Assembly (NCBI GenBank): GCA_964579865.1
Contig: CAZOIS010000001.1
Span: forward strand, 1,084 to 65,083
DNA length: 64,000 bases
DNA from: an uncultured Lentisphaeraceae bacterium
Lineage (GTDB): Bacteria; Verrucomicrobiota; Kiritimatiellia; RFP12; UBA1067
Direction of reading: 5' to 3'
Shown: positions 1 to 64,000 of the stretch, in pieces
Layout of the letters: every line of letters starts with the position of its first letter
Numbering within the stretch: position 1 is the first letter of the stretch
Notes under the pieces: generated by a model
What the model was told of the DNA's origin: nothing
Seen by the model: the letters and a program-made list of their open reading frames with translations, nothing else
Database searches by the model: none
Position numbers and translations under genes: made by a program

Positions 1-5
1 AGAAA

Positions 6-596
6 GTGGGCGTATTTTGGAGCAGCGGCGAGGTGAACGACGGGAATGCGGCGTACGCGACGAACCTCTACGTGGTGATTCCGCATCCGGCGCTGGAGTC
101 GTTCGTTTCGGAGGACCGCCGGCTGCTGGCGGACGCGCAGTTCATGCGGGACGCGGCGGCGCTGTTCGGCGCGCCGATGGCCGCGCCGCTGTACGACACC
201 TGTTCGAGCGCTTTGCTGCAGGCGTTTGCGACGTGTCCGCAGGTGTCGCAGGTGACGGCCTCCGCGGACCGCGTGCTGCAGCTCCGCATCTACAACAGCT
301 ACACGATCGAGCGCAACGCCCGGAAGATCGAGATGTTCGAGCAGGGCGGCGAGATCGGGATCTTCCGCGCGTGTGGCATGCAGCCGGTCTTTTTCGGGCA
401 GGCCCTGGCGGGAGACAAACTGGCGAACCTGACCTACATGCTGGGGTTCGCCAACAAGGAAGAGAAGGATGCGGCCTGGAAACGGTTCCGAGGCCATCCG
501 GACTGGAACGCGCTGAAAGCGGATCCGCGCTACAAGGATACGGCGAACAAAATCACGAATATTTTGCTGCGTCCGTCCCGGGGATCACAGCTGTAG
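6..596 (+). CDS. NIPSNAP-family protein, 5' end probably cut by the window edge
   Basis: 196-codon ORF whose frame is open to position 1 (first codon is GTG). C-terminal half LQLRIYNSY...MFEQGGEIGIF...FANKEEKDAAWKRFRGHPDWNAL resembles the ferredoxin-like NIPSNAP repeat (recognised from memory). Confidence 0.55.
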   Translation: MGVFWSSGEVNDGNAAYATNLYVVIPHPALESFVSEDRRLLADAQFMRDAAALFGAPMAAPLYDTCSSALLQAFATCPQVSQVTASADRVLQLRIYNSYTIERNARKIEMFEQGGEIGIFRACGMQPVFFGQALAGDKLANLTYMLGFANKEEKDAAWKRFRGHPDWNALKADPRYKDTANKITNILLRPSRGSQL

Positions 597-725
597 GATT
601 CGCCGAGAACACTGAACGTTGGACGCCCCGCGCCCGGGTCTCGCGACTCCCGCGCGGGGCGTTTGCTTGTCGTCACGCCGGCTGACTCGCGTAGGCCGCC
701 GCAAGCCCGCAAACGCCCGTTTCGC

Positions 726-1403
726 TCAGTCGCCGATCTTGCAGAGGGCGCAGTGGCGGCAGTCGAGCTCCAGCGGAAGCGGGGCGGCTTCGCCGCGCTT
801 CCGGGCTGCCACGGCCTGCAGGTTGTTGATGAAGGCGAGGATCAGCCCGAGGGTGACGAAGCCGCCGGCCGGCAGGACGATCAGCACCATGGCGTGATTG
901 TGGATGTTCTGGATGGCGCAGTCGCCCCAGACGGTGATCGAGCCGTTGCCGAGGAACTCGCGGATCGTCGCGATGATGGAGAGCGAGAGCGTGAAGCCGA
1001 GTCCCATACCCGCGCCGTCCGCGGCGCTGTAGAGCACGCCGTTTTTCGAGGCGAAGGCTTCGGCGCGGCCGAGGATGATGCAGTTCACCACGATGAGCGG
1101 GATGAAGATGCCGAGGCTCTCGGCCAGCGCGGGCGTGTAGGCCTGCATCAGAAGGTCGACCACCTGGACGAAGGCCGCGATGACGACGATGTAGCAGGGG
1201 ATGCGCACGGCGGAGGGGATGATGTTGCGCAGGGCCGAGATGGCGGCGTTCGAGCAGATCAGCACAAAGACACAGGCCAGGCCCATGCCGAGCGCGTTCT
1301 CGAGCGAGGTGGTGAGGGCAAGGGTGGGACACATTCCGAGCACCAGACGGAAGGTCGGATTTTCTTTAATGATGCCGCGGGTCAGTTCGGAGAGAAAACT
1401 CAT
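726..1403 (-). CDS. rnfE: RnfE/NqrD-family polytopic membrane subunit with Cys-rich C-terminal tail
   Basis: Track ORF 726..1925 trimmed to the in-frame ATG at 1403 (MSFLSELTRG...). LGMCPTLALTTS...SLGIFIPLIVVNCIILGRAEAFASKN matches the RnfE/RsxE signature. The discarded upstream codons are Arg/Pro/Gly-rich GC artefact. Tail ends LDCRHCALCKIGD. Confidence 0.75.
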   Translation of the reverse strand: MSFLSELTRGIIKENPTFRLVLGMCPTLALTTSLENALGMGLACVFVLICSNAAISALRNIIPSAVRIPCYIVVIAAFVQVVDLLMQAYTPALAESLGIFIPLIVVNCIILGRAEAFASKNGVLYSAADGAGMGLGFTLSLSIIATIREFLGNGSITVWGDCAIQNIHNHAMVLIVLPAGGFVTLGLILAFINNLQAVAARKRGEAAPLPLELDCRHCALCKIGD

Positions 1404-1498
1404 GACGGGAAGCCTTTTGCATTGAAAAGTCCAGTAGTATGCCCAAACTTCGGGCAGAATGCAATTCCGGGATGTCACTGCGCGGGCGGGTTTGCGGA

Positions 1499-1957
1499 TC
1501 AGGGCCGTTTCCCGCTTTGCTTGGCCGTCCGGGCACCATCGCTTTTGCGTCGCTGCTGCAAGAGGATCGCCAGCACGATCGCGGTTGCGGCCGCCAGCGA
1601 CAGTCGGATCAAACGCGCCGGGGCCTTCGGTCGGGGGCGTGGCGGCGTCTGCGCCGCCATCGGTTCCGCAGACAGCCGATGCAGCTCTTGGTCGGTCTGG
1701 CTGGACCGCATCCAGTCGTCCACGCGGTCCGCCGGCAAGGCGCGGATTTTCTCGGCCCGCTGCTTGGCCGCGGCGCGGCGGTTCTCCCGTTCGGCCAGCG
1801 GAACGGATCCTTGCGCCGCGGCGCGCGCATCCTCGTCCAGTTTGTCGCGGACCGCGAATTCGGGCACCAGGCTCTCCTCGACGATGGCATGCGCGGAGAG
1901 GCACACCCCGGCGACGGCGGCACACACGGTCAAGCGAAGGAAGGGGATCGTATTCAC
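1499..1957 (-). CDS. small hypothetical protein (signal-like N-terminus, C-terminal TM helix), last cistron of pseudopilin module 1
   Basis: In-frame GTG at 1957 makes a GTGA start/stop overlap with the upstream 578-aa gene (stop 1954..1956). VNTIPFLRLTVCAAVAGVCLSAHA N-terminus, charged middle, LIRLSLAAATAIVLAILL near the C-terminus. The rest of track ORF 1499..2446 overlaps the upstream gene out of frame. Confidence 0.4.
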   Translation of the reverse strand: MNTIPFLRLTVCAAVAGVCLSAHAIVEESLVPEFAVRDKLDEDARAAAQGSVPLAERENRRAAAKQRAEKIRALPADRVDDWMRSSQTDQELHRLSAEPMAAQTPPRPRPKAPARLIRLSLAAATAIVLAILLQQRRKSDGARTAKQSGKRP

Positions 1958-3690
1958 GGCAGCACCTCTTGCCAGCTGATCACGCGCGGCGTGGCGGGGG
2001 ACATCGGCAGGTAAATGAAGAAATCTACGCCGTCGGGACTCGTCGAGCCGAGGCGGATGTCCCAGTTGAACCTCACGGTCGAACCGTAGATGATCCCCTC
2101 GTCCCGGCAGATGAGCGCGCCGTTGATTTGGCATTGTCCGATCGTGCCCATCGTGGCGTGGTTGTTGTAGAGCACCGCATCGATTTGGGTGATGGCTGCT
2201 TTCTGCGCGTTCTTGCCGATCACATAATCGCCGGCCGCGCTCTCGTAATAGCGGCGGGCCGATTCGGCGGAGGGCAGCCACTTTTTGGTTTTTTTGTCGT
2301 AAACGTACTCCACTTTTTTCCCGGAGTCTTTGGCGGTGTAGTCCCCGCTGAAGGTCGAGTCGTAGCCGATCGAGGCGTCGGTGGGGTCGCTCGCGTAAGC
2401 ATTTACGAAGGGCGGTGTGATGTACTGCTGCACGCTGGCCATCCATGCGGAATTCGTGTAGTTCCCGAGCACGATGTTGCCCTTTGCGGCCAGCCCAAGC
2501 ATATCGCTCGATTCGTTCTTTTTCACGGTCTGAGTCGGATCATTGTCGGGCTTTGACCAAGAAGGCGGATTCTTATACGTCAGGTTGCCGACGATGTAGA
2601 TGTTCCGTCCCGAATAGATGGCGCCTTGTCCCGTGACCGTTCCTTTGATGATGACGTCGCTGTCGACCACGACGGGCCCGTCGATCTCGATCGGCTTCGA
2701 GGTCCCGTCCAGCACGATGCAGCCTTTGTCGGCCCCGTTGGCGAGGCCGGAGGGGCCGGCGCCGCTGTAGCAACCGTCCACCAAGACGTTGCCGCCCTGC
2801 TTGATGGTGGCGCCGGCGTTGTTGGCGATCTCCCGGTAGTCGGCCAGATCGCCGAGAAAGGGCATTTCCAGCGATTCCTGATAGGGCAGCAGTTCGTTTG
2901 ATCCCTCGTAGCCCATTTCCCACGTGTCGCCTCCGGCGGCGGTCGGGCTGGTCGGGCGCGTTTTCGGGTTGTTCTCGCTCCAGTACTGCGCCAGCGTAAA
3001 AAACTGGGCGGTTCCCGAAATGGCGCCCAGCGACCCCAGCTCGCTGTTCGCGGCCGCGTAGGCGGAGCCGTTGACCCAGGATTTCCCGTCCAGAAACAGG
3101 TTCCCGTTGGCGCGGATGTTGCCGTTCGCCGTCACGCCGCCGCCCATGAACCACCCGTAGTTGTTGACGAAGTAGGCGTAGTCGAAAACCGAGGAGCGCC
3201 GCAGCGCATACTCCACCGTTTCCTCGATGATTTTGGAAATGGTGACGCCCGAGGGCGATTTGCACGTGGCGGTGGCTCGCAAGGTCAGGCGCGCGAACTG
3301 TCGGATGGAACTGCTGGCGGAGCGTTCCATGTCCGTCAGCGAGACCGTCACGACGCAGCCGTTGAGCGTCTGGTTCTGCATCAGGTAGCTGATGTAGCCG
3401 GCGGTCCCGATGCTTTGGCCGGAGTGGCTGTCGAACCACGACAGGTTGTTCCACGTCGTCGGATAGGCGGCGTAGTAGGCCCTGAAGTCGCGGAAGATGT
3501 CGGCTTTCTCCTTGTCGAGCGCGGACTGGGCGCTCAGCCGGCACAGGGAGCCGGTGGTGTAGACGCCCGCCGCCCGGGTCCCGTTCAGAATGTATTCCAG
3601 CGCGCCGCCCGCGATGATGCCGACCACCAGCAGGCAGGCCACGACGACCGGCATGACAAATCCGGCGGACGGTTTAGACGTGTCGTTCAT
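1954..3690 (-). CDS. large PilX/GspK-like minor-pilin-family protein (578 aa)
   Basis: ATG 3690 preceded by GAAGGAG. N-terminal hydrophobic helix SAGFVMPVVVACLLVVGIIAGG lacks Glu+5, as in PilX/GspK-type proteins. Beta-helix-like G-x-[IV] repeats (VIIKGTVTGQGAIYSGRNIYIVGNL, INGALICRDEGIIYGSTV). Lies 12 nt downstream of a pseudopilin gene. Confidence 0.75.
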   Translation of the reverse strand: MNDTSKPSAGFVMPVVVACLLVVGIIAGGALEYILNGTRAAGVYTTGSLCRLSAQSALDKEKADIFRDFRAYYAAYPTTWNNLSWFDSHSGQSIGTAGYISYLMQNQTLNGCVVTVSLTDMERSASSSIRQFARLTLRATATCKSPSGVTISKIIEETVEYALRRSSVFDYAYFVNNYGWFMGGGVTANGNIRANGNLFLDGKSWVNGSAYAAANSELGSLGAISGTAQFFTLAQYWSENNPKTRPTSPTAAGGDTWEMGYEGSNELLPYQESLEMPFLGDLADYREIANNAGATIKQGGNVLVDGCYSGAGPSGLANGADKGCIVLDGTSKPIEIDGPVVVDSDVIIKGTVTGQGAIYSGRNIYIVGNLTYKNPPSWSKPDNDPTQTVKKNESSDMLGLAAKGNIVLGNYTNSAWMASVQQYITPPFVNAYASDPTDASIGYDSTFSGDYTAKDSGKKVEYVYDKKTKKWLPSAESARRYYESAAGDYVIGKNAQKAAITQIDAVLYNNHATMGTIGQCQINGALICRDEGIIYGSTVRFNWDIRLGSTSPDGVDFFIYLPMSPATPRVISWQEVLP

Positions 3691-3702
3691 AGCGTGGCTC
3701 CT

Positions 3703-4239
3703 TCACGGGTTCATGATCTGGACTTGCGCCTGACTCTGCTGCTTGTATTTCCGGGTGGAGACTTGAAGTGCGAGATCTAAATTGATGATGACCGTGCCGG
3801 TATCGTTCGACACGACTTGAAAAATCTCTTCTGTCTGAAAGACCGGCGTCCCGCCCGCGATCCATTTCGCCTTGCCCCGGTCCGCGGACAGCTTTTTGTC
3901 GCTGCCGAGGGCGAGGCGGTTCGAAGCCCCTTTCTTGGGTTTAAATTTCAAACCGTTGCCCCCCTTGTTCTTCTTGTTCTCCACCGACAATTCGCTCAGG
4001 CTGGCGTTCATGAGTCCGCCTTCTTCCGGGACGATGTTGAAGAGCAGTTTTTCGCGCAAGGCGCGCGACTGCAAGGTCAGTTCAAGGTCGGCCACGGTCT
4101 CTTCGAGCAACCGCTGCGACGAGACCAGCGCCGCGATGGCCTGGGACATGATGACCGCGGTCAGCGCGGTCGAGATCATCAGTTCGGTCAGCGTGAATCC
4201 GTTCCGCCGCCTTTTTCGTTTATTTGGTGCCACCTGCAT
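3703..4239 (-). CDS. prepilin-type N-terminal cleavage/methylation domain pseudopilin (178 aa)
   Basis: KRKRRRNG|FTLTELMISTALTAVIM has the class III signal peptide with Gly-1, Phe+1, Glu+5. GAGGA 6 nt upstream of the ATG. Confidence 0.85.
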   Translation of the reverse strand: MQVAPNKRKRRRNGFTLTELMISTALTAVIMSQAIAALVSSQRLLEETVADLELTLQSRALREKLLFNIVPEEGGLMNASLSELSVENKKNKGGNGLKFKPKKGASNRLALGSDKKLSADRGKAKWIAGGTPVFQTEEIFQVVSNDTGTVIINLDLALQVSTRKYKQQSQAQVQIMNP

Positions 4240-4249
4240 CGGTTAGTCC

Positions 4250-4753
4250 TCACGGGGTGTTCCGGAAGAGATTTCGCTCGACGCGGTGTCGCTCGATGAC
4301 ATAGGGGGTCGGCAGGCGGCCCCAGCCCCCGTCGGGAAGCGGCCACACGACATCGGTGATGATCTGCCAGTGCGTGACCGGCGTGCCCACGGGAAGGACG
4401 GACAGGCAATACGCGGCGTGCTGGCCCGCGAGCCAAGCGCTCGTGCGGTCTTCGGCCACGGTGCGCCATTCCGTATGATCAACGGCGTAATTGTCTTCGA
4501 ACCACGAGGTCTTCCGGTTGAAGGTTTCCCAGGCGACGTCGTAGGCGAGGGCGTCTGCCGCCAGACGCCACTTGAGGTTTGCCGCGCCCCGCCGGCAGAA
4601 GAGCAGGGCCTCGAACAGGATCAGAAACAGAAGGAGGCTGATGGCCGAAGCAAACACGACCTCGAACAACGTGAATCCGCCTCGCCCGCTGGGGAAAGAG
4701 GCGCTCTTCCGCAGATGTCCGTTCCTGCGGTTGCCGAAAGGCCACGGTTTCAT
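4250..4753 (-). CDS. prepilin-type N-terminal cleavage/methylation domain pseudopilin (167 aa)
   Basis: SGRGG|FTLFEVVFASAISLLLFLILF has the class III signal with Glu+5. Lies 10 nt upstream of the next pseudopilin gene. Confidence 0.85.
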   Translation of the reverse strand: MKPWPFGNRRNGHLRKSASFPSGRGGFTLFEVVFASAISLLLFLILFEALLFCRRGAANLKWRLAADALAYDVAWETFNRKTSWFEDNYAVDHTEWRTVAEDRTSAWLAGQHAAYCLSVLPVGTPVTHWQIITDVVWPLPDGGWGRLPTPYVIERHRVERNLFRNTP

Positions 4754-4963
4754 CCTCAGGACTTCCTCTCATATGCGCGGGACTCAGGCCGCCCCCGAAG
4801 AGGCGTCCTGCGCTGGGTGTTATGTGCCGGGTTCTTCATATAAACAGTAAACGACAGTATCAGGAAAAAGTTCATGCCGCGAGGAATTATTTCAAAATAA
4901 TCACATGATGGTCCCGTATATGAGTGAATGTGCCGCCTGTTGCGGAGGGGCGCGTGTTCCGGC

Positions 4964-5911
4964 TCACATGTCGTCCGGGACTTCGATGCGGATCGTGCGC
5001 GCCCGCATGTCCTTGAGATCCGTGGCCGCGACTTTCTTCTGGTCGAGGTCGCTGCCGTGCAGCGTGCCGGGGTCGGAGAAGAAGGGCACTTCGAAGCTCG
5101 CACCGCACGCGGGGCATTCTGAGGCGGATCCCGCCATGTCGGCCGGCGCCTCGATCTCCTGGCGGCAGTTTTTGCAGAAGAAGGAGAGCATGCGCTTGGA
5201 GGGCAGCGTCTTTTGGATGGCGGGCGCGCTGGCATTGTCAAAACCCAAGGCGGCCAGGTCGATGCGAATGGTTTGCCCGCCTTTGCTCTTCAGATCCCCT
5301 CCCGGGGTCGGGCTGGCCGCGGGGTCTGGGGCCGCATTGGGAGCGGCTGGCGCTGGAGCGGCGGCCGGTGCGGGGGCGGCGGCCGGTGCGGGGGCGGCGG
5401 CCGGTGCGGGCAAGGGCTTGCCGTGCAGCGTGCCGGGTTCGGATTCTGTGGGCACCGTGACGGACGCCCCGCAGGCGGGGCACTGGGCCTGTACGCCGGC
5501 GGCCGACAGTGGCGCCTCGATCTCCTGCCGACACTGCTTACAGCAGAACGAGACGGCGGTTGAGAAGTCTTCGTGAACCTGCGGAGGGACCTCCTTTGGG
5601 AGGACCGTGATCAGGTTGTCCGGGGTGGGTGTGACAGCGTTGCGCGCCTTTTTCAATACGCGCACCCGCAGGGTGTCGTGCTCAGCAATGAGAATCGTTT
5701 CTCCGGATTGAGGATTTTTCATCTTCCTCGCCTTGCGCTTGATAACATCCAGTCGGCAGATTCCCGGAATAGTGAATCCTTGGTCACACGCCTCCCGATA
5801 GGCGATATGCCGCAATGCTTCCAGTACAAAACGGGCTGATTTCTGCGTGATCCCCGTGCTAAAAGCCAATTCCCGAACCAAGGTCGTCTTGTTATAGGTC
5901 GTTTTTTTCAT
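4964..5911 (-). CDS. HU/IHF-fold DNA-binding domain fused to two zinc-ribbon modules
   Basis: aa 1-93 (MKKTTYNKTTLVRELA...GFTIPGICRLDVIKRKARKMKNPQSGETILIAEHDTLRVRVLKKARNAV) has the HU/IHF pattern including the R-x-x-R-N-P-x-T-G beta-arm. Two copies follow of F-C-K-x-C-R-Q-E-I-E-A-P...C-P-A-C-G-A-S...PGTLHG, separated by a (PAPAAA)n linker. Confidence 0.85.
   Translation of the reverse strand: MKKTTYNKTTLVRELAFSTGITQKSARFVLEALRHIAYREACDQGFTIPGICRLDVIKRKARKMKNPQSGETILIAEHDTLRVRVLKKARNAVTPTPDNLITVLPKEVPPQVHEDFSTAVSFCCKQCRQEIEAPLSAAGVQAQCPACGASVTVPTESEPGTLHGKPLPAPAAAPAPAAAPAPAAAPAPAAPNAAPDPAASPTPGGDLKSKGGQTIRIDLAALGFDNASAPAIQKTLPSKRMLSFFCKNCRQEIEAPADMAGSASECPACGASFEVPFFSDPGTLHGSDLDQKKVAATDLKDMRARTIRIEVPDDM
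5358..5411. repeat. 3 x 18-nt perfect/near-perfect tandem repeat (GCGGCGGCCGGTGCGGGG) encoding the (PAPAAA)n linker of the HU-zinc-ribbon protein
   Basis: Units at 5358..5375, 5376..5393 and 5394..5411. The last unit matches 17/18. Confidence 0.9.
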
Positions 5912-5949
5912 TGCATTTGCTCATTAGAAGGTTAATAGTTAAGTCTATA

Positions 5950-5965
5950 TGCAAGTAGTGTGCCA
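5950..5965 (-). promoter_or_regulatory. sigma54 -24/-12 promoter (TGGCAC-ACTAC-TTGCA) for the HU-zinc-ribbon gene and probably the downstream pseudopilin module
   Basis: The reverse complement of 5950..5965 matches the consensus TGGCAC-N5-TTGCA exactly. Lies about 40 nt upstream of ATG 5911. Confidence 0.65.
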
Positions 5966-5993
5966 ATACGTGGCTTTTGGGGCTGTGAATGTT

Positions 5994-6009
5994 TGGCATT
6001 AATTCTGCT
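5994..6009 (+). promoter_or_regulatory. sigma54 -24/-12 promoter (TGGCAT-TAATT-CTGCT) for the PAS-PAS gene
   Basis: Correct GG-N10-GC spacing, about 48 nt upstream of ATG 6057. Lies back-to-back with the 5950..5965 box. Confidence 0.55.
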
Positions 6010-6056
6010 TTTTAAGTTTTTTACGAAATGAATCTTGCGTTGGGGAACAGTCAATC

Positions 6057-7361
6057 ATGGCCATGAAATTCTGGTTTGGCAAAAAAGGTACGGAGCCGGA
6101 TGAGAGCGCGGGCGCGACCGGTGCCCTTCCCGTGGCGACGCCGAATCGTGCGGAAAGTGGCGCTCCGCCGTCTCCCGCAGAATCGGCGACGTCTGCCGTG
6201 CCGCAAGGTCCGGACGCTGTTTCCGTCGGCGGAAGCCCGTCTGCCGGAATCCCGCCGGCACCCCGTGCGGCGGTGGACGTGGGTAGCGCGGCGCCGCTGC
6301 CCTTGGCGGTGTCGCCGCAGACGGTGTCAGGGCCCGAGGCCGGAGTGAACAAGGGGAGCGCCTCTTCATCTCCTGCCGCGGAAACGGCCGACGTTCCGCG
6401 GACGGTACTGAAAGCGGTCGGAGGAATCGCCCCGGTCCGTTTGACGGCAGTGCACCCCGCAGGGAGTGGGCCGCAGACGGCGGGATCGGCCCCGGTCGCA
6501 GGTGCCGGACGCCCGGTTTTCGCGTTACGGCCGAAAAACGACTCGACGGCCGCGCCGGCCGCGGTGGCGGAAATAAAGCCTCCGACGGGGGCTCAGGCTG
6601 AAGGGGGCCCCGCTCCCGCCGGAAAAATGGCGGGCGGGCTTGGCGACGGGAACGAGCTGATCCGCCCGAAGACCGATCAGCGGGCGCTCTATTACCAGCT
6701 GATGAACGGTCTGTACGATGCGGTCCTGATCCTGGACGATCAGGGGCATGTCGTGGACTCCAGCAAGCGGGTGTCGGAACTCTTGGGGTATTCGCGCGAA
6801 GACACGTGGGACTTGGGCATTGATAAGATCATTACCGGGATGACGCGGCAGATGTTCGAGCATCTCAGGCGCAGTTTGTCAGAGAGCAACCATGTGCTGA
6901 TCGACGCGCGGTGCTCTCGCCAGGACGGCACCTCGTTCTCGGGCGAGGTTGGCGTGAGCACGCTCTCGCTGACCACCGGTTCAAATATCGTTTTCGCGAT
7001 CCGCAATGTGGAACGGCGCAAGACCGCGATGGAGGACCTCCGCAAGTGTCAGGCGGCGCTCGACGTCGCGTTGGTGCCGGTGTTTGTGTGTGATACCGAC
7101 GGGTTCTTCCAGATGGTCAACCAGACGCTGCTCGACGCGTTCGGAATACCGGATGCGGCCCAGGCGAAAAGCGTGCGGTTCGTGGATCTGTTGCCCGATG
7201 CGGCCCGCTTTTTCCTGAGGGCGGCCTGCGGCGAGAAGGTCCATGAGAAGATCAGCGTCGCGACGCCGGACGGGATGCCGCTCAAACTCGAAATCTCCTT
7301 GGCACCGGTGCAGAGCGGCTCGAACATCACGGGCGTCGCGGGGTCGATCCTGCAGATGTGA
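6057..7361 (+). CDS. PAS-PAS protein with about 200-aa Pro/Ala/Gly-rich disordered N-terminus, no output domain
   Basis: ATG 6057. C-terminal 230 aa contains two PAS-like modules (LYDAVLILDDQGHVVDSSKRVSELLGYSRED..., ALVPVFVCDTDGFFQMVNQTLLDAFG...). N-terminus is low complexity. Confidence 0.8.
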   Translation: MAMKFWFGKKGTEPDESAGATGALPVATPNRAESGAPPSPAESATSAVPQGPDAVSVGGSPSAGIPPAPRAAVDVGSAAPLPLAVSPQTVSGPEAGVNKGSASSSPAAETADVPRTVLKAVGGIAPVRLTAVHPAGSGPQTAGSAPVAGAGRPVFALRPKNDSTAAPAAVAEIKPPTGAQAEGGPAPAGKMAGGLGDGNELIRPKTDQRALYYQLMNGLYDAVLILDDQGHVVDSSKRVSELLGYSREDTWDLGIDKIITGMTRQMFEHLRRSLSESNHVLIDARCSRQDGTSFSGEVGVSTLSLTTGSNIVFAIRNVERRKTAMEDLRKCQAALDVALVPVFVCDTDGFFQMVNQTLLDAFGIPDAAQAKSVRFVDLLPDAARFFLRAACGEKVHEKISVATPDGMPLKLEISLAPVQSGSNITGVAGSILQM

Positions 7362-7452
7362 GAAACGTATTCCGCTTCCTGTTTGCCGCGGCAGGGCTTG
7401 CTTCCGGGGCTCTCCGGAACGAGGAGCTGATTGGAAAGACGCTTTCCGCTTC

Positions 7453-8928
7453 CTATTCATCGCGGTAAGGCTTGTTCTGTTCGAACATGGTGAGCCGCGT
7501 CGTGAGCGCGGCCGCGTGTGTCGTGTCGCCGTTCTGCGTGTAGATCGCGGCGGCCCGGCGGGTGGCGTCGAGCGCCCGGCGGAAAGAACCGTACTCCGCT
7601 TGGGCGGCGCCGAGCACCTCCAGGGCTGTCGCGTCTTTGTCGCGGAGCAGGTCGTTCGCTTTCTCGGCCAGTTTGACGGCCTCTTTGCCGTCCCGCAGTT
7701 CTGGGAACGGCGACGTCGCCAGGATCCACGCCACTTCGCACATCGCGCCGGTGTTCTTGGCGTCCTCGGCCAGGGCGGCCCGGGCAGTCTGCAAGAGTTC
7801 GCGCGATTTGGCCATACGCCCTTGGCGCAACGCCTCTTCGGCCTTTTTCTTGAAGTCCAGACTGATGCCGGCGAGCCGGAATTTGGTCTCGATGTCCACT
7901 TTGTCCACGGCCTTGATGTAGGCGTCTTCAGCGGTGATGATGCCTTTGGCCGCCAGGCGCGTGAGTTCGTCGCTGAAGGTCTGCATGCCCGCCGTTCGGC
8001 CGGTCTGCATCACCGACGGGATCATGTGGGTCTTCGCCTCGCGGATCAGGGCCGAGACCGGCGTGTTGACGACCAGCACTTCGAAGGCGGCGATCCGCCC
8101 GCCCTCGATCTTTTTGCAGAGGGTTTGGGCCACGACGCCTTTGAGCGTATCGGCCAGCATGGAGCGGATCTGGTTCTGCTGTCCGGCCGGGAATTTGTCG
8201 ATCATGCGTTCGACGGTCGACGCCGCGCTGTTGGTGTGCAGGGTCGCGAAGACCAAGTGACCCGTTTCGGCGGTCTCGATGGCGATCTCCATGGTCTCAA
8301 GGTCGCGGATTTCGCCGATGAGCACGATGTCCGGGTCTTCGCGCAGGGCGGCGCGCAGGGCGCGGGCAAAGCTCGTTGTGTCGCGGTGGACCTCGCGCTG
8401 GTTGATGATGCACTGGTGCGGCGTGTGGACGAACTCGATCGGGTCTTCGATCGTGATGATGTGCTCGTTGCGCTGTCGGTTGATGTAGTCGATCATGGCC
8501 GACAGGGTGGTGGACTTGCCGCTGCCGGTCGGGCCGGTGACGATGACGAGGCCTTTTGAAAGCATGCAGAACTCGCGCATGACGTCCGGCAGGTTGAGGT
8601 CCTCGAAGGTCGGGATCCGCTCGGGAATCACGCGCAGGGACGCGCTCCACCCGCACATGTCGCGGTACCCGTTGACGCGGAAACGCGCCGTGCCGGGAAT
8701 TTCGTACGCGCAGTCGGTGTCCCACTCGTGCTCGAGCTGCCCGATGTTCTCCTCCGGCATGATCTCTTTCACGAGGTCGAACACCTGCTGGCTGGAGAGC
8801 GCCGGCTCGCCGGCGATCGGCGAGAGGGTGCCGTGCACGCGGATGTATGGCGTGCGGCCTGCGCAGAGGTGCAGGTCGCTGCCTTCGCCGGAAACCAGCG
8901 GGACGAGAAAGCGGTCAATGGAAGCCAT
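7453..8928 (-). CDS. pilT: PilT-type twitching-motility retraction ATPase with about 140-aa C-terminal TPR-like extension
   Basis: Walker A GPTGSGKSTT, IITIEDPIEF, REDPDIVLIGEIRD, GHLVFATLHT, and the PilT-specific ALIREAKTHMI (AIRNLIRE-like) motif. The protein is 491 aa, against roughly 345 aa for typical PilT proteins as I recall them. The tail (aa about 350-491) has TPR character. Confidence 0.9.
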   Translation of the reverse strand: MASIDRFLVPLVSGEGSDLHLCAGRTPYIRVHGTLSPIAGEPALSSQQVFDLVKEIMPEENIGQLEHEWDTDCAYEIPGTARFRVNGYRDMCGWSASLRVIPERIPTFEDLNLPDVMREFCMLSKGLVIVTGPTGSGKSTTLSAMIDYINRQRNEHIITIEDPIEFVHTPHQCIINQREVHRDTTSFARALRAALREDPDIVLIGEIRDLETMEIAIETAETGHLVFATLHTNSAASTVERMIDKFPAGQQNQIRSMLADTLKGVVAQTLCKKIEGGRIAAFEVLVVNTPVSALIREAKTHMIPSVMQTGRTAGMQTFSDELTRLAAKGIITAEDAYIKAVDKVDIETKFRLAGISLDFKKKAEEALRQGRMAKSRELLQTARAALAEDAKNTGAMCEVAWILATSPFPELRDGKEAVKLAEKANDLLRDKDATALEVLGAAQAEYGSFRRALDATRRAAAIYTQNGDTTHAAALTTRLTMFEQNKPYRDE

Positions 8929-8962
8929 GGCTCTGTTCCTTTGGCGTTAGCGGATCATGCGG

Positions 8963-11900
8963 CTAGGGGTTTTTCACGCGGAAGAAGCCTTGCTTGGCCT
9001 GCGCGGGGATCTCGGCTCTCAGCAGGATCTGGCGGCGTCCGTCCAGGGTGGTGCCGAGGATCTCGCGGTAGACGACCGGCAAGGTCTGCCAGTCAGCCGC
9101 CGAACCGGTCAGCGAGGGGGTCCACTCCAAGGTGTAGTCGACCTGGAGATAGCCCTCCACCATGAGCGCGACGGATCCGCCTGTCGCGGCGGCGTCGCCC
9201 GCCGCGCTGCTGACGCTGCGGCTCGCCATGACCGCCGGCGTGATCGACAGCGCCGTGACGCGCGCCTGCGCCGAAGCCGGCGGGGTCGGCAAGGTCGACG
9301 CCAGCACGAAGAGGGCGCCCAGCTTCACGTCCCGTTCGGGCATCAAGAAGGTGACGATCGGGCCGCTGTTTGTCAGGACATAGACATCGCCGACCCAGCC
9401 GACGAAGACATAGCCGTCGCCCGGAGCTCGGGCTTCCACGGTCAGCGCCGTCCCCTGCGGGTAGATCATGCGGTCGCGCGCCTCTTCGATGACGTCGGGC
9501 AGTCCGGCGAAGATCGAGGGGATCACATAGACCGTGTTCGTCGCGTCTGAGAGCGTGAGCTTGGAGGTCGGTGTCCAGAACCCGTCGCGCATCCAGGCGC
9601 AGTCCTTGAAGACGCTCACGTCGATGTCTTTCGTGTAGTCGAACAGGAAGTCGTGCCGCGTCTTCCGGGCGGTCTCGCGGTCGGATAACCCGTTCTTCAC
9701 CACGACCGAAGCGGTGGACCAGCTCTCCTCTTTGCCGGAAATCCAGCATTCGGGCTTGTCGTCCACCTCGCCCTTGTAATCCAGCCAGAAGTCCAGACGG
9801 TCGGCCACCGCTTCGCTGCAGGAGGCCCACTGCCACATCAGGATGCCCGTGCCGAAATTGGTCACGCTGAGCTTGGCGTGCTGGCTGTTGTTGACGTAGC
9901 CGAACTGGCCGAAGCGGATCGCGCTGTTGCCGCCCGGCGCGTCGTTGACCCACGTCACGCCGCCGTCCTCGCCGTCGAACGTCGCGATCGAGGACTCGCC
10001 GTTGACGTCCGGGACGTCCGGGGCGCAGCCCGTCGCGTCGACCATCGCCTGCGGGATCCAGATCAGACGGTCGAGCGTGATGGTGTTGTCGCGGACGAAA
10101 TAGCTGCCGTCGCGCTGGAAGCGCAGCGAGATCGAGGTGGCGCCCGAGACGAAGTTCGTCATCGCCTTCCACGCGTTGTTTTTGCCGGAGACGGCGCCGA
10201 CGAGCGTGGTGCCGTTGACGATGACTTCGATCTCGTCATACGCGGTTTCCGCGTTGCCCTTCCACCAGAACAGCAGCACGCCGTCGCCAGTGAAGTTTGT
10301 CGTGGTCAGCTCCACGTATTGTCCCGCGCCGACCGAAGGGCCGCCGAATTTGACGACGGGGTCGTCGTAGCGGACGCCGCCGTTGGACTCGGCCACGATG
10401 CCGGTCGGGGAGAACGCCGCGATGTCGAGTTTCTGACCGGCGATGGTGAGCGCGCCCGCCAGTTTCTCGGCGGCGGTTTGCGGACGGTAGACGGCGGTCA
10501 CGGTGACGCTGTTGGAGGGCATCGTGAAGGTCGTGATGGCCGCATTGGTGTTGGCAAAGGCCGCGCCGTTGGTCGAGACCCAATAGTTGAAGGTCTGCCA
10601 CAGCGGCGCCGCGTCGGCGATGATGCGCACTTCCGCGCCGGCGGGGTAAGCGCCTTCGGGCTCGCCCGTGCTCTCGTGGACCGCGTTCGGCCAGGCGCCG
10701 CCGTCGCGGCCGTTGATCATGGTCACGGTGAGGGTTTGCTGCCGGTAGAGCGCCCGCACGGTGATGTCGCGCGACGGCATCACCAGACTGGTGGCGGCGG
10801 CGTCCGGCTCGGCGAGCGTCTCCATGTCGCCGTCCCACTGGTCGAACTCCATGCCCGCCGGTGCCGGGTCGGCGGCGATGGCCACGGTTGAGCCGACTGC
10901 GTAAGTGCCGCTGCCTGAACCGTTCTGCACCGTGAGCGCGTAGGCGAACTGCGTCCAGGTGACGCTGTCGACCCAGCCGCAGTCGGAACCGACCTGAGCG
11001 GCGGAATCGTCCTTCGCGTAGATCCACTGCACGGCGTGTTCGGCGACGGAGAGCAGGTTGGTCTCGAACAGGAGCCAGCCGGATTTGTTGCCGCTGATGC
11101 GCGCGGCCTCGGCCCCGTCGATCATGAGTATCAGGAAATCATGATCCCGCTCAGAGGAGGTGCGCCAGTGGAAGGAGAGCTTGCCGCTGCCGGAATAGAC
11201 GGTGCCCAGCGTGACGGACGCGCTGTTGGAGACCGTGCCGTCGCCGCCGAGGCGGACCGCGAGGTTGCTGACCGCGCCTGCGGGCGGGGCGGCGTCAAGC
11301 AACACCGCATCGAACCCGTCCGGCGCGAAGAGGGTCTTCCCGGGCGTGCCCAGCTCGGCCGCCAGCGCGTCGGGGATCCAGAGGACCTTGCCGATCGTGG
11401 CGGTGTCGCTGCCCGCGCGGTCGCTGACGTCTTTCACGTACGACCATTGAAGCGTGTGCGGTCCGTCGCCGGCGACGAAGTTGGTCAGCACGCCGGACTG
11501 GGTGCCGCTGGCCGAGAAAACGTTCGTGCCGTCGACCGAGAAGCGGAAGAAGTCGTAGTCTTTCTCGCTGTTGACCTGCCACGGGAAGATCACGGTTCCG
11601 GCGTTGGTGTAGACCGTCGTGAAGAAGGCCGTCTGGTTGTCGCCGATCGGGCCGAGGGTCACGTGGTCGAGCCCGATGTTGGCGGCGGTGAGGTTGCCGA
11701 AGGTGACGGGCGGAGGAACGCCGAGCACCTGCTGGATCAGCTCATCCACGGGCACGGCGGTGAAGGTCGCGGTGACCGTGATGTTGCTGGGGCCCATCAG
11801 CACGGTGGTGGCGCTGGCCAGCGGGTCCGCGACGGTCGAGATGTCGCCGGTCCATCCGTCGAAGGTGTACCACAGGGCCGGGAGGTTCGCCGCGATGGCC

Positions 11901-14900
11901 ACGGTTGTTCCGCTGACGTACGACCCGCTGCCGGAGCCGTCCTCGACGGTCAGCGTGTAGTGCGGCACCGGCGGCGCGTTGGTGGTGTAGGTCGCGGTCA
12001 AGGCAAGGTCGTAAGCCGGCATCTGGAAGGTCGGGTGGAAATTCGTGATCCCCGCGCCGAGAACCGCGAGCGCGTTGGTGCCGGTCCAGCGGTCGAAGTA
12101 ATAGCCCGCCGCCGGCGGATCCGCGAGGATCGTCACGGCCGAGTTGGCGGCGAAGTAGCCCTCCTGACCGCCGCTGCCGCTGAGGATCGTGCCCTGGGTC
12201 AGGGTCAGCTTGTGGGTGGAGGTCCAGACCACGTTGCGCAGCCAGCCGCAATCCTCGAACATGCTGACGTCGTTATCCTTCTGATAGCGGAAGCTGCAGA
12301 TGTTCATCGTCGTGTCTTTTCCAGCGAGCAGCTCGGGCGTGACGGCGAACGACGAACTGTACCATGAGCCGTCGAGCTTGCCGCTGATCCAGTTGGTCTT
12401 GGCGCCGTCGATGTAGAAGCCGAGCGTGTCGTAGGCGCCCTCGCTCCGGGCCGTCCATTCCCACGTGAGGACGCCGGTGCCGAAGTTGGTGAAGGCGACC
12501 TGCGCGCAGAGGTTGTTGGTGACGTAGCCGAAGCGGCCGAGGCGGATGGCGTCGCCGCCGCCGGGCGCGTCGTGCACCCAGGCCACGCCGCCGTCCTCGC
12601 CCTCGAAATCGTTCTCCTCTTTGTCGCGGTCGCGTCCCAGGAAGAGCGGGTCATATTCGGCGTTGATGTTCGGGATGCAGGCGCCGGCGCCGAGTTCGTC
12701 GACCATGTCTTGCGGAATCCAGGTGACGCGGTCGAGCAGCAGGATGTTCTGGTGCACGTAGTAGGTGTCGTCGCGCGTGTAGCGCCAGGTGAGGTTCGAG
12801 ACGTTGGAGAGCCGGGCGTATCCGCACCACCATATTTTCGTGCTGTCGACGGTGTTGGTGTCCTTCATCGAGAAGACGGCCGAGTACGGGAAGCCGTTCA
12901 CTTCCAACTGGACGCCGTCGACGTCCTCCTCGGTGTCGCCGTGCCACCAGAACATCAGAATGCCGCTGCCGGTGAAGTTCGTGGTCGAGAGATACACGTT
13001 CTGGCCGGGGCCGACCGAGGGCCCGCCCATCTGGACGACCGGATCGTTGTAGCGGATGCCGCCCGTGGCTACGGCGACGACGCCGGTGGGCGAGAAATCG
13101 GTCACGGCGAGCGGCTGCCCGCGGATGGTGAAGGCGCTCGCCAGCTTTTCCGCCGCGGTCTGCGTCCGGTAGGTGGCGGTGACGGTGACGTCGTTGCCCG
13201 GCATCGTGAACATCGTGACGTCGGCGTCCGCGTCCGCGAAAACAGCGCCGTTGGTGGAGACCCAGCCGTCAAAGGTCTGCCCGAACGGGGCCGGGTCGGC
13301 GACGATGCGCACGAGCGCGCCGGGCGGATAGTCGCCCTCGGGCTCGCCGGTGCTCTCGTGGACGGGGTTGGGCCAGGCGCCCGCGTCGCGACCGTTGACG
13401 ACCGTGACGTTCATGGTCAGGACCTTGTAGAGGGCGCGGACCGTGATGTCCTTGCCGGGCATGACCAAGGTGGTGGCGGCGGCGAGCAGATTCGAAACCG
13501 TGTCGGTGTCGCCGCTCCAGCTGTCGAATTCCATGCCCGCGGCGGGCGCATCGGCCGTGATGCCCACGGTCTGGCCGGCCGGATACGTGCCGCTGCCGGA
13601 GCCGTTCTCCACGACCAGCGTGTAGGTGAAGAGCGACCACGCCGCGTTGTCGATCCACACGGCGTCGGCGCCGTTGAAGCCCGAGGCGTTCTTGGCATAG
13701 GACCAGCGGACAACGTGGGCGCCCGTGGTCATCAGGTTGGTGGCGAAGGAGACCCAGCCGGTCGCTTTGCCGCTCAGGCGCGCCGCTTCGACGCCGTCGA
13801 TCGTGCAGACCGCGACGTCCGAGAGCTGGTTCGAGGTGCACCAGTTGAAGGTGAACAGGCCCGAGCCGTTGAGCACGACCTCGACGCTGTTGGTGGTGCC
13901 GTCGGCGAAATAGGGGATGCCGTTGCCGTCCAGCCCGCCCAGTTTGACGGCCGCGCCGTCCACCGCGCCTGCGGGCGCGGCGGTATCGAGGAAGCAGGCC
14001 TCAAAGCCGTAGGGGAAGGGCAGGGGATCGCCTGGGCGGCCGTCGGGGAAGTTGATCGGCTGGCCGGGGACGCCGAGTTCGGCGGCGAGCGGCTCGGGAA
14101 TCCACGTGACCGCGCCGACCCAGCCGGCGTCTTCCAGATCGTATCCGGCGCTGTCCTTGCTGTATTCCCAGCGGATCGTGTGCGCGCCGGCGCCGGCGAC
14201 GTACTGCGTGACGACGCAGGTCGGGACGTTGCCGGAAATGGCGTTCGTCTCGACGCCGTCGATGATGAGCGCCAAGCGGTCGCAGCCCGCCTCGCTGCTG
14301 ACGCGCCACGGGAAGAGCAGCGTGCCCGCGTTGGTGTAGACGCAGGAGAGGAAGGCGGTCTGACCGTCACCGATCCCGCCGAGCCTGACCTCGGGGACGC
14401 TGGGGTCGACGTCGGGGAAGTCGATGTTGTCAAACGTGACGGGCAGGGGAATTCCGAGGATCCGGCTCAGGTACTCGTCCAGCGACAGCGCCTGATAGGT
14501 GGCCGTGACGGTGATGTTGTGGTCGGGCATGACGAGCGTCGTGTTGGTGGCGGAGGTGTTCGCCACGGTGGCGGTGTCGCCGATCCAGCCGTTGAAGACG
14601 ATCCACGCGTTCGTGGGGTTCGCGCCGATGGCGACCACCGTGCCGTTCGAATAGCTGCCGCTGCCGCTGCCGTTGACCACGGTCAGGTCGTTGATCGACT
14701 TCGCGCGCTCGTAGGCGCCCATGTCGACGATGGACCCCTGAATGCGCGCGCCGCCCGCGGCGTCGCGGGGCCCGTACGCATACGCGTTGTTGCCGGCATT
14801 GATGCAGGGCGAGGTGTCCGACAGCAGGAAGGTGCCGGCCTTGAAAAGCGGATCGGTGATGAGGTTGTTGCCGCCGTCGCGGGTCTCGAGGTAGTCGTTG

Positions 14901-15670
14901 AGGCCGGGGGCGGGGGAGGTGCACGACGAGATGAAGTACGATTTGTCGATGCTATGGATGTCGGACGGATAGTTCTCGTCATTCTGCGCGCCGTTGAACA
15001 TCACGATCGAGTTGCGAACGTGGCAGCTGAAGACGCCGGCGCCGCTGGTGGTGTTGACGAAATTGCTGACGACCGTGCAGTTGTTGAGGGTGGCCCAGTG
15101 GGCGCCGCCGCCGCGGTAGGCGCCGCACTCGGTGATGATGCAGTTGTTGACCTGCGGTGTCCGGTTGCCGTCGGGCGCATAGACGCCGCCGCCGTTTTTC
15201 ACCGGATTGGCCATGTCGCTGTCGCCGACGGAGGCCGCCGCGTTCGCATACCCGTATCTGAGCGTGAAGCCGTCAAGAATGCCGTCGCTCATGTAGACGC
15301 AGCGGACGCAGCCGGCGCCGAAGCGCTGGGGCGGATTCGAGAAGTCCGGTGTGCCTTCGATGACGGTTGTTGCCGCGCCGTCGGTGCTGCGCACCAGGAT
15401 GGCCTTGGTGATCACGACGCGGGAATACCCAGAGGCGGGCAAACTGGTGTGGGTTCCTGTCGCGTAGGTGCCGGGGGCGACCAGGACGGTGTCGCCGGCC
15501 GCGGCGGCGTTGACGCCGCGCTGGATGGTCAAGAACGGATCGGTGTCGGACCCCGTGGCCGTGTCGCTGCCGGAGGGCGCGACGTAGTAAGTTGCGGCTT
15601 GCAGTGCGGAGGCCATGAGGGCAAGCGCAACAGGGGCAACGCACCGTACGCGTTTGAGAAATGTTTTCAT
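8963..15670 (-). CDS. giant secreted protein (2,235 aa): N-terminal right-handed beta-helix, 8 InlB-B-type repeats alternating with about 130-aa beta-sandwich modules, C-terminal GFFRV domain
   Basis: AAGGAG 6 nt upstream of ATG 15670. Signal peptide MKTFLKRVRCVAPVALALMASALQA. DUF1565-like cap YYVAPSGSDTATGSDTDPFLTIQRGVNAAAAGDTVLVAPGTY. Repeats follow the pattern NGSGSG.Y..G..V.I.A.P..G..F..W.GD. One frame is uninterrupted over 6.7 kb. Confidence 0.9.
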   Translation of the reverse strand: MKTFLKRVRCVAPVALALMASALQAATYYVAPSGSDTATGSDTDPFLTIQRGVNAAAAGDTVLVAPGTYATGTHTSLPASGYSRVVITKAILVRSTDGAATTVIEGTPDFSNPPQRFGAGCVRCVYMSDGILDGFTLRYGYANAAASVGDSDMANPVKNGGGVYAPDGNRTPQVNNCIITECGAYRGGGAHWATLNNCTVVSNFVNTTSGAGVFSCHVRNSIVMFNGAQNDENYPSDIHSIDKSYFISSCTSPAPGLNDYLETRDGGNNLITDPLFKAGTFLLSDTSPCINAGNNAYAYGPRDAAGGARIQGSIVDMGAYERAKSINDLTVVNGSGSGSYSNGTVVAIGANPTNAWIVFNGWIGDTATVANTSATNTTLVMPDHNITVTATYQALSLDEYLSRILGIPLPVTFDNIDFPDVDPSVPEVRLGGIGDGQTAFLSCVYTNAGTLLFPWRVSSEAGCDRLALIIDGVETNAISGNVPTCVVTQYVAGAGAHTIRWEYSKDSAGYDLEDAGWVGAVTWIPEPLAAELGVPGQPINFPDGRPGDPLPFPYGFEACFLDTAAPAGAVDGAAVKLGGLDGNGIPYFADGTTNSVEVVLNGSGLFTFNWCTSNQLSDVAVCTIDGVEAARLSGKATGWVSFATNLMTTGAHVVRWSYAKNASGFNGADAVWIDNAAWSLFTYTLVVENGSGSGTYPAGQTVGITADAPAAGMEFDSWSGDTDTVSNLLAAATTLVMPGKDITVRALYKVLTMNVTVVNGRDAGAWPNPVHESTGEPEGDYPPGALVRIVADPAPFGQTFDGWVSTNGAVFADADADVTMFTMPGNDVTVTATYRTQTAAEKLASAFTIRGQPLAVTDFSPTGVVAVATGGIRYNDPVVQMGGPSVGPGQNVYLSTTNFTGSGILMFWWHGDTEEDVDGVQLEVNGFPYSAVFSMKDTNTVDSTKIWWCGYARLSNVSNLTWRYTRDDTYYVHQNILLLDRVTWIPQDMVDELGAGACIPNINAEYDPLFLGRDRDKEENDFEGEDGGVAWVHDAPGGGDAIRLGRFGYVTNNLCAQVAFTNFGTGVLTWEWTARSEGAYDTLGFYIDGAKTNWISGKLDGSWYSSSFAVTPELLAGKDTTMNICSFRYQKDNDVSMFEDCGWLRNVVWTSTHKLTLTQGTILSGSGGQEGYFAANSAVTILADPPAAGYYFDRWTGTNALAVLGAGITNFHPTFQMPAYDLALTATYTTNAPPVPHYTLTVEDGSGSGSYVSGTTVAIAANLPALWYTFDGWTGDISTVADPLASATTVLMGPSNITVTATFTAVPVDELIQQVLGVPPPVTFGNLTAANIGLDHVTLGPIGDNQTAFFTTVYTNAGTVIFPWQVNSEKDYDFFRFSVDGTNVFSASGTQSGVLTNFVAGDGPHTLQWSYVKDVSDRAGSDTATIGKVLWIPDALAAELGTPGKTLFAPDGFDAVLLDAAPPAGAVSNLAVRLGGDGTVSNSASVTLGTVYSGSGKLSFHWRTSSERDHDFLILMIDGAEAARISGNKSGWLLFETNLLSVAEHAVQWIYAKDDSAAQVGSDCGWVDSVTWTQFAYALTVQNGSGSGTYAVGSTVAIAADPAPAGMEFDQWDGDMETLAEPDAAATSLVMPSRDITVRALYRQQTLTVTMINGRDGGAWPNAVHESTGEPEGAYPAGAEVRIIADAAPLWQTFNYWVSTNGAAFANTNAAITTFTMPSNSVTVTAVYRPQTAAEKLAGALTIAGQKLDIAAFSPTGIVAESNGGVRYDDPVVKFGGPSVGAGQYVELTTTNFTGDGVLLFWWKGNAETAYDEIEVIVNGTTLVGAVSGKNNAWKAMTNFVSGATSISLRFQRDGSYFVRDNTITLDRLIWIPQAMVDATGCAPDVPDVNGESSIATFDGEDGGVTWVNDAPGGNSAIRFGQFGYVNNSQHAKLSVTNFGTGILMWQWASCSEAVADRLDFWLDYKGEVDDKPECWISGKEESWSTASVVVKNGLSDRETARKTRHDFLFDYTKDIDVSVFKDCAWMRDGFWTPTSKLTLSDATNTVYVIPSIFAGLPDVIEEARDRMIYPQGTALTVEARAPGDGYVFVGWVGDVYVLTNSGPIVTFLMPERDVKLGALFVLASTLPTPPASAQARVTALSITPAVMASRSVSSAAGDAAATGGSVALMVEGYLQVDYTLEWTPSLTGSAADWQTLPVVYREILGTTLDGRRQILLRAEIPAQAKQGFFRVKNP
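9326..14686 (-). repeat. tandem duplication of an about 880-910-aa, eight-domain super-module inside the giant gene
   Basis: aa 329-1237 align colinearly with aa 1238-2115. Examples: LTVVNGSGSGSYSNGTVVAIGANP / LTVEDGSGSGSYVSGTTVAIAANL; NGRDAGAWPNPVHESTGEPEGDYPPGA / NGRDGGAWPNAVHESTGEPEGAYPAGA; TAAEKLASAFTIRGQPL / TAAEKLAGALTIAGQKL; EGEDGGVAWVHDAPGG / DGEDGGVTWVNDAPGG. Confidence 0.85.
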
Positions 15671-15752
15671 GATTACTCCTTGTCAGACATCATGCGGGCG
15701 CGCAATGACGCGCCTGCATGACGGCCGATCCCATGACGGTGGAAAGCGTTCA

Positions 15753-17693
15753 CTAATTCTGCAAAAGGGGCTCGATCGCCGTCGGTTTCGCGGCCTCGCG
15801 CTCGCTGACGGCCGGTGCGGGGGCCGGGGCGGCGGCGACGGGCGCTGGCGTGGCGGCGGGAGCCGGGGCCGGGGCCGGTTCCGGCTGAGGCGCCGCCGTC
15901 GCGGCACTTTCTTCCACGGGTTGCTGGACGGTTTTCTTTGCGGGTTTCGGGTCTTTGAGACTGAGGACTTCCTCCTTGGTGCGGTCGCCCGGCTCTTTCA
16001 TTTTGCCGTTGAGGAGATCGCGTCCCAGGATGGCGTTTTTGGGCATGCCGGTGTTTTCGGGCAGGGTGGCCGGATCGGCGATCCCGACGGTGACGAAGAT
16101 GATGATCTCCTTCTGCACTTTCTCGCGGCTCTTCCAGCCGAAAATCTTGGAACCGACCCACGGCAGGCTGCGCAGGTAGGGGATGCCCGAATCGATGCTT
16201 TCTTCGGTTGTCTTGGTCAGGCCGCCGATGACGGCGGTGGAGCCGCTCTGCATGTTGAAGACCGTCTGTATGCGCTGCATGTAGATGATCGGGAAACGCG
16301 GGGTGGGGGTGTTCTCCGACACGCCGCTGAACTCGTAGTACTCTTTCAGGTTGCTGATGGCCGGCTCGGCCAGCAAGGTGATCGTGCCGGTGGGGCTGAC
16401 GCGCGGCGTGACCTTGAGGCTGATGCCGTAGCTGAAGAACGCCTCGCCCGCGAAGAGCCCTTTGCCGACGCCGTCTTTGTCCCCTTTTTCGCCCGGGATG
16501 ACTTCCAGGCGGGACGAGATGTCGATCTGGTCCATGTTCGTTCCCGTGCGGGTGGTGGTGATCGTGAGATTCGGCTCTTTGGTGGTCATGTCCACCATCG
16601 CCTCTTGCTCATTCGCGACGATGATCTTCGGGTTCGAGAAAATGGAGACGCCGTCGATCTGCTCGAAGGCGTTCATGGTCAGCGAGAAGGCGTCCATGGA
16701 GAGGGAGCCGGTAAAGGTGGTGTCGCGGGTATGGGTCTTGGAGGTGGCATGCGTGGCGGAGGCCGAGCCGCTCACGGCCGAGTCGATCGTGCGCGTCAGC
16801 GAGTCTTTGATCGAGCCGCTGGTCGAACGCACGTCGTCCACATAGGAATCATCGGTCAGAGAGGAAGAGGTCCCTGTCTGTTTGTCGCTGGTGCTGCTGT
16901 CGGCGGAGGTGCTGCTGCCGCTGGTCTTCGACTTCCCGCTGGTTTTCGAATACCCCAGCGTAGCGCCGTCGAAGTTGACGCCCCAACCGTTGCCGCCGAG
17001 GCTGTCCCATTTCATGCCGAGCTTTTTGCTGGCGCTGGCGGAGAGCTCCGCGAAGCGCACTTCGATGTAGACTTGCGGGGTCTGCTTGTCGACGGAGCTG
17101 ATGATCTTCTCGCACTCGGCGAGTTGCTGGTCGGTGGCGGTGACGATCACCACGTTGGCGGCCTTGAAAGCCGAAGCGAGGCCGCCGGTGCCGAGGGTCG
17201 TTTTGAAGAGCGCCGCGACGTCTTCGGCCTTGGCGTGGTTCAGCTCGAACGTGCGGGTGACCTTGGGGATTTCGAGCGTTTTGGCGGTGACCACGAAGAT
17301 GCCGGAGCCGGCCGGCTGTTCGAGGAGCTGGAGTCCCTGCGGGTCAAGGATGGAGGCAAGGCCTTTGCGCCAGGGCACGTTGTCGAGCCGGATGCTGACG
17401 GCGGTCTGCAGGTTGGTGCCGCTCGAGATGATGTTGGCGCCCGTGGCGTCGCGGAACGCTTTGATCACATCGGAGAGCGGGGTTTCGTCGAACACCATGG
17501 AGACGACCTGCTCGGTGCTGTTGGCGGTGTCCACCACGCGAAAGGTCGGCTCGGCGGGTTTCGGTGCGGGCTGCGTCGGAGCGGCGGCTGCGGTGCCGGT
17601 TGCGGCTGCGGGCGCTTGGGCCAGCGACGGCAACGGAACCGCCAGAAGGGCGGCTGCCATGACGGATAGACAGACAAGGACGAGACGTTTCAT
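15753..17693 (-). CDS. pilQ: secretin (PilQ/GspD family), 646 aa
   Basis: Track ORF trimmed to ATG 17693 (MKRLVLVCLSVMAAALLAVPLPSLAQA signal peptide). N-domains, then the secretin core (VSIFSNPKIIVANEQEAMV...STAVIGGL...IPYLRSLPWVGSKIFGWKS...EIIIFVT). The discarded upstream 375 codons overlap pilP/pilO out of frame. Confidence 0.9.
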   Translation of the reverse strand: MKRLVLVCLSVMAAALLAVPLPSLAQAPAAATGTAAAAPTQPAPKPAEPTFRVVDTANSTEQVVSMVFDETPLSDVIKAFRDATGANIISSGTNLQTAVSIRLDNVPWRKGLASILDPQGLQLLEQPAGSGIFVVTAKTLEIPKVTRTFELNHAKAEDVAALFKTTLGTGGLASAFKAANVVIVTATDQQLAECEKIISSVDKQTPQVYIEVRFAELSASASKKLGMKWDSLGGNGWGVNFDGATLGYSKTSGKSKTSGSSTSADSSTSDKQTGTSSSLTDDSYVDDVRSTSGSIKDSLTRTIDSAVSGSASATHATSKTHTRDTTFTGSLSMDAFSLTMNAFEQIDGVSIFSNPKIIVANEQEAMVDMTTKEPNLTITTTRTGTNMDQIDISSRLEVIPGEKGDKDGVGKGLFAGEAFFSYGISLKVTPRVSPTGTITLLAEPAISNLKEYYEFSGVSENTPTPRFPIIYMQRIQTVFNMQSGSTAVIGGLTKTTEESIDSGIPYLRSLPWVGSKIFGWKSREKVQKEIIIFVTVGIADPATLPENTGMPKNAILGRDLLNGKMKEPGDRTKEEVLSLKDPKPAKKTVQQPVEESAATAAPQPEPAPAPAPAATPAPVAAAPAPAPAVSEREAAKPTAIEPLLQN

Positions 17694-17713
17694 CTGATGC
17701 TCCTGTTTCGTGT

Positions 17714-18223
17714 TTATTGTTTGAGAGACGGAAGGTTGGTGTCGGTGATGCGCGCGGCTTTGACCGGCTTCAGCTCCAGCTTGAGGTGCGCGAGCGACTC
17801 GATGCGCCAGACGAACTGGATGTCGAGATTGGTGAAGCAGAGGGTGTCGCCGGGGTTGTACGTCCGGCGGTTGATCATCACCTGTGCGCGCGTCTCGCCG
17901 GTGTCGGGGCGCCGGGACTGGGTGAAGCCGCTGACGGTGAGCGCCTTGCGGGCCACGGCCCAATCGGCTTCCGTGATCGCTTTGACGGGCGGCGGCTGGG
18001 CCTTGGCCGGCTGTTGCGGGCGGGGCACCGCCTGTTGGGTGAGCGCCGCTTCGGACTCCTTGGGCTCGGGCTTGGGCGGCTCGTAGCCGATGGGCCAGAA
18101 CGGGTCGCGGGCGGCTGCGGCCGGGAGTACGGCGAACAGGCCGAAAAGGACGGCGGGGAGCAAGCCGCGCGGACGCCGTGCGAAGACGTCCCGATCTGGG
18201 TTTTTGGGCGTGTGTGCGTTCAT
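17714..18223 (-). CDS. pilP: PilP-like pilus assembly protein
   Basis: 169 aa, N-terminal TM/signal, RDPFWP motif typical of PilP, Pro-rich linker, small C-terminal beta domain. Sits directly upstream of the secretin gene (20-nt gap). Confidence 0.6.
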   Translation of the reverse strand: MNAHTPKNPDRDVFARRPRGLLPAVLFGLFAVLPAAAARDPFWPIGYEPPKPEPKESEAALTQQAVPRPQQPAKAQPPPVKAITEADWAVARKALTVSGFTQSRRPDTGETRAQVMINRRTYNPGDTLCFTNLDIQFVWRIESLAHLKLELKPVKAARITDTNLPSLKQ

Positions 18224-18250
18224 GTGGATGACGCTCCGGCTGGATAGCGG

Positions 18251-18889
18251 TTAAGGGGCGGAAGGGGGAGGGACGGCGGGAAGAGCCCGTTTCTCGCCTT
18301 TGACGGGCCACTCGAAGGTGATGATCGCCTTGTGGCTTTCGGGGGTCTGCGGCTGGCCGAGGACCGTGATGCTGGCGAGCGTCGCCAGCGGCAGGGCCTC
18401 TTCGGCGCAGGAGACGAAAGCCGCGATCTGGGTATAGGACCCCTGGCCGGTGAATTCGACCAGCTGGCGTCCGTAGAGCTGCTCGGGGGGCGGCTTGGGC
18501 ACCTGAAGCGGGATGAACCGGTCTTCCTTGACGCCGTTGATCGTGAAGCCGGTCTGTTTCGCGATGGGGTCGAGCAGGGATTTGCCCCGCATGGCAAACG
18601 AGCCGAGCAGCGGCTCGATCACGCCGGCGGCGATCAGGGCATCGCGTTCGGCGCCGACGGCGGCGGCCTTGGCCTGCTGTTTTTCGGTCCCGGCAATGTC
18701 CTGCTTCATGTTGGCGACGGTCGTTTTCAGCCCGTCGTTCTCGGCCCGCACAGCCAGCAGCCGTTTGCGCGCGGGCAAGATGGCCAGGAAGATCAGCGCG
18801 AGCACGATCAGCAGGCACCCGCCGGTGATGAGGATGGCGTGCCGCCAGTGGGGGTTCAGATTTTTCAGAAAAGGCACCTCGGTGTTCAT
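18251..18889 (-). CDS. pilO: PilO-like bitopic pilus assembly protein
   Basis: ATG 18889 overlaps the pilN stop (ATGA). Single TM (HAILITGGCLLIVLALIFLAIL), a coiled segment, then a ferredoxin-like C-terminal region. Assignment rests on position between pilN-like and pilP-like genes. Confidence 0.6.
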   Translation of the reverse strand: MNTEVPFLKNLNPHWRHAILITGGCLLIVLALIFLAILPARKRLLAVRAENDGLKTTVANMKQDIAGTEKQQAKAAAVGAERDALIAAGVIEPLLGSFAMRGKSLLDPIAKQTGFTINGVKEDRFIPLQVPKPPPEQLYGRQLVEFTGQGSYTQIAAFVSCAEEALPLATLASITVLGQPQTPESHKAIITFEWPVKGEKRALPAVPPPSAP

Positions 18890-19545
18890 TCGAACCTCCT
18901 CGGGAAGCAATCGCAGGTGATTTCGAACAGCAGCGTGTCGCGGCTTGCGGTCGCGCGGGCCGTGTCTTGACGGAAGGCCCCCTTCGGGATTTCGGCGGAA
19001 CGGATGAGGTTGGTGAAAGGCGGCGTGCCGATCGACTTGAGCAGCGCGTTGACGTCGACGCTGGGGCTGTCGCCGCCGGCGCGCCCCAACAGCCGCAAGG
19101 TCACGGTTTCGAAGAGGTTGGTCGGCCCCAGCGGCGGCTTCAGCGGATCGAGCGGCGGCGGGAGCGGCGGCGGCGGCGGGACGCGCAGTTCGGTGAGTTG
19201 CAGGCTGGCGGGAACGTGCTCGGCCAGGCGCGCGAACGTCTCGCCGAAGCGGAGCCGGGAATTGCGGTAGAACGTGAGCTGCCGCAGCGTGGCGGCGTTT
19301 TCCTGTTCCTGCGCGCGCAGGCGCAGCACCTCGGCGTGGGACGGCTTCAACTGTTGGAGGTCCGCTTCCAGCGCGGACTTCTGGAGGGTCGCGGCGTGCA
19401 CGCGGAAGGCGATCAGGATCCACCAGACCGCCGTGCCGAGGACGGCCAGGCCGCCGCACAGCGGCAACATCACCCGCAACCGGATCGGGTTGGGGCTCAC
19501 GCGTTCCTCGTCGGTCAAAAGGTCAAGGTGCAGGGATGCGCTCAT
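18886..19545 (-). CDS. pilN: PilN-like bitopic pilus assembly protein
   Basis: ATG 19545 overlaps the pilM stop (ATGA). Short cytoplasmic N-terminus, TM (VMLPLCGGLAVLGTAVWWILIAF), coiled coil, poly-Pro stretch. Assignment is positional. Confidence 0.55.
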   Translation of the reverse strand: MSASLHLDLLTDEERVSPNPIRLRVMLPLCGGLAVLGTAVWWILIAFRVHAATLQKSALEADLQQLKPSHAEVLRLRAQEQENAATLRQLTFYRNSRLRFGETFARLAEHVPASLQLTELRVPPPPPLPPPLDPLKPPLGPTNLFETVTLRLLGRAGGDSPSVDVNALLKSIGTPPFTNLIRSAEIPKGAFRQDTARATASRDTLLFEITCDCFPRRFE

Positions 19546-20558
19546 AAGTCCTCCAGCACCGCGCGCGCGGCGCCGATCGCGGTCATCAGGAGCGGCGCCG
19601 CGGCGTTCAGGTCTTTCGGCAGGCAGGAAGCCGGCGCCGTCACCCGGATGCCGTCCAGCGGCAGGCAGGGCGTCAACGGCTGACTCATCATGTGGGCGAA
19701 GATCGCGGACCAGTAGCGGCTGCCCGCCGTCAGGCCGCAGACAAAGAAATGCTTCACCGGACAGTTCCTGCGCCGCAGCAGGTAATCGGCCGAGATTTCG
19801 ACTTGGCGGAAAAGGGGCCGCAGGACCGGCTCGATGATGGGCGTCGGATCGATGAGCGTGTCCTCCAAGACGGCGTCTGCGAGACCGAGCTCCATGTGCA
19901 TCTGGGAGCTGATGGCGTTGCGCAGGTGGTCCGCGCCGATGGGGTGCTCGCGGTACAGCACAAGGCGGAAATCCTGAAAGGCGGCCAGGGCGGTGTGATT
20001 GGCGAAAACAAAAAGCGTGACGGCGTTGCCGCCGGCCTCCACGAAGGCGGGGTGCGGGAGGAACCCGCTCATGGCCGCGGCGACGGAAACCTGGAGCGAG
20101 CAGGCCGTCGGAGGCCGGCCTTCCGGCAACAGGCGGGCGGCCCATGCGGCCTGGAATTCCGGCAGCCCCGCCGTGAACGGCGGCTGGTCAGGGACGACCA
20201 CGCGGGCCGCCTGCCGATACGCGAACTGCTTTTTCTCTTGGCCTTCCTCGGCGGCCCCGGCCGACTGCCGGAAGAAGGCGAGCTTGGACGTCACCGCAAT
20301 GGCGGCGTGCGGCGCCTGGAACGGGCGGGGCAGGGTCCAAACCGTCGTTCCCGGCGTCGGGGCAAAATCAGGGCTGTCGGGAAACGTGCCGGGCAGGTGC
20401 AGGAAGCCGGCAGCCAGCAGTTCGATGACGCCATCCCGTTTGCGCAGACGCACGGCCGGAACCCCGTCCGCCAGCCCGCATCCCAGCTCCAGCCCCACGA
20501 TGTCCGTGTGGGGCTTGTGCGGCGGCGCGAGTTTGGTCGGCAGTGAAACTGATTTCAT
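19542..20558 (-). CDS. pilM: PilM-like actin-fold pilus assembly ATPase-like protein
   Basis: Track ORF 19542..21725 trimmed to in-frame ATG 20558 (MKSVSLP...). DIVGLELGCG resembles the PilM GLDIG phosphate-1 motif, and FFVCGLTAGSRYW a late actin-fold motif. First gene of the M-N-O-P-Q series. Confidence 0.6.
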   Translation of the reverse strand: MKSVSLPTKLAPPHKPHTDIVGLELGCGLADGVPAVRLRKRDGVIELLAAGFLHLPGTFPDSPDFAPTPGTTVWTLPRPFQAPHAAIAVTSKLAFFRQSAGAAEEGQEKKQFAYRQAARVVVPDQPPFTAGLPEFQAAWAARLLPEGRPPTACSLQVSVAAAMSGFLPHPAFVEAGGNAVTLFVFANHTALAAFQDFRLVLYREHPIGADHLRNAISSQMHMELGLADAVLEDTLIDPTPIIEPVLRPLFRQVEISADYLLRRRNCPVKHFFVCGLTAGSRYWSAIFAHMMSQPLTPCLPLDGIRVTAPASCLPKDLNAAAPLLMTAIGAARAVLEDL

Positions 20559-20570
20559 ATGCACACAAAC

Positions 20571-20586
20571 AGCATAAATGATGCCA
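20571..20586 (-). promoter_or_regulatory. candidate sigma54 promoter (TGGCAT-CATTT-ATGCT) abutting the pilM start
   Basis: Correct spacing and orientation, but the -12 GC is only 13 nt from ATG 20558. This implies a virtually leaderless mRNA or a different start codon. Confidence 0.35.
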
Positions 20587-20810
20587 TCGGTCTGCCGGGC
20601 GGACGGCGCGCGGCGGCGGGCAGAGGGCCGCGCCCGGCCTGTGCGGCCGGGGTGCCCGTTGGCCCGGCCGCGGACGCGCGGCTCCGGATGCCGCGGAGGG
20701 CGGCCGCGTTTCTCCGCGCCGTTTTCTCGTTTTTGCAAAAAAGGTTTGCAGAACAGAGAAAAAAAGGCCCTTTTCGGGGCCGGGTACCCCTTGGCGCGGC
20801 ATGCCGGCGG

Positions 20811-20826
20811 CGGCATGATTTGTGCT
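20811..20826 (+). promoter_or_regulatory. candidate sigma54 promoter (CGGCAT-GATTT-GTGCT) abutting the PAS-DHp start
   Basis: Correct GG-N10-GC spacing. The -12 GC is 15 nt before ATG 20841, so the leader would be about 4 nt and there is no SD. Confidence 0.35.
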
Positions 20827-20840
20827 TGATAATAAAGTCT

Positions 20841-21974
20841 ATGAAGACCAACGAAAAATCCCAGACGATCAAGATCGATATCCGTTCCCTGGGATATGGT
20901 CGGTTGCCGGGGACGGACGCGCAGCGCGGCACGGCCCCCGTGGATTATTTCGACAAGCTGGATTACCGGTTTTTGTTCGAGCACGCCTATGACGCGATTC
21001 TGCTGGCGGACGGCGCGGGGAAAGTGCTGGCGGCCAATGCGCGTGCGACGCGGTTCTTCGGATACGAGGAGGTCGGCCTGACGGGGCTGCCTCTCCATGC
21101 GCTGGTGGCCGGCGTGACCGACGCGCTGCTCGCCGAGATCAGGACGGTGATCGCCGAGGGCCGCTACATGCGCATTCAGGCGTTTGCGGTGCACAAGGAC
21201 GACGTCTTCACTGCGGTCGAGATCGTGGCGATGGGCAACGGCACCCATTCGCCGGATCCGGTCTGTTATCTGGTCCGGGACATCCAGTCCCGCTGGCGGG
21301 CGGAACAGAAGCTGCTTTCGGCGTATCACGCCATGGACAACACCGACGCCGGCATCGGCATCGCCGACATGCGGGGCGTCATCACCTATGCCAACCGCAT
21401 GATGACCGAACTGCTTGCCGGAGGGGATGAGGCCGCGGTCGTGGGCCAGCATCTGGACGCCTGGTTCGACCGCAAAGCCGTGATCAATCCGCTGCTGGCA
21501 AACATCCGGGCGGGCGAAGGCTGGACGGGCGAGCAACGGACGATGGCCCGCGAGAAGACCGGCTGGCTGATGATTTCCGCGGTTCCCGACATCAATGAGG
21601 AGAGCGAGCTGTGCGGCATGGTGCTCTCGGTCCGCGATACGGCCGAGCGGCGGCGGGCGGAGATCGCCGAGCAGCAGGCCGAGCGCAACCGGGTGATGGC
21701 GGAGAGCCTTTCCCAGGCCTGCCATTCGCTGGGGCAGCCGGCCACCGTGCTGCTGACCGGCATCGAGATCCTCAAGCTGGAGGGGGACAAGGACGAGGCG
21801 CTGCGGCGCGAGATGGTCGATTTGTGTTACGGGGCGGTCATCCAGCTGCGCGACCTGCTGCAGCAGATGAACGCCAAACGGCTGCAGGGCGGCAGGGGCG
21901 AGGAGAAGGCCGGGGAAGCCGCGCCGGCCGTGTCGCCGCCGCCCGGGGCAGCAGACGAGGAGCGTGTGCGATGA
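20841..21974 (+). CDS. PAS-PAS-DHp signalling protein lacking a kinase ATPase (HATPase_c) domain
   Basis: ATG 20841 (MKTNEKSQ...). Two PAS modules (FEHAYDAILLADGAGKVLAANARATRFFGYEE..., DNTDAGIGIADMRGVITYANRMMTELL...). A coiled HisKA-like segment follows (MAESLSQACHSLGQPATVLLTGIEIL...LRDLLQQM), then the protein ends. Its stop overlaps the next ATG (ATGA at 21971..21974). Confidence 0.8.
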   Translation: MKTNEKSQTIKIDIRSLGYGRLPGTDAQRGTAPVDYFDKLDYRFLFEHAYDAILLADGAGKVLAANARATRFFGYEEVGLTGLPLHALVAGVTDALLAEIRTVIAEGRYMRIQAFAVHKDDVFTAVEIVAMGNGTHSPDPVCYLVRDIQSRWRAEQKLLSAYHAMDNTDAGIGIADMRGVITYANRMMTELLAGGDEAAVVGQHLDAWFDRKAVINPLLANIRAGEGWTGEQRTMAREKTGWLMISAVPDINEESELCGMVLSVRDTAERRRAEIAEQQAERNRVMAESLSQACHSLGQPATVLLTGIEILKLEGDKDEALRREMVDLCYGAVIQLRDLLQQMNAKRLQGGRGEEKAGEAAPAVSPPPGAADEERVR

Positions 21975-22435
21975 ACAAGACCCGCCAACAGGGCATGACG
22001 GTCGCGGAGCTGATGGTGTCGATGGCGCTGCTGCTCATCATCATGATGGCCGCGCTGCCGCTGGTGGACCAGATGATCTCGCGGTTCCAGATGGCGCGCG
22101 ACCATTACGTGGCGACCACGATCTGCCAGGGGCGCATCGAGCGCGCGCGCGCTTCGCCTTACCTGGACCTCGGCCTGCTGGCGGAAAAGGGCCTGCTGGT
22201 GGACGACTTCGGCAACCCCTCCTCGCCGGGCGGACGGTTCCGGCGCTCGACCGTGGTTCTGAAGGACACGCCCGCGGAAGGCTTGACCACCATGACGGTG
22301 CGGACGGACATCTGCATCTGTTCGCGGTGGGGCTGGCGCAAGGTTTTCCACCCCATCAAGACAGGTTCGTATCTCTGCCGGTTTACCGACGAACACGAGA
22401 AAATGACCTTTCTTTTCACCGATTACTTGGAGTGA
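21971..22435 (+). CDS. prepilin-type pseudopilin (154 aa)
   Basis: MNKTRQQG|MTVAELMVSMALLLIIMMAALPL has the class III signal with Glu+5. Translationally coupled to the upstream PAS-DHp gene. Confidence 0.85.
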   Translation: MNKTRQQGMTVAELMVSMALLLIIMMAALPLVDQMISRFQMARDHYVATTICQGRIERARASPYLDLGLLAEKGLLVDDFGNPSSPGGRFRRSTVVLKDTPAEGLTTMTVRTDICICSRWGWRKVFHPIKTGSYLCRFTDEHEKMTFLFTDYLE

Positions 22436-22437
22436 TT

Positions 22438-24621
22438 ATGCGTCGTAACGGTTATACCTTGATGGAAACCATGTTCGCGGTCGGCATCTTCGCGCTGGTG
22501 ATCGGGATGTCGCTGGGGACATGGCTGCTTTTCATGTACAAATCGAACCGCGTGAGCACGCAGGCGTCGCTGGACATGGATGTCCGCTCGGTTGTCGAAC
22601 GCTTCCGCTCGGAGATCCGCAACACGGCCCGCGAGACCATCATCTTCTATCCCGAACAGAAGGAGCCCTATGAGGCGGTGGGATTCGCCTTGGCCGGCGA
22701 TCAGGACAGCGACGGGCTCATGGACATGGATGCGGGCGGATCGAACATCCTGTGGCGCCAGACGGTGGTGTACCATGTCTGGAACCATTCTCCCCATCAG
22801 ATGCGGCGGACGCTTTTCTCCAACCGCAACCAGGAGGCCTCGTATGCCGACCGGTACAACCAGATCGCGTCGGTGGTGACCTCCGGCGAAGGCGAGGGCT
22901 CCTGCCTCTCCGGCGAGAGCGCGAAAACCATGGTGCTGTTCTCAAACCTTTTCACGGGCCGGCTGTGGCACGCGGAGGCCAAGTTCGACGGCTACGCGCC
23001 GGTGGCGAACACGCGCGACCGTGTCTCTTTCGGAAGCTTGGCCCTGGGGCCGGGCGCGCATGCCGTCAACTTCACGATCACCGGCAAGAACCCCAACTCG
23101 ACCGGCCGCGCGCTCCGGCTGGATCAGGTCACCGCCAGCGTGGCCGGCTGGCCGATGGAGGCCGAGCTGTGCACCGCGGCCGGGGTCGCCACGGCCCCCG
23201 CGTTCGTCGGCCAGGGACTGGCCTCCGCCGCTTACGGGGTGAAGGGCGCGGCCTCCACGGACGGCGACCGGCTTTCGCTCACGGTCTACAACGATGCCAT
23301 CGAGGAGTGCGTCTTCGTCGGGGAAGGCCGCAACGTGACCTTCTCGAACACGGTGGTCCGGCTCGACGCCACCAATGCGCCTTCCGGTTTTGAGGATGGC
23401 GTGTACGTCGCCAAGCTCGACGGCCAGTTTGAGCTGGCCTGGCGGTCGCGGCGTCAGGCAGTCGGTTCGTTGACGCCGGTATCTTACGAGAACGAGTTCG
23501 TTACCAGCGACCTGCGCTTCGTACCGGGGACCAACTGCGCAGTCCGCATCCCGGTGCTTGGACAATTTGTGGATCGGGACGGTTTCGGCCCGATCTTCCG
23601 CATGCACTACTCGGGTTTCGTGACCCCGAACCGCTTCAAAGTCTGGGATCCCGCCTTTGCTCCGACCGAGACCACCAACAGCCCCAGCCTCAGCGTGCCG
23701 CTCACGCCGCTCCGGATTTATCAGAACGGGGTCCTGAAGGCGAAATGGGAAGACTGCACGGCCGGGTATGTCGATTTGCGGCCCGAAAAACTGGTGCCGG
23801 TCTACGCGGGCCAGAGCTTCATCCTTTCGTTCTGGCTGACCGTCGACACCCCCGCTAACGACATGATCCGGGCGATGCAGATCCCGGACGCGTCAACGTG
23901 GTGCTGCTGGATGGTGAAAGGCGGCGATGCGGGGACCGCGGCCGCGCAGGATTGGTCCGGCTACAGCGTGGAGCCGCTGCGCGCGAAAGACGCGTTCACC
24001 GGCAACGTCAAACTCTGCGTTCCCGGGCTGGTCTGCATGGCGGTCAACTATGCGGAAGGCGGCGACTACGTCTCGCACGTGTTCGACACGAAGAGCGAGG
24101 CCGGTGCGGCCAAGACCATCCTGTGGGAGGCCGACGTGCCGGCCAACGCGACGCTGAAGATGTACGCGCGCGGCGGCAACGCGCTGACGGAAGACGGGTT
24201 CGGGATTTCCGACGCCTCGGCCTGGGAGAATGTGGCGGAGGTCTCGAGCGGCAGTGGGTTTTCGGGTAACACGGGCCGGTATGTCCAGTTCCGGTCCGTG
24301 TTCACGGCGCAGCCGGCCAGTTTATATCCGGTCGCAGGCAGCGGTCTCGGCAGCGCGGGCCCTTATCGGAGCAACACGCCGCGGCTCCGCCGCGTGCTCT
24401 TCACGTGGGACGGCGAGGAGAAGTATGTGGACGTGGCGGCGCAATTGCTGAAATCGCCTGATTGTGGTATCTTCAAGGTGGATGTTGACGGACGCGATCT
24501 GGTGCAGGGCGTCACGATGGAAATCGAGATCTTTAAGGATGTAAGAACCCAAGGTGCCGCGAAAGAGCGGTTGCGGTCGGCCATGACGGCCGAGGTCGAG
24601 CCGCGCAACAGCGGCAAGTAG
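22438..24621 (+). CDS. very large prepilin-type pseudopilin (727 aa)
   Basis: ATG 22438 lies 2 nt after the preceding stop. MRRNG|YTLMETMFAVGIFALVIGMSLG has the class III signal with Glu+5, followed by about 690 aa of globular sequence with no family I recognise. Confidence 0.85.
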   Translation: MRRNGYTLMETMFAVGIFALVIGMSLGTWLLFMYKSNRVSTQASLDMDVRSVVERFRSEIRNTARETIIFYPEQKEPYEAVGFALAGDQDSDGLMDMDAGGSNILWRQTVVYHVWNHSPHQMRRTLFSNRNQEASYADRYNQIASVVTSGEGEGSCLSGESAKTMVLFSNLFTGRLWHAEAKFDGYAPVANTRDRVSFGSLALGPGAHAVNFTITGKNPNSTGRALRLDQVTASVAGWPMEAELCTAAGVATAPAFVGQGLASAAYGVKGAASTDGDRLSLTVYNDAIEECVFVGEGRNVTFSNTVVRLDATNAPSGFEDGVYVAKLDGQFELAWRSRRQAVGSLTPVSYENEFVTSDLRFVPGTNCAVRIPVLGQFVDRDGFGPIFRMHYSGFVTPNRFKVWDPAFAPTETTNSPSLSVPLTPLRIYQNGVLKAKWEDCTAGYVDLRPEKLVPVYAGQSFILSFWLTVDTPANDMIRAMQIPDASTWCCWMVKGGDAGTAAAQDWSGYSVEPLRAKDAFTGNVKLCVPGLVCMAVNYAEGGDYVSHVFDTKSEAGAAKTILWEADVPANATLKMYARGGNALTEDGFGISDASAWENVAEVSSGSGFSGNTGRYVQFRSVFTAQPASLYPVAGSGLGSAGPYRSNTPRLRRVLFTWDGEEKYVDVAAQLLKSPDCGIFKVDVDGRDLVQGVTMEIEIFKDVRTQGAAKERLRSAMTAEVEPRNSGK

Positions 24622-24670
24622 AGCCGGGTCAGTCCGTGACGGGTCCGCCCCGGACGAAAGGAAGGTGCGT

Positions 24671-25762
24671 ATGAAACGGAAACGTGAAGAAGGATCGGCC
24701 ATTCTGGTCGTCCTCGGAATCATCGCGGTGGTCAGCATCGCGATCGGCATGCTGGATTTTTCCGCATCGCAGCAGATGCGCTCCGCCCAGATCACGCGCG
24801 AGATGCTGAAGGCGCGGCTGATCGCGGAGTCGGGTCTGAACAAGGCCTATAATGTGGTCAAAAAAGACTTCTCTAAGGTTTCGGCGGGCTATACCGACGC
24901 GGCGTCCTTCGGCGACGGCACGTATGCGGTGAAGACGCTGCAAACGGCGGGCAACGCGAACCGTGCTCAGCTCGTGTCCGAAGGCAAGTGCGGCCTCGGC
25001 AAGGCGGTGGTGTCGGTGGATCTCGAGAACCGGCCGATCACGACTTCGGACGGCGATACGGCCGACGACTACTTCGACCTGCTGTTCGACCTGCTGGTGG
25101 GCGGAACGCTGGACCTGAAAGGGAACTTCAAGGCGAACGTTACGGATATCCACGCCAACGGCAACGCGACCATCTCGGGCAGCGCCGAAACGGACGCGAA
25201 GACCGTCTCGAGCGGCGGCACGGTGACGTGGAAGAAGCCGAACGGGACCGTCACGCTGTTGTCCAACCAGTCCTCGGTGGAGATCCTGTCCGACGCGCTG
25301 GTCGCGGCCATCAACCAGTTCATCGAATATGCGGCGGAAAACGACGCGGTCTACGGCAGCGGGTCCGACATCCCGTCGTCGCCGCCCGGCGGCGTGGCCT
25401 ACTGCACGGGCGATGCTTCGGGGTGGAGCCGAGCGGGCTCCGGCTGTTTCATTTTCGCGGGCGACGCCTCCTTCCAGGGGAATGCGGTGAACGTCTCGTC
25501 GGTGGACGGCTATCCCGCGATCATCGTCCTGGGGTCGGGCGAAGTGAAGTTCAACTCGGGCACGGAGATCCACGGCGCGATTCTCGTTCCCAACGGGAGC
25601 GTCCGGCTGAACGGCCACGCGGCCATCTACGGCGCGATCCTGGTGGGCCAGGGGATGACCGGCAACGGCACGGCGGACCTCTACGCCGGAGACGGCCAGG
25701 GGTTCAATCTGCCGCCGGATGAAACCACGACCGACAACGTGGTCGTCACGGCGTGGCACTAG
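24671..25762 (+). CDS. PilX/GspK-like minor-pilin-family protein with beta-helix-like C-terminal half
   Basis: AGGAAGG 6 nt upstream of ATG 24671 (the track starts at GTG 24665). KREEGSAILVVLGIIAVVSIAIGML N-terminus is PilX_N-like (no Glu+5). C-terminal IHGAILVPNGSVRLNGHAAIYGAILVGQGMTGNG repeats. Confidence 0.8.
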   Translation: MKRKREEGSAILVVLGIIAVVSIAIGMLDFSASQQMRSAQITREMLKARLIAESGLNKAYNVVKKDFSKVSAGYTDAASFGDGTYAVKTLQTAGNANRAQLVSEGKCGLGKAVVSVDLENRPITTSDGDTADDYFDLLFDLLVGGTLDLKGNFKANVTDIHANGNATISGSAETDAKTVSSGGTVTWKKPNGTVTLLSNQSSVEILSDALVAAINQFIEYAAENDAVYGSGSDIPSSPPGGVAYCTGDASGWSRAGSGCFIFAGDASFQGNAVNVSSVDGYPAIIVLGSGEVKFNSGTEIHGAILVPNGSVRLNGHAAIYGAILVGQGMTGNGTADLYAGDGQGFNLPPDETTTDNVVVTAWH

Positions 25763-25854
25763 TGCCAGACCCGAGGACGGCAGGACGGGTTTATTTTTAA
25801 GAGTGATCTCGCCGAACGGGTTCCGGGTACGAAGGGAGCGGACATTTTTTGAAC

Positions 25855-25948
25855 GATTAAGATTAGGATTACGATTACGAAGGTTGCGAATGAACCCTCT
25901 TGATCTTAATCTTAATCCTAATCCTAATCCTAATCCTAATCCTAATCC
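25855..25948. repeat. inverted GATTA[ACG] hexamer arrays (locus A): 4 units, 16-nt spacer, 8 complementary units incl. (CCTAAT)5
   Basis: GATTAA GATTAG GATTAC GATTAC GAAG - gttgcgaatgaaccct - CTTGAT CTTAAT CTTAAT CCTAAT x5 CC. AT-rich island in GC-rich DNA. Confidence 0.9.
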
Positions 25949-25968
25949 GGTTCACGTGGCCGGCAAGA

Positions 25969-25984
25969 GGGGGGGGGGCGGGGG
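25969..25984 (+). repeat. homopolymeric G10-C-G5 tract immediately upstream of ATG 25988
   Basis: gaGGGGGGGGGGcGGGGGaccATG: 15 of 16 bases are G, covering the Shine-Dalgarno position. Confidence 0.9.
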
Positions 25985-25987
25985 ACC

Positions 25988-27127
25988 ATGGCGTACACGA
26001 AAATTCCGGTGAACGATGCGGTTCTGCTGGTCCGGGCGCTGGGACTGCTGGTGAGCCAGGCGGGGATTTACGGCCCTTCGCACAAGGTCACGCAGAGCGC
26101 GGCGAAGACGGTGTTCGCCGAACTCGAACAGGCGGTCAGGAAGTACGGGCCGGTCGAAATCGCGCTCAAGGACAAGCGGGTGCTGCTGAACGGCTCCATC
26201 GACGGGCTGGATGTCGCTGCGGGCAAGAATCTGGTGGACCGCATGAATCTGCACAAGATCGGGGGGATGATTTTTCTTTCGCCGCCCGATCTGAACGAGT
26301 TTCTGACGTGCATCACCCTGTTCGGTACGCCGCCGGCGACCTTGGCGGCCCAAGGCGGTTTCGAAGAAGCCTTGAAAAAGGCCGGGCTGCGCAGCGTGCA
26401 GGTCGTTACGGTGGCGTATCAGCGCGTGGCCGAGCAAGAGGCTGCGATGCCGCCTGCGACGCCGCCGGCCGAGCCGTCCGAAAGGCCGGCTCCGCGCCGG
26501 TCCGCGCCGGATTCCGGCATCCTGGATCTTTCCGCCGCGTGGGAGCGCGACTTCGGGATGAAGAGTGCGGAGCCGGAGCCCCCGCCGTCCGAGACGCCGC
26601 CGCGGTCGGCGCGACAGGAACGGGCCGCGACGCTGGCGGCACTCTTGCGCGATACGGCCGCGTTGCTGGAGCAGGAAGGGGCTTTGTCCGACGAGGCGCA
26701 ACACCAGAAGGTGCTCTCGGCGATCACCCGCATCCGCGACACGCTGATCAAGTCGACCGCCGAGTCCGAGCGTCAGATCGCGTCCTTGGCGGATCAGGTG
26801 GATGACGACCGTCAGACCATCGCCAGCATCGAGTCTGCGGCCAAACGGCGGGGCATCGGGCTCAAGATTTCGCGCGCCGAACTGGTCGAGCGGTACGCCG
26901 AGCTGAACCAAGAGATCGTGCAGCCGCTCACCGTCTCCACGGGCGTGATCGATCTGCTGCATTCGGGCAAGGGCGGGCCGCTGACGGAATCGCAGCGGGA
27001 TCTGCTGAAACTCGCCTCCGACAGCGTGGAGCGCGTCAACCAGCTGGTGGCCTACATGAGCCGCATTGCGGGCCTGCCCGAGAGCTTCACGCCGGACAGC
27101 GCCATCATCTCCGATTCGTACCGGTGA
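25988..27127 (+). CDS. hypothetical signalling protein: unknown N-domain, acidic/Pro-rich linker, coiled coil and degenerate DHp (HisKA-like) C-terminus without phospho-acceptor His or ATPase domain
   Basis: ATG 25988. C-terminus ELNQEIVQPLTVSTGVIDLLHSG..LTESQRDLLKLASDSVERVNQLVAYM follows the HisKA pattern (H-E-L-R-x-P-L... L-x-x-x-Q-x-x-x-L), but the H-box His position is N/Q. Confidence 0.75.
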   Translation: MAYTKIPVNDAVLLVRALGLLVSQAGIYGPSHKVTQSAAKTVFAELEQAVRKYGPVEIALKDKRVLLNGSIDGLDVAAGKNLVDRMNLHKIGGMIFLSPPDLNEFLTCITLFGTPPATLAAQGGFEEALKKAGLRSVQVVTVAYQRVAEQEAAMPPATPPAEPSERPAPRRSAPDSGILDLSAAWERDFGMKSAEPEPPPSETPPRSARQERAATLAALLRDTAALLEQEGALSDEAQHQKVLSAITRIRDTLIKSTAESERQIASLADQVDDDRQTIASIESAAKRRGIGLKISRAELVERYAELNQEIVQPLTVSTGVIDLLHSGKGGPLTESQRDLLKLASDSVERVNQLVAYMSRIAGLPESFTPDSAIISDSYR

Positions 27128-27222
27128 ACGGGACGCCGTGAGATCGGCCCGTTTTTCGACGGTTCTCCATTTCCGTCCGCCTCTCGCCCGCGTCTCGTTC
27201 GTACGAACCTCCCCGCGATAAC

Positions 27223-27258
27223 AAAAAAACAGACGCCCCGTGACAGGGCGTCTGTTTT
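27223..27258. terminator. bidirectional rho-independent terminator between the DHp-like gene and the pilin gene
   Basis: AAAAAAA-CAGACGCCC-cgtgaca-GGGCGTCTG-TTTT: a 9-bp GC-rich stem flanked by an A-run and a T-run, between convergent stops (27127 and 27289). Confidence 0.8.
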
Positions 27259-27288
27259 CATGATACGAAAGCTGAACTTCGTCTACGC

Positions 27289-27645
27289 TCAGGGCAGAAC
27301 GTGCAAGTCAGGAGATGCGGACTTGCTGCACGTCACCGAAACGGGATCCGTCGCCGTCTCGTCCGTGATCGTGTAGCTTCCGCCGGCCGGGCACTTCGGC
27401 TCGGTCTTGAGGAAGCCTTTGCCGGTATCGTACAGCAGTGCAACCGTCGGCGCGGTGGTGTTGCCGGCCAGCTTGTACTGCTCGATCGCGCCCACGATCT
27501 GCTTCATGTTCGCGATGCAGGAGTTCTTCTGCGACTCACGGCGGGACTTGACGAAGTTCGGGATGGCGATGGCGGCCAAGATGCCGATAATCGCGACCAC
27601 GATCATGATCTCAACCAGCGTGAAACCTTTGCGATTCATCTTCAT
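27289..27645 (-). CDS. major pilin / GspG-like type IV pilin (118 aa)
   Basis: MKMNRKG|FTLVEIMIVVAIIGILAAIAIPNF is a canonical class III signal and alpha1 helix. AAGGAAG 7 nt upstream of the ATG. Has its own sigma54 box and a strong terminator. Confidence 0.9.
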   Translation of the reverse strand: MKMNRKGFTLVEIMIVVAIIGILAAIAIPNFVKSRRESQKNSCIANMKQIVGAIEQYKLAGNTTAPTVALLYDTGKGFLKTEPKCPAGGSYTITDETATDPVSVTCSKSASPDLHVLP

Positions 27646-27711
27646 GAGTTACTTCCTTCATTCGGGGTTAACCAGCAACCGGCATCCTCTGTCGGTTCGC
27701 GGTTTCTATTT

Positions 27712-27727
27712 AGCAGGCCGCGTGCCA
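27712..27727 (-). promoter_or_regulatory. sigma54 -24/-12 promoter (TGGCAC-GCGGC-CTGCT) of the major pilin gene
   Basis: The reverse complement of 27712..27727 has canonical spacing. Lies about 67 nt upstream of ATG 27645, with an SD in between. An NtrC-type activator gene is adjacent. Confidence 0.65.
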
Positions 27728-27780
27728 AGATGGGCAGGGGTTGCGGCGGCGGGTGTAATTCAGCCTGAAAAGAGCAGAAG

Positions 27781-27849
27781 GATTAAGATTAGGATTAAGA
27801 TTACGAGTAAGAAGAGAAACGTTTATTCCTAATCGTAATCTACTTGAAG
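27781..27849. repeat. inverted GATTA[ACG] hexamer arrays (locus B), upstream of the pilin sigma54 promoter
   Basis: GATTAA GATTAG GATTAA GATTAC GAGTAA GAAG - agaaacgtttatt - CCTAAT CGTAAT CTACTT GAAG. Confidence 0.9.
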
Positions 27850-27857
27850 TGATCGGT
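27842..27857 (-). promoter_or_regulatory. conserved 16-mer ACCGATCACTTCAAGT (copy 1), contains the 9-bp palindrome ACTT-S-AAGT
   Basis: The minus-strand reading of 27842..27857 is identical to 59239..59254 on the plus strand. In both copies it directly precedes GATTAC hexamers and points toward the downstream gene. Confidence 0.4.
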
Positions 27858-27872
27858 AAGCCGGACCTGCCC

Positions 27873-27896
27873 AAAAGGCGCCTGCCGCGCCTTTTT
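27873..27896 (-). terminator. rho-independent terminator after the NtrC-type activator gene
   Basis: AAAAGGCGC-ctgcc-GCGCCTTTTT. On the minus strand the stem is followed by a U-run. Lies 42 nt downstream of the stop at 27938. Confidence 0.7.
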
Positions 27897-27937
27897 CTCA
27901 AAAATGACACGCATTTTTGCAAAAACGAAAAACCGGG

Positions 27938-29326
27938 TCAGTTTGCCGGGGTGTCCGCCGACTCGTCGGAGAGCTTCCGGTAGAGGGTGGCGAGGCTGAC
28001 TTGGAGGGTCTGGGCGGCCTTTTCCTTGTCGCCGTGCGTGGAGGTGAGGATCTGGTCGAGATACTCCTTCTCCTTGAGCTTGAGAAACCCCTTGAGCGAG
28101 GTGCTCCCCATCGTCGCGGACGCGGGGTGCTCCGCCTGTAGGGCCTTGGCCTCATTGGCGCGGCTGACGATGCGCGGCGGCAGGAGGTCGGGCGAGATCG
28201 TGTCGGACTGCAGGAACGTCACGGCGTGTTTGATGGCGTTTTCCAGTTCGCGCACGTTGCCGGGCCACTTATATGCCACCAGCACGTCGGCCGCCTCTTG
28301 GGAAAGTCCGGGCTGGGCCTTGAATCCGGCGGTCTCGGAGCGGATGAAATGGCGCGCGAGGGGCAGGATGTCTTCCGGGCGGTCGCGCAGCGCGGGGATG
28401 TCGAGCGTGATGACGGCAAAGCGGTAATAGAGGTCGGCCCGGAAAGTGCCTTGGGCCACCAGTTGCTCCAGGTTGGAGTTGCTGGCCGCGATCACGCGCA
28501 CGTCGACCGGGATGTTTTTGGTGCCGCCGACGCGCCGGATTTCCTTTTCCTGCAAAACGCGCAGGAGCTTGCCCTGCAGCAGGAGCGGGAGGGAAGAGAT
28601 TTCGTCCAGAAAGAGCGTGCCGTTGTTGGCGGTTTCGAAAAGCCCCTCTTTTTCGGCCACGGCACCGGTGAAAGCGCCTTTGACGTGGCCGAACATCTCG
28701 GATTCGAGCAGGTTCTCGGGCAGCGCCGCGCAGTTCACCGCCACCCAGGGTTTTTCCTTGCGGGGGCTGGTGTTGTGGATGGTGCGGGCGATGACCTCCT
28801 TGCCGGTGCCGCTCTCGCCGTTGATGAGGACCGTGGCGGCGGTGGGGCCGACGCGCTGGATCATATCGCACACCTGCAGCATGGTGCTGTTGGTGGCGAT
28901 GAGGTTCTCGAACTGGTAGCGGAGCGGGGCGTTGGGATCCGTGGAAATGACGGCGGCGCGGCTCTTGACGTGCTCTTCCGCGCGCTTGACGGTGGCAAGC
29001 ATCTCGTCGACTTTGAACGGCTTGGTGAGATAGTCGAAGGCCCCGTTCTTCATGGCGTCGATGGCGGTTTCGACCGAGGCATAGGCCGTCAGCAGGATGA
29101 CCGGCAAATCGGGATGCAGCGTTTTGATCTCACGGAAAAGCGTCATGCCGTCCATCGGCGCCATGCGCAGGTCGGTAATGACCAGGTCGAAGGCGTCCTT
29201 CTTGATAAGATCGAGCGCGGCATTCCCGTCTTTGGCCGTCACGGTTTCGTACCCGTTGGCCTTCAGCAGGCTCTGAAGCAGGAGCAGAATGCGCGCTTCA
29301 TCATCTACGATCAGGATTTTAGACAT
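27938..29326 (-). CDS. sigma54-dependent response regulator (NtrC family, PilR-like): REC + AAA+ + Fis-type HTH
   Basis: REC (ILIVDDE...DLVITDLRMAPMDG...KP), Walker A GESGTGKEV, GAFTGA loop (GHVKGAFTGA), C-terminal HTH AAQTLQVSLATLYRKL. Confidence 0.9.
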   Translation of the reverse strand: MSKILIVDDEARILLLLQSLLKANGYETVTAKDGNAALDLIKKDAFDLVITDLRMAPMDGMTLFREIKTLHPDLPVILLTAYASVETAIDAMKNGAFDYLTKPFKVDEMLATVKRAEEHVKSRAAVISTDPNAPLRYQFENLIATNSTMLQVCDMIQRVGPTAATVLINGESGTGKEVIARTIHNTSPRKEKPWVAVNCAALPENLLESEMFGHVKGAFTGAVAEKEGLFETANNGTLFLDEISSLPLLLQGKLLRVLQEKEIRRVGGTKNIPVDVRVIAASNSNLEQLVAQGTFRADLYYRFAVITLDIPALRDRPEDILPLARHFIRSETAGFKAQPGLSQEAADVLVAYKWPGNVRELENAIKHAVTFLQSDTISPDLLPPRIVSRANEAKALQAEHPASATMGSTSLKGFLKLKEKEYLDQILTSTHGDKEKAAQTLQVSLATLYRKLSDESADTPAN

Positions 29327-29418
29327 GACAGACAGTTCCGGTTCCGGTCAAGGTTGCCGAGTTATTAGGCCCCCAGTATGCCGGAAACCGGATCAGAAGA
29401 CAATCCCCGAGATGAGGG

Positions 29419-30507
29419 TCAATTGTTGACGACCGTGCCGAGCTTGAAGATGGGCAAATACATCGCGACCACGATGCTGCCGATGATGACGCCGAGGAAC
29501 ACCATGAGCAGCGGCTCCATCAGGGACGTCAGCGAGGACAGCGTGGTTTCCACCTCGTCGTCGTACGTGTCCGCCACGCTTTCGAGCATTTCGTCGATGC
29601 GGCCGCTCTTTTCGCCGGCCGCAATCATGCGGATCATGAGGATCGGCAGGCAGGGCTTCCCTTCCAGCGAAGAGCTGAGCGTGTTACCCTGCTCGATGCC
29701 GCTGCGCGCCGAGAGGATGGCACCTTCGATGACCTTGTTGCCCATGGACTGGGCGACGACCATCATGGCGTCCAGGATCGGCACGCCGCTGGACAGCATC
29801 TGCGCGAACAGGCGGCAGAAACGGGCGACGGAGACCTTCTGGGTCAGTTCGCCGAAAATGGGCAGTTTGAGCATGAACTGGTCGTATTTGTAGCGCCCCG
29901 CCGGGGTGGCGCGCCATTTCTTGAAACTGATGACGCCGGCGATGGCGCCGGCCAGCAGGAGATACCAGTAACTCCGGATGAAGTCGCTGATGTTCACCAG
30001 GAACTGGGTGGGGCCCGGAAGCGCCGAGCCGAAGTCCGCGAACATGGCCGCGAAGACCGGCACCACGAAGGTGATCAGGCCGCCGGCGATGAGCATGGCC
30101 ATCGAGAGGACCACCGTGGGGTAGGTCATGGCGGACTTGACCTTGCGCAGCAGCCGGGCGGAGGAGTCGAGCATGACGGCCAACCGCTTGAGCACGGGCG
30201 CGAACTGGCCGCTTTTCTCGCCGGCCGCGACCATGTTGACGTACATGTCGTCGAAGATCTGCGGGAAGTGGCGCAGGCCGTCGGAGAACGGCATGCCGCT
30301 TTCGATGTTCTCCCGCAAGAGCTTGAGCACGGTCTTGAAGCCGGCGTGCGCGCACTGGTCCTCCAGCGTCGACACGGCGGAGAGGATGGACATGCCCGCG
30401 TTCAGCATGCTGGCGGTCTGCCGCGTGAAGGGGATCAGCTCGCGTTTTTGGATCTGCTTGACGCCGCTGACGCGGACCTGGGCGACTTTGAGTTTCGGTT
30501 CTGACAT
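29419..30507 (-). CDS. pilC: type IV pilus / T2SS platform protein (GspF/PilC family)
   Basis: 362 aa with two T2SSF repeats (FTRQTASMLNAGMSILSAVSTLEDQ...; FCRLFAQMLSSGVPILDAMMVVAQS...) and three TM segments. Lies 21 nt downstream of pilB. Confidence 0.85.
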   Translation of the reverse strand: MSEPKLKVAQVRVSGVKQIQKRELIPFTRQTASMLNAGMSILSAVSTLEDQCAHAGFKTVLKLLRENIESGMPFSDGLRHFPQIFDDMYVNMVAAGEKSGQFAPVLKRLAVMLDSSARLLRKVKSAMTYPTVVLSMAMLIAGGLITFVVPVFAAMFADFGSALPGPTQFLVNISDFIRSYWYLLLAGAIAGVISFKKWRATPAGRYKYDQFMLKLPIFGELTQKVSVARFCRLFAQMLSSGVPILDAMMVVAQSMGNKVIEGAILSARSGIEQGNTLSSSLEGKPCLPILMIRMIAAGEKSGRIDEMLESVADTYDDEVETTLSSLTSLMEPLLMVFLGVIIGSIVVAMYLPIFKLGTVVNN

Positions 30508-30528
30508 GAGAAAACCCTTTCGTGCGGA

Positions 30529-32253
30529 TTATTCGCTGCCGGTGACTTCGAGCGCGGCGTTAAGCGAGGTGGCGCCGTTCCTGACTTTCAACAAGCCGAC
30601 TTCTTTCAGGGTCTTCATGCCCTCTTTGACGGCGATCTCGCGCAGGACGGCGGAGGTCGCGCCCTTGACGGTCGCGTTGCGGATGGCCTCGCTCACGGGG
30701 AGCACTTCCATCATGGCGCCGCGGCCCTTGTAGCCGGTCCCGTTGCATTTGCCGCAGCCGCCGGGCTCGAAGATGGTCGCGCCCGCGAAGAAGTCGGGGT
30801 CGATCTGGTTGGCGACCAGGACCTCCGGGTTGATTTCGGCCGGCTTCTTGCAGACGGGGCAGAGTTTGCGGAAGAGGCGCTGGGCCTGGGCGAGGATCAG
30901 CGAGGAGGCGATCAGGAACGGCGGCACGCCCATGTCGATCAGGCGGGCGATCACGCCGGAGGCGTCGTTGGTGTGGAGCGTGCTCAGCACGAGATGTCCG
31001 GTGAGGGCGGCCTTGACCGCGATGTCGGCGGTTTCGCCGTCGCGGATTTCGCCCACGAGCACGATGTCGGGGTCTTGGCGCAGCACGGAGCGCAGGACCG
31101 AGGCGAAGGTCAGCCCGGTCTGCTGGTTCACGTGCACCTGGTTGACGCCGGGGAGCTGGTATTCCACCGGGTCTTCCGCAGTGACGATGTTGACGTCCGG
31201 CTGGTTCAGGTCTTGCAGACAGGAGTAAAGCGTGGTGGTCTTGCCGGAGCCGGTCGGGCCGGTCACCAGAATGATGCCGTGCGGCTGCTCGATCGCGTGG
31301 CGCATGGCCGCATACGCGAAATCGTCCAGTCCCAAGGCGGCCAGGCTGGGGGCCAAGTTGGTCTTGTCCAAGGTACGCATCACGACTTTTTCGCCGTGGA
31401 TCGTCGGCAGGATGCTGACGCGGATGTCGACCTCTTTTTTGAGCGCTTTGATCTTGAAGCGGCCGTCCTGCGGGTTGCGGCGTTCCGCGATGTCGAGGTC
31501 GGACATGATCTTGATGCGCGAAACGATGGCGTTGTGGAGCGATTTCGGGGGGCTGGGGCGCTCGATGAGGGCCCCGTCGATGCGGTAGCGCAGGCGCGAG
31601 CTCTTCTCCATGGCCTCGAAGTGGATATCGCTCGCGCCGGTGCGGAGCGCTTCGACGAGCATCATGTTCACCATGCGGATGACGGGGGCCTCTTCGGCGG
31701 TCTCGAGCGTCCGGTCGATGCTCTCTTCCTGCTTTTGCGGCTCGCTGGAGAACTCGATGTCGGCGTCCTGCGCCTTCATGATGTTTTCCATGGCCAGGCT
31801 GGGGTTTTCCGCATCCTTGCGGGCCTGCACGCGGCTGAGCGCGTCGACGACCTCTTTTTCGGCCGCGACAAGGGGAACGATCTCCAAATGCGTGCTGCGG
31901 GCCACCTCTTCCTGCGCCAAAAGGTCGAACGGGTCGCCGAAGGCGACGGTGAGCCGGCGCCCCAGCTTCATGAGCGGCAGGGCTTTCAGGCGCGTCCAGA
32001 GCTGCGGCGGAGCCAGTTCCAAAAGTTCTGCGGGGGCGATGAGCGTCGTCGGGAGGCTGATCGGCGCCATGTTGAAATACGCCGCGATCGTGAGCGTCAA
32101 GGCATCGGACGTCACCGTCTTGCTTTGCGTCAGGAAACGCTCAAGGGGAACCTTGCCCGCTTCCGCCAGGGCGTTCTGAAGCTGTTCTTCCGTCAGAACG
32201 CCGCGTTTGACGAGCGCGCTTTGAAAACTCGGATAGTGGACCGGCTGAGGCAT
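30529..32253 (-). CDS. pilB: type IV pilus assembly ATPase (GspE/PilB family)
   Basis: Start placed at ATG 32253 (GGAG 8 nt upstream) rather than the track start 32295. T2SSE_N region, Walker A GPTGSGKTTT, VTAEDPVEY, RQDPDIVLVGEIRD, and tetracysteine CPVCKKP...CGKCNGTGYKGR. Confidence 0.9.
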   Translation of the reverse strand: MPQPVHYPSFQSALVKRGVLTEEQLQNALAEAGKVPLERFLTQSKTVTSDALTLTIAAYFNMAPISLPTTLIAPAELLELAPPQLWTRLKALPLMKLGRRLTVAFGDPFDLLAQEEVARSTHLEIVPLVAAEKEVVDALSRVQARKDAENPSLAMENIMKAQDADIEFSSEPQKQEESIDRTLETAEEAPVIRMVNMMLVEALRTGASDIHFEAMEKSSRLRYRIDGALIERPSPPKSLHNAIVSRIKIMSDLDIAERRNPQDGRFKIKALKKEVDIRVSILPTIHGEKVVMRTLDKTNLAPSLAALGLDDFAYAAMRHAIEQPHGIILVTGPTGSGKTTTLYSCLQDLNQPDVNIVTAEDPVEYQLPGVNQVHVNQQTGLTFASVLRSVLRQDPDIVLVGEIRDGETADIAVKAALTGHLVLSTLHTNDASGVIARLIDMGVPPFLIASSLILAQAQRLFRKLCPVCKKPAEINPEVLVANQIDPDFFAGATIFEPGGCGKCNGTGYKGRGAMMEVLPVSEAIRNATVKGATSAVLREIAVKEGMKTLKEVGLLKVRNGATSLNAALEVTGSE

Positions 32254-32278
32254 GACATAATCTCCGTGACTAATTAAG

Positions 32279-32294
32279 AGCAGAAAGGGTGCCA
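32279..32294 (-). promoter_or_regulatory. sigma54 -24/-12 promoter (TGGCAC-CCTTT-CTGCT) of the pilB-pilC(-activator) operon
   Basis: Same -24 and -12 hexamer/pentamer as the pilin promoter. Lies about 26 nt upstream of ATG 32253, with GGAG in the predicted leader. Confidence 0.6.
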
Positions 32295-32344
32295 ACCGGG
32301 ACGGCCGTGCAATTCGCGTCGCGCGGCGCCGCCCGCGCGAAGGG

Positions 32345-32360
32345 CGGCACGGATATTGCT
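32345..32360 (+). promoter_or_regulatory. sigma54 -24/-12 promoter (CGGCAC-GGATA-TTGCT) of the TPR-T2SSE_N gene
   Basis: Correct spacing, 26 nt upstream of ATG 32386, with AGAGGGAG between. Divergent partner of the pilB promoter, 50 bp away. Confidence 0.55.
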
Positions 32361-32385
32361 CTCATTTAAAGAGGGAGAATTTTTT

Positions 32386-33246
32386 ATGGCCGAGCCAGAC
32401 CCGAAAATGATTGAGGCGATCGACTTTTTTGAAAAGATGTTGCAGACGATGCCGGGCGACCGGACGAGTCTGGAATTTTTGTCGGTCGCGTATGAGCAGA
32501 CCGGTCAGCACGAGAAGCGTCGGGACTGCCTGATCCGGCTGGCGGACACGTTGCTCAGCGAGAAGGATTACGATAATGCGCAGGTCATCGCGGGCTATTT
32601 GAGCGCTCACTCGGATTATCCGCCGGCGCGGGCGGCCGTGGAGCGGGTGGCCGAGGTGATCCAAGGTCAGATCCTCCAGAGCCAGTACCACCGAGAAGTC
32701 CAAGGGCTGGGGGCCGGCGTGCCGGTGGCTCCGGGGCAGGCCGAGACCCCCATGGCCTCCGATCTGGGCTTGGAAGTCCACGCCTTGTCCCGCGCCGCGT
32801 CCACGGCGGAGATGGATCTGGTCTGGCTGTGGAAAGAGCGCGAGTTCCTGCCGAAAGAGCTGTGCATGGACGTGCTGCACATCCTGACCGATCGGCCCGT
32901 GGCGGACACGCCGATGCTGATTTCGGCGCTGGCGCTGGTGGATGAGCAGCACCCGGAGTTGACGGACAAGCTGATGGAGGCGATGCAGCGGGCGAGCGAG
33001 CTGCCGGCGATCCCGCTGGAGCTGTTCGAGGTGCCGCCGGCCTGCGTTTCGCTGCTCGCGTCGGCCTTCGTGCACATCCGGGGCGTCCTGCCGTTCGCGA
33101 TGCTGGGCAACGAGGTGCTGGTGGCGGTGTTGAATCCGCTGAATCCGGCCTTGCAGGAAGAGACGGCGGCGCGGATCGGGCGCCCTTGCCATTTCTTTCT
33201 TGTGCATCCGCGGGCGTGGCTCAAGGCGGCCGAGAAGATCATCTGA
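32386..33246 (+). CDS. stand-alone TPR-like + T2SSE_N (GspE N-terminal-like) domain protein
   Basis: AGAGGGAG upstream of ATG 32386. N-terminal helical repeats (AIDFFEKMLQTMPGDRTSLEFLSVAYEQTGQHEKRRDCLIRLADTLLSEKDYDNA). The C-terminus VSLLASAFVHIRGVLPFAMLGNEVLVAVLNPLNPALQEETAARIGRPCHFFLV fits the T2SSE_N pattern. Confidence 0.75.
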   Translation: MAEPDPKMIEAIDFFEKMLQTMPGDRTSLEFLSVAYEQTGQHEKRRDCLIRLADTLLSEKDYDNAQVIAGYLSAHSDYPPARAAVERVAEVIQGQILQSQYHREVQGLGAGVPVAPGQAETPMASDLGLEVHALSRAASTAEMDLVWLWKEREFLPKELCMDVLHILTDRPVADTPMLISALALVDEQHPELTDKLMEAMQRASELPAIPLELFEVPPACVSLLASAFVHIRGVLPFAMLGNEVLVAVLNPLNPALQEETAARIGRPCHFFLVHPRAWLKAAEKII

Positions 33247-35911
33247 GGCAGGCGAACCGCATCAGGATCTCTTTGAGTTCGCTGCGGGTGTAAGGCTTGC
33301 TGAGGAAGCCGTTGTAGGCCTCCGATTCGAACATCGTCCGGATTCGCTCTTCGCTGTGCCCGGAAATGATCACGGCGGGGACTCCGGGCTTGCGCAACCG
33401 GAGCGTGGCGAGCAGCCGGACGTTGTCGAACGTGCCGATCTGCGCGTCCAGCAGGACCAGGTTGACCGACTCCGCATGCTTTCTGAAAAGCGCCAGGGCC
33501 TCGCGCTTGCTGGCCGCCGCCATAGCGTCCACGCCGAGGGAACGCAACACGACCATGGTGGACTGCAGGATGGCGCGGTCGTCTTCGACCAGCAGGACAC
33601 AGGGGCGGGCCGAGGTCTGCGGTGCCGGCGTCGTCGGCCGGGCCGCCCCCGTTCCGGCCGCCGCCGGCACGGCCGCCGCCGCGGAGAAGGACTTGTCCGA
33701 GGCTTTTGCAACCGGGAGCCAGACGCGGAAACTGGTGCCCTTGCCCGGCTCGGAGGCGATCGCGATGCCGCCGTTATGAACGTCGACAATGCCGAACACG
33801 GTGGCCAAGCCGAGGCCGCGGCCGACGGCCTTGGTCGAGAAGAAGGGCTCGAACATCCGGTCGATCACTTCTTTCGGGATGCCCGAACCGGTGTCGTCGA
33901 TCTGGAAGACCACGCCGTCTCCCTGCGCAAGCGCGTGCGTGCTGAAAAAGTCGCCGGCGCTCTGCGCGGTCAGGGTGAACGGATAGGTACTGATGCGAAT
34001 GTGGCCGCTGGAGCCGTTCATGGCCTCCGAGGCGTTTTTGAGCAGATTGATGATGACTTTCCAGAACTGGTGGGGGTCGACATCGACGAACGGGAGGCTG
34101 GGGGTCAGCTTCAATTCGAGAATGACGTTCGACGCGATGACGCCGTTCATCAGTTTTTCCAAGTCAAGGATGACGTTGTTGGGGTCCTGCCGCTTGAACG
34201 CGATGCGGGTGTGGCCCGCATAGGTCATGAGCTCGCGCGTCAGCGCCGCCCCCTTGCCGGTGGCCTGGCGAATCGTCCCGACCGCTTCGCTCTCGCCTTC
34301 CGTCGGCTGGGTCCAGGTGACCTCCACGGTGTTCTGGATGATGGCAAGGATGTTGTTGAAATCGTGCGCGATGCCGGCCGCCAACGTCCCGAGGCTCTCC
34401 ATTTTCTGGATTTTGGCGAGACGCTCCTCCACCTGTTCCCGCGTCTCGCGGTCGTGCCATTCCTTGGTGACGTCGCGCAGCACGACCAGCGTGAAATACT
34501 CGTCCATGCGGCTGATGCGCGTCTCGAAATGGCGGTAGGAGCCGTCGGTTTCGCGGCAGGAGAGGATCACCATCTGAATGCGTTTCGAGCGGAAAACCTC
34601 CGTGACGGCTTCGCGGAACGCTTCGCAGTCGGAGTCGGGGAAGAGCGGCGGCGAGAGGGGCCGCCCGGCGATCAGGCCGGGGATCGGATGCGCGTAATCG
34701 GGCTGCTTGTGGATGGTGACCAGGTTTGCCAGCGAGTCGAAGACGCACAGGCAGTCGGGCATGCCCGCGATCAGAGCGTGCCGGTGCTCCTCGGCCAGGG
34801 TGTTCTGCCGGGTTTTGCGGGCTAAGGCCGCCAACATTTCGTTTACGCTTTTCGCCAATACGCCGAACTCGTCGTCCTTCGGCCAACTCAGGGCTTCACA
34901 GTCTCCATCCAGATGGTGTTCGCCGATGGCCCGGATCTGTGCGATGAGCGTGGTGAGGGGGTTCAGCACAATGCGCGTCTGGAGCCAGAAAATGGGCAAC
35001 ACGAACACGATGCCCACGCACGCGATAAACGTCGTCAGCCACCCCAGCGCGATGCTGGCGAGCGAGGAGAAAGAGCCGGGAAGACGGATGGAAATGGCGG
35101 ACACCTCGTGCCCGAGAAGGTCGCTGACGGGCATCACCGCCTCGAAGGTGTTCTCGCCCAGATGCCAGCGTCCGCCGGCAGGATAGGTCAGGACATCCTG
35201 GAAAACCGGTGTCGGTCCGGCCGGCAGGGCCGCGGCTGTCGCTGTGGCCGGGGTGGCCGACGGGGCGGTCAGGGCGACTTGCATGCCGGCTGTGGCGGCG
35301 TGAATCCGGCTGAGTAGGCTGGCGTTGTTGTGGAGAAGCGAGCCGAGAGCGATAAATCCTTTGGTTTGGCCATCCGCCGCTTTGATCGGCGCGAGAGCAA
35401 AGAAGGCGGGCCGGCCGCGGAAAACGATGATGCCCGAAGGCGCGCTTTTCCCGGTGCGGAGGGCTGGCCGCAGGGGCGAAGATGACGCGAAATAAGGCTG
35501 GATTTCGCGCGTGTCGACCACGTGGGGCGGTTCGCCGGGAAAGAGCGCGCAGCCTTTGATGAAAGCACCGTCCGCGCCGATGGCGATGGCCAGATGGATG
35601 GGGGGCCCCTTGGAAAAGGAACCGAGTTGCGTCATCAGAAACTCATGCGTGATTTCGCCGTCGGACCGGGACACGGCCTCGGCTGACAGGGCTGCGGTCT
35701 GCTGGAGCTTCTGGATTTCCGCATAGACGATCGTCTTAATGTCGGTGCCGATCGCCCGGATTTCCTGCTCCGTGTCGCGGATCAATTGGACCAGAATGTA
35801 GCGACCACCCAGATAAAACGCGCTGAGTAACCCCAGAAGCGTTAACGCCGAGACCAACCCGAATTGCGTGCGGATGCTGCGCAAGGCTAATAATATGGAA
35901 CGTGCCTTCAT
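33239..35911 (-). CDS. hybrid sensor histidine kinase (periplasmic sensor, HAMP, PAS, HisKA, HATPase_c, REC)
   Basis: Start placed at ATG 35911 (MKARSILLAL...), because the track start (TTG 35959) lies inside a sigma54 box. H-box LAAGIAHDFNNIL, G-boxes DDTGSGIP / GRGLGLGLATV, C-terminal REC VLLVEDD...LVLLDAQ. Confidence 0.85.
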   Translation of the reverse strand: MKARSILLALRSIRTQFGLVSALTLLGLLSAFYLGGRYILVQLIRDTEQEIRAIGTDIKTIVYAEIQKLQQTAALSAEAVSRSDGEITHEFLMTQLGSFSKGPPIHLAIAIGADGAFIKGCALFPGEPPHVVDTREIQPYFASSSPLRPALRTGKSAPSGIIVFRGRPAFFALAPIKAADGQTKGFIALGSLLHNNASLLSRIHAATAGMQVALTAPSATPATATAAALPAGPTPVFQDVLTYPAGGRWHLGENTFEAVMPVSDLLGHEVSAISIRLPGSFSSLASIALGWLTTFIACVGIVFVLPIFWLQTRIVLNPLTTLIAQIRAIGEHHLDGDCEALSWPKDDEFGVLAKSVNEMLAALARKTRQNTLAEEHRHALIAGMPDCLCVFDSLANLVTIHKQPDYAHPIPGLIAGRPLSPPLFPDSDCEAFREAVTEVFRSKRIQMVILSCRETDGSYRHFETRISRMDEYFTLVVLRDVTKEWHDRETREQVEERLAKIQKMESLGTLAAGIAHDFNNILAIIQNTVEVTWTQPTEGESEAVGTIRQATGKGAALTRELMTYAGHTRIAFKRQDPNNVILDLEKLMNGVIASNVILELKLTPSLPFVDVDPHQFWKVIINLLKNASEAMNGSSGHIRISTYPFTLTAQSAGDFFSTHALAQGDGVVFQIDDTGSGIPKEVIDRMFEPFFSTKAVGRGLGLATVFGIVDVHNGGIAIASEPGKGTSFRVWLPVAKASDKSFSAAAAVPAAAGTGAARPTTPAPQTSARPCVLLVEDDRAILQSTMVVLRSLGVDAMAAASKREALALFRKHAESVNLVLLDAQIGTFDNVRLLATLRLRKPGVPAVIISGHSEERIRTMFESEAYNGFLSKPYTRSELKEILMRFACLR

Positions 35912-35942
35912 CAAAAAACCGAGTTCAGATATCGGTAACAGT

Positions 35943-35958
35943 AGCAGAATATGAGCCA
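35943..35958 (-). promoter_or_regulatory. sigma54 -24/-12 promoter (TGGCTC-ATATT-CTGCT) of the hybrid sensor kinase
   Basis: Correct GG-N10-GC spacing, about 32 nt upstream of ATG 35911. One mismatch in the -24 element. Confidence 0.45.
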
Positions 35959-36027
35959 ATTTGGCAAGGTGCTCGCATTTTTCATAAAGAAAGCCCGAGG
36001 CGAGTCCGGTTTAAAACGCGGCGGGGC

Positions 36028-36834
36028 TTAGGCTAATCGGGTGGTGAGCTGGGCGAGGGCGTCGTCCACGGGGTCGCGGCCGGCATCGGCCACGTGTGCC
36101 GCGGCCTTGTCGAACGCGGCGAGGGCGTCGGCGAGACTGCGGGTGATGTGGGCGCGCATCCACCCTCGGGCGTTTTCGGCATCGCTGCGGCGAAGGGCGC
36201 GTTCGATCTTCGCGTGGTGCCGCCACACCCAGGCGAGATGGTGGAGGTCGCGGCGGTGGCTGTGGTGGCCGAAGAAGTGGTTGCGCTGGTAGGCGTTGGT
36301 CACGATCTTGAGGGCGAGACGGTTGCCGGCGGCTTTCAGCAGGAGCAGGTGGAACGTCAGATCGGCCGTCAGAAACGCCACCAGCGGCGGGCCGTCGAGA
36401 ACCTGCTGTTTCCGGGAGCGGAGCCTCACGATGATCGCGTGCATTTCGTCGCACAGGCGGCGCAGCTCTTGCCGGTTTTCCTTCGTGAGGTTCCGGGCGG
36501 CGCGGTCGATGGCAAAGCACTCGATGGCCATGCGCACCTCGTAGGCATCGCTCAGCTGGTACCGGTCGAGGCTCGCCACATAAGTGCCGCTGGAGGGGAT
36601 CTGGTAGAGCAGGCCCTCCTCGGTCAGGCGCCGGATCGCCTCCCGCACGGGCGTGCGGCTGATGCCGCATTCCGAGGCGATGGTCTGCTCCGAAATCTTC
36701 TGGCCCGCCACCAGCTCGGACGCAACGAGCTTTTTTGTGATGAGCCTGTACGCGATATCGCTCAACGCTTCCGCCACATCGACCTCATTTCCTTCGATCC
36801 CGCCATTCCCAAACAACGCGTTTTTCCGGGTCAT
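36028..36834 (-). CDS. GntR-family transcriptional regulator (FadR/FCD subfamily)
   Basis: ATG 36834 overlaps the upstream stop (ATGA). wHTH ISEQTIASECGISRTPVREAIRRLTEEGLL followed by an all-helical FCD-like domain. Confidence 0.85.
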   Translation of the reverse strand: MTRKNALFGNGGIEGNEVDVAEALSDIAYRLITKKLVASELVAGQKISEQTIASECGISRTPVREAIRRLTEEGLLYQIPSSGTYVASLDRYQLSDAYEVRMAIECFAIDRAARNLTKENRQELRRLCDEMHAIIVRLRSRKQQVLDGPPLVAFLTADLTFHLLLLKAAGNRLALKIVTNAYQRNHFFGHHSHRRDLHHLAWVWRHHAKIERALRRSDAENARGWMRAHITRSLADALAAFDKAAAHVADAGRDPVDDALAQLTTRLA

Positions 36835-38387
36835 GGCAAAAGAACCGGCACGGCCCATTGGCCGAACGCGATCGTTTCACCTTCCTTGCAGACCTTTTGA
36901 TAGAAGGTGCAGAAGTTCTGCGTGGCCTGCGGATTGAAGAGCCTGATTTCGGGCAGGGCGACCTTGCTGAACCCCTGCGCCCGCAGCGCCTCGGCCATGG
37001 AGTCCTTGTTGCGGTCGGCGGTCGGCGTCAGGAATCCCACCACGCCCCCGCGCGCGCAACGCAGCGATTTTTTGCCGGTCAGCGGCACGCGCACGAAAAC
37101 GGCCTTTTCTAACGCCGGGGGCACCTCGCCGTCCGCGCACACGTAGCTGCGGTCGGTGAAAAGTTTCGCGCCGGATTTCAGGGGCAGCGTCTCCCACGGC
37201 GCGGCGTCCAGCGCCCCGGAGCCGCCGGCGGCGAGGGCTCTGCCGTCCGCATGCGGCTTGACGGCCGCACGCGCTCCTCCGCTGCCCTTGCTGATGAGCT
37301 GGCGCAGGCGCGTGTCCGGGGAGACGGCCTTCCCGGACAGGACGTCCTCTTCGCGGAAGGTCGCGAAAAGGATTTCTTTCGAGTTGACGCGGTCGAAATC
37401 GTAGGTCAGGTAGATCAGGCCGTTCGCCGCCTGCTGCCCGTCGGGATACGACACGCCGTTGCGCTCGTCCAGCAACAGCCCGCCTTCCCACGTCGCCCCG
37501 TCGTCCTTCGAGAGGAACGCGGTCAGATGCGAGCGTCCGGTCTGTGTCCCGACCGGCCCGTGCTTGACCAGCAGGAGATTGCCGGAGGCCAGGCGGCGGA
37601 TGAAAAACCGCGACGAGGTGTGTTTGATCTTTGAAGGCGCCAGCGGCGACCACGTTTTGCCGCGGTCCCGAGAGACCGCCTCGCGGATGCCGGATTTGCA
37701 GCGCGAGAGGCACCAGAGGGAACCGTCCTTGCGCTCGATGAACAGGTGTTCGTCGAAGAGGCGGTCTTCCTTCGGCATGGTCGCTCCTCCCCGCACCCGC
37801 CACGTCTTGCCCCGGTCCTCCGAAACCACCATCCGGGAACTCGGGTCCGCGTACCACGCCGCGACGGGCAGCGCCCATTCGCCCGTCGAGAGCACGAGCG
37901 GTTTGCACATCATGACGCCCTTGGCGATCCACACCGGCGTCGGGTTGGCCGGGGGCTCGGATTCGGGATCGCTGAACGTCACCATCCACAGCGCGTCGGA
38001 CTCTACGTTGTTGTACGGCATCACCCGGTCGGTCCACGACCAGCGCAGCGTGCCGTCCGGCGCCATCCACAGCTCGGGGTCGAAGGTGCGGCGCGGCCCG
38101 CCCGCGTCGGGATCCGCCACCAGCACTTCTTTCCACGTCTTGCCGTTGTCGCCGCTGGTGGCGAGCACCACGTAGTTGTTTTCGTCCTCGTTCGGCGTGA
38201 CGCCTGCGTACCAGGTTGCCCAGAGCCGTCCGCCGGGCGAGACCGCCAGACTCGAGATCCCGACGTGTCCCCGGTTCGTCACCGCGTGGAGCGGCTGCTG
38301 CGGCGGTCCGAGATGTGCCGGCGGAAGCGGCGCCGCCCACAGGCCGGTCAAGGCCACCAGGTTGAAAGCCCAAAAGATGTTTTTCAT
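36831..38387 (-). CDS. BNR/Asp-box repeat glycosidase-like protein (sialidase superfamily beta-propeller)
   Basis: ATG 38387 with signal peptide MKNIFWAFNLVALTGLWA. Four Asp-boxes: SGDNGKTW, SEDRGKTW, SRDRGKTW, SKDDGATW. I saw no clear FRIP motif, so sialidase activity is not asserted. Confidence 0.8.
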   Translation of the reverse strand: MKNIFWAFNLVALTGLWAAPLPPAHLGPPQQPLHAVTNRGHVGISSLAVSPGGRLWATWYAGVTPNEDENNYVVLATSGDNGKTWKEVLVADPDAGGPRRTFDPELWMAPDGTLRWSWTDRVMPYNNVESDALWMVTFSDPESEPPANPTPVWIAKGVMMCKPLVLSTGEWALPVAAWYADPSSRMVVSEDRGKTWRVRGGATMPKEDRLFDEHLFIERKDGSLWCLSRCKSGIREAVSRDRGKTWSPLAPSKIKHTSSRFFIRRLASGNLLLVKHGPVGTQTGRSHLTAFLSKDDGATWEGGLLLDERNGVSYPDGQQAANGLIYLTYDFDRVNSKEILFATFREEDVLSGKAVSPDTRLRQLISKGSGGARAAVKPHADGRALAAGGSGALDAAPWETLPLKSGAKLFTDRSYVCADGEVPPALEKAVFVRVPLTGKKSLRCARGGVVGFLTPTADRNKDSMAEALRAQGFSKVALPEIRLFNPQATQNFCTFYQKVCKEGETIAFGQWAVPVLLP

Positions 38388-38529
38388 GGGATCCCCGTCC
38401 TTCCTGTTTTGAGCGGTCGAAAGTGAAAGGGCCACGTCAGCCGGCCGTCTCCCGGAGGCGGAAAAGGCTCCGTCCTCAACCCTTCTTGGTCCTCGGCCCG
38501 TGCACGAATAAATACCAATGCCCTATAGC

Positions 38530-38546
38530 TGTATACCGGTTTATAT
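38530..38546. promoter_or_regulatory. candidate operator: imperfect palindrome TGTATACCGGTTTATA upstream of the BNR-glycosidase/GntR operon
   Basis: AT-rich dyad centred on CCGG, about 145 nt upstream of ATG 38387. The only support is the symmetry and the co-transcribed GntR regulator. Confidence 0.2.
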
Positions 38547-38714
38547 CAAACAAAGAGAGGGCGCGTCAAGGGCCCCGACAGGGGGTGACAGGGTGTGATT
38601 CAGCATTGACACAAGGGGTTCGGGAGAAGGAAAATAACGACAGCAAGAAACGTGTGGAGCGCCGGAATTCCGCATCTGAGCCGGCGAAGGTGCGCGGGGC
38701 ACAAGGAGGGCGAC

Positions 38715-41700
38715 ATGACAATCCTCATAAGTATGCGCTTGAGGCGGGGACCGGTAACGGGCTCATTTGAAAAAGCCGTGCTCGGCCTGGTGTCGGGAAT
38801 GGCGGCGTTCGCGTTGTTGATGCCGCCGCAGGCCGCGGCCGTGCCGGCGTGCCCGGACGGGAAAGACGTGCGGCAGCCGGACGGGTCGGCCTTCCGGCTG
38901 CAGTTGCGCGGCGACGAATTCTTTTCGTGGACGGAAACCGCGGACGGATTCCCCGTCCTCCATGATGCCTCAGACGGTTTCTGGAAATACGCGCGGCCGG
39001 ATGCCGGGAAGGCCGCATACGTCATCGTCCCCGAGGCCCGCGTCGGCACGTCCGATCCTTTGGGCTTGGGTTTGTCGGGAAGCCGCAGGCTGGAGATGTC
39101 GGCGCTCGGCGCCGCACTGCAGACGCGTCGGCAGTCGCTGAAGGCGGTGCCGGAGGTGTTGCCGGTTCCCGCGGCCGTCCCCGGCGTGCTCCAAACGCCC
39201 GACCCCGTGGAAACGCCGGTGCCGCCGCCGCAGCCGATTCCGGTCTCGGGAACCAAGACGATCCGCAATGTGGTCTTGCTCGCCTGTTTTTCGAATCACT
39301 GGAACACGTCGGGCAGCACCGTGAACGCGTCGTACGGTCGCGTGGCCGTGAGCGAGTATTCGAACCTCTTCAACCAGGTCAGCCATACCTCGGACGGCGC
39401 CGTCGGTTCGGTGCGCGATTATTATTCGGAAGTCTCCTACGGCAAACTCACGGTGCAGTCGGCGGTCTCCGTGTGGGTCAAGCTGCCGCAGGGCGAAAGC
39501 TATTACGGGGCTGATGGGGCGACGCAGGACACCAACTGGAAACAAATGGTCTCCGACGCCATCAACGCGGCCGATGCGGCGGGCTTCGATTTTTCGCAGG
39601 GCGATTCCGACGGCGACGGCTGGGTGGACTGCCTGACCGTGATCCACTCCGGGCACGGCCAGGAGATCACGGGCAATCCGTCGACCTGCATCTGGTCTAA
39701 GCAGGGCGAGATGGTCTCGACGGTGACGAAGGACGGCGTGAACATGCGGCGGTGCCACACGGAACCCGCGCTGCGGGGCGCGACCAGCAGCACCAGCATC
39801 ATCCGCATCGGCGTCATCTGCCATGAAATGGGCCATTTCTTCGGCCTCACCGACCTCTACGACTACAGTGCGACCACCGACGGCGTCGGCGACTGGGGCA
39901 TCATGGCGTACGGTTCGTGGAACGGGTCTCTGGGCAACCGCCCGGCGCATTTCAGCGCGCACTCCAAATACATGCTGGGCTTTGTGAAGCCGACCGTCGC
40001 GCACTCCCTGCCGCGCACGACTCTGGCCCGCGTGGAGAACAACCCTTCTGTCCTGCTCCTCCGCGACGGGATGGCGGACGGCGAATACTTTCTGGTCGAG
40101 AACCGGGCGAACACCGGCTTCGACAACGATACGGCCTCGATCTATCCGGGTGTGCTGATCTACCATGTGGACAGCAAAAGCGCCAACAACGACTTGGGCA
40201 CATGGCCGCATCCGTTGGTCAAGATCGAGGAGGCCGACGGCGACGACACGCTCGGGTTGGTCGAGTCGCCGACCGACATCATGTCCGAGTCCGGCGACGT
40301 CTGGACCAGCACGAGCGGGCTCGCCGGCGGCTTCCGCGACCAGACGGGCAACACCACCGCCAACGCGATGCGCTACCAGTCGGCCACTCTCTACTCCCGC
40401 ACGAACGGCGCTCCCTCCTACTCGTACCTGCGCGTCACCAATTTCTCGGCGGCCGCATCGTCCATGACCTTTGATGTCCAGACACTGCGAACGACCGTGA
40501 CGAACCAGACCGTCTACACCACCGGCCACATGGTCGCGTGGCCGGCCTCCTCGCAGGCCACGCAGTACGAGATCCAAGAGGCGCTGCCGGCGGTCTTGAC
40601 CGGCATCTCCGACGGTGCGGAAGACGAAGAGATGATGTATGACACCTGGCACCTTTCCGGGGGCGCGCGCCGGAGTTCGGCGGGCAGCAAGTCGGGTTCT
40701 TTCAGCTACCTGTTCCAATATTACAGCTGGTCCTCTGGAAACTTCTACTCGCCGGTGCAGTCTCTGACCCTGCAGAAACCGTTCGTGGTGACCTCCGGGA
40801 CGACGCTGTCCTTTTACCTCATGTCGCATCTGGATTCCGCCGCGGGATATCTCAAATGCGAGGTCTCGAACGACAGCGGAAACACGTGGAAGACGCTCGG
40901 CACCCATAACGGATACATCAACTCCTGGACCCAGTACGCGTACGGCTTCAGCGCCTTGAACGCCCAGGGGATCAACATCGGCGACGCCTGCGTCATCCGC
41001 TTCGTGCTGAACGTCGAATTCGGATCGGGCTGGTACAATTTTCCGGAGGTGGGCGTCGCGGTCGACGACATCGCGGTCTCGGGCGTGACGCTCGGCGGCT
41101 ACGGCGCGTGGACCACGCTGGCCAACAACGTCCTGGCGACCTCCTATGCGGTGCCGGCGCGGACCAACGGGGTGTACGCCTACCGCGTCCGGGGCTATGC
41201 GAACGCCGCCTGGCAGGGATACGGATCGGTGGGCGAGACCGCGGTGGTCTTGCCGTGGGTCACGCTGAGCCTGGCCGGCCCGCTGATGGCGGAGGCCGGC
41301 GCGGTCGCGATCGTGACCGCCACGCTGTCGCAGGTCTCGCCGATGCCGGTGGTGGTGAATCTCGTGCTGTCCGGAACCGCGACCGAGACGAACGACTATA
41401 CGGCCTCGGCCGTACCGCATACGATCGTGATCCCGGCCAATACGTTGAGCGGCACGCTCGCCCTCACGGCGGTGCAGGACCTCGTCGATGAAACGAACGA
41501 GACGGTGATCGTGGACATCGGCTCGGTCTTGAACGGCGAGGAGTTCGGCGTGCAGCAGGTGACGGCGACCATCGCGGACGACGACCCTCCGCCCGGCAGC
41601 TTTGAGGAGTGGGTTCAGAACTACTGTCCGGGCATGGATCTGCCGACCGCGCTCACCAACGACTACAATGCGGACGGCGTGCAGAACGGCTTCGATTACG

Positions 41701-41972
41701 CCTTCGGCCCGAACTTGGAGACCAACGCGCCGCTGCTGAACATCTTCTGCCTCACGAACGCGCCCGTCGTGGATATCCCGAAACAGCTGGTTTCGACGGT
41801 TCCCTACGTGGGCATCGCGATCGATCTGACGCGTGTGCTGGACAGTCCCGCGTGGACCACAAACGGCCTGCATGCGATCGACCACCCGAACGAGCCGACC
41901 AACCGCTGCTGGTTTGCGCCCGACAGCGTCGGCACGAGCGGCTTTTTCCGCGTGCGCGGCTTCCTGAGGTAA
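38715..41972 (+). CDS. M6-family (immune inhibitor A-like) metalloprotease with Calx-beta domain and C-terminal GFFRV domain
   Basis: AGGAGGG upstream of ATG 38715. Signal peptide. HEMGHFFGLTDLYD zinc site. Calx-beta-like LSGTATETNDYTASAVPHTIVIPANTLSGTLALTAVQDLVDETNETVIV. Ends GTSGFFRVRGFLR. Confidence 0.85.
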   Translation: MTILISMRLRRGPVTGSFEKAVLGLVSGMAAFALLMPPQAAAVPACPDGKDVRQPDGSAFRLQLRGDEFFSWTETADGFPVLHDASDGFWKYARPDAGKAAYVIVPEARVGTSDPLGLGLSGSRRLEMSALGAALQTRRQSLKAVPEVLPVPAAVPGVLQTPDPVETPVPPPQPIPVSGTKTIRNVVLLACFSNHWNTSGSTVNASYGRVAVSEYSNLFNQVSHTSDGAVGSVRDYYSEVSYGKLTVQSAVSVWVKLPQGESYYGADGATQDTNWKQMVSDAINAADAAGFDFSQGDSDGDGWVDCLTVIHSGHGQEITGNPSTCIWSKQGEMVSTVTKDGVNMRRCHTEPALRGATSSTSIIRIGVICHEMGHFFGLTDLYDYSATTDGVGDWGIMAYGSWNGSLGNRPAHFSAHSKYMLGFVKPTVAHSLPRTTLARVENNPSVLLLRDGMADGEYFLVENRANTGFDNDTASIYPGVLIYHVDSKSANNDLGTWPHPLVKIEEADGDDTLGLVESPTDIMSESGDVWTSTSGLAGGFRDQTGNTTANAMRYQSATLYSRTNGAPSYSYLRVTNFSAAASSMTFDVQTLRTTVTNQTVYTTGHMVAWPASSQATQYEIQEALPAVLTGISDGAEDEEMMYDTWHLSGGARRSSAGSKSGSFSYLFQYYSWSSGNFYSPVQSLTLQKPFVVTSGTTLSFYLMSHLDSAAGYLKCEVSNDSGNTWKTLGTHNGYINSWTQYAYGFSALNAQGINIGDACVIRFVLNVEFGSGWYNFPEVGVAVDDIAVSGVTLGGYGAWTTLANNVLATSYAVPARTNGVYAYRVRGYANAAWQGYGSVGETAVVLPWVTLSLAGPLMAEAGAVAIVTATLSQVSPMPVVVNLVLSGTATETNDYTASAVPHTIVIPANTLSGTLALTAVQDLVDETNETVIVDIGSVLNGEEFGVQQVTATIADDDPPPGSFEEWVQNYCPGMDLPTALTNDYNADGVQNGFDYAFGPNLETNAPLLNIFCLTNAPVVDIPKQLVSTVPYVGIAIDLTRVLDSPAWTTNGLHAIDHPNEPTNRCWFAPDSVGTSGFFRVRGFLR

Positions 41973-41979
41973 GTCCGGT

Positions 41980-43032
41980 TCAGCGGGTGCGGAAGAGGAA
42001 TCCGCGGAAAGTGCGGCGCGCGGGGACGGGGTGCGTTTTGGCGGGCACGCCGTCCACAAGACGCGTGCCGTCATCGCAGAGAACCAGCAGGGCGGGCGCG
42101 CCGTCGGATCGGACCGTGACCATTCCTTCAGGGGTCGCATCGGGCGGCATCTTCGAGATCGTTTCGTCGGGTTGCGGCCCGGCGGGCCTGTCCCAGCGGT
42201 AGAGACGGGGGGTGCCGCCGCTGAGCGGCGAGCCGGACATGATGAGGTACCGATGGCCGTCGGTGCGGATCATGGACCGGACGCCGTTCCCTCCGAGGTC
42301 GAGCAGGAGCGGGTCTCCGAAGCGCGGCGGCTGCCCCGTCACGTAGCCGGACGGATTGGCGAGCGGCGCGAGCAGGGCCTTGCCGTCCGGCGTGGGCGAG
42401 CGGAAGCCGATCAGCAGGCCGCCCTCGGGCGTGTCGCAGAGCGCCTCGACGTTGAGACTGCCGGGCGTCTTGGGCGGTCGCAGGGCGGCCTCCGACAGGC
42501 CAAACGACGCGTAGCGCGGGTCGCGGTCGAGATCCGATAAGAGCGTGGCGATGGGGCTTCCGACGCGTTGGAACGAGGGGACGCCATTCGTGACGGCGAC
42601 GCGCGTCGCGAAAAAGCGTTTGCGGTTGGGGCGCGGCTTGCCCGCTTTGTTCGGCGCGTGCGAGGTGATCCAATAGAGCGTGTCGCCGATCCGCGCCGAG
42701 CCCTCGATGTCCATTTCGGGCGATTTCTGCTGGAGCGCCATGTGCGGCCCCGCGTCCCACGCGGCGACCGGCGCTCCGCCTTCCGGAAACCGGTAGGCGC
42801 GCAACAGGTTGTCCTCGTCGTTCGCGACGACGAACAGGCCGTCGCCCAGCCATTCGCCGGCCGAGGCGTCGGCCATGTGGGTGAACGTGACGTCGCGGAC
42901 GGCGGACGGCGGCGGCGCCGCCGGAAGCCACCGCGCGGCCATGAACAAGACGCAGGCCCCGCCGAGCAGGACGGGCGTGCGGCTGATCTTGAGACGGAAG
43001 CGGGCGTTGCCGCGTGTGAAGTCGAAAGCCAT
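41980..43032 (-). CDS. hypothetical membrane-anchored/secreted protein, beta-propeller-like (DUF3616-like, tentative)
   Basis: 351-aa version from ATG 43032 with hydrophobic N-terminus TPVLLGGACVLFMAARWL. Motifs DIEGSARIGDTLYWITSH and LNVEALC recall DUF3616-type proteins (memory only). Confidence 0.6.
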   Translation of the reverse strand: MAFDFTRGNARFRLKISRTPVLLGGACVLFMAARWLPAAPPPSAVRDVTFTHMADASAGEWLGDGLFVVANDEDNLLRAYRFPEGGAPVAAWDAGPHMALQQKSPEMDIEGSARIGDTLYWITSHAPNKAGKPRPNRKRFFATRVAVTNGVPSFQRVGSPIATLLSDLDRDPRYASFGLSEAALRPPKTPGSLNVEALCDTPEGGLLIGFRSPTPDGKALLAPLANPSGYVTGQPPRFGDPLLLDLGGNGVRSMIRTDGHRYLIMSGSPLSGGTPRLYRWDRPAGPQPDETISKMPPDATPEGMVTVRSDGAPALLVLCDDGTRLVDGVPAKTHPVPARRTFRGFLFRTR

Positions 43033-43169
43033 GCGCTTACGATACCAGATTTGACATCCTCGCGCCATGCGTGCGCAGAAAACGGTTGCAGGTTCGAACG
43101 GCGCTCCTGTAGGCTATCAACTTCTGACATTTCTGTCACAAGGCGCGTTTTTCTTCTGGATTCAACCCA

Positions 43170-44444
43170 ATGTACAGTTTTTATCCGCAAACGGTGATCC
43201 TTTCTTGGGGCGCGATTCTGTGTATCTGCACCTCTTTCCTGGGGTGGCAACGCCGCGATAAACCGGGGGGAAGGGCCTTCATCGGGCTGATGTCCGCCTG
43301 TGCGGTCTGGACGACGGCGGCGGCGGTTGAATCCGCGGTCGTCGGCGTGGCGGCCAAGATTTTCTGGTCCAAGATGGAATATGTCGGGTTGGTGTTCATC
43401 GGAAGCTTCCTGTTTTTCTTCGCGCTTTCCTATACGCATCAGACACGCCTGATCCGGCGCGGCATGTATGCGTTTTTGCTCCTGATGCCGGTCGTGGCGC
43501 TTTTGCTGGTCTGGACCAACGAATGGCACCACGCGCAGTGGACCGGTTTTTCGCCGGGGCCGCAGGGCATGAACGTGCTGGTCTATCACCGGGGCCCCGT
43601 GTTCTGGTTCATTAGCGCGTACACGTATACGTTGACCCTGTTCGGTTACGGCGTCTTTGCGAACGCCTGCCGTTCCGCAGACCGGTCGATCCGGCGGCAG
43701 TATGTGGTCTTCATGCTGAGCGGCGTCTTTCCGCTGGCGAGCGGGGTGGTGTACCTGGCGGGGCAGGAGTGGGTCGGCGGCATGGACGTCTCGGCCATGG
43801 GCTTCAGTTTCGCGGGGCTGATGATCGCCTGGGATTTTTCCCGCTTCCAGCTGCTGGATCTCGTGCCGATCGGCCGGGAAGTGCTGGTCGAGCGGATGCC
43901 GGACGGGATGATCGTTTTCGATGAAAGCGGGCGGCAGGTGGACATCAATCCAGCGGCCCGGCACATGTTAGATTTGGAGGAGAGCCCCGTCACGCTCCAG
44001 AACCTCCAGGCGCGTTTTCCCGCGTTGGCCGGGGATGCCGGCGACGGAGGCGGAGTCCAAACGGAAGCCACGCTTCAGACCTCGAGCGGCCAGCTCGACG
44101 TGAGCATCCGCAGGGTGCCGCTGTATGGCTTGCACGGCAAGTTGCGGGGCAACCTCTGCGTGCTGGGCGATCTCTCGGCGCGGGTCGCGGCCGAGCGCGA
44201 ACGCGAACGGGTGATCGCCGAGCTCAGTCAGGCGCTGTCGCAGATCAAGACGCTGCAGGACCTTCTGCCCATCTGCTGCGCCTGCAAGAAGGTCCGGAAC
44301 GATCATGGATATTGGCAGCAGATCGAATCGTACATCCGCGAGCACGCCGGCGTGGAGTTCAGCCACAGCCTCTGCCCCGACTGCGCCAAGAAGCTGTATG
44401 GCTCGTCCGATGTCGGCGACGCGAAACCCGGCTTTTTCGTCTAG
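43170..44444 (+). CDS. 7TM sensor (histidine-kinase N-terminal 7TM type) - PAS - C-terminal Cys4 motif protein
   Basis: Seven hydrophobic helices in aa 1-225, then a PAS-like module (MPDGMIVFDESGRQVDINPAARHML), a coiled coil, and LLPICCACKKVRNDHGYWQQIESYIREHAGVEFSHSLCPDCAKKLYG. Confidence 0.85.
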   Translation: MYSFYPQTVILSWGAILCICTSFLGWQRRDKPGGRAFIGLMSACAVWTTAAAVESAVVGVAAKIFWSKMEYVGLVFIGSFLFFFALSYTHQTRLIRRGMYAFLLLMPVVALLLVWTNEWHHAQWTGFSPGPQGMNVLVYHRGPVFWFISAYTYTLTLFGYGVFANACRSADRSIRRQYVVFMLSGVFPLASGVVYLAGQEWVGGMDVSAMGFSFAGLMIAWDFSRFQLLDLVPIGREVLVERMPDGMIVFDESGRQVDINPAARHMLDLEESPVTLQNLQARFPALAGDAGDGGGVQTEATLQTSSGQLDVSIRRVPLYGLHGKLRGNLCVLGDLSARVAAERERERVIAELSQALSQIKTLQDLLPICCACKKVRNDHGYWQQIESYIREHAGVEFSHSLCPDCAKKLYGSSDVGDAKPGFFV

Positions 44445-44586
44445 GTTCCGGCGCGCTTGGTTTCTCCGTTCCCGGTGCCGCGCGGCGTCTTGGCGTCAGT
44501 TTGTCTTGTTTAGCCCTGAAAAGGCAGGTATTCTTTCATCATCAAAGGGAGCGGTATTCTTGCATCCGCAGACAGGGGGCTTTCTC

Positions 44587-46164
44587 ATGCCGAGCGGCGA
44601 TGACACAGAGCTGGAGCACTCGCAGCGCGAACCGGAAAGCGCGCACGAGGCGCAATTGCGAATGAAAGACGAGTTTCTTTCGCGCGTCTCGCATGAGTTG
44701 CGTTCGCCGCTCAATGCCGTTTACCAGTACGTCACCATCTTGCTCGACGGCCTCGCGGGCGAGATCAACGAGGAGCAGCGCGAATATCTCGGCATCGCCC
44801 TCAGAAATGTGAAACAGCTTCAGGCCATGATCGGCGATCTGCTGGATGTGACCCGCTCCGAGTCAGGCAAGATGGTCATGGCCCCCCAGGAAATGAGCCT
44901 TGCCGAAAGCATCGCGACCGCGCTGGATACGGAGCGGCCCGAGGCGCACGCGAAAGGCCTGACGCTGTCGAGCCAGGTGGAGGAGGGCCTTCCCGCCGCC
45001 TATGCCGACCCCCAGCGCGTCCAGCAGATCATCGTCAATCTGATCAACAATGCCATCAAGTTCTCTCCGGCGGGGTCAACGATCCGCGTGAGCGCGAGGC
45101 GTTCTGCGCAGCTGCCTCAAGGCGCGGGGCCGTTGTCGACGACGGGCGGGGCGGAGGGCCTGGGCACCTCTTGGCTCGAAATCGCGGTCGACGATTCCGG
45201 CTGCGGCATTGCTGCCGAGGATTGCGAGCGCGTCTTCCAGCGTCTCTACCAGGTGGGCCGGCACATCGACCAGAAACGCATGGGCCTCGGGTTGGGGCTG
45301 TACATTTGCCGCGATCTCGTTTCGCGCCTGGGCGGCCGGATTTGGGTCGAGAGCCGCGTCGGCGAGGGGAGCACGTTCCGTTTCACGGTGCCGGCGTATA
45401 TTCCTGAGCAGGCGGTGTTGTCCTTCCTCCGCGCGCGCCTGACGCAGGCGAAGGAGGACGGCGAGGTTTTCTCGGCCGTCGTGGTGGATGCGGATGCCGC
45501 CTTCGATGCGGTCCGGCCGGTGTGGGAAGCGTTGCTGCCCGCGGCCCGGGAGAAGGGGTTTACGGCGGCAGCCTATGCGGGATCGCGTTTCGTCGTGTTG
45601 GCCGACGCGGGCGAGTCGCTGGCCACGTGCGTAAGGGATCACCTGCGGCGTTTGGCCAAGGATGCGTGTTTCCGGGTGGCGCCGGATCTGTGCCGCACGT
45701 TGTCCTATGGCATATCCGTGGCCCGTCCGGACGCGGACACGGCGGACGACGTGTTGGCCCGCGCGGCGGCCGCTGCCGTGTCCGAGCGATCCCTGTTGGC
45801 GCAGAAGCGGTTGATGGTCGTCGATGACGACGAACAGTGCCTGAGACTGTTCCGCAGATTCTTGACGGCGCTGGGCGTCGCCAGCGTCCGGACGGCCGAA
45901 AACGGGGCTCAGCTGTTCGCCGCGCTCCGGGAAGAGCAGCCGGATCTGATCGTCCTCGACATCCAGATGCCGGGAATGAACGGGCATGAGATCATCGGCC
46001 GGCTCAAAGAGTCCGCGGCAACCGCGGTGATCCCGATCGTGGTCGTGACGGGGCTGGTCGGCGAGCACGACGGGATTGAGGGAGAGACCCCCGGAACGGC
46101 CATTCCCGTGCTCAGCAAAATGAATATGGCAGAGGTGCAGCGTTGGGTGCAGCATTTGCTTTGA
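44587..46164 (+). CDS. cytoplasmic hybrid histidine kinase: HisKA, HATPase_c, degenerate GGDEF-like domain, REC
   Basis: Track ORF trimmed to ATG 44587. H-box SHELRSPLNAV, N-box VNLINNAIKFS, G-boxes DDSGCGI / GLGLGLYI. Middle FSAVVVDADAAFDAV...AGSRFVVL...SYGISVA resembles GGDEF with the signature lost. REC LMVVDDD...LIVLDIQMPGMNG. Confidence 0.85.
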   Translation: MPSGDDTELEHSQREPESAHEAQLRMKDEFLSRVSHELRSPLNAVYQYVTILLDGLAGEINEEQREYLGIALRNVKQLQAMIGDLLDVTRSESGKMVMAPQEMSLAESIATALDTERPEAHAKGLTLSSQVEEGLPAAYADPQRVQQIIVNLINNAIKFSPAGSTIRVSARRSAQLPQGAGPLSTTGGAEGLGTSWLEIAVDDSGCGIAAEDCERVFQRLYQVGRHIDQKRMGLGLGLYICRDLVSRLGGRIWVESRVGEGSTFRFTVPAYIPEQAVLSFLRARLTQAKEDGEVFSAVVVDADAAFDAVRPVWEALLPAAREKGFTAAAYAGSRFVVLADAGESLATCVRDHLRRLAKDACFRVAPDLCRTLSYGISVARPDADTADDVLARAAAAAVSERSLLAQKRLMVVDDDEQCLRLFRRFLTALGVASVRTAENGAQLFAALREEQPDLIVLDIQMPGMNGHEIIGRLKESAATAVIPIVVVTGLVGEHDGIEGETPGTAIPVLSKMNMAEVQRWVQHLL

Positions 46165-46181
46165 AAAAGAAGGGATGAGGA

Positions 46182-46994
46182 ATGAGCGCTGAAACGATCA
46201 TGATTGTGGAGGATGACCGGGATCAGATGTTGGGCCTGGCCGTGCGGCTGAGGGCGAACGGGTACCAAGTCGTTTGCGCCGCAGACGGCACGACCGCGTT
46301 CACGCAGGCGTCCAAGACGGTTCCGGATCTGATCATCCTCGACATCGGCCTTCCCGCCGGCGACGGCTTCAAGGTTCTCGAATGGCTGGGGGGCATGGCC
46401 ACCACCGTGACGATTCCCGTGATTGTGCTTTCCGGCCGCGACCCGTGCCTGGCGCGCGACCGGGTTTTGCGCATGGGCGCCAAAGCGTTCTTCCAGAAGC
46501 CCGCCGACAATGAGGCCCTGCTGTCGGTCATCCGTGAGATTTTGAGCACGGGCACCACGCTGAAGAAGGAGGTCGCGCCGGTCGAGGCCCCGCCGTCGGT
46601 CACGGTCCAAAAGCCCGTTTGGGCGACCTCCATGGCCGAACGGATCGCGCGTTGGCGCGAAGATCTGCGCGCGACGCCCGGCGATGTAGACCTGATGAGC
46701 GATATCGCGCGGGTCCTCGCCACCACGACGGAGCCCCAATTGCGGAATGTCGAGGAGGCGCTGCAGCTGGCGAAAAAAGCGTATTTCCTCATGAAGTCGC
46801 CGAATCCCGCGATCTTGGATACGTTGGTGCTCGTGTATGCCGAGGCGGGACAATATACTCAGGCGCTGGAAACGGCCCGTAGCGCGTTGGCGTTGGCGGA
46901 AAAAACGGGGCAAACCTCCCTGGTGCTGGATTTGCGGGAGCGCATCAGGAAGTACGAAAGCAAGGTCGTGCAAACGGAACCGCCGAAGGGCTGA
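46182..46994 (+). CDS. response regulator REC domain fused to a C-terminal TPR-like module
   Basis: REC (IMIVEDD...LIILDIGLPAGDG...KP). C-terminal ARVLATTTEPQLRNVEEALQLAKKAYFL...LDTLVLVYAEAGQYTQALETARSALALAEKTG. Starts 17 nt after the kinase gene. Confidence 0.85.
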   Translation: MSAETIMIVEDDRDQMLGLAVRLRANGYQVVCAADGTTAFTQASKTVPDLIILDIGLPAGDGFKVLEWLGGMATTVTIPVIVLSGRDPCLARDRVLRMGAKAFFQKPADNEALLSVIREILSTGTTLKKEVAPVEAPPSVTVQKPVWATSMAERIARWREDLRATPGDVDLMSDIARVLATTTEPQLRNVEEALQLAKKAYFLMKSPNPAILDTLVLVYAEAGQYTQALETARSALALAEKTGQTSLVLDLRERIRKYESKVVQTEPPKG

Positions 46995-47075
46995 GCCCTG
47001 ATTCCGGCGCTTTGGCGTTGCGCCGCCTCACTTCAACCGCGTCCATTCACGCGCCGCGGACGGGCCGGAGCGTGG

Positions 47076-47546
47076 CTATTCGCCCGCCTGCAGCGCCAGG
47101 AAGTTCTGGATGCCCATCTGGCCGATCTGGTCCAGCTTCTCTTCGAGCTCGTCGACGTGGCCGTCCTCGTCTTTGAGGATCGACTCCAGAAGTTCTTTCG
47201 TGACGTTGTCGCTGGCATCGGTGGCGACCTTCACCGCGGCGTTGTACTTCTTGACCGCGTCCATCTCCGATGCGAGGTCGTTCGCGAGCTGCTTGGGAAT
47301 GTCGGCGCCGATGCGGATTTTGTTGAGGTTGCTGACGATCGGCGTGCCTTCCAGAAACAGGATGCGTTCGATCAGTTTCTCCGCATGTTTCATTTCGGTG
47401 ATGGCCCGCCCTTTCACCAGCTTCTGGAGCTTGCCGTACCCCCAGTTCTCATCCATTTCGCCATGGACCACGTATTGGTTGATGGCCGTCAGCTCGTCCG
47501 CCAACAGGTCGTTCAACACGGTGAGCACTTTGATGTTTCCTTTCAT
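47076..47546 (-). CDS. bfr: bacterioferritin
   Basis: 156 aa. MKGNIKVLTVLNDLLADELTAINQYVVHGEM...ITEMKHAEKLIERILFLEG...DEDGHVDELE carries the di-iron ligands and the Met52 haem ligand pattern. AGGAG upstream. Confidence 0.9.
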   Translation of the reverse strand: MKGNIKVLTVLNDLLADELTAINQYVVHGEMDENWGYGKLQKLVKGRAITEMKHAEKLIERILFLEGTPIVSNLNKIRIGADIPKQLANDLASEMDAVKKYNAAVKVATDASDNVTKELLESILKDEDGHVDELEEKLDQIGQMGIQNFLALQAGE

Positions 47547-47749
47547 CTCTCCGCTCCTCTTTTGTCTTGATTGTTACGTGACAGAAAAAGAATCGCTTTA
47601 CGGAGCCCCGGCGCCCGGCAAAACGGCACACTGAAAAGGATGGCTTGATTGAAGCACTTCGGCAGAAACATGTCGATGCAAAAGAAAAAAGATCGGCGTT
47701 CGCCGCCGACGGGCCGCGTCCCGAGTCCCAAGAAAAACGTGGCGGCGCT

Positions 47750-48628
47750 CTAGTCGGTCCGCGCGCGTCGCGTCAGGTCGCCGAAGGCGTCGATGCGCCG
47801 GTCTCGGAAAAAGGGCCACATGCGGCGCACCGTTTCGGAGCGGCCGAGGTCGAGGTCGACGACCCGCGACTCCTCTTTGTCCGCCGAGGCTTGCGCCAAG
47901 AACTCGCCCTGCGGCCCGGCGGCAAAACTGCTGCCCCAGAAGCGGATGCCGTGGGTCACGCCCGACGGATCGCTCTCGGAGCCCGTGCGGTTGACGCTGA
48001 CGACGGGGATGCCGTTGGCGATCGCGTGCGCGCGCTGCGCGATGATCCACGCCTCGCGCTGGCGGGCTTTTTCGGCCTCGCAGTCCGTGTTTTCCCAGCC
48101 GATGGCCGTCGGGTAGATCAACAGGTCCGCTCCGGCGAGCGCCATGAGGCGCGCGGCTTCCGGATACCACTGGTCCCAGCAGACGAGCACGCCCAGTTTC
48201 CCGACGGAGGTCTGAATAGGGGTGAAGCCGAGATCTCCCGGCGTGAAGTAGAACTTCTCGTAGTAGGCCGGATCGTCCGGAATGTGCATCTTGCGGTACT
48301 TGCCGGCGATGCGGCCGTCTTTTTCGATGACGACGGCGGTGTTGTGGTAGAGCCCCGGCATGCGGCGCTCGAAGAGGGAGAGCACGAGCACGATGCCCAG
48401 CTCTTTGGCTAAGGCGCCAAACTCGTCGGTGCTGGGACCGGGAATCGGTTCGGCCAGATCGAAGTTCGCCGGATCTTCCGTCTGGCAGAAGTAAAGGCCG
48501 TTGTGCAGTTCCTGCAATACGACCAACTGCGCGCCCTGCGCCGCGCAGGACCGGATGCCGGCTTTCAGCTTGTCGATGTTGGCGCGGCGGTCGGCCGTGT
48601 TCGCCTGTTGGACCATTCCGATTTTCAT
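47750..48628 (-). CDS. aguB: N-carbamoylputrescine amidase (nitrilase superfamily)
   Basis: Track ORF trimmed to ATG 48628 (ATGA overlap with the aguA stop). CN-hydrolase motifs LVVLQEL, KMHIPDDP.YYEK.YF.PG, LVCWDQWYPE (catalytic Cys). Confidence 0.85.
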   Translation of the reverse strand: MKIGMVQQANTADRRANIDKLKAGIRSCAAQGAQLVVLQELHNGLYFCQTEDPANFDLAEPIPGPSTDEFGALAKELGIVLVLSLFERRMPGLYHNTAVVIEKDGRIAGKYRKMHIPDDPAYYEKFYFTPGDLGFTPIQTSVGKLGVLVCWDQWYPEAARLMALAGADLLIYPTAIGWENTDCEAEKARQREAWIIAQRAHAIANGIPVVSVNRTGSESDPSGVTHGIRFWGSSFAAGPQGEFLAQASADKEESRVVDLDLGRSETVRRMWPFFRDRRIDAFGDLTRRARTD

Positions 48629-49662
48629 TTCAGGAATCCTTCCGGAAATTGCATGGTGACGCAGTGCAGCGAGCCGTGCTGCTTGATCAGCGGCAGGCAG
48701 CCGAGGCCCACGATTTCGCGGCCCGGGAATGCCCTCTGCAACTGGGCGCGGGCGGCCTCGTCCTTTGGCGAGCCGTAGGTCGGCATCAGCACCGCGCCGT
48801 TGATGATCAGGAAGTTGGCGTAGGTGGCGGGCAGGCGCTGCCCGCCCTCGGTCACGCAGTCCGCCATGGGGAGAGGTACCAGCGTGTAGGGCTTGCCGTC
48901 CAGCGTGCGGAACGCGCGCAGCTCCTCCTCCATGCGCTTGAGCGCGTCGAAGTGCTCGTCGGTGCTGTCGTCGCACGCGACATACGCGATCGTGTCGGCG
49001 TTGCAGAGACGCGCGAGGGTGTCGACGTGGCTGTCGGTGTCGTCGCCCGCGAGATAGCCGTGGCGCAGCCACAGCAGACGTTTCGCGCCGAAAGCTGCTT
49101 TGTAAAACGCCTCTAACTCCTCTTTCGAAAAGTGGTCGTTGCGGTTCGGCGAGAGCAGGCACTCCTCCGTGGTCAGGAGCGTGCCCTGGCCGTCGGACTC
49201 GATGCTGCCGCCCTCGAACACGAGATGCTGCATGTCGCGGCAGCGGACGTTGGGGACGAAGACGTTTTGCCCGACCAGGTGCCGCGTGATCTGGTTGTCG
49301 AGATGCGCGGCGAACTTCATGCCCCAGCCGTTGAAGGTGAAATCCAAAAGCGTGGGTTGGCCGTCGGCGAAGACGCTGATCGCGCCGTGGTCGCGCGCCC
49401 AGGTGTCGTTCGACGGAATGGCGCGGAAGCGGACGTTGTCGAGGCGGGCGGCGGCTCCGAGCGAGCGGCGCACGGCGTCGATGTCACGGCAGACGATCAG
49501 CAGCTTTTCGCGCTGCGCGATTTCGGCCGCGATCGCGACGAAGCAAGGGATCACCTCGTCGAGGCGGTCGCGCCAATCGGTGTCGGCGTGTGGCCAGGTG
49601 AGCTGGACGCCGCTCTGCGGCTCCCACTCGGCGGGAAAACGAATCTGAGGGATCTCATTCAT
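48625..49662 (-). CDS. aguA: agmatine deiminase
   Basis: 345 aa. FPAEWEPQSGVQLTWPH...DTWARDHG...GGSIESDGQGTLLTTEECLL...HVDTLARL...GSLHCVTMQ (catalytic Cys) is the PAD_porph/agmatine deiminase pattern. Confidence 0.85.
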   Translation of the reverse strand: MNEIPQIRFPAEWEPQSGVQLTWPHADTDWRDRLDEVIPCFVAIAAEIAQREKLLIVCRDIDAVRRSLGAAARLDNVRFRAIPSNDTWARDHGAISVFADGQPTLLDFTFNGWGMKFAAHLDNQITRHLVGQNVFVPNVRCRDMQHLVFEGGSIESDGQGTLLTTEECLLSPNRNDHFSKEELEAFYKAAFGAKRLLWLRHGYLAGDDTDSHVDTLARLCNADTIAYVACDDSTDEHFDALKRMEEELRAFRTLDGKPYTLVPLPMADCVTEGGQRLPATYANFLIINGAVLMPTYGSPKDEAARAQLQRAFPGREIVGLGCLPLIKQHGSLHCVTMQFPEGFLK

Positions 49663-49789
49663 GGCGGAGTAATGGTTGAAGCTTACACGCCTGCCGTGTG
49701 GGCGTCAATGGGGGCAGACGCAAAAGCGACAGGCAGGCCAGCGCATATAAAAACGGGCGGCATCTTCCGCCGCCCGCCATGCAAAACGT

Positions 49790-51928
49790 CTAGCGCTTGT
49801 CCGGCTTGAGTTCCCGGATCGCCGCTTCGCCCGGCTGCAAGGTCATCTGCTCTTGGCCGAATCCGAACCTGGCCGGCTGGTCGGCGATGCAGGCGAAGAG
49901 CGTGGCGATGCGGCCGTCGGCGAGACGCCATGTGCCGTGCAGCACCGACGGCACGGCAAGCGCGCGCTTGGTTTTGCCGTCTTTTTCGGAGAAGGTCATC
50001 TCGAGCATCGGCACGTTCAGGTCGGGAGACGCCACGCGCTGCCCGAAATTGAGATAGGGCCCGGCGGCTCCGCGCCAGAGATCGAGATGCGCCTTGAGCA
50101 GCCGGAGTTGCGTCGCGTCCGCTTTCTCCGGCTCGCACTGGCGGGTCCAGAGCGCCACCGCCGGGATCTTGCCGCAGACGAAGTTCATGCCGATCTGATA
50201 GAGCGCGAGGCGGTTGGGCTTTTCGGAAACGTAGCAGCCCTCGCTGCCGTAGCCCGCGAGATAGTCGTGATAAACGTGCGTGAAGAGCGGAACGCCGAGC
50301 ACGCCCGCGCCGGAACGCGGCCAGCGGCCCTGATGCAGGTCGCGCGCGTGATAGGTGTCGAGCAACGGCAGGTAATATTCGCCCGGCTCCTCGATCGAGA
50401 ACGCGAAGTTCGGGTCGCGGCTCCGGCCTGTTTTGCGGATTTCGCCGAAGATGCCGTACAGCGCCTGGCTGCACCACGCGCCGCCGCCCTGCGGATGACG
50501 GTGGTCCGGATGGAAACACGCCTTCATGCCGCCACCCACGATCTGGTCGACCTGCACGCAGTCGATGCCCATCTGCTGGCAGCGCTGCGACGTGCCTGTC
50601 AGAATCTCGCGGGCCAGCGGCGTGCCGGCGCAGATCGTGGCGGTCTGACCGACACCTTTGTCCGGCGTCCCGTTCGTGAAGGCGACCCCCTGCGCGTCGC
50701 TGATCGCCCACAGGCGGCCGGTGCGGTTGAATGCCGCCTCCTGGTCGATGGCCTGGCCCTTCAGCGTTTTGTGGAGCGTCCAGTGCAGGCCGGAAAGGAA
50801 GACCATCGTGTGTCCGCCCTGCGCGTGAAGCGCCTTCGTCATCTCCGTAAAAGCCGGTTCGCCGCCGAGCGGCGGGAAGTAGTCGGGCGTGGTCCACGTG
50901 TCGAGCTTTTCCCACGAGATCAGCAGCGTGGTGATCGGCGCACCGACGGCTTGGCTCCAGCGCTGAACCTGATCCGTCAGAGAGGACCGGCGGTCGCCGA
51001 ACGTGCCGTCGCCGCGTTCGCCGCGCAGCGAATAGGTGAAGAGCAGGGCCGGCTCTGTGATCCACTTCGGGATGTCTCCGGAGGCGACCCGTTGCGCCAT
51101 GGTCTGCCGGCACCATGTCTGTTGGACGGCCCAGGCGCGGTAGAGATCGGCTGCGGCCTCCCATGTGATTGTCTTGAGCCCGTCCGCAGGCTCGAGTCCG
51201 GCCACGGCCACGTCGTAGGGCAGACGCCACTCGGCGACGGGCGTCTGCGGCAGCACGTGGGCGATACTGAGTTCAACCCCCTTGCCGCTGCGCTTGGAAC
51301 CGAAGAGCTTGGTGTGTCCCGCGGCATCGCGCGCAGCGAGAAAAAGCCCCGCCCCGGGATCGAAGGCCGCCATCAGTTGCAGCGACGCGGCACCGGGATA
51401 GTGCAGGGCCCGGACGGGGCTGTTTTTTTTGGGATTCATCAGCAGTGTGCCGTCACACTCCGGGAAGAGGAGACGGTCGTTTCCCCCGTCGCCGGAGAAG
51501 GGGAGTTTCAACGCGACCAGCGGGAACCGCACTTCCGCGAGGCGGACCGGTGTGTCGGCGCGGACCGCGATGCGGCCGAGCACGCAGGGCGACGCAGGAT
51601 CGAGCCGATATTCGCAGGTTACGGTGAGGTCAGTGTGGACGCACTCGATGGCCAGAGTGCCGATGCCCGGTTTTATGCGCACGGATGCGGCGTGCGCCGA
51701 CGATATCGTCCGTTCGGCATTCGCTAACTTGATGGTGTAGAGGGGCGCGGCGACGGCCGGGTCGAGCCATTCGCGGCCGGTGCCCCGATCTTTCAGCGAT
51801 ACGAGCGCGCCGCGCGCGGCGTCCCATTCCGCGCGGAGCGTCCGGTTCTGGAGCGCAACGGTTTGTCCCGCTGTGGCCGCGAGCCCGGCAGACAGCGCCG
51901 CCAGGACGACGATACAGTGCTTGGTCAT
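49790..51928 (-). CDS. secreted hypothetical protein, putative glycoside-hydrolase-like
   Basis: 712-aa ORF with signal peptide MTKHCIVVLAALSAGLAATAG. Clean frame, flanked by CAZyme genes. No catalytic motif I can name. Confidence 0.6.
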   Translation of the reverse strand: MTKHCIVVLAALSAGLAATAGQTVALQNRTLRAEWDAARGALVSLKDRGTGREWLDPAVAAPLYTIKLANAERTISSAHAASVRIKPGIGTLAIECVHTDLTVTCEYRLDPASPCVLGRIAVRADTPVRLAEVRFPLVALKLPFSGDGGNDRLLFPECDGTLLMNPKKNSPVRALHYPGAASLQLMAAFDPGAGLFLAARDAAGHTKLFGSKRSGKGVELSIAHVLPQTPVAEWRLPYDVAVAGLEPADGLKTITWEAAADLYRAWAVQQTWCRQTMAQRVASGDIPKWITEPALLFTYSLRGERGDGTFGDRRSSLTDQVQRWSQAVGAPITTLLISWEKLDTWTTPDYFPPLGGEPAFTEMTKALHAQGGHTMVFLSGLHWTLHKTLKGQAIDQEAAFNRTGRLWAISDAQGVAFTNGTPDKGVGQTATICAGTPLAREILTGTSQRCQQMGIDCVQVDQIVGGGMKACFHPDHRHPQGGGAWCSQALYGIFGEIRKTGRSRDPNFAFSIEEPGEYYLPLLDTYHARDLHQGRWPRSGAGVLGVPLFTHVYHDYLAGYGSEGCYVSEKPNRLALYQIGMNFVCGKIPAVALWTRQCEPEKADATQLRLLKAHLDLWRGAAGPYLNFGQRVASPDLNVPMLEMTFSEKDGKTKRALAVPSVLHGTWRLADGRIATLFACIADQPARFGFGQEQMTLQPGEAAIRELKPDKR

Positions 51929-51945
51929 GGTTAGGCGTCCTTACT

Positions 51946-54372
51946 TTATGGTTTTGTCGATGTCTGAAGGAGTTGCGCCTGACGGCGGCTCAGCACAAAT
52001 CGCTCTGGCGTGAGCACGCCGCACTGAAGGTGAAAACCGCCGAGCAAGCCCTGGAACCCCGCATCGAGCGCGGTGCTGTTGCCGAGAACCGGCAGCGAGT
52101 TGATGCGCATGACCTGCGCTTGGGAGGGCACCTCGGCGTCACGTTTTGCATCGACATAGAGTCGCAGCCGTTCGCCGTCGTACACGGTCGCAAGGTGAAC
52201 CCACCGCCCGGCGCTCAACGCCTCGCGCGACGTGAGGGTGGCTTTGCGCCGCACCGCGCACAGGTGGCCATCCGCTTGCAGTGTGAGCGAAACGCCGCAG
52301 GCGTCGGAGAAGAGGGACATGGCCTTTCCGATTGCGTCGGGGCGAGCGACGATTTCCAGCGTGAAGGGGCCGTAAGGCATGGAGCGGCTGGGCAGGATGG
52401 CGCAGTCGTCGCCGCCGTCGAAACGCAGGGCCGCGCGTGCGGCGTCGCGCGTCCACTGCGGGATCCACGTGCCGCTTGTCTGCATGTGCGTGTGCCGCCG
52501 GCCGAGCAGCAGCGGCGTTTGCCAGCCGGAGACGGATGGCAGTTCCGTTCCCGCGCCTTCGGTCATCGGGTATGTGAGCGCGTAGGTTTCGTCCGCGCCG
52601 AGCGTGAGGGACTCTACGCGAGGGGACTCGAAGCGCGAGACGCGATCAGCCCACCAGCCCTCGTCGAAATCCGCGCCGGTGACGATGACAGGGCAAGCGT
52701 GGGTTGCGGTGGCCCGGGCGCTTTTTGCGTGCGCTGGCGCGCTCCAGCACACGTCGCCCGAGAGCGTGCTGTAGCGGGCTACGTAGATGTCCGAGGGGGT
52801 GGCGTCCGTCGCGGGGAGCGGCAGGCGCACCGCGGCCGACGGCGCGCCTTTATGGGCGAGTTCGGCCTCCGCGACGGGCCAGCCGTTGCGCAAGAGGACG
52901 AGGTGTCCCGCCATGTTCCAGCGGTCGAAGCGGACGAGCGCCGTGCGGTTGGTTCCGTCCCGTCGCAGGGTGAGCGTCGGCTGTGCGGCGGCGATGCTGT
53001 CTAAGGGGATGCGGATCGTGCGCAGGCTTTCGAGGTGTCCGCAGCGCAGGGTCACGGGGTAGAGATCGCGCCAGCCATTCGTCTGCGCGGGTGTTGCGAG
53101 CTGCGCCTGCACGCGAAACAGCCGCTTGCCGTCGAGGCCGATCTGCGGCACGCGCAGCGTCACGGCGGTCAGATTCGTGCGGGGCAGCTCGATGGGCGCA
53201 GGCTCAAAGCACGGCTGGCCGGCTTCGTCGAGCAGGCGGACACGCACGGAAGCAGGCTCGGTGGTGTAGGCGAGGCTCACCACCTCTAAAGTCCAGTCGT
53301 CGCCGAGGCTGGCCTCCTCGTGATAGCTGATGAAGAGTTGCGGCGGACGCGGCGGAGGCGGTTCGCCGCGCCAGCGTGCGAGATAGTCGCGGTTGATGCG
53401 CAGCAACGCGTCGCGGTTCACGACCGAGGGCTCGAATTGCGTGTGCTCGACGTAGTCGTTCCAGGTCGTGAGGCAGACCCATGGCGCCCCTGAAGCCAAC
53501 GCGGCCTCCCACGTGTCGCGCAGGGTTCCGCTGTTCAGATAGGGTCGGTAGAAGCTGTTGCCGTTGCCGAGGTAGCCCTGGGTGATGCCGGCGACCAGCA
53601 GGCCGCCGGTGCGGTGCGCGGCGAGGGCTTTCTGCCCATTGGTGAGGCGCTCCAGCATCTGTGCGGAGGTGAAGCCGTTGATGCCGAAGTCGTAGAAGCC
53701 GTCGAACACGGCGAGGTTGTCGGCGAGCGTCTGCGCGTTGCTCCACAGCGTGCCTTCTCCCATGGGTTGCACGAGCCAGTAGGCGGCGAGCCCGCGCGTC
53801 CTCAGGGCGTCGATGATTTGCCGCCACTCGGCTAGGGTGCGCGGGCGGCTGTTGTAGATGAAGATCACAGGTTTCCCTTGGACGAGGCAGGTGTTGGGAT
53901 GGCGGCCCCAGCGCACCAGATAGGTCGCGAAGAGTTGAGCCATCGCCTCGGGCGAAGGCGCGGTGCCGTCGACGCAGGGGGCGACTTTAAAACTTGTCCC
54001 TTCGGCGGCCCGGTAGAAGCGGGTCATCGCATCCGCATAGAAGGCCTCGCGACTTTTTTCCTGCAAGACCAGATCCACACAGAAGCCGTCGATGCCGTAT
54101 TGGAGTGCGGTGCGGACTTGAAGTTTCGTGGCTTCTCCGACGCCTTCGTCTGTCTGGGCGTGGCGTCCGAGCAAGGAGCGGTCGTTGAAGCGCTGCGCGT
54201 TCCAGACGGGATCGAGCGCCGCCCGGTCATAGCCGTTGATCTGGTCGAACCCCCAGGCGACATAATGAGCCCAGCACATTTTAGGCGGGGTGCCGACCGC
54301 CGCAAAGACCGCGCTTGCGGCGCTGATCACGCCGCAGAACAGCAGGCGAAAGAGGGTGGCCGGTTTACGCAT
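51946..54372 (-). CDS. GH71/GH99-like glycoside hydrolase with C-terminal LamG (concanavalin-like) domain
   Basis: Signal peptide. TIM-barrel-like N-domain with CLTTWNDYVEHTQFEPS (GH71-like W-N-D-Y-x-E). C-terminal LRFDGGDDCAILPS...RWVHLATVYDGERLRLYVD is LamG-like. Confidence 0.7.
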   Translation of the reverse strand: MRKPATLFRLLFCGVISAASAVFAAVGTPPKMCWAHYVAWGFDQINGYDRAALDPVWNAQRFNDRSLLGRHAQTDEGVGEATKLQVRTALQYGIDGFCVDLVLQEKSREAFYADAMTRFYRAAEGTSFKVAPCVDGTAPSPEAMAQLFATYLVRWGRHPNTCLVQGKPVIFIYNSRPRTLAEWRQIIDALRTRGLAAYWLVQPMGEGTLWSNAQTLADNLAVFDGFYDFGINGFTSAQMLERLTNGQKALAAHRTGGLLVAGITQGYLGNGNSFYRPYLNSGTLRDTWEAALASGAPWVCLTTWNDYVEHTQFEPSVVNRDALLRINRDYLARWRGEPPPPRPPQLFISYHEEASLGDDWTLEVVSLAYTTEPASVRVRLLDEAGQPCFEPAPIELPRTNLTAVTLRVPQIGLDGKRLFRVQAQLATPAQTNGWRDLYPVTLRCGHLESLRTIRIPLDSIAAAQPTLTLRRDGTNRTALVRFDRWNMAGHLVLLRNGWPVAEAELAHKGAPSAAVRLPLPATDATPSDIYVARYSTLSGDVCWSAPAHAKSARATATHACPVIVTGADFDEGWWADRVSRFESPRVESLTLGADETYALTYPMTEGAGTELPSVSGWQTPLLLGRRHTHMQTSGTWIPQWTRDAARAALRFDGGDDCAILPSRSMPYGPFTLEIVARPDAIGKAMSLFSDACGVSLTLQADGHLCAVRRKATLTSREALSAGRWVHLATVYDGERLRLYVDAKRDAEVPSQAQVMRINSLPVLGNSTALDAGFQGLLGGFHLQCGVLTPERFVLSRRQAQLLQTSTKP

Positions 54373-54375
54373 GGG

Positions 54376-56661
54376 TTACGGTTCCGGCAGCGGGGGCAGG
54401 GGCGTGACCGCATGGGCCACCGGCCAGGTCGCGCGTCCGCTGTCCGGATAGAGCCCGATCTTCTCGACGGGTATCCGCTGGAATCCCAGCTTCCAGGCCG
54501 GCGAATCTTCCCGGAGGCGGAAATCTTCCTGCTTCTCATCGGCGAATTTCGGATCCTCGTTGATCAGGTTGTTCTCGAACGTCACGAGCGGCTCGGCGCG
54601 GTCCTCGATGTGCTTCCACCACGTTTGGCCGACCGGCTGGCCTTTTGACACGCGCCGCAGGTTCTCGCCTTGGCCTTGCCAAAAGAGGTTGCGCCGAACA
54701 ATGTTGCCCTTCGGTTTCGCCGGCTCGTCGTCGAGCATCGCCGCCACTTGCGGGTAGCGCGTGACGAAAGGCGGCTCTTTGATCTTCACGCCGCACAGCA
54801 CGCCGGTTTCGCGACAGGTCTTGAGTCGCGCTTCAGCATACGGGGCGGCCCAGCCGAGCGCGCGGGCATCCAGGTGGAAGGCGTGCGGGCAATCGACGAA
54901 CACGTTGTTTTCGATCACGTTGTCGCGGCCGCCGCCGATGAAGACCGGCTTCCAGACCTGATAGAAAAGGTTGTTGCGCACGGTGGCCCCCGAGAATTCG
55001 TCGTCGAGGTAAATGCCGTTGCACGCGCCGCCGTCTTTGCCGCAGAGGTGGTGCAGGTAGTTGTATTGGAACACGTTTCCCCGCAGGCACCAGCTGCGTC
55101 CGGCGTAGATGGCCCCGCAGTCGTGCGACTCCTGGCAGACATTGTGGATTTCGTTGTACTCGAAGAGGTGCTCCATGCCGCCGAACAGGATCGCCGAATG
55201 CGGCGCGTGGTGAATCAGGTTATGCGCGGCGCGCAGGCCGACGCCGCTCATGAAAATGCCGGGCCGGTACATGCGGTCCCAGCGCCCGAAATGATGGATG
55301 TGGTTGTTCTCCGCCGTGTGGCCGGCGTGTGTGAGCGTGGCGCGGTCGCCCCCCAGCAGGTAGATGCCGCCGCCGCCCATCCCGGACAGGTCGCACCCGA
55401 CCACGCGGCACGCCTGGCCGCCGACGACGGTCACGGCGTGGTTGCCCATGTTCCGGACCGTGCAGCCGACCACGCGGCACTGCTGGCCGTTTTTGACGGA
55501 GACGGCGGTGCCGCGGGCGTTTTCCATCGCGAATCCGCTGAGCGTCACGTAGGCGGTATCCGTCAGCGTAAACAGGCCGGCGGCCATCGAAACCTCTGCG
55601 CGGCTGTTGTCCAAGGGGGCGGGCGGCCAGAAGTAGAGCCTTCCGGCGTCGCGGTCGATCATCCATTCGCCGGGCATGTCGATTTCACACAGCAGGTTGA
55701 GCCCTTGGAACCACTGTCCCGCCCGATACCCGTAGAAATGGTAGGGCGGCGCGACGGCGAGGGTCCGCTGCGCCGTGTCGATGGCTGCGATCCGGTGGCA
55801 TTGCAGGGCCCAGTCCCGGAACCAGTAGCCCCGGACAAACGCATCCTTTTCCTTGAGCCAACGCTCGGGGCGGTTGTCCGTATAGGTGAAAAGCCCTTCT
55901 TTGCAGCCGATCACGCCGCGGACATTGATTTCCGTTTTCCCCCGCACCGTTCCGATTTTGGTGAAGCCCGTATTGGGCCAGCGCGAAAGCTCCATCGGCG
56001 TGCCGTTGAAAAAAAGCTCCAGGCGCGGCGAGACGGTTCGCCCGCTCTTGACCGCCTCGTGGCTGGCCATCGCGTTCCCGATCTCATCCTCGTTCTGATT
56101 GTCGGCCACGGACAGCGCGTGTTGCAGTTCCCATGCCGCGTCCAGATCCAAGTCGCCGTATTCGGTGATGCCCAGCGCGTTGAGGTCCGCTTGGAAAATC
56201 TTGTCCCGCGCCGCCGGGTCGAGCCGTTCCAACACGGCCGGGTCCGTGACGGGTTTCCAGTCGGAGAGGGTCCGGCTGCCGCTGATCACGACGTTCTTTC
56301 CCGGACGGGCGCGATAGGTGACCGGCGACTCCGCCGTGCCCGAATCCTCGGCCGTCAGCGCCACCGGCCGGGTCAGCGTGTAGTGTCCGGCGGCAAGTTC
56401 AACGGTGACGCCCCCCTTGGGCAGCCCGCCCGCCCGTTTCAGTTCCCGGATCTTTTGGCGGGCGGCTGTGAGCGTGGCGAGCGGCGCACGGCGCGAACCG
56501 TCCGCCGTGTCGCTTCCGTCGGGCGCGACGCAGAAGATGAGCGCCGCGGTGTCGCCGGCCGTGTTGCGGGTGCCGCCTTTCGGCAGAAGGTGTCGGCAGG
56601 CGGCAAGGGATAAGGTCGCCAGCGTGACGGTCAGGAGGAGGCCGGACGTGTTGTTTTTCAT
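54376..56661 (-). CDS. lipoprotein, right-handed parallel beta-helix repeat protein (pectate-lyase fold)
   Basis: Track ORF trimmed to ATG 56661. Lipobox LATLSLAAC. Cap FCVAPDGSDTADGSRRAPLATLTAARQKI. Multiple beta-helix coils (NHAVTVVGGQACRVVGCDLSGMGGGGIYLLGG...). Confidence 0.8.
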   Translation of the reverse strand: MKNNTSGLLLTVTLATLSLAACRHLLPKGGTRNTAGDTAALIFCVAPDGSDTADGSRRAPLATLTAARQKIRELKRAGGLPKGGVTVELAAGHYTLTRPVALTAEDSGTAESPVTYRARPGKNVVISGSRTLSDWKPVTDPAVLERLDPAARDKIFQADLNALGITEYGDLDLDAAWELQHALSVADNQNEDEIGNAMASHEAVKSGRTVSPRLELFFNGTPMELSRWPNTGFTKIGTVRGKTEINVRGVIGCKEGLFTYTDNRPERWLKEKDAFVRGYWFRDWALQCHRIAAIDTAQRTLAVAPPYHFYGYRAGQWFQGLNLLCEIDMPGEWMIDRDAGRLYFWPPAPLDNSRAEVSMAAGLFTLTDTAYVTLSGFAMENARGTAVSVKNGQQCRVVGCTVRNMGNHAVTVVGGQACRVVGCDLSGMGGGGIYLLGGDRATLTHAGHTAENNHIHHFGRWDRMYRPGIFMSGVGLRAAHNLIHHAPHSAILFGGMEHLFEYNEIHNVCQESHDCGAIYAGRSWCLRGNVFQYNYLHHLCGKDGGACNGIYLDDEFSGATVRNNLFYQVWKPVFIGGGRDNVIENNVFVDCPHAFHLDARALGWAAPYAEARLKTCRETGVLCGVKIKEPPFVTRYPQVAAMLDDEPAKPKGNIVRRNLFWQGQGENLRRVSKGQPVGQTWWKHIEDRAEPLVTFENNLINEDPKFADEKQEDFRLREDSPAWKLGFQRIPVEKIGLYPDSGRATWPVAHAVTPLPPLPEP

Positions 56662-56678
56662 GGCATACGATCTGACAA

Positions 56679-59078
56679 TCATTTGAGTTGCAGCGTTCCC
56701 GCCTGTTCCAGCTTCCAGTTCTCCGCCTGCGTGCCTTCCCAGCAGTGCCACTCGCCGAACTCGCTGTAGAAGGCGGCCACGTTGAAGCCGACCTTCAGGC
56801 CCGGTTCAGGTTTCAGGCCCAGCGCCGCGAAGGGAATGGCCCACTCGCCGCGCCAGCCGCGGCCGAAGAGCGCCGCGCCCGAGCCGACGGCTTTGACGGC
56901 AAAGCGCGTCTCCTTGCCCAGCCGTGCGGCGGCTTCGGCCGGCGCGCCCGCATCGGTGGCGCTCAAGAGCGCGCCGCCCGCGAAGCCGCGGATCACGAAG
57001 GTCGCCGGCTGGCCTTCGGGCGTCTTGCCGGCGATGCAGATCTCCACGCCGTCGTCTTTGCCCCAGACCGAGTTGGTGCTGACTTTTGCGGGGCCGAACA
57101 GCGTGACGTTGGCCGAAACATACAGGCACTGGTCGTCGTAGCCGAATTTGACCAGCGTCGGCGAGCCGCCGACAGAGTAGCGCGCGGGCTCGCGGTCCAG
57201 CGTCAGCAGCTTGCCGGGCCACTCGCCGTTCTTGATCTCGCCGTCGAGCGTCGGCGCGGCGGCGACGCGCTCGGCGTCGATCGGATAGGCTTTGCGGCCG
57301 GGGACAGGCTCGGCCGGCACCGCGTCGCTGATGGTGAAGGCCTGCGCTTTCCCGTCCTTGGCGAGCCCTTCGCGGTAGATCGCGTTGCCCTTCCAAGACG
57401 TGATGCCGTTCGCCTGGCGCACGTTGAGTTTGCCGGGAATAAAGAGCGTGTTGCCCTCGAAGGAGCAGCCGACGGAACGCTGGAACGAGACGGTCATGTC
57501 GGTGTCGGAAATGAACACGTTGTTCCGCACCGTGATGTTGCGGGTGATGTGGTTGTGGGTCGGCATCGGCACGCCGATCGCGACGTTGCGCTCGACGATG
57601 CAGTTTTTTGCGCCCTCGTCGAGATAGTAGGCGGAGGCCCCGAAGCCGGAACCGACCTGGACCACGTCGCGCACGACGTTGCCGCGGATGGTGCAGGTGT
57701 CCATGTTGCCGTAGATCGCCGCGCCGTCGTGCAGTTCGCGCATCACGCGGTAGATCAGGTTCTCTTCGTAGAGGGACTCCTTGCCGCCGCCGATGATGCC
57801 GGAGTAGGGGGCGTCGTGGATTTCGTTGCGGTAGATGTGCATCTTGCTGCCGCTCAGCATGGAGGCGGCCGCGCTCGGATAGTAGACGCCGAGGTGGTGG
57901 ATGTGGTTCCGCGCGACCAGCGTGTCCGCCCCATTGATCGTCGCGCCGCAGGCGCCGGTGTGGCGCACCTGACAATCCGTGATTCGGCATCCGTTCAGCC
58001 GGCTCGCGTTGATGCCGACGCCGCCCACGTTGCAGATCTCAAGCTTCTCGAGCGCGCATGCGTTGGCATAGACCATCTGGACGGCGCCGTCGAAGGCGCC
58101 CGCGCCGAAGCTGGCGGATTTGAGCGGCGGCGTGGTGGCCTGCAGCGTCAGGCCGCGCAGCGTGATGGCCTCAACCGGCTTCTTGGCGTTGCCGAGGAGA
58201 CCGATGATCCGTTCGGCGGTCGGCGCGATGATCTTGATTTTCGCCATGTCCTCGTCGGGCAGAGGCCAATAGACCAGTTTGCCGGCGGTGCGGTCGAGAT
58301 ACCATTGTCCCGGACGGGTCATGCCCTCGCGTGTGTTGTAGATCACGTATTTGCGGCGATTGCAGGCCCCCGGCGGCCAAGAGGGCTCGGACGTCAGGAT
58401 GAGCGCGTGGCGCTGAAGGTCGTTGCTGGCCACGCCCACGAGCGATTCGGCCCACATGTGATACATGCGTACTTCGGCGTTGCGCACGTCGAGCGAGGCC
58501 GGGATGTCTTCCGGCTTATAGGGCATCGTGGTGAGTTCTTCGTGGGTGGGTTTGCGCTCCCAGAAGCCTGCCACGCAGGGCAGTAGCGGCTGGTTCCAGG
58601 TGCCGAGGTTGTCGAACGTGTTGGTGCCCGGATAAACGGCGCGCTCGCCCAAGCGGTGGTTGACGACCAGCGCCCGGAAATCCCAGGTGCCTTCTTTCAC
58701 GCCTGCCAATTCCGCAGACCATAATTTTTCGTCTTCCCGCTTCCAGTTGGTGATCTGCTTTCCGCCGTAGAGCGTGACAATGCCGTTGGTGGTCGCAGCT
58801 TCGATCGTGAGGCCGTTGTCCTGCGCGTCCAGCGCGAGCGGTTTGGCCATGTAATAATCCCCCGGCAGGGCCCTGATCGTGTGCGGCCCCTGTCCGGCTT
58901 TGCGCGCCGCGTCGCGCGCGGCCTCAAACGTGGCCAGCGGCTGCGCCTGTGTACCCGGATTCGCGTCGCTGCCCTGCGGCGCGACATGGAAGGTGGCGGC
59001 CGCTCCCCCGGCTGGCGCGATGGCCACAGACAGGCCGGCGCAAAACACGGCCAGCGACGACTTCAACGACAGATGCAT
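56679..59078 (-). CDS. secreted right-handed parallel beta-helix repeat protein with C-terminal CBM9/DOMON-like domain
   Basis: Signal peptide. Cap FHVAPQGSDANPGTQAQPLATFEAARDAARKAG. Beta-helix coils. C-terminal DGEIKNGEWPG...CLYVSANV...GWRGEWAIPFAALG resembles CBM9-type modules. Confidence 0.8.
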   Translation of the reverse strand: MHLSLKSSLAVFCAGLSVAIAPAGGAAATFHVAPQGSDANPGTQAQPLATFEAARDAARKAGQGPHTIRALPGDYYMAKPLALDAQDNGLTIEAATTNGIVTLYGGKQITNWKREDEKLWSAELAGVKEGTWDFRALVVNHRLGERAVYPGTNTFDNLGTWNQPLLPCVAGFWERKPTHEELTTMPYKPEDIPASLDVRNAEVRMYHMWAESLVGVASNDLQRHALILTSEPSWPPGACNRRKYVIYNTREGMTRPGQWYLDRTAGKLVYWPLPDEDMAKIKIIAPTAERIIGLLGNAKKPVEAITLRGLTLQATTPPLKSASFGAGAFDGAVQMVYANACALEKLEICNVGGVGINASRLNGCRITDCQVRHTGACGATINGADTLVARNHIHHLGVYYPSAAASMLSGSKMHIYRNEIHDAPYSGIIGGGKESLYEENLIYRVMRELHDGAAIYGNMDTCTIRGNVVRDVVQVGSGFGASAYYLDEGAKNCIVERNVAIGVPMPTHNHITRNITVRNNVFISDTDMTVSFQRSVGCSFEGNTLFIPGKLNVRQANGITSWKGNAIYREGLAKDGKAQAFTISDAVPAEPVPGRKAYPIDAERVAAAPTLDGEIKNGEWPGKLLTLDREPARYSVGGSPTLVKFGYDDQCLYVSANVTLFGPAKVSTNSVWGKDDGVEICIAGKTPEGQPATFVIRGFAGGALLSATDAGAPAEAAARLGKETRFAVKAVGSGAALFGRGWRGEWAIPFAALGLKPEPGLKVGFNVAAFYSEFGEWHCWEGTQAENWKLEQAGTLQLK

Positions 59079-59238
59079 GCTTCCCCCTTTTTTGTGCTCC
59101 GCGCGCCCCTCGCGCCTCGACGTCCTTGTCCGGCCATAAGGACCCCCCAGAAAAAACGGTCGGGTTCGCGGCCGCGTACGGCCTCACTTATCAGGAGGCA
59201 GTATAGCATCCACTTTCGGTTCATGTAAATCCACCTTG

Positions 59239-59254
59239 ACCGATCACTTCAAGT
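59239..59254 (+). promoter_or_regulatory. conserved 16-mer ACCGATCACTTCAAGT (copy 2)
   Basis: Exact 16/16 identity with the locus B copy. Followed after 9 nt by GATTACGAATAGGA. Confidence 0.4.
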
Positions 59255-59262
59255 TGGGGTCA

Positions 59263-59335
59263 GGATTACGAATAGGAGCACGATTGGATTACACGAACAG
59301 AGGTGTTAGGAACACGATAGAAGATTCAGCGAAGA
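59263..59335. repeat. degenerate GATTAC-type hexamer array (locus D) in the divergent region between a beta-helix gene and the GH13 gene
   Basis: GGATTAC GAATAG GAGCAC GATTGG ATTACA CGAACA ... GTTAGG AACACG ATAGAA GATTCA. The periodicity is weaker than in loci A and B. Confidence 0.6.
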
Positions 59336-59377
59336 CTCGGCTTGTACGTGCTGTCGGCAAGGTGTTTAATTTGCCAC

Positions 59378-60817
59378 ATGAAATTCAAGGTGCTTATGCT
59401 GGCGGGGCTGTCGGCCTGCTGTTCGTTTTCCGTGTTCGGCGCGAACGCCTGGATGCAGAACGCGCGGAAAAGCCCGGCGTGGTTCACGAAGGGCGTGATG
59501 TATCAGATCCAGCCGCGGGCGTTCACTCCGGAGGGGACCCTGAAGGCGGCGGAGCGGAGGCTGCCCTACCTGAAGGACCTCGGCGTGACGATCGCGTACC
59601 TCGTGCCGGTGATGAAGATGGACGCCGACATGGACAAGGGGTTCTGGAGCCCTCGGCAGATCCGGAGCGGCTTCGGGAATCCGAAGAACCAGTACCGCAT
59701 CGCCGACTACTTCCACGTGGACGAGGAATACGGCACGGACCAGGACCTGAAGGACTTCTGCGCCGCCGCGCACGCGCTCGGCATGCAGGTCGTCTTCGAC
59801 CTCGTCTACCTGCACTGCGGACCGACCGCGCCGTTCCTGAAGGAGCACCCCGAGTTCACGTGGTGGAACGCGGACGGCACGGTCAAGAAGGGACCGTGGC
59901 GCTTCCCGAAGCTCAACTTCGCCGTGCCGGCGCTGCGCGAGTACTTCATCGGCAACATCCGGTACCTCCTGAAGGAATACGGCGCGGACGGTTTCCGCTG
60001 CGACGTGGGGGACGGCATCCCGCTCGATTTCTGGTGCGACGCGCATGACGCGATGGACGCGGCGACGAAGGCGCACGCGGTGCTGCTGTGCGAGGGCTTC
60101 ACGGTCTGCGACCAGTACAAGGGGTTCGACGCCGACTACGGCTGGTTTCCGGGCCTGAACGCGAAGGGCGTGCGCAATTCGTGGACCGACCGTGAGAAGC
60201 AGTGCCCGGCGGGCTCGAAGTTCGTGAACCACTACGAGAACCACGATATCGCAACGGATTGCCGTCCGCGCCGGGAGCAGCAGTGGGGACACGCCGCAGT
60301 CGACCAGGTGCTCGTGTGGATGTTCACGCTGGACGGCGTGCCGATGCTCTTCTGCGGCAACGAGATGGCCGACGCGGACGAGCGGCATTCGATGTTTGGG
60401 AAGACGCCGATGGACTGGTCGCAGCTCGACCGCGAGCCGGGCCGTTCGCGCCATGCGTTCGTGAAGCGCCTCGCCGCGCTCCGCAGGGAGCATCCGGCGT
60501 TGACCGCCCAGAACGGAAAAGACGGGCTCGTCTGGCTCGACACGACCGCGCCAGACCGTGTGGCCGCGTTCGCGCGCCGAGGGGGCGGAGAGACGGTCCT
60601 CGTGGTGCAGAACTGGTCCGACAAGGAGTCCGCGTGTGCGATCTCGTTCAAGGCGCCCGTGGATTCTTTGCCGTCCTATCTCGCGGCCGAGAAGGTCGAT
60701 CGCGACGTGAAGGGCGCGGTCGCGACGGAGCCGCTTTTTGCGCAGGGCGCGCGCTTCGCCGCGCCGGACCGTATCGACCTCGCCCCCTGGGGCTTCTGGA
60801 TCGGCACGGTCAAGTGA
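59378..60817 (+). CDS. alpha-amylase family (GH13) enzyme
   Basis: Start placed at ATG 59378 (signal peptide MKFKVLMLAGLSACCSFSVFGANA). GH13 regions DLVYLHCG, GADGFRCDVGD, LLCEG, FVNHYENHD. Confidence 0.8.
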   Translation: MKFKVLMLAGLSACCSFSVFGANAWMQNARKSPAWFTKGVMYQIQPRAFTPEGTLKAAERRLPYLKDLGVTIAYLVPVMKMDADMDKGFWSPRQIRSGFGNPKNQYRIADYFHVDEEYGTDQDLKDFCAAAHALGMQVVFDLVYLHCGPTAPFLKEHPEFTWWNADGTVKKGPWRFPKLNFAVPALREYFIGNIRYLLKEYGADGFRCDVGDGIPLDFWCDAHDAMDAATKAHAVLLCEGFTVCDQYKGFDADYGWFPGLNAKGVRNSWTDREKQCPAGSKFVNHYENHDIATDCRPRREQQWGHAAVDQVLVWMFTLDGVPMLFCGNEMADADERHSMFGKTPMDWSQLDREPGRSRHAFVKRLAALRREHPALTAQNGKDGLVWLDTTAPDRVAAFARRGGGETVLVVQNWSDKESACAISFKAPVDSLPSYLAAEKVDRDVKGAVATEPLFAQGARFAAPDRIDLAPWGFWIGTVK

Positions 60818-60884
60818 AACGGAAATCCCCTGAATGTGGCAGATGGCCGTGAAGACAGACCCTGTGGGCCACGGGAGGAAAGAA

Positions 60885-60964
60885 GATTACGATTACGAGT
60901 AAGATTAAGACAACAGGAATCCACGCATAATCGTCATCTTGCTCTTCATCTTACTCGGATTTAC
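60885..60964. repeat. GATTAC-type hexamer array with partial inverted partner (locus C) between convergent gene ends
   Basis: GATTAC GATTAC GAGTAA GATTAA GA ... ATCTTACTCG (complement of CGAGTAAGAT). Shares the 14-mer GATTACGAGTAAGA with locus B (27799..27812). Confidence 0.8.
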
Positions 60965-61057
60965 CTGTCCCTCCTCCGCAAGTCAAAGAGGGGCAAATTT
61001 AGATGCGTCGGCTATCCGCACTCGCAACGGGAAAAAAGCGGAACGGACCGTGACGCT

Positions 61058-64000
61058 TCAGTAGACCCAGAGGGCCATTTCCTTGATTTCGCCCCGGCCG
61101 CCGGCAAGGAGTTCGATGCGGTTGGAGGTTCCCGTGACAAGCCACGGCGTGATGTTGAGGAAAACCGTATCGCCGAGGGCGTGATGGTGGCGGCGCACGT
61201 AGCGGCCGTTGACGAGACACCCGGTGATGCCGTGGCTGGTTTCCAGCCGCAGATAAACCTGTTTTCCGCTGAGGTCTGCCGGGAGTTCGAGCGTCCGGGA
61301 CAGCAGGTTGGCGTTGAATGCGCCGGGCAGTTTCACGGGAGTCCCTGCACGCAGATAATCGTTCGAGGGGGTCCAGTCGCCCGCGAGGTCGAACACACGC
61401 CCGGGGCGACGCGTGAACGAAAGCCACGTGTTGCCGCGTATGCCGCACACCTGCCCTTCGCCCCGGATTTCCACGGCCAGCGTATGCGTTGATCCGGCTT
61501 CAAATCCCGCAGGCAAGATCAGGCCGTCCCGGCCGTCGCCCTGCGTCACCTCGCGGCCATCGAGCCAATAGCGCGTCTTGCCGGAGGCGGTCCAGGAGAA
61601 CCACGCTTTGAGCCAGAGCTCGACGTTGCCTTGGCGCCAGGCCTTCGGGACCTGAAACGTCCTGCGGAACAGCACGCGGCGCGAGGGCAGCTCTTCCGGC
61701 ACGGCCCAGCAGTCGAGCCGCCGCATCGGCCATGCGGCGTCGTCGAGACCGGGGGCCGCAAGCGGCGCGGGATCGTCTGTGCCTTGCTCGTCCAAGACCC
61801 TGTAGCGCCAGCCGCCGGTGAGATCCACGGTGTCCTGTTCGCCCGTTTCGGCGGAGGCGGCATGGGCGCTTGCGGCAGGCGCCTTCGCCTGCGCCACTTC
61901 TTCGGTTCCGCGCCACCAGTTGCGCTGAAGCGCGAACCACTCGGACGGAACGGACGCGATCCGGCCCTTCGGCGTCATGAAGATCCGGGTTTCCAGCGGC
62001 TCCAACCGGAGGCCGCGTACGGCGGGCTGACCGTCGGCGCCGGTCGTCAGCGGCGCGTCGGCATCCGCGCCGACCTCGCGGCAGAAGGCGGGCGTGAGTC
62101 CGTCGCGGAAAACAAGGCTCGTCTCGACGGCCCGGTCGGCTTCCCCGTTCCAGAGCGTCCAGATGTCGAACAGGCCGTTGTTGCTGACAGCGTGGCGGAA
62201 CTTCACGCCTGTCGCGACCGCCGGGACGCGTTTCATGCCGGCCCACACGAAAAGTTGCCGGAAGAGCTTCTGCGTGCGGTCCGGCCAGCCGTGCCAGAGC
62301 GGCGTGCGGCAGAACTTGAGCCCCATGTGGATCACGTAGCCCTTGCCGAGGGGCCGCAGCCCGATAGCGGTTGAACCGTCCTCCCAGCGCGCGAGGTCCT
62401 GACAATCCGCCGCCCGCGCTTGGAGCTTCAATCCGTTGGCCTTCACGTTTTTGAGATCCCAGTCGTCGGCCCTGAAGACCGTCTGGCTTGGCGCGAAGGA
62501 GAAGTTCCACCAGTCGGCGATCTCATAGGGTTCGTTTGCCGTCCATCGGTTGCGGCTGATGCCGGTGACGTCGTATCCGGAAAGGCGCGAAATCGGCCAG
62601 GCGTCTTTCTTTTCCGGCGTGTGGCGTCCTGTCTGGACGAAGGCCACGAAGATGCCGCCTTTGCGCACCCACGCTTCGATTTCGCCGATGAGCTTGCTGT
62701 CCATCACCGAAGTGTTGGCGCCGACGATGATGCGATAGGGGTCGGCCTTGCCGTCGGCAAAGTCGAGATCGGTCACGCCGTCGAAGTCGTATTCGCCCGT
62801 GAACTGGGCGTTGAGCGGCCAAGCGAAATACCCGGACGGGAGGTTCGTGTCAGGATCCTGACCCCACGGAAAACCGGTGAGGTTGTCGATGCGGTCGCTG
62901 AAGAGCATGGCGATCTGGGCCTTGGGCGGATGCGTCTTGCCCACCGTGTCGAGCAGCGGCCTGATCTTCTCGAAGTGGGCGCGGATGTCGTCCTGCCAGT
63001 AGATGCTGCCGACGTGGATGAAGTAGTGGATCGCTTGAACGCCCTCGGTGAAGTAGTAGCCCATCATGCGCTTGAAGCCCGTCAGATTCTCGGCGGGACC
63101 GCCCGGCTCCAGCGAGAAGGGCAGGTCGGCGCCACGCATCAGCATCGGCAGGAACTCGTTCCAGAACGCGCCCATGTGGCCGGTGTTGTGGAAGTGCGCG
63201 CCGTATTGTTCGCAGAGCTTCTTGACGCCCGCGATGGTCGAGTCCGGTGCCATGCAGATGATCGAGCGGTCAGGGTCAACGCTGCGGATGGCCGCGATCC
63301 CGCGCCGCGCGGCCTCGACCCGCGTGGCTTGCCGCCAGTCGGCGAAGTCAACCCAGCGGGCCTTTTCGCCGTCCGGCAGGTCGGGGTACTGTCGCGGCGC
63401 CTGCCGCGAGAGGTAAACGCGATAGCCCAAGAAACCCTGCGGCACGCGGAGCGCGACCGTGTTGGTCCCCGCGCGCAGGGCGCCGGTGGCCTCGAACGCG
63501 CCCCAGTGCGGCGTGGCGTGACGCGTCAGGTCCTCGCCGATCACCGTTCCGTTCAGCGACGCGACAATCCGCTCCTTGAGGTGCGCCCCCGAATTGAGGT
63601 CCCACACGTAGAGCCATACCTTGTCGCCGCGCAGCCACGCGGCGGGCACGTCGAACGCCCGGCGGAAGACCGCCGGTTTCTTTTCGAGAAACATCATCGC
63701 GTCGTTGCCGGGGGCCTGGAGCCGTGGCCACGTTGCGTCGTCGAAGGCGGCCGCCGACCATTCCGCCGCCGTACCCGGCAACGGCTCGTAACCCAAGCGC
63801 CACAGGCCGGTCAGATCCAGCGCGTCCGTGCCGTAGCCGAGGAAGGTCGCGAGATCCGGCACGCGCACGTCGTCCCAGCGCTTCAGCTCGGACGTCCGTT
63901 CCCAGCGCCGCGCCACCTGCGCGATGCGGCCGTATTTCGCTTTCAGGAAAGCGCGGAAGCTGGTATCGGCCACCGGCCCGTATTCGAGGAAAAGGTCGAA
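61058..64000 (-). CDS. large glycoside-hydrolase-like protein (beta-galactosidase/GH42-type modules plus galactose-binding-like domains), 5' end beyond the window
   Basis: The frame is open to position 64000; the track's first M at 63973 is a GTG inside FDLFLEYGPVADTSFRAFLKAKYG. AQIAMLFSD...YRIIVGANTSVMDSKLIGEIEAWVRKGGIFVAF resembles the GH42 trimerisation fold. There are several WLRGDKVWLYVW / NVELWLKAWFSW jelly-roll modules. Confidence 0.7.
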   Translation of the reverse strand, partial: FDLFLEYGPVADTSFRAFLKAKYGRIAQVARRWERTSELKRWDDVRVPDLATFLGYGTDALDLTGLWRLGYEPLPGTAAEWSAAAFDDATWPRLQAPGNDAMMFLEKKPAVFRRAFDVPAAWLRGDKVWLYVWDLNSGAHLKERIVASLNGTVIGEDLTRHATPHWGAFEATGALRAGTNTVALRVPQGFLGYRVYLSRQAPRQYPDLPDGEKARWVDFADWRQATRVEAARRGIAAIRSVDPDRSIICMAPDSTIAGVKKLCEQYGAHFHNTGHMGAFWNEFLPMLMRGADLPFSLEPGGPAENLTGFKRMMGYYFTEGVQAIHYFIHVGSIYWQDDIRAHFEKIRPLLDTVGKTHPPKAQIAMLFSDRIDNLTGFPWGQDPDTNLPSGYFAWPLNAQFTGEYDFDGVTDLDFADGKADPYRIIVGANTSVMDSKLIGEIEAWVRKGGIFVAFVQTGRHTPEKKDAWPISRLSGYDVTGISRNRWTANEPYEIADWWNFSFAPSQTVFRADDWDLKNVKANGLKLQARAADCQDLARWEDGSTAIGLRPLGKGYVIHMGLKFCRTPLWHGWPDRTQKLFRQLFVWAGMKRVPAVATGVKFRHAVSNNGLFDIWTLWNGEADRAVETSLVFRDGLTPAFCREVGADADAPLTTGADGQPAVRGLRLEPLETRIFMTPKGRIASVPSEWFALQRNWWRGTEEVAQAKAPAASAHAASAETGEQDTVDLTGGWRYRVLDEQGTDDPAPLAAPGLDDAAWPMRRLDCWAVPEELPSRRVLFRRTFQVPKAWRQGNVELWLKAWFSWTASGKTRYWLDGREVTQGDGRDGLILPAGFEAGSTHTLAVEIRGEGQVCGIRGNTWLSFTRRPGRVFDLAGDWTPSNDYLRAGTPVKLPGAFNANLLSRTLELPADLSGKQVYLRLETSHGITGCLVNGRYVRRHHHALGDTVFLNITPWLVTGTSNRIELLAGGRGEIKEMALWVY

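Follow-up and report, generated by a model that had tools for sequence, protein, structure and literature searches.

The question raised by this locus is what kind of element is formed by the arrays of GATTA hexamers that occur in intergenic DNA at four sites, here called A to D, of the window (the whole 64-kb stretch of DNA that was analysed). The existence of these arrays, as described in the initial annotation, is well supported: GATTANGATTA at up to one mismatch has 22 matches in the window, as compared with 0.51 ± 0.70 in shuffled sequences, and none of 100 shuffles reaches 22. Strong clusters of such matches are found at sites A, B, and D only. All four sites are located in intergenic DNA, which constitutes only 7.6% of the window, and the probability of such a distribution is thus low (4/4, p ~3e-5). 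A weak fifth match at positions 32560-32576 lies inside a gene and is probably due to chance. At sites A and B, the GC content falls to 0.36 versus approx. 0.63 in the surroundings, so that the arrays are indeed AT-rich islands in GC-rich DNA. Tandem repeats identified by TRF at sites A, B, and D have a period of 6 nt and 4.7-7.7 copies; in particular, the repeat at site A (25903-25948) comprises 7.7 copies with 97% matches. As had been proposed, a period of 6 nt without spacers is not that of a CRISPR array. The parts of the four sites and their flanks are as follows (L numbers denote related loci elsewhere):

25843-25854, minus strand: flank of site A, GTTCAAAAAATG; its GTTCAAA flank recurs in L120/L292 and in L250/L302
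25855-25878, plus strand: 5' arm of site A, four units, GATTAA GATTAG GATTAC GATTAC (read in the sequence; TRF and shuffle statistics)
25879-25898, plus strand: loop of site A, 20 nt, GAAGGTTGCGAATGAACCCT, with a small internal stem (sequence and folding)
25899-25948, plus strand: 3' arm of site A, CTTGAT CTTAAT CTTAAT (CCTAAT)5 CC, with eight complementary units at 25899-25946
25949-25959, minus strand: flank of site A, CACGTGAACCG; the counterpart in L120 is CACTTGAACCG; similar to CACTTCAAGT of sites B and C
27781-27812, plus strand: 5' arm of site B, five units plus GA, GATTAA GATTAG GATTAA GATTAC GAGTAA GA
27824-27840, plus strand: short 3' arm of site B, TATTC C TAATC G TAATC
27842-27857, plus strand: flanking module of site B, ACTTGAAGTGATCGGT, identical to that of site C
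59239-59254, minus strand: flanking module of site C, ACTTGAAGTGATCGGT
59264-59293, plus strand: decayed array of site C, GATTAC GAATAG GAGCAC GATTGG ATTACA, without a complementary arm
60885-60910, plus strand: 5' arm of site D, four units plus GA, GATTAC GATTAC GAGTAA GATTAA GA
60927-60957, plus strand: 3' arm of site D, variant units, ATAATC GTCATC TTGCTC TTCATC TTACTCG
60994-61010, plus strand: flanking module of site D, CAAATTTAGATGCGTCG; adjoins like hairpins in L265/L297 (upstream of mnmG) and L312

The units of site A, including the perfect (CCTAAT)5 among the eight complementary hexamers, agree with those given in the initial annotation, but the spacer between the two arms, reported there as 16 nt, measures 20 nt. 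Likewise, the exact 14-mer GATTACGAGTAAGA, which was ascribed to loci B and C, is in fact common to the second and fourth sites (27799-27812 in site B and 60891-60904 in site D). What sites B and C have in common is the 16-mer ACTTGAAGTGATCGGT followed by GATTACGA, and it is for this reason that site C is counted in the family; its exact GATTA units number only two. Moreover, sites A (minus strand), B (minus strand), and C (plus strand) all start with CACTT[CG]AA[GC]. The inverted configuration, which was claimed for all four sites, does not apply to site C, which lacks a complementary arm and has a folding z-score near 0. Predicted hairpins are significant at sites A (z-scores of -3.1 and -5.6) and D (-3.4 and -2.5) and marginal at site B (-1.6 and -2.8). 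Predicted hairpin energies range from -23 to -40 kcal/mol, and site D is predicted to contain a perfect 10-bp stem formed by CGAGTAAGAT with ATCTTACTCG.

The window, which comes from a Kiritimatiellia bacterium, carries a type IV pilus locus with genes for a secretin, ATPases, PilC, a pilin, and an activator of the PilR type. The regulator/pilin pair of this locus has sites A and B on its two sides, and an alpha-amylase gene is bordered in like manner by sites C and D. The features that define the surroundings of site B are listed below:

27225-27259: canonical terminator, apart from the arrays (terminator scan)
27289-27645, minus strand: pilin gene, with a sigma-54 promoter ahead of it
27713-27727, minus strand: predicted sigma-54 promoter of the pilin gene, TGGCACGCGGCCTGC
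near 27872-27890: canonical terminator, apart from the arrays, GGCGCGGCAGGCGCCTTTT
27938-29326, minus strand: gene of the PilR-type sigma-54 activator, with best matches in Kiritimatiellia

Site A is located between two co-directional genes on the plus strand. Site B has on one side the activator gene, with a canonical terminator of its own, and on the other side the sigma-54 promoter that precedes the pilin gene. Site C is flanked by two divergent promoter-like sites identified in a promoter scan, and site D separates two convergent genes. As the settings of the four sites are co-directional, promoter-upstream, divergent, and convergent, respectively, they do not stand in any one relation to transcription. 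The arrays are not simple terminators, as already noted in the initial annotation: their stems are AT-rich, no T-run follows, and the terminator scan is silent at all of them. A sigma-70 promoter was also considered. TAAGAT and TACGAT resemble a -10 element, but the 6-nt period places them 13 or 19 nt from a TTAAGA-type -35 element, and the promoter scan calls no promoter there. The arrays are not PilR/sigma-54 enhancer or IHF sites either; the conserved block in this region is TGTC...ATCACTTTTGAGAA, not the array. On inspection, SD/anti-SD, CsrA (GGA), and Hfq (ARN) motifs fit only if N is G or match only half of the triplets. A DnaA-trio-like reading would apply to alternate triplets only, and the sites are too many for it. 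In agreement with the earlier remarks on mobile elements, no transposase domain, including Y1, was found in the 29 window proteins scanned, and no target duplications are visible at the flanks of sites A-D.

To determine how far the family extends, runs of four units were sought in a single representative genome of each species, which yielded at least 119 loci. Among the genome matches listed, 82 of 119 loci belong, by record titles, to the PVC group (Verrucomicrobiota including Akkermansia, Kiritimatiellia, Lentisphaerota, and Planctomycetota), whereas the others include Desulfobacterota, Ignavibacteriota, and further taxa. The median GC content of the loci listed is 0.59, and single arrays reach 13-18 units. 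Inverted pairs account for 48 of the 133 arrays in these loci; 46 of them have the arrangement (NTAATC)n-loop-(GATTAN)n and two have the opposite one, so that the window possesses the arrangement that is rarer among the genome matches listed. However, a scan of metagenomes for the arrangement of the window gave at least 120 loci, which indicates that both orientations are common in nature. In viral contigs (median GC 0.33), 122 single arrays were accompanied by only one pair, in the orientation of the window, and by none in the other (1/123); thus, inverted pairing is not inherent to the hexamer unit. Pairing is much more frequent for GATTAN (48/133) than for the other arrays of period 6-8 in the same genome loci (23/168; mirror control, 19), which suggests that there is something specific to GATTAN. 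Host genomes are generally rich in long-unit SSRs, since in related loci TRF detects numerous further arrays with a period of 7-8 and a variety of units, most of them between genes (96 intergenic vs. 25 genic).

Nearly all copies are intergenic. Among the matches listed, 45 of 46 genome pairs and 60 of 64 metagenome pairs lie between genes, which extends the bias seen in the window to other genomes and does not agree with a similar density inside genes. Those of the genome set are found between co-directional (22), convergent (8), and divergent (7) genes, and those of the metagenome set show the same contexts (40, 5, and 8, respectively, i.e., 40/53 co-directional), again among the matches listed. 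In the latter set, the median distance of an element is 20 nt to the preceding stop codon and 27.5 nt to the start codon that follows. In particular, elements in the orientation of the window lie 1-32 nt past a stop codon in 31 of the 40 co-directional cases and 4-46 nt ahead of a start codon in 31 of the 40. Given this intercistronic position and spacing, many copies must be transcribed in operon mRNA. There are four copies in the 64-kb window and 4-7 in single MAGs among the 119 matches listed. No gene travels along with the arrays: clustering of the 730 proteins predicted from the 119 loci listed revealed no recurrent neighbour, and a MoxR operon found beside two arrays looks coincidental. 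Similarly, no array flanks a transposase within the 8-14 kb around each match listed. The family is shown to be widespread in the PVC group and a few other phyla.

The arrays have a regular internal structure. The loop has a median length of 20-22 nt (interquartile range, 15-35 nt; span, 11-80 nt), and the unit numbers of the two arms are weakly correlated (rho 0.38). At the sixth position (N), A is preferred, followed by C, G, and T, and both arms are alike in this respect. On the GATTA strand, the unit that follows the last exact unit begins with GA in approx. 90% of arrays, and its remaining positions are random, whereas on the 5' side GA is found in approx. 50%; the arrays are therefore phased as (GATTAN)nGA and polar. 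Variant units (GAGTAA, GAGCAG, and GATCAA) are found mostly toward the fuzzy end.

The sixth base is not selected for pairing between the arms. Complementary sixth bases number 23 of 81 in the inner register (23.05 expected) and 36 of 81 in the best register (32.2 ± 3.8 expected), and in 81 metagenome elements in the orientation of the window they number 164 versus 172.8 ± 7.2 when the register is chosen anew in the null. An apparent excess (167 vs. 113) was an artefact of register selection and disappears under this null. Compensated variants at positions 3-4 are marginally enriched (11 vs. 7.2 ± 1.9), which may merely reflect the decay of the arms near the loop. RNAalifold applied to five homologous D-type copies gives a covariation term of +1.44, where a positive value is a penalty. 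The sense strand has no folding advantage (13 of 22 co-directional cases, p = 0.41), and Rfam gives no relevant match for the window at the gathering score, for positions 25500-28100 at E <= 10, or for 18 related loci. The potential to form hairpins is real, but it is due to the invariant cores; with the sixth base unpaired and no covariation, the hairpins are not products of compensatory evolution. The earlier suggestion of structured RNA elements, if taken to mean a conserved RNA family, is not borne out by these tests.

Comparison of flanking DNA indicates that the copies are related beyond the hexamer itself. Site D aligns over approx. 170 nt, as a composite that includes module CAAATTTAGATGCGTCG, with L265, L297 (both upstream of mnmG), and L312, in unrelated gene contexts. 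Flanks of the A type (TATAACTTCAAG ... GTTCAAA) are found again in L250, L302, and L356. One Desulfobacteraceae MAG contains seven copies with common flanks, among which small modules are swapped, and in four Akkermansia-like loci (L028, L092, L116, and L117) the hexamer hairpin is enclosed in an outer inverted repeat of 17-30 nt. As flanking modules are shared within a lineage, the copies are dispersed repeat units; no flank common to different lineages was found. The examined loci revealed neither an enzyme that could mobilise the elements nor terminal inverted repeats or target-site duplications, and a clean pair of filled and empty sites was not found.

The turnover of individual copies is fast, as evidenced by orthologous sites in relatives reached through homologues of window proteins (PilR and the amylase); an exact look-up of the window PilR had given no match. 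In relatives with 97-98% protein identity, arrays are present at all four sites but differ by unit changes, insertion, and rearrangement. In L120 (PilR 98% identical), site B is nearly identical and has the same number of units as in the window, and site A contains a 57-bp insertion within the array together with altered unit numbers. In L246 (amylase 97% identical), site D carries unit substitutions, and site C is rearranged but retains GATTA units. At 84-90% PilR identity (L122-L126), by contrast, the array of site B is absent in all five relatives and that of site A is kept only in L122, so that the positional conservation called for in the initial annotation is poor. L122-L126 do retain the pilin sigma-54 promoter, a hairpin in its 5' UTR, and, further upstream, the TGTC...ATCACTTTTGAGAA block. 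Promoter and block are conserved in six genomes, whereas the array of site B is restricted to two, the window and L120. In the relatives that lack it, the spacer is shorter, and other short tandem repeats fill some of the spacers. Judged from these alignments, site B appears merely to occupy a variable spacer that separates the conserved activator-binding region from the sigma-54 pilin promoter.

These observations bear on the view that the arrays are chance or neutral microsatellite noise at unrelated sites. Their rapid variation and the lack of conservation past close relatives are what such noise would show. However, the 22 matches against 0.5 expected, the exact 14-mer and 16-mer common to different sites, the flanks shared with loci of other genomes, the strong enrichment in the PVC group, and the near absence of inverted pairs from AT-rich viral matches (1/123) all speak against it. 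The chance reading, which we regard as scarcely credible, is for practical purposes disproved by the flanks that copies have in common and by the comparison with shuffled sequences.

The arrays are best interpreted as a dispersed non-coding repeat hairpin of a REP/STRR-like kind, which would evolve through slippage, would often be part of transcripts between cistrons, and probably has a generic function; we consider the chances of this interpretation to be about even. Nothing points to a regulatory role tied to particular genes, and the arrays are neither conserved regulatory sites nor canonical terminators. The core of the element consists of a pair of inverted GATTAN arrays around a loop of approx. 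20 nt. Shared flanks suggest that copies may spread as units, either through recombination or with the help of a trans-acting enzyme encoded at an unlinked locus. Replication slippage would then lengthen, shorten, and homogenise each arm independently, from which both the unequal arms (four vs. eight units at site A) and the unpaired sixth base would follow. Selection would tolerate copies solely where they are harmless. A transcript of the element would be expected to fold into a long AU-rich hairpin composed of 5-bp helices, with mismatches at approx. half to two-thirds of the sixth positions. Since copies appear to be transcribed between cistrons as such mismatched AU-rich hairpins, any effect is likely to be generic rather than gene-specific and might resemble that of REP sequences, e.g., a barrier to 3' exonucleases, a site of RNase processing, or an obstacle to ribosomes or polymerase. 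Against this interpretation, purely neutral slippage does not predict a GATTA core that recurs across phyla in two opposite arrangements, phased array ends, or a 46:2 polarity. These three features hint at recognition by a host factor.

It is possible, although unlikely, that the arrays are platforms for a host protein, either nucleoid-associated or resembling a cooperative repressor, that reads GATTA or the GA phase every 6 bp of double-stranded DNA and polymerises along both arms. Such a hypothetical protein, the main rival to the REP/STRR-like interpretation, accounts better than the latter for a core that is fixed while the sixth base is free, for the phasing of the array ends, and for the bias in orientation. 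It would also fit the absence of sixth-base pairing between arms, the identical preference for N in both arms, the use of one core in both arrangements and across phyla, the specificity of inverted pairing for the GATTAN unit, and the presence of sites in intergenic settings of every kind, among them untranscribed ones like that between the divergent promoters at site C. However, the loop length is variable (interquartile range, 15-35 nt) and the arm lengths are weakly correlated, individual sites are lost between relatives at a rate that is unusual for functional operators, and a 6-bp period sets neighbouring sites on nearly opposite faces of the helix. In addition, the arrays of other units with period 7-8 in the same genomes argue for a sequence-independent origin.

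The stop and start spacing in 31 of 40 co-directional cases each, which implies that these copies must be transcribed, and the stable predicted folds (-23 to -40 kcal/mol; z-scores as low as -5.6) would be in keeping with hairpins that function in mRNA and are selected locus by locus as intercistronic stabilisers, as RNase III or RNase E processing sites, or as AU-rich enhancers or occluders of translation. REP elements of E. coli act as functional hairpins within mRNAs in this manner. Nevertheless, such a role is rather improbable here, as covariation and Rfam matches are absent, the sense strand folds no better than its complement (13/22, p = 0.41), the stems have no U-tract and are distinct from the canonical terminators (27225-27259 and near 27872-27890), sites B and C lie outside likely transcripts, and positional conservation is poor. 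Still less weight is given to the proposal that site B provides spacing or flexibility between the sigma-54 promoter and the sites bound by the PilR-type activator, with gain or loss of a 6-bp unit (approx. half a helical turn) causing phase variation of the pilin. In Neisseria, repeat tracts upstream of the nadA promoter switch expression by gain and loss of units, and the position of site B between the conserved upstream region and TGGCACGCGGCCTGC (27713-27727, minus strand), together with the whole-unit changes between strains at sites A and D, would be compatible with a similar switch. We nonetheless regard it as very unlikely, because the unit count of site B is equal in the window and L120, relatives without the array have shorter spacers, and the family mostly occurs at places that have no such promoter.

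Among known systems, the REP, BIME, and REPIN elements of Enterobacteria and Pseudomonas are similar to the GATTAN elements in being short, hairpin-forming extragenic repeats, apparently in many copies, which form mosaics with small modules and vary between strains. Both can be located between co-directional or convergent genes, often just past stop codons, where REP elements are, and GATTAN elements probably are, transcribed in operons. Each REP stem, however, is a unique palindrome of 20-40 nt that is rich in GC, has a conserved GTAG head, and is mobilised by RAYT, whereas GATTAN arms are AT-rich tandem hexamers with a variable number of units and mismatched sixth bases, and no RAYT was seen near the loci. 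Furthermore, unlike REP, GATTAN copies are not depleted between divergent genes (7/37 among the genome matches listed). Of the possibilities raised in the initial annotation, a REP/BIME-like element is nonetheless the one best supported, by virtue of its dispersal, intergenic position, hairpin formation, shared flanking modules, and fast turnover; the GTAG-type head and the linked RAYT that define REP were not found near the loci.

The statement that no feature class explains the arrays was too strong, as intergenic long-unit SSRs have already been described (PMC4692102, PMC4679880). Heptamers are over-represented in many bacteria, and the GGGAATC repeats of Xanthomonas and GGGGAYT repeats of Nostoc are approx. 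90% intergenic and transcribed; they lie nearer to the ORF on their upstream side, differ among closely related strains, and in some cases are inverted (PMC4692102). GATTAN arrays share with STRR, GGGAATC, and GGGGAYT repeats the tandem units of 6-8 nt, the intergenic and genome-wide distribution, the proximity to the upstream ORF, the existence of inverted pairs, the unrelated neighbour genes, the variation between close relatives, and the lack of an assigned function (PMC4692102). They differ in that the unit is an AT-rich hexamer rather than a G-rich heptamer, and hence has no quadruplex potential, that inverted pairing is usual and not exceptional, and that the host range is the PVC group. 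Moreover, their positional conservation is lower than that reported for the Xanthomonas repeats (PMC4692102). GATTAN displays the features of a long-unit SSR, namely, a head-to-tail unit within the range of 5-11 bp, at least 3-4 copies, an intergenic bias with unrelated neighbours, and variation between close relatives.

The TAACTGA direct repeats of Beggiatoaceae, Cyanobacteria, and Bacteroidetes, for which binding of a protein to RNA has been proposed, are also short AT-rich tandem units with an intergenic position and a patchy distribution over phyla (PMC4679880). In contrast to GATTAN, they come solely in direct orientation (with one inverted case among 170), number 2-6 copies, and precede start codons by a few nucleotides (PMC4679880). 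MITEs resemble the family as small, non-autonomous, palindromic intergenic units with conserved lineage-specific ends, to which the outer inverted repeat of some Akkermansia-like loci may be compared. The ends of GATTAN elements are nevertheless fuzzy and decay into variant units, the internal unit number varies, sites A-D have no target-site duplication, and no full-length insertion sequence related to the elements was found around the loci. The likeness to arrays of the Fur-box hexamer GATAAT, which is close to GATTAA, and of omega-repressor heptads is one of mode only: contiguous direct and inverted units of 6-7 bp are coated cooperatively by dimers. Those arrays are loopless operators at a few promoters, whereas GATTAN arrays have loops of 11-80 nt and occupy many sites per genome in all intergenic contexts.

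No description of GATTAN repeat strings or of such a family in PVC bacteria was found in the searchable literature. The family is widespread and apparently undescribed, and it belongs to a known yet unexplained class of intergenic long-unit repeats. To our knowledge, the STRR, GGGAATC, and TAACTGA repeats have been known for decades without an explanation, and GATTAN is a further, widespread case from a different superphylum, one that is little studied and counts the gut bacterium Akkermansia among its members. Recognition of the family should keep annotation from presenting AT-rich islands as promoters, terminators, small RNAs, or DNA gained by horizontal transfer, and the arrays are likely to be hotspots of strain-level variation and of assembly error. 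A doubtful but possible extension is that a host factor common to PVC bacteria reads GA-phased GATTA hexamers on DNA or RNA, that the inverted arrays serve as its genome-wide landing pads, and that gain and loss of units tune adjacent genes, e.g., at the sigma-54 pilin promoter next to site B. Such landing pads would explain why the core is shared, the ends are phased, the sixth base is free, and one orientation strongly prevails, none of which follows from neutral slippage, and the factor might then belong to a PVC-specific system that organises the nucleoid or targets RNA for decay. The sharp regularities of the family (a fixed core, a free sixth base, phased ends, pairing, and orientation) make the ideas of a selfish repeat, a protein platform, and an mRNA element testable.

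Two sigma-54 promoter sequences and a putative activator-binding site were recognized in the window:

27713-27727, minus strand: sigma-54 promoter TGGCACGCGGCCTGC, which serves the pilin gene at 27289-27645 (minus strand)
27896-27937: block TTTTTCGTTTTTGCAAAAATGCGTGTCATTTTTGAGAA, just past the PilR-type gene and kept in six related genomes
5951-5965, minus strand: perfect match to the sigma-54 promoter consensus, TGGCACACTACTTGC, approx. 40 nt 5' of the HU-plus-zinc-ribbon fusion gene

Block TTTTTCGTTTTTGCAAAAATGCGTGTCATTTTTGAGAA is probably the site bound by the activator. The fusion gene itself (4964-5911, minus strand) contains an internal 18-bp tandem repeat (5343-5410).

The conserved module adjoining site D, one of the intergenic GATTAN arrays, includes an ATG preceded by GAGGGG, which starts a 20-codon ORF (61003-61065, plus strand; MRRLSALATGKKAERTVTLQ). 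This ORF is probably not coding because in L265, a locus that carries the same module upstream of mnmG, the equivalent ATG is in frame with mnmG yet lies 5' of the likely mnmG start.

In two MAGs, one from Verrucomicrobia and one from Lentisphaeraceae, a GATTAN hairpin is located immediately 5' of the same MoxR-DUF58 (Bat-type) operon (L048, 2100-2184; L064, 3557-3629). One hairpin is inverted relative to the other, and their shared position may be a coincidence. Many matches to the metagenome pattern (hexamer array, loop, and complementary arm) came from a distinct AT-rich repeated element, ...CACCCACAATTAGTCACATGATTTT GATTATGATTACGATTAC..., found on WLWD01/WLWI01 contigs with a GC content of approx. 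0.38 (loci L261, L266, L280, L284, L285, L290, L298, L301, L303, L310, L311, and L315). This element looks like a eukaryote-type transposon and is left out of the statistics. Separately, in L069 (an Acidobacteriota MAG), L068, L098, L122, and L123, intergenic DNA is crowded with varied period-7 and period-8 tandem arrays, e.g., (ATTCACCG)22, (CGGGAGA)21, and (TCGTCAC)26, and a (TTAAACG)4 array abuts a start codon; these arrays reflect a general richness in long-unit repeats.

The orthologue of site A in the close relative L120 (8372-8430) is interrupted within its hexamer array by a 57-bp insertion, in which the palindrome TAACTTGAAGTTA occurs together with a GC-rich stem. The insertion is reminiscent of cyanobacteria, where tandem heptamer arrays are invaded by small dispersed repeats. 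Beside site A in the window, a homopolymeric G10-C-G5 tract (25969-25984) lies directly 5' of the ATG (25988) of a gene encoding a 379-aa HisKA-like protein. In L120, G8 alone takes its place; thus, the length of the tract differs from strain to strain, and such variation could affect translation initiation of the HisKA-like gene.
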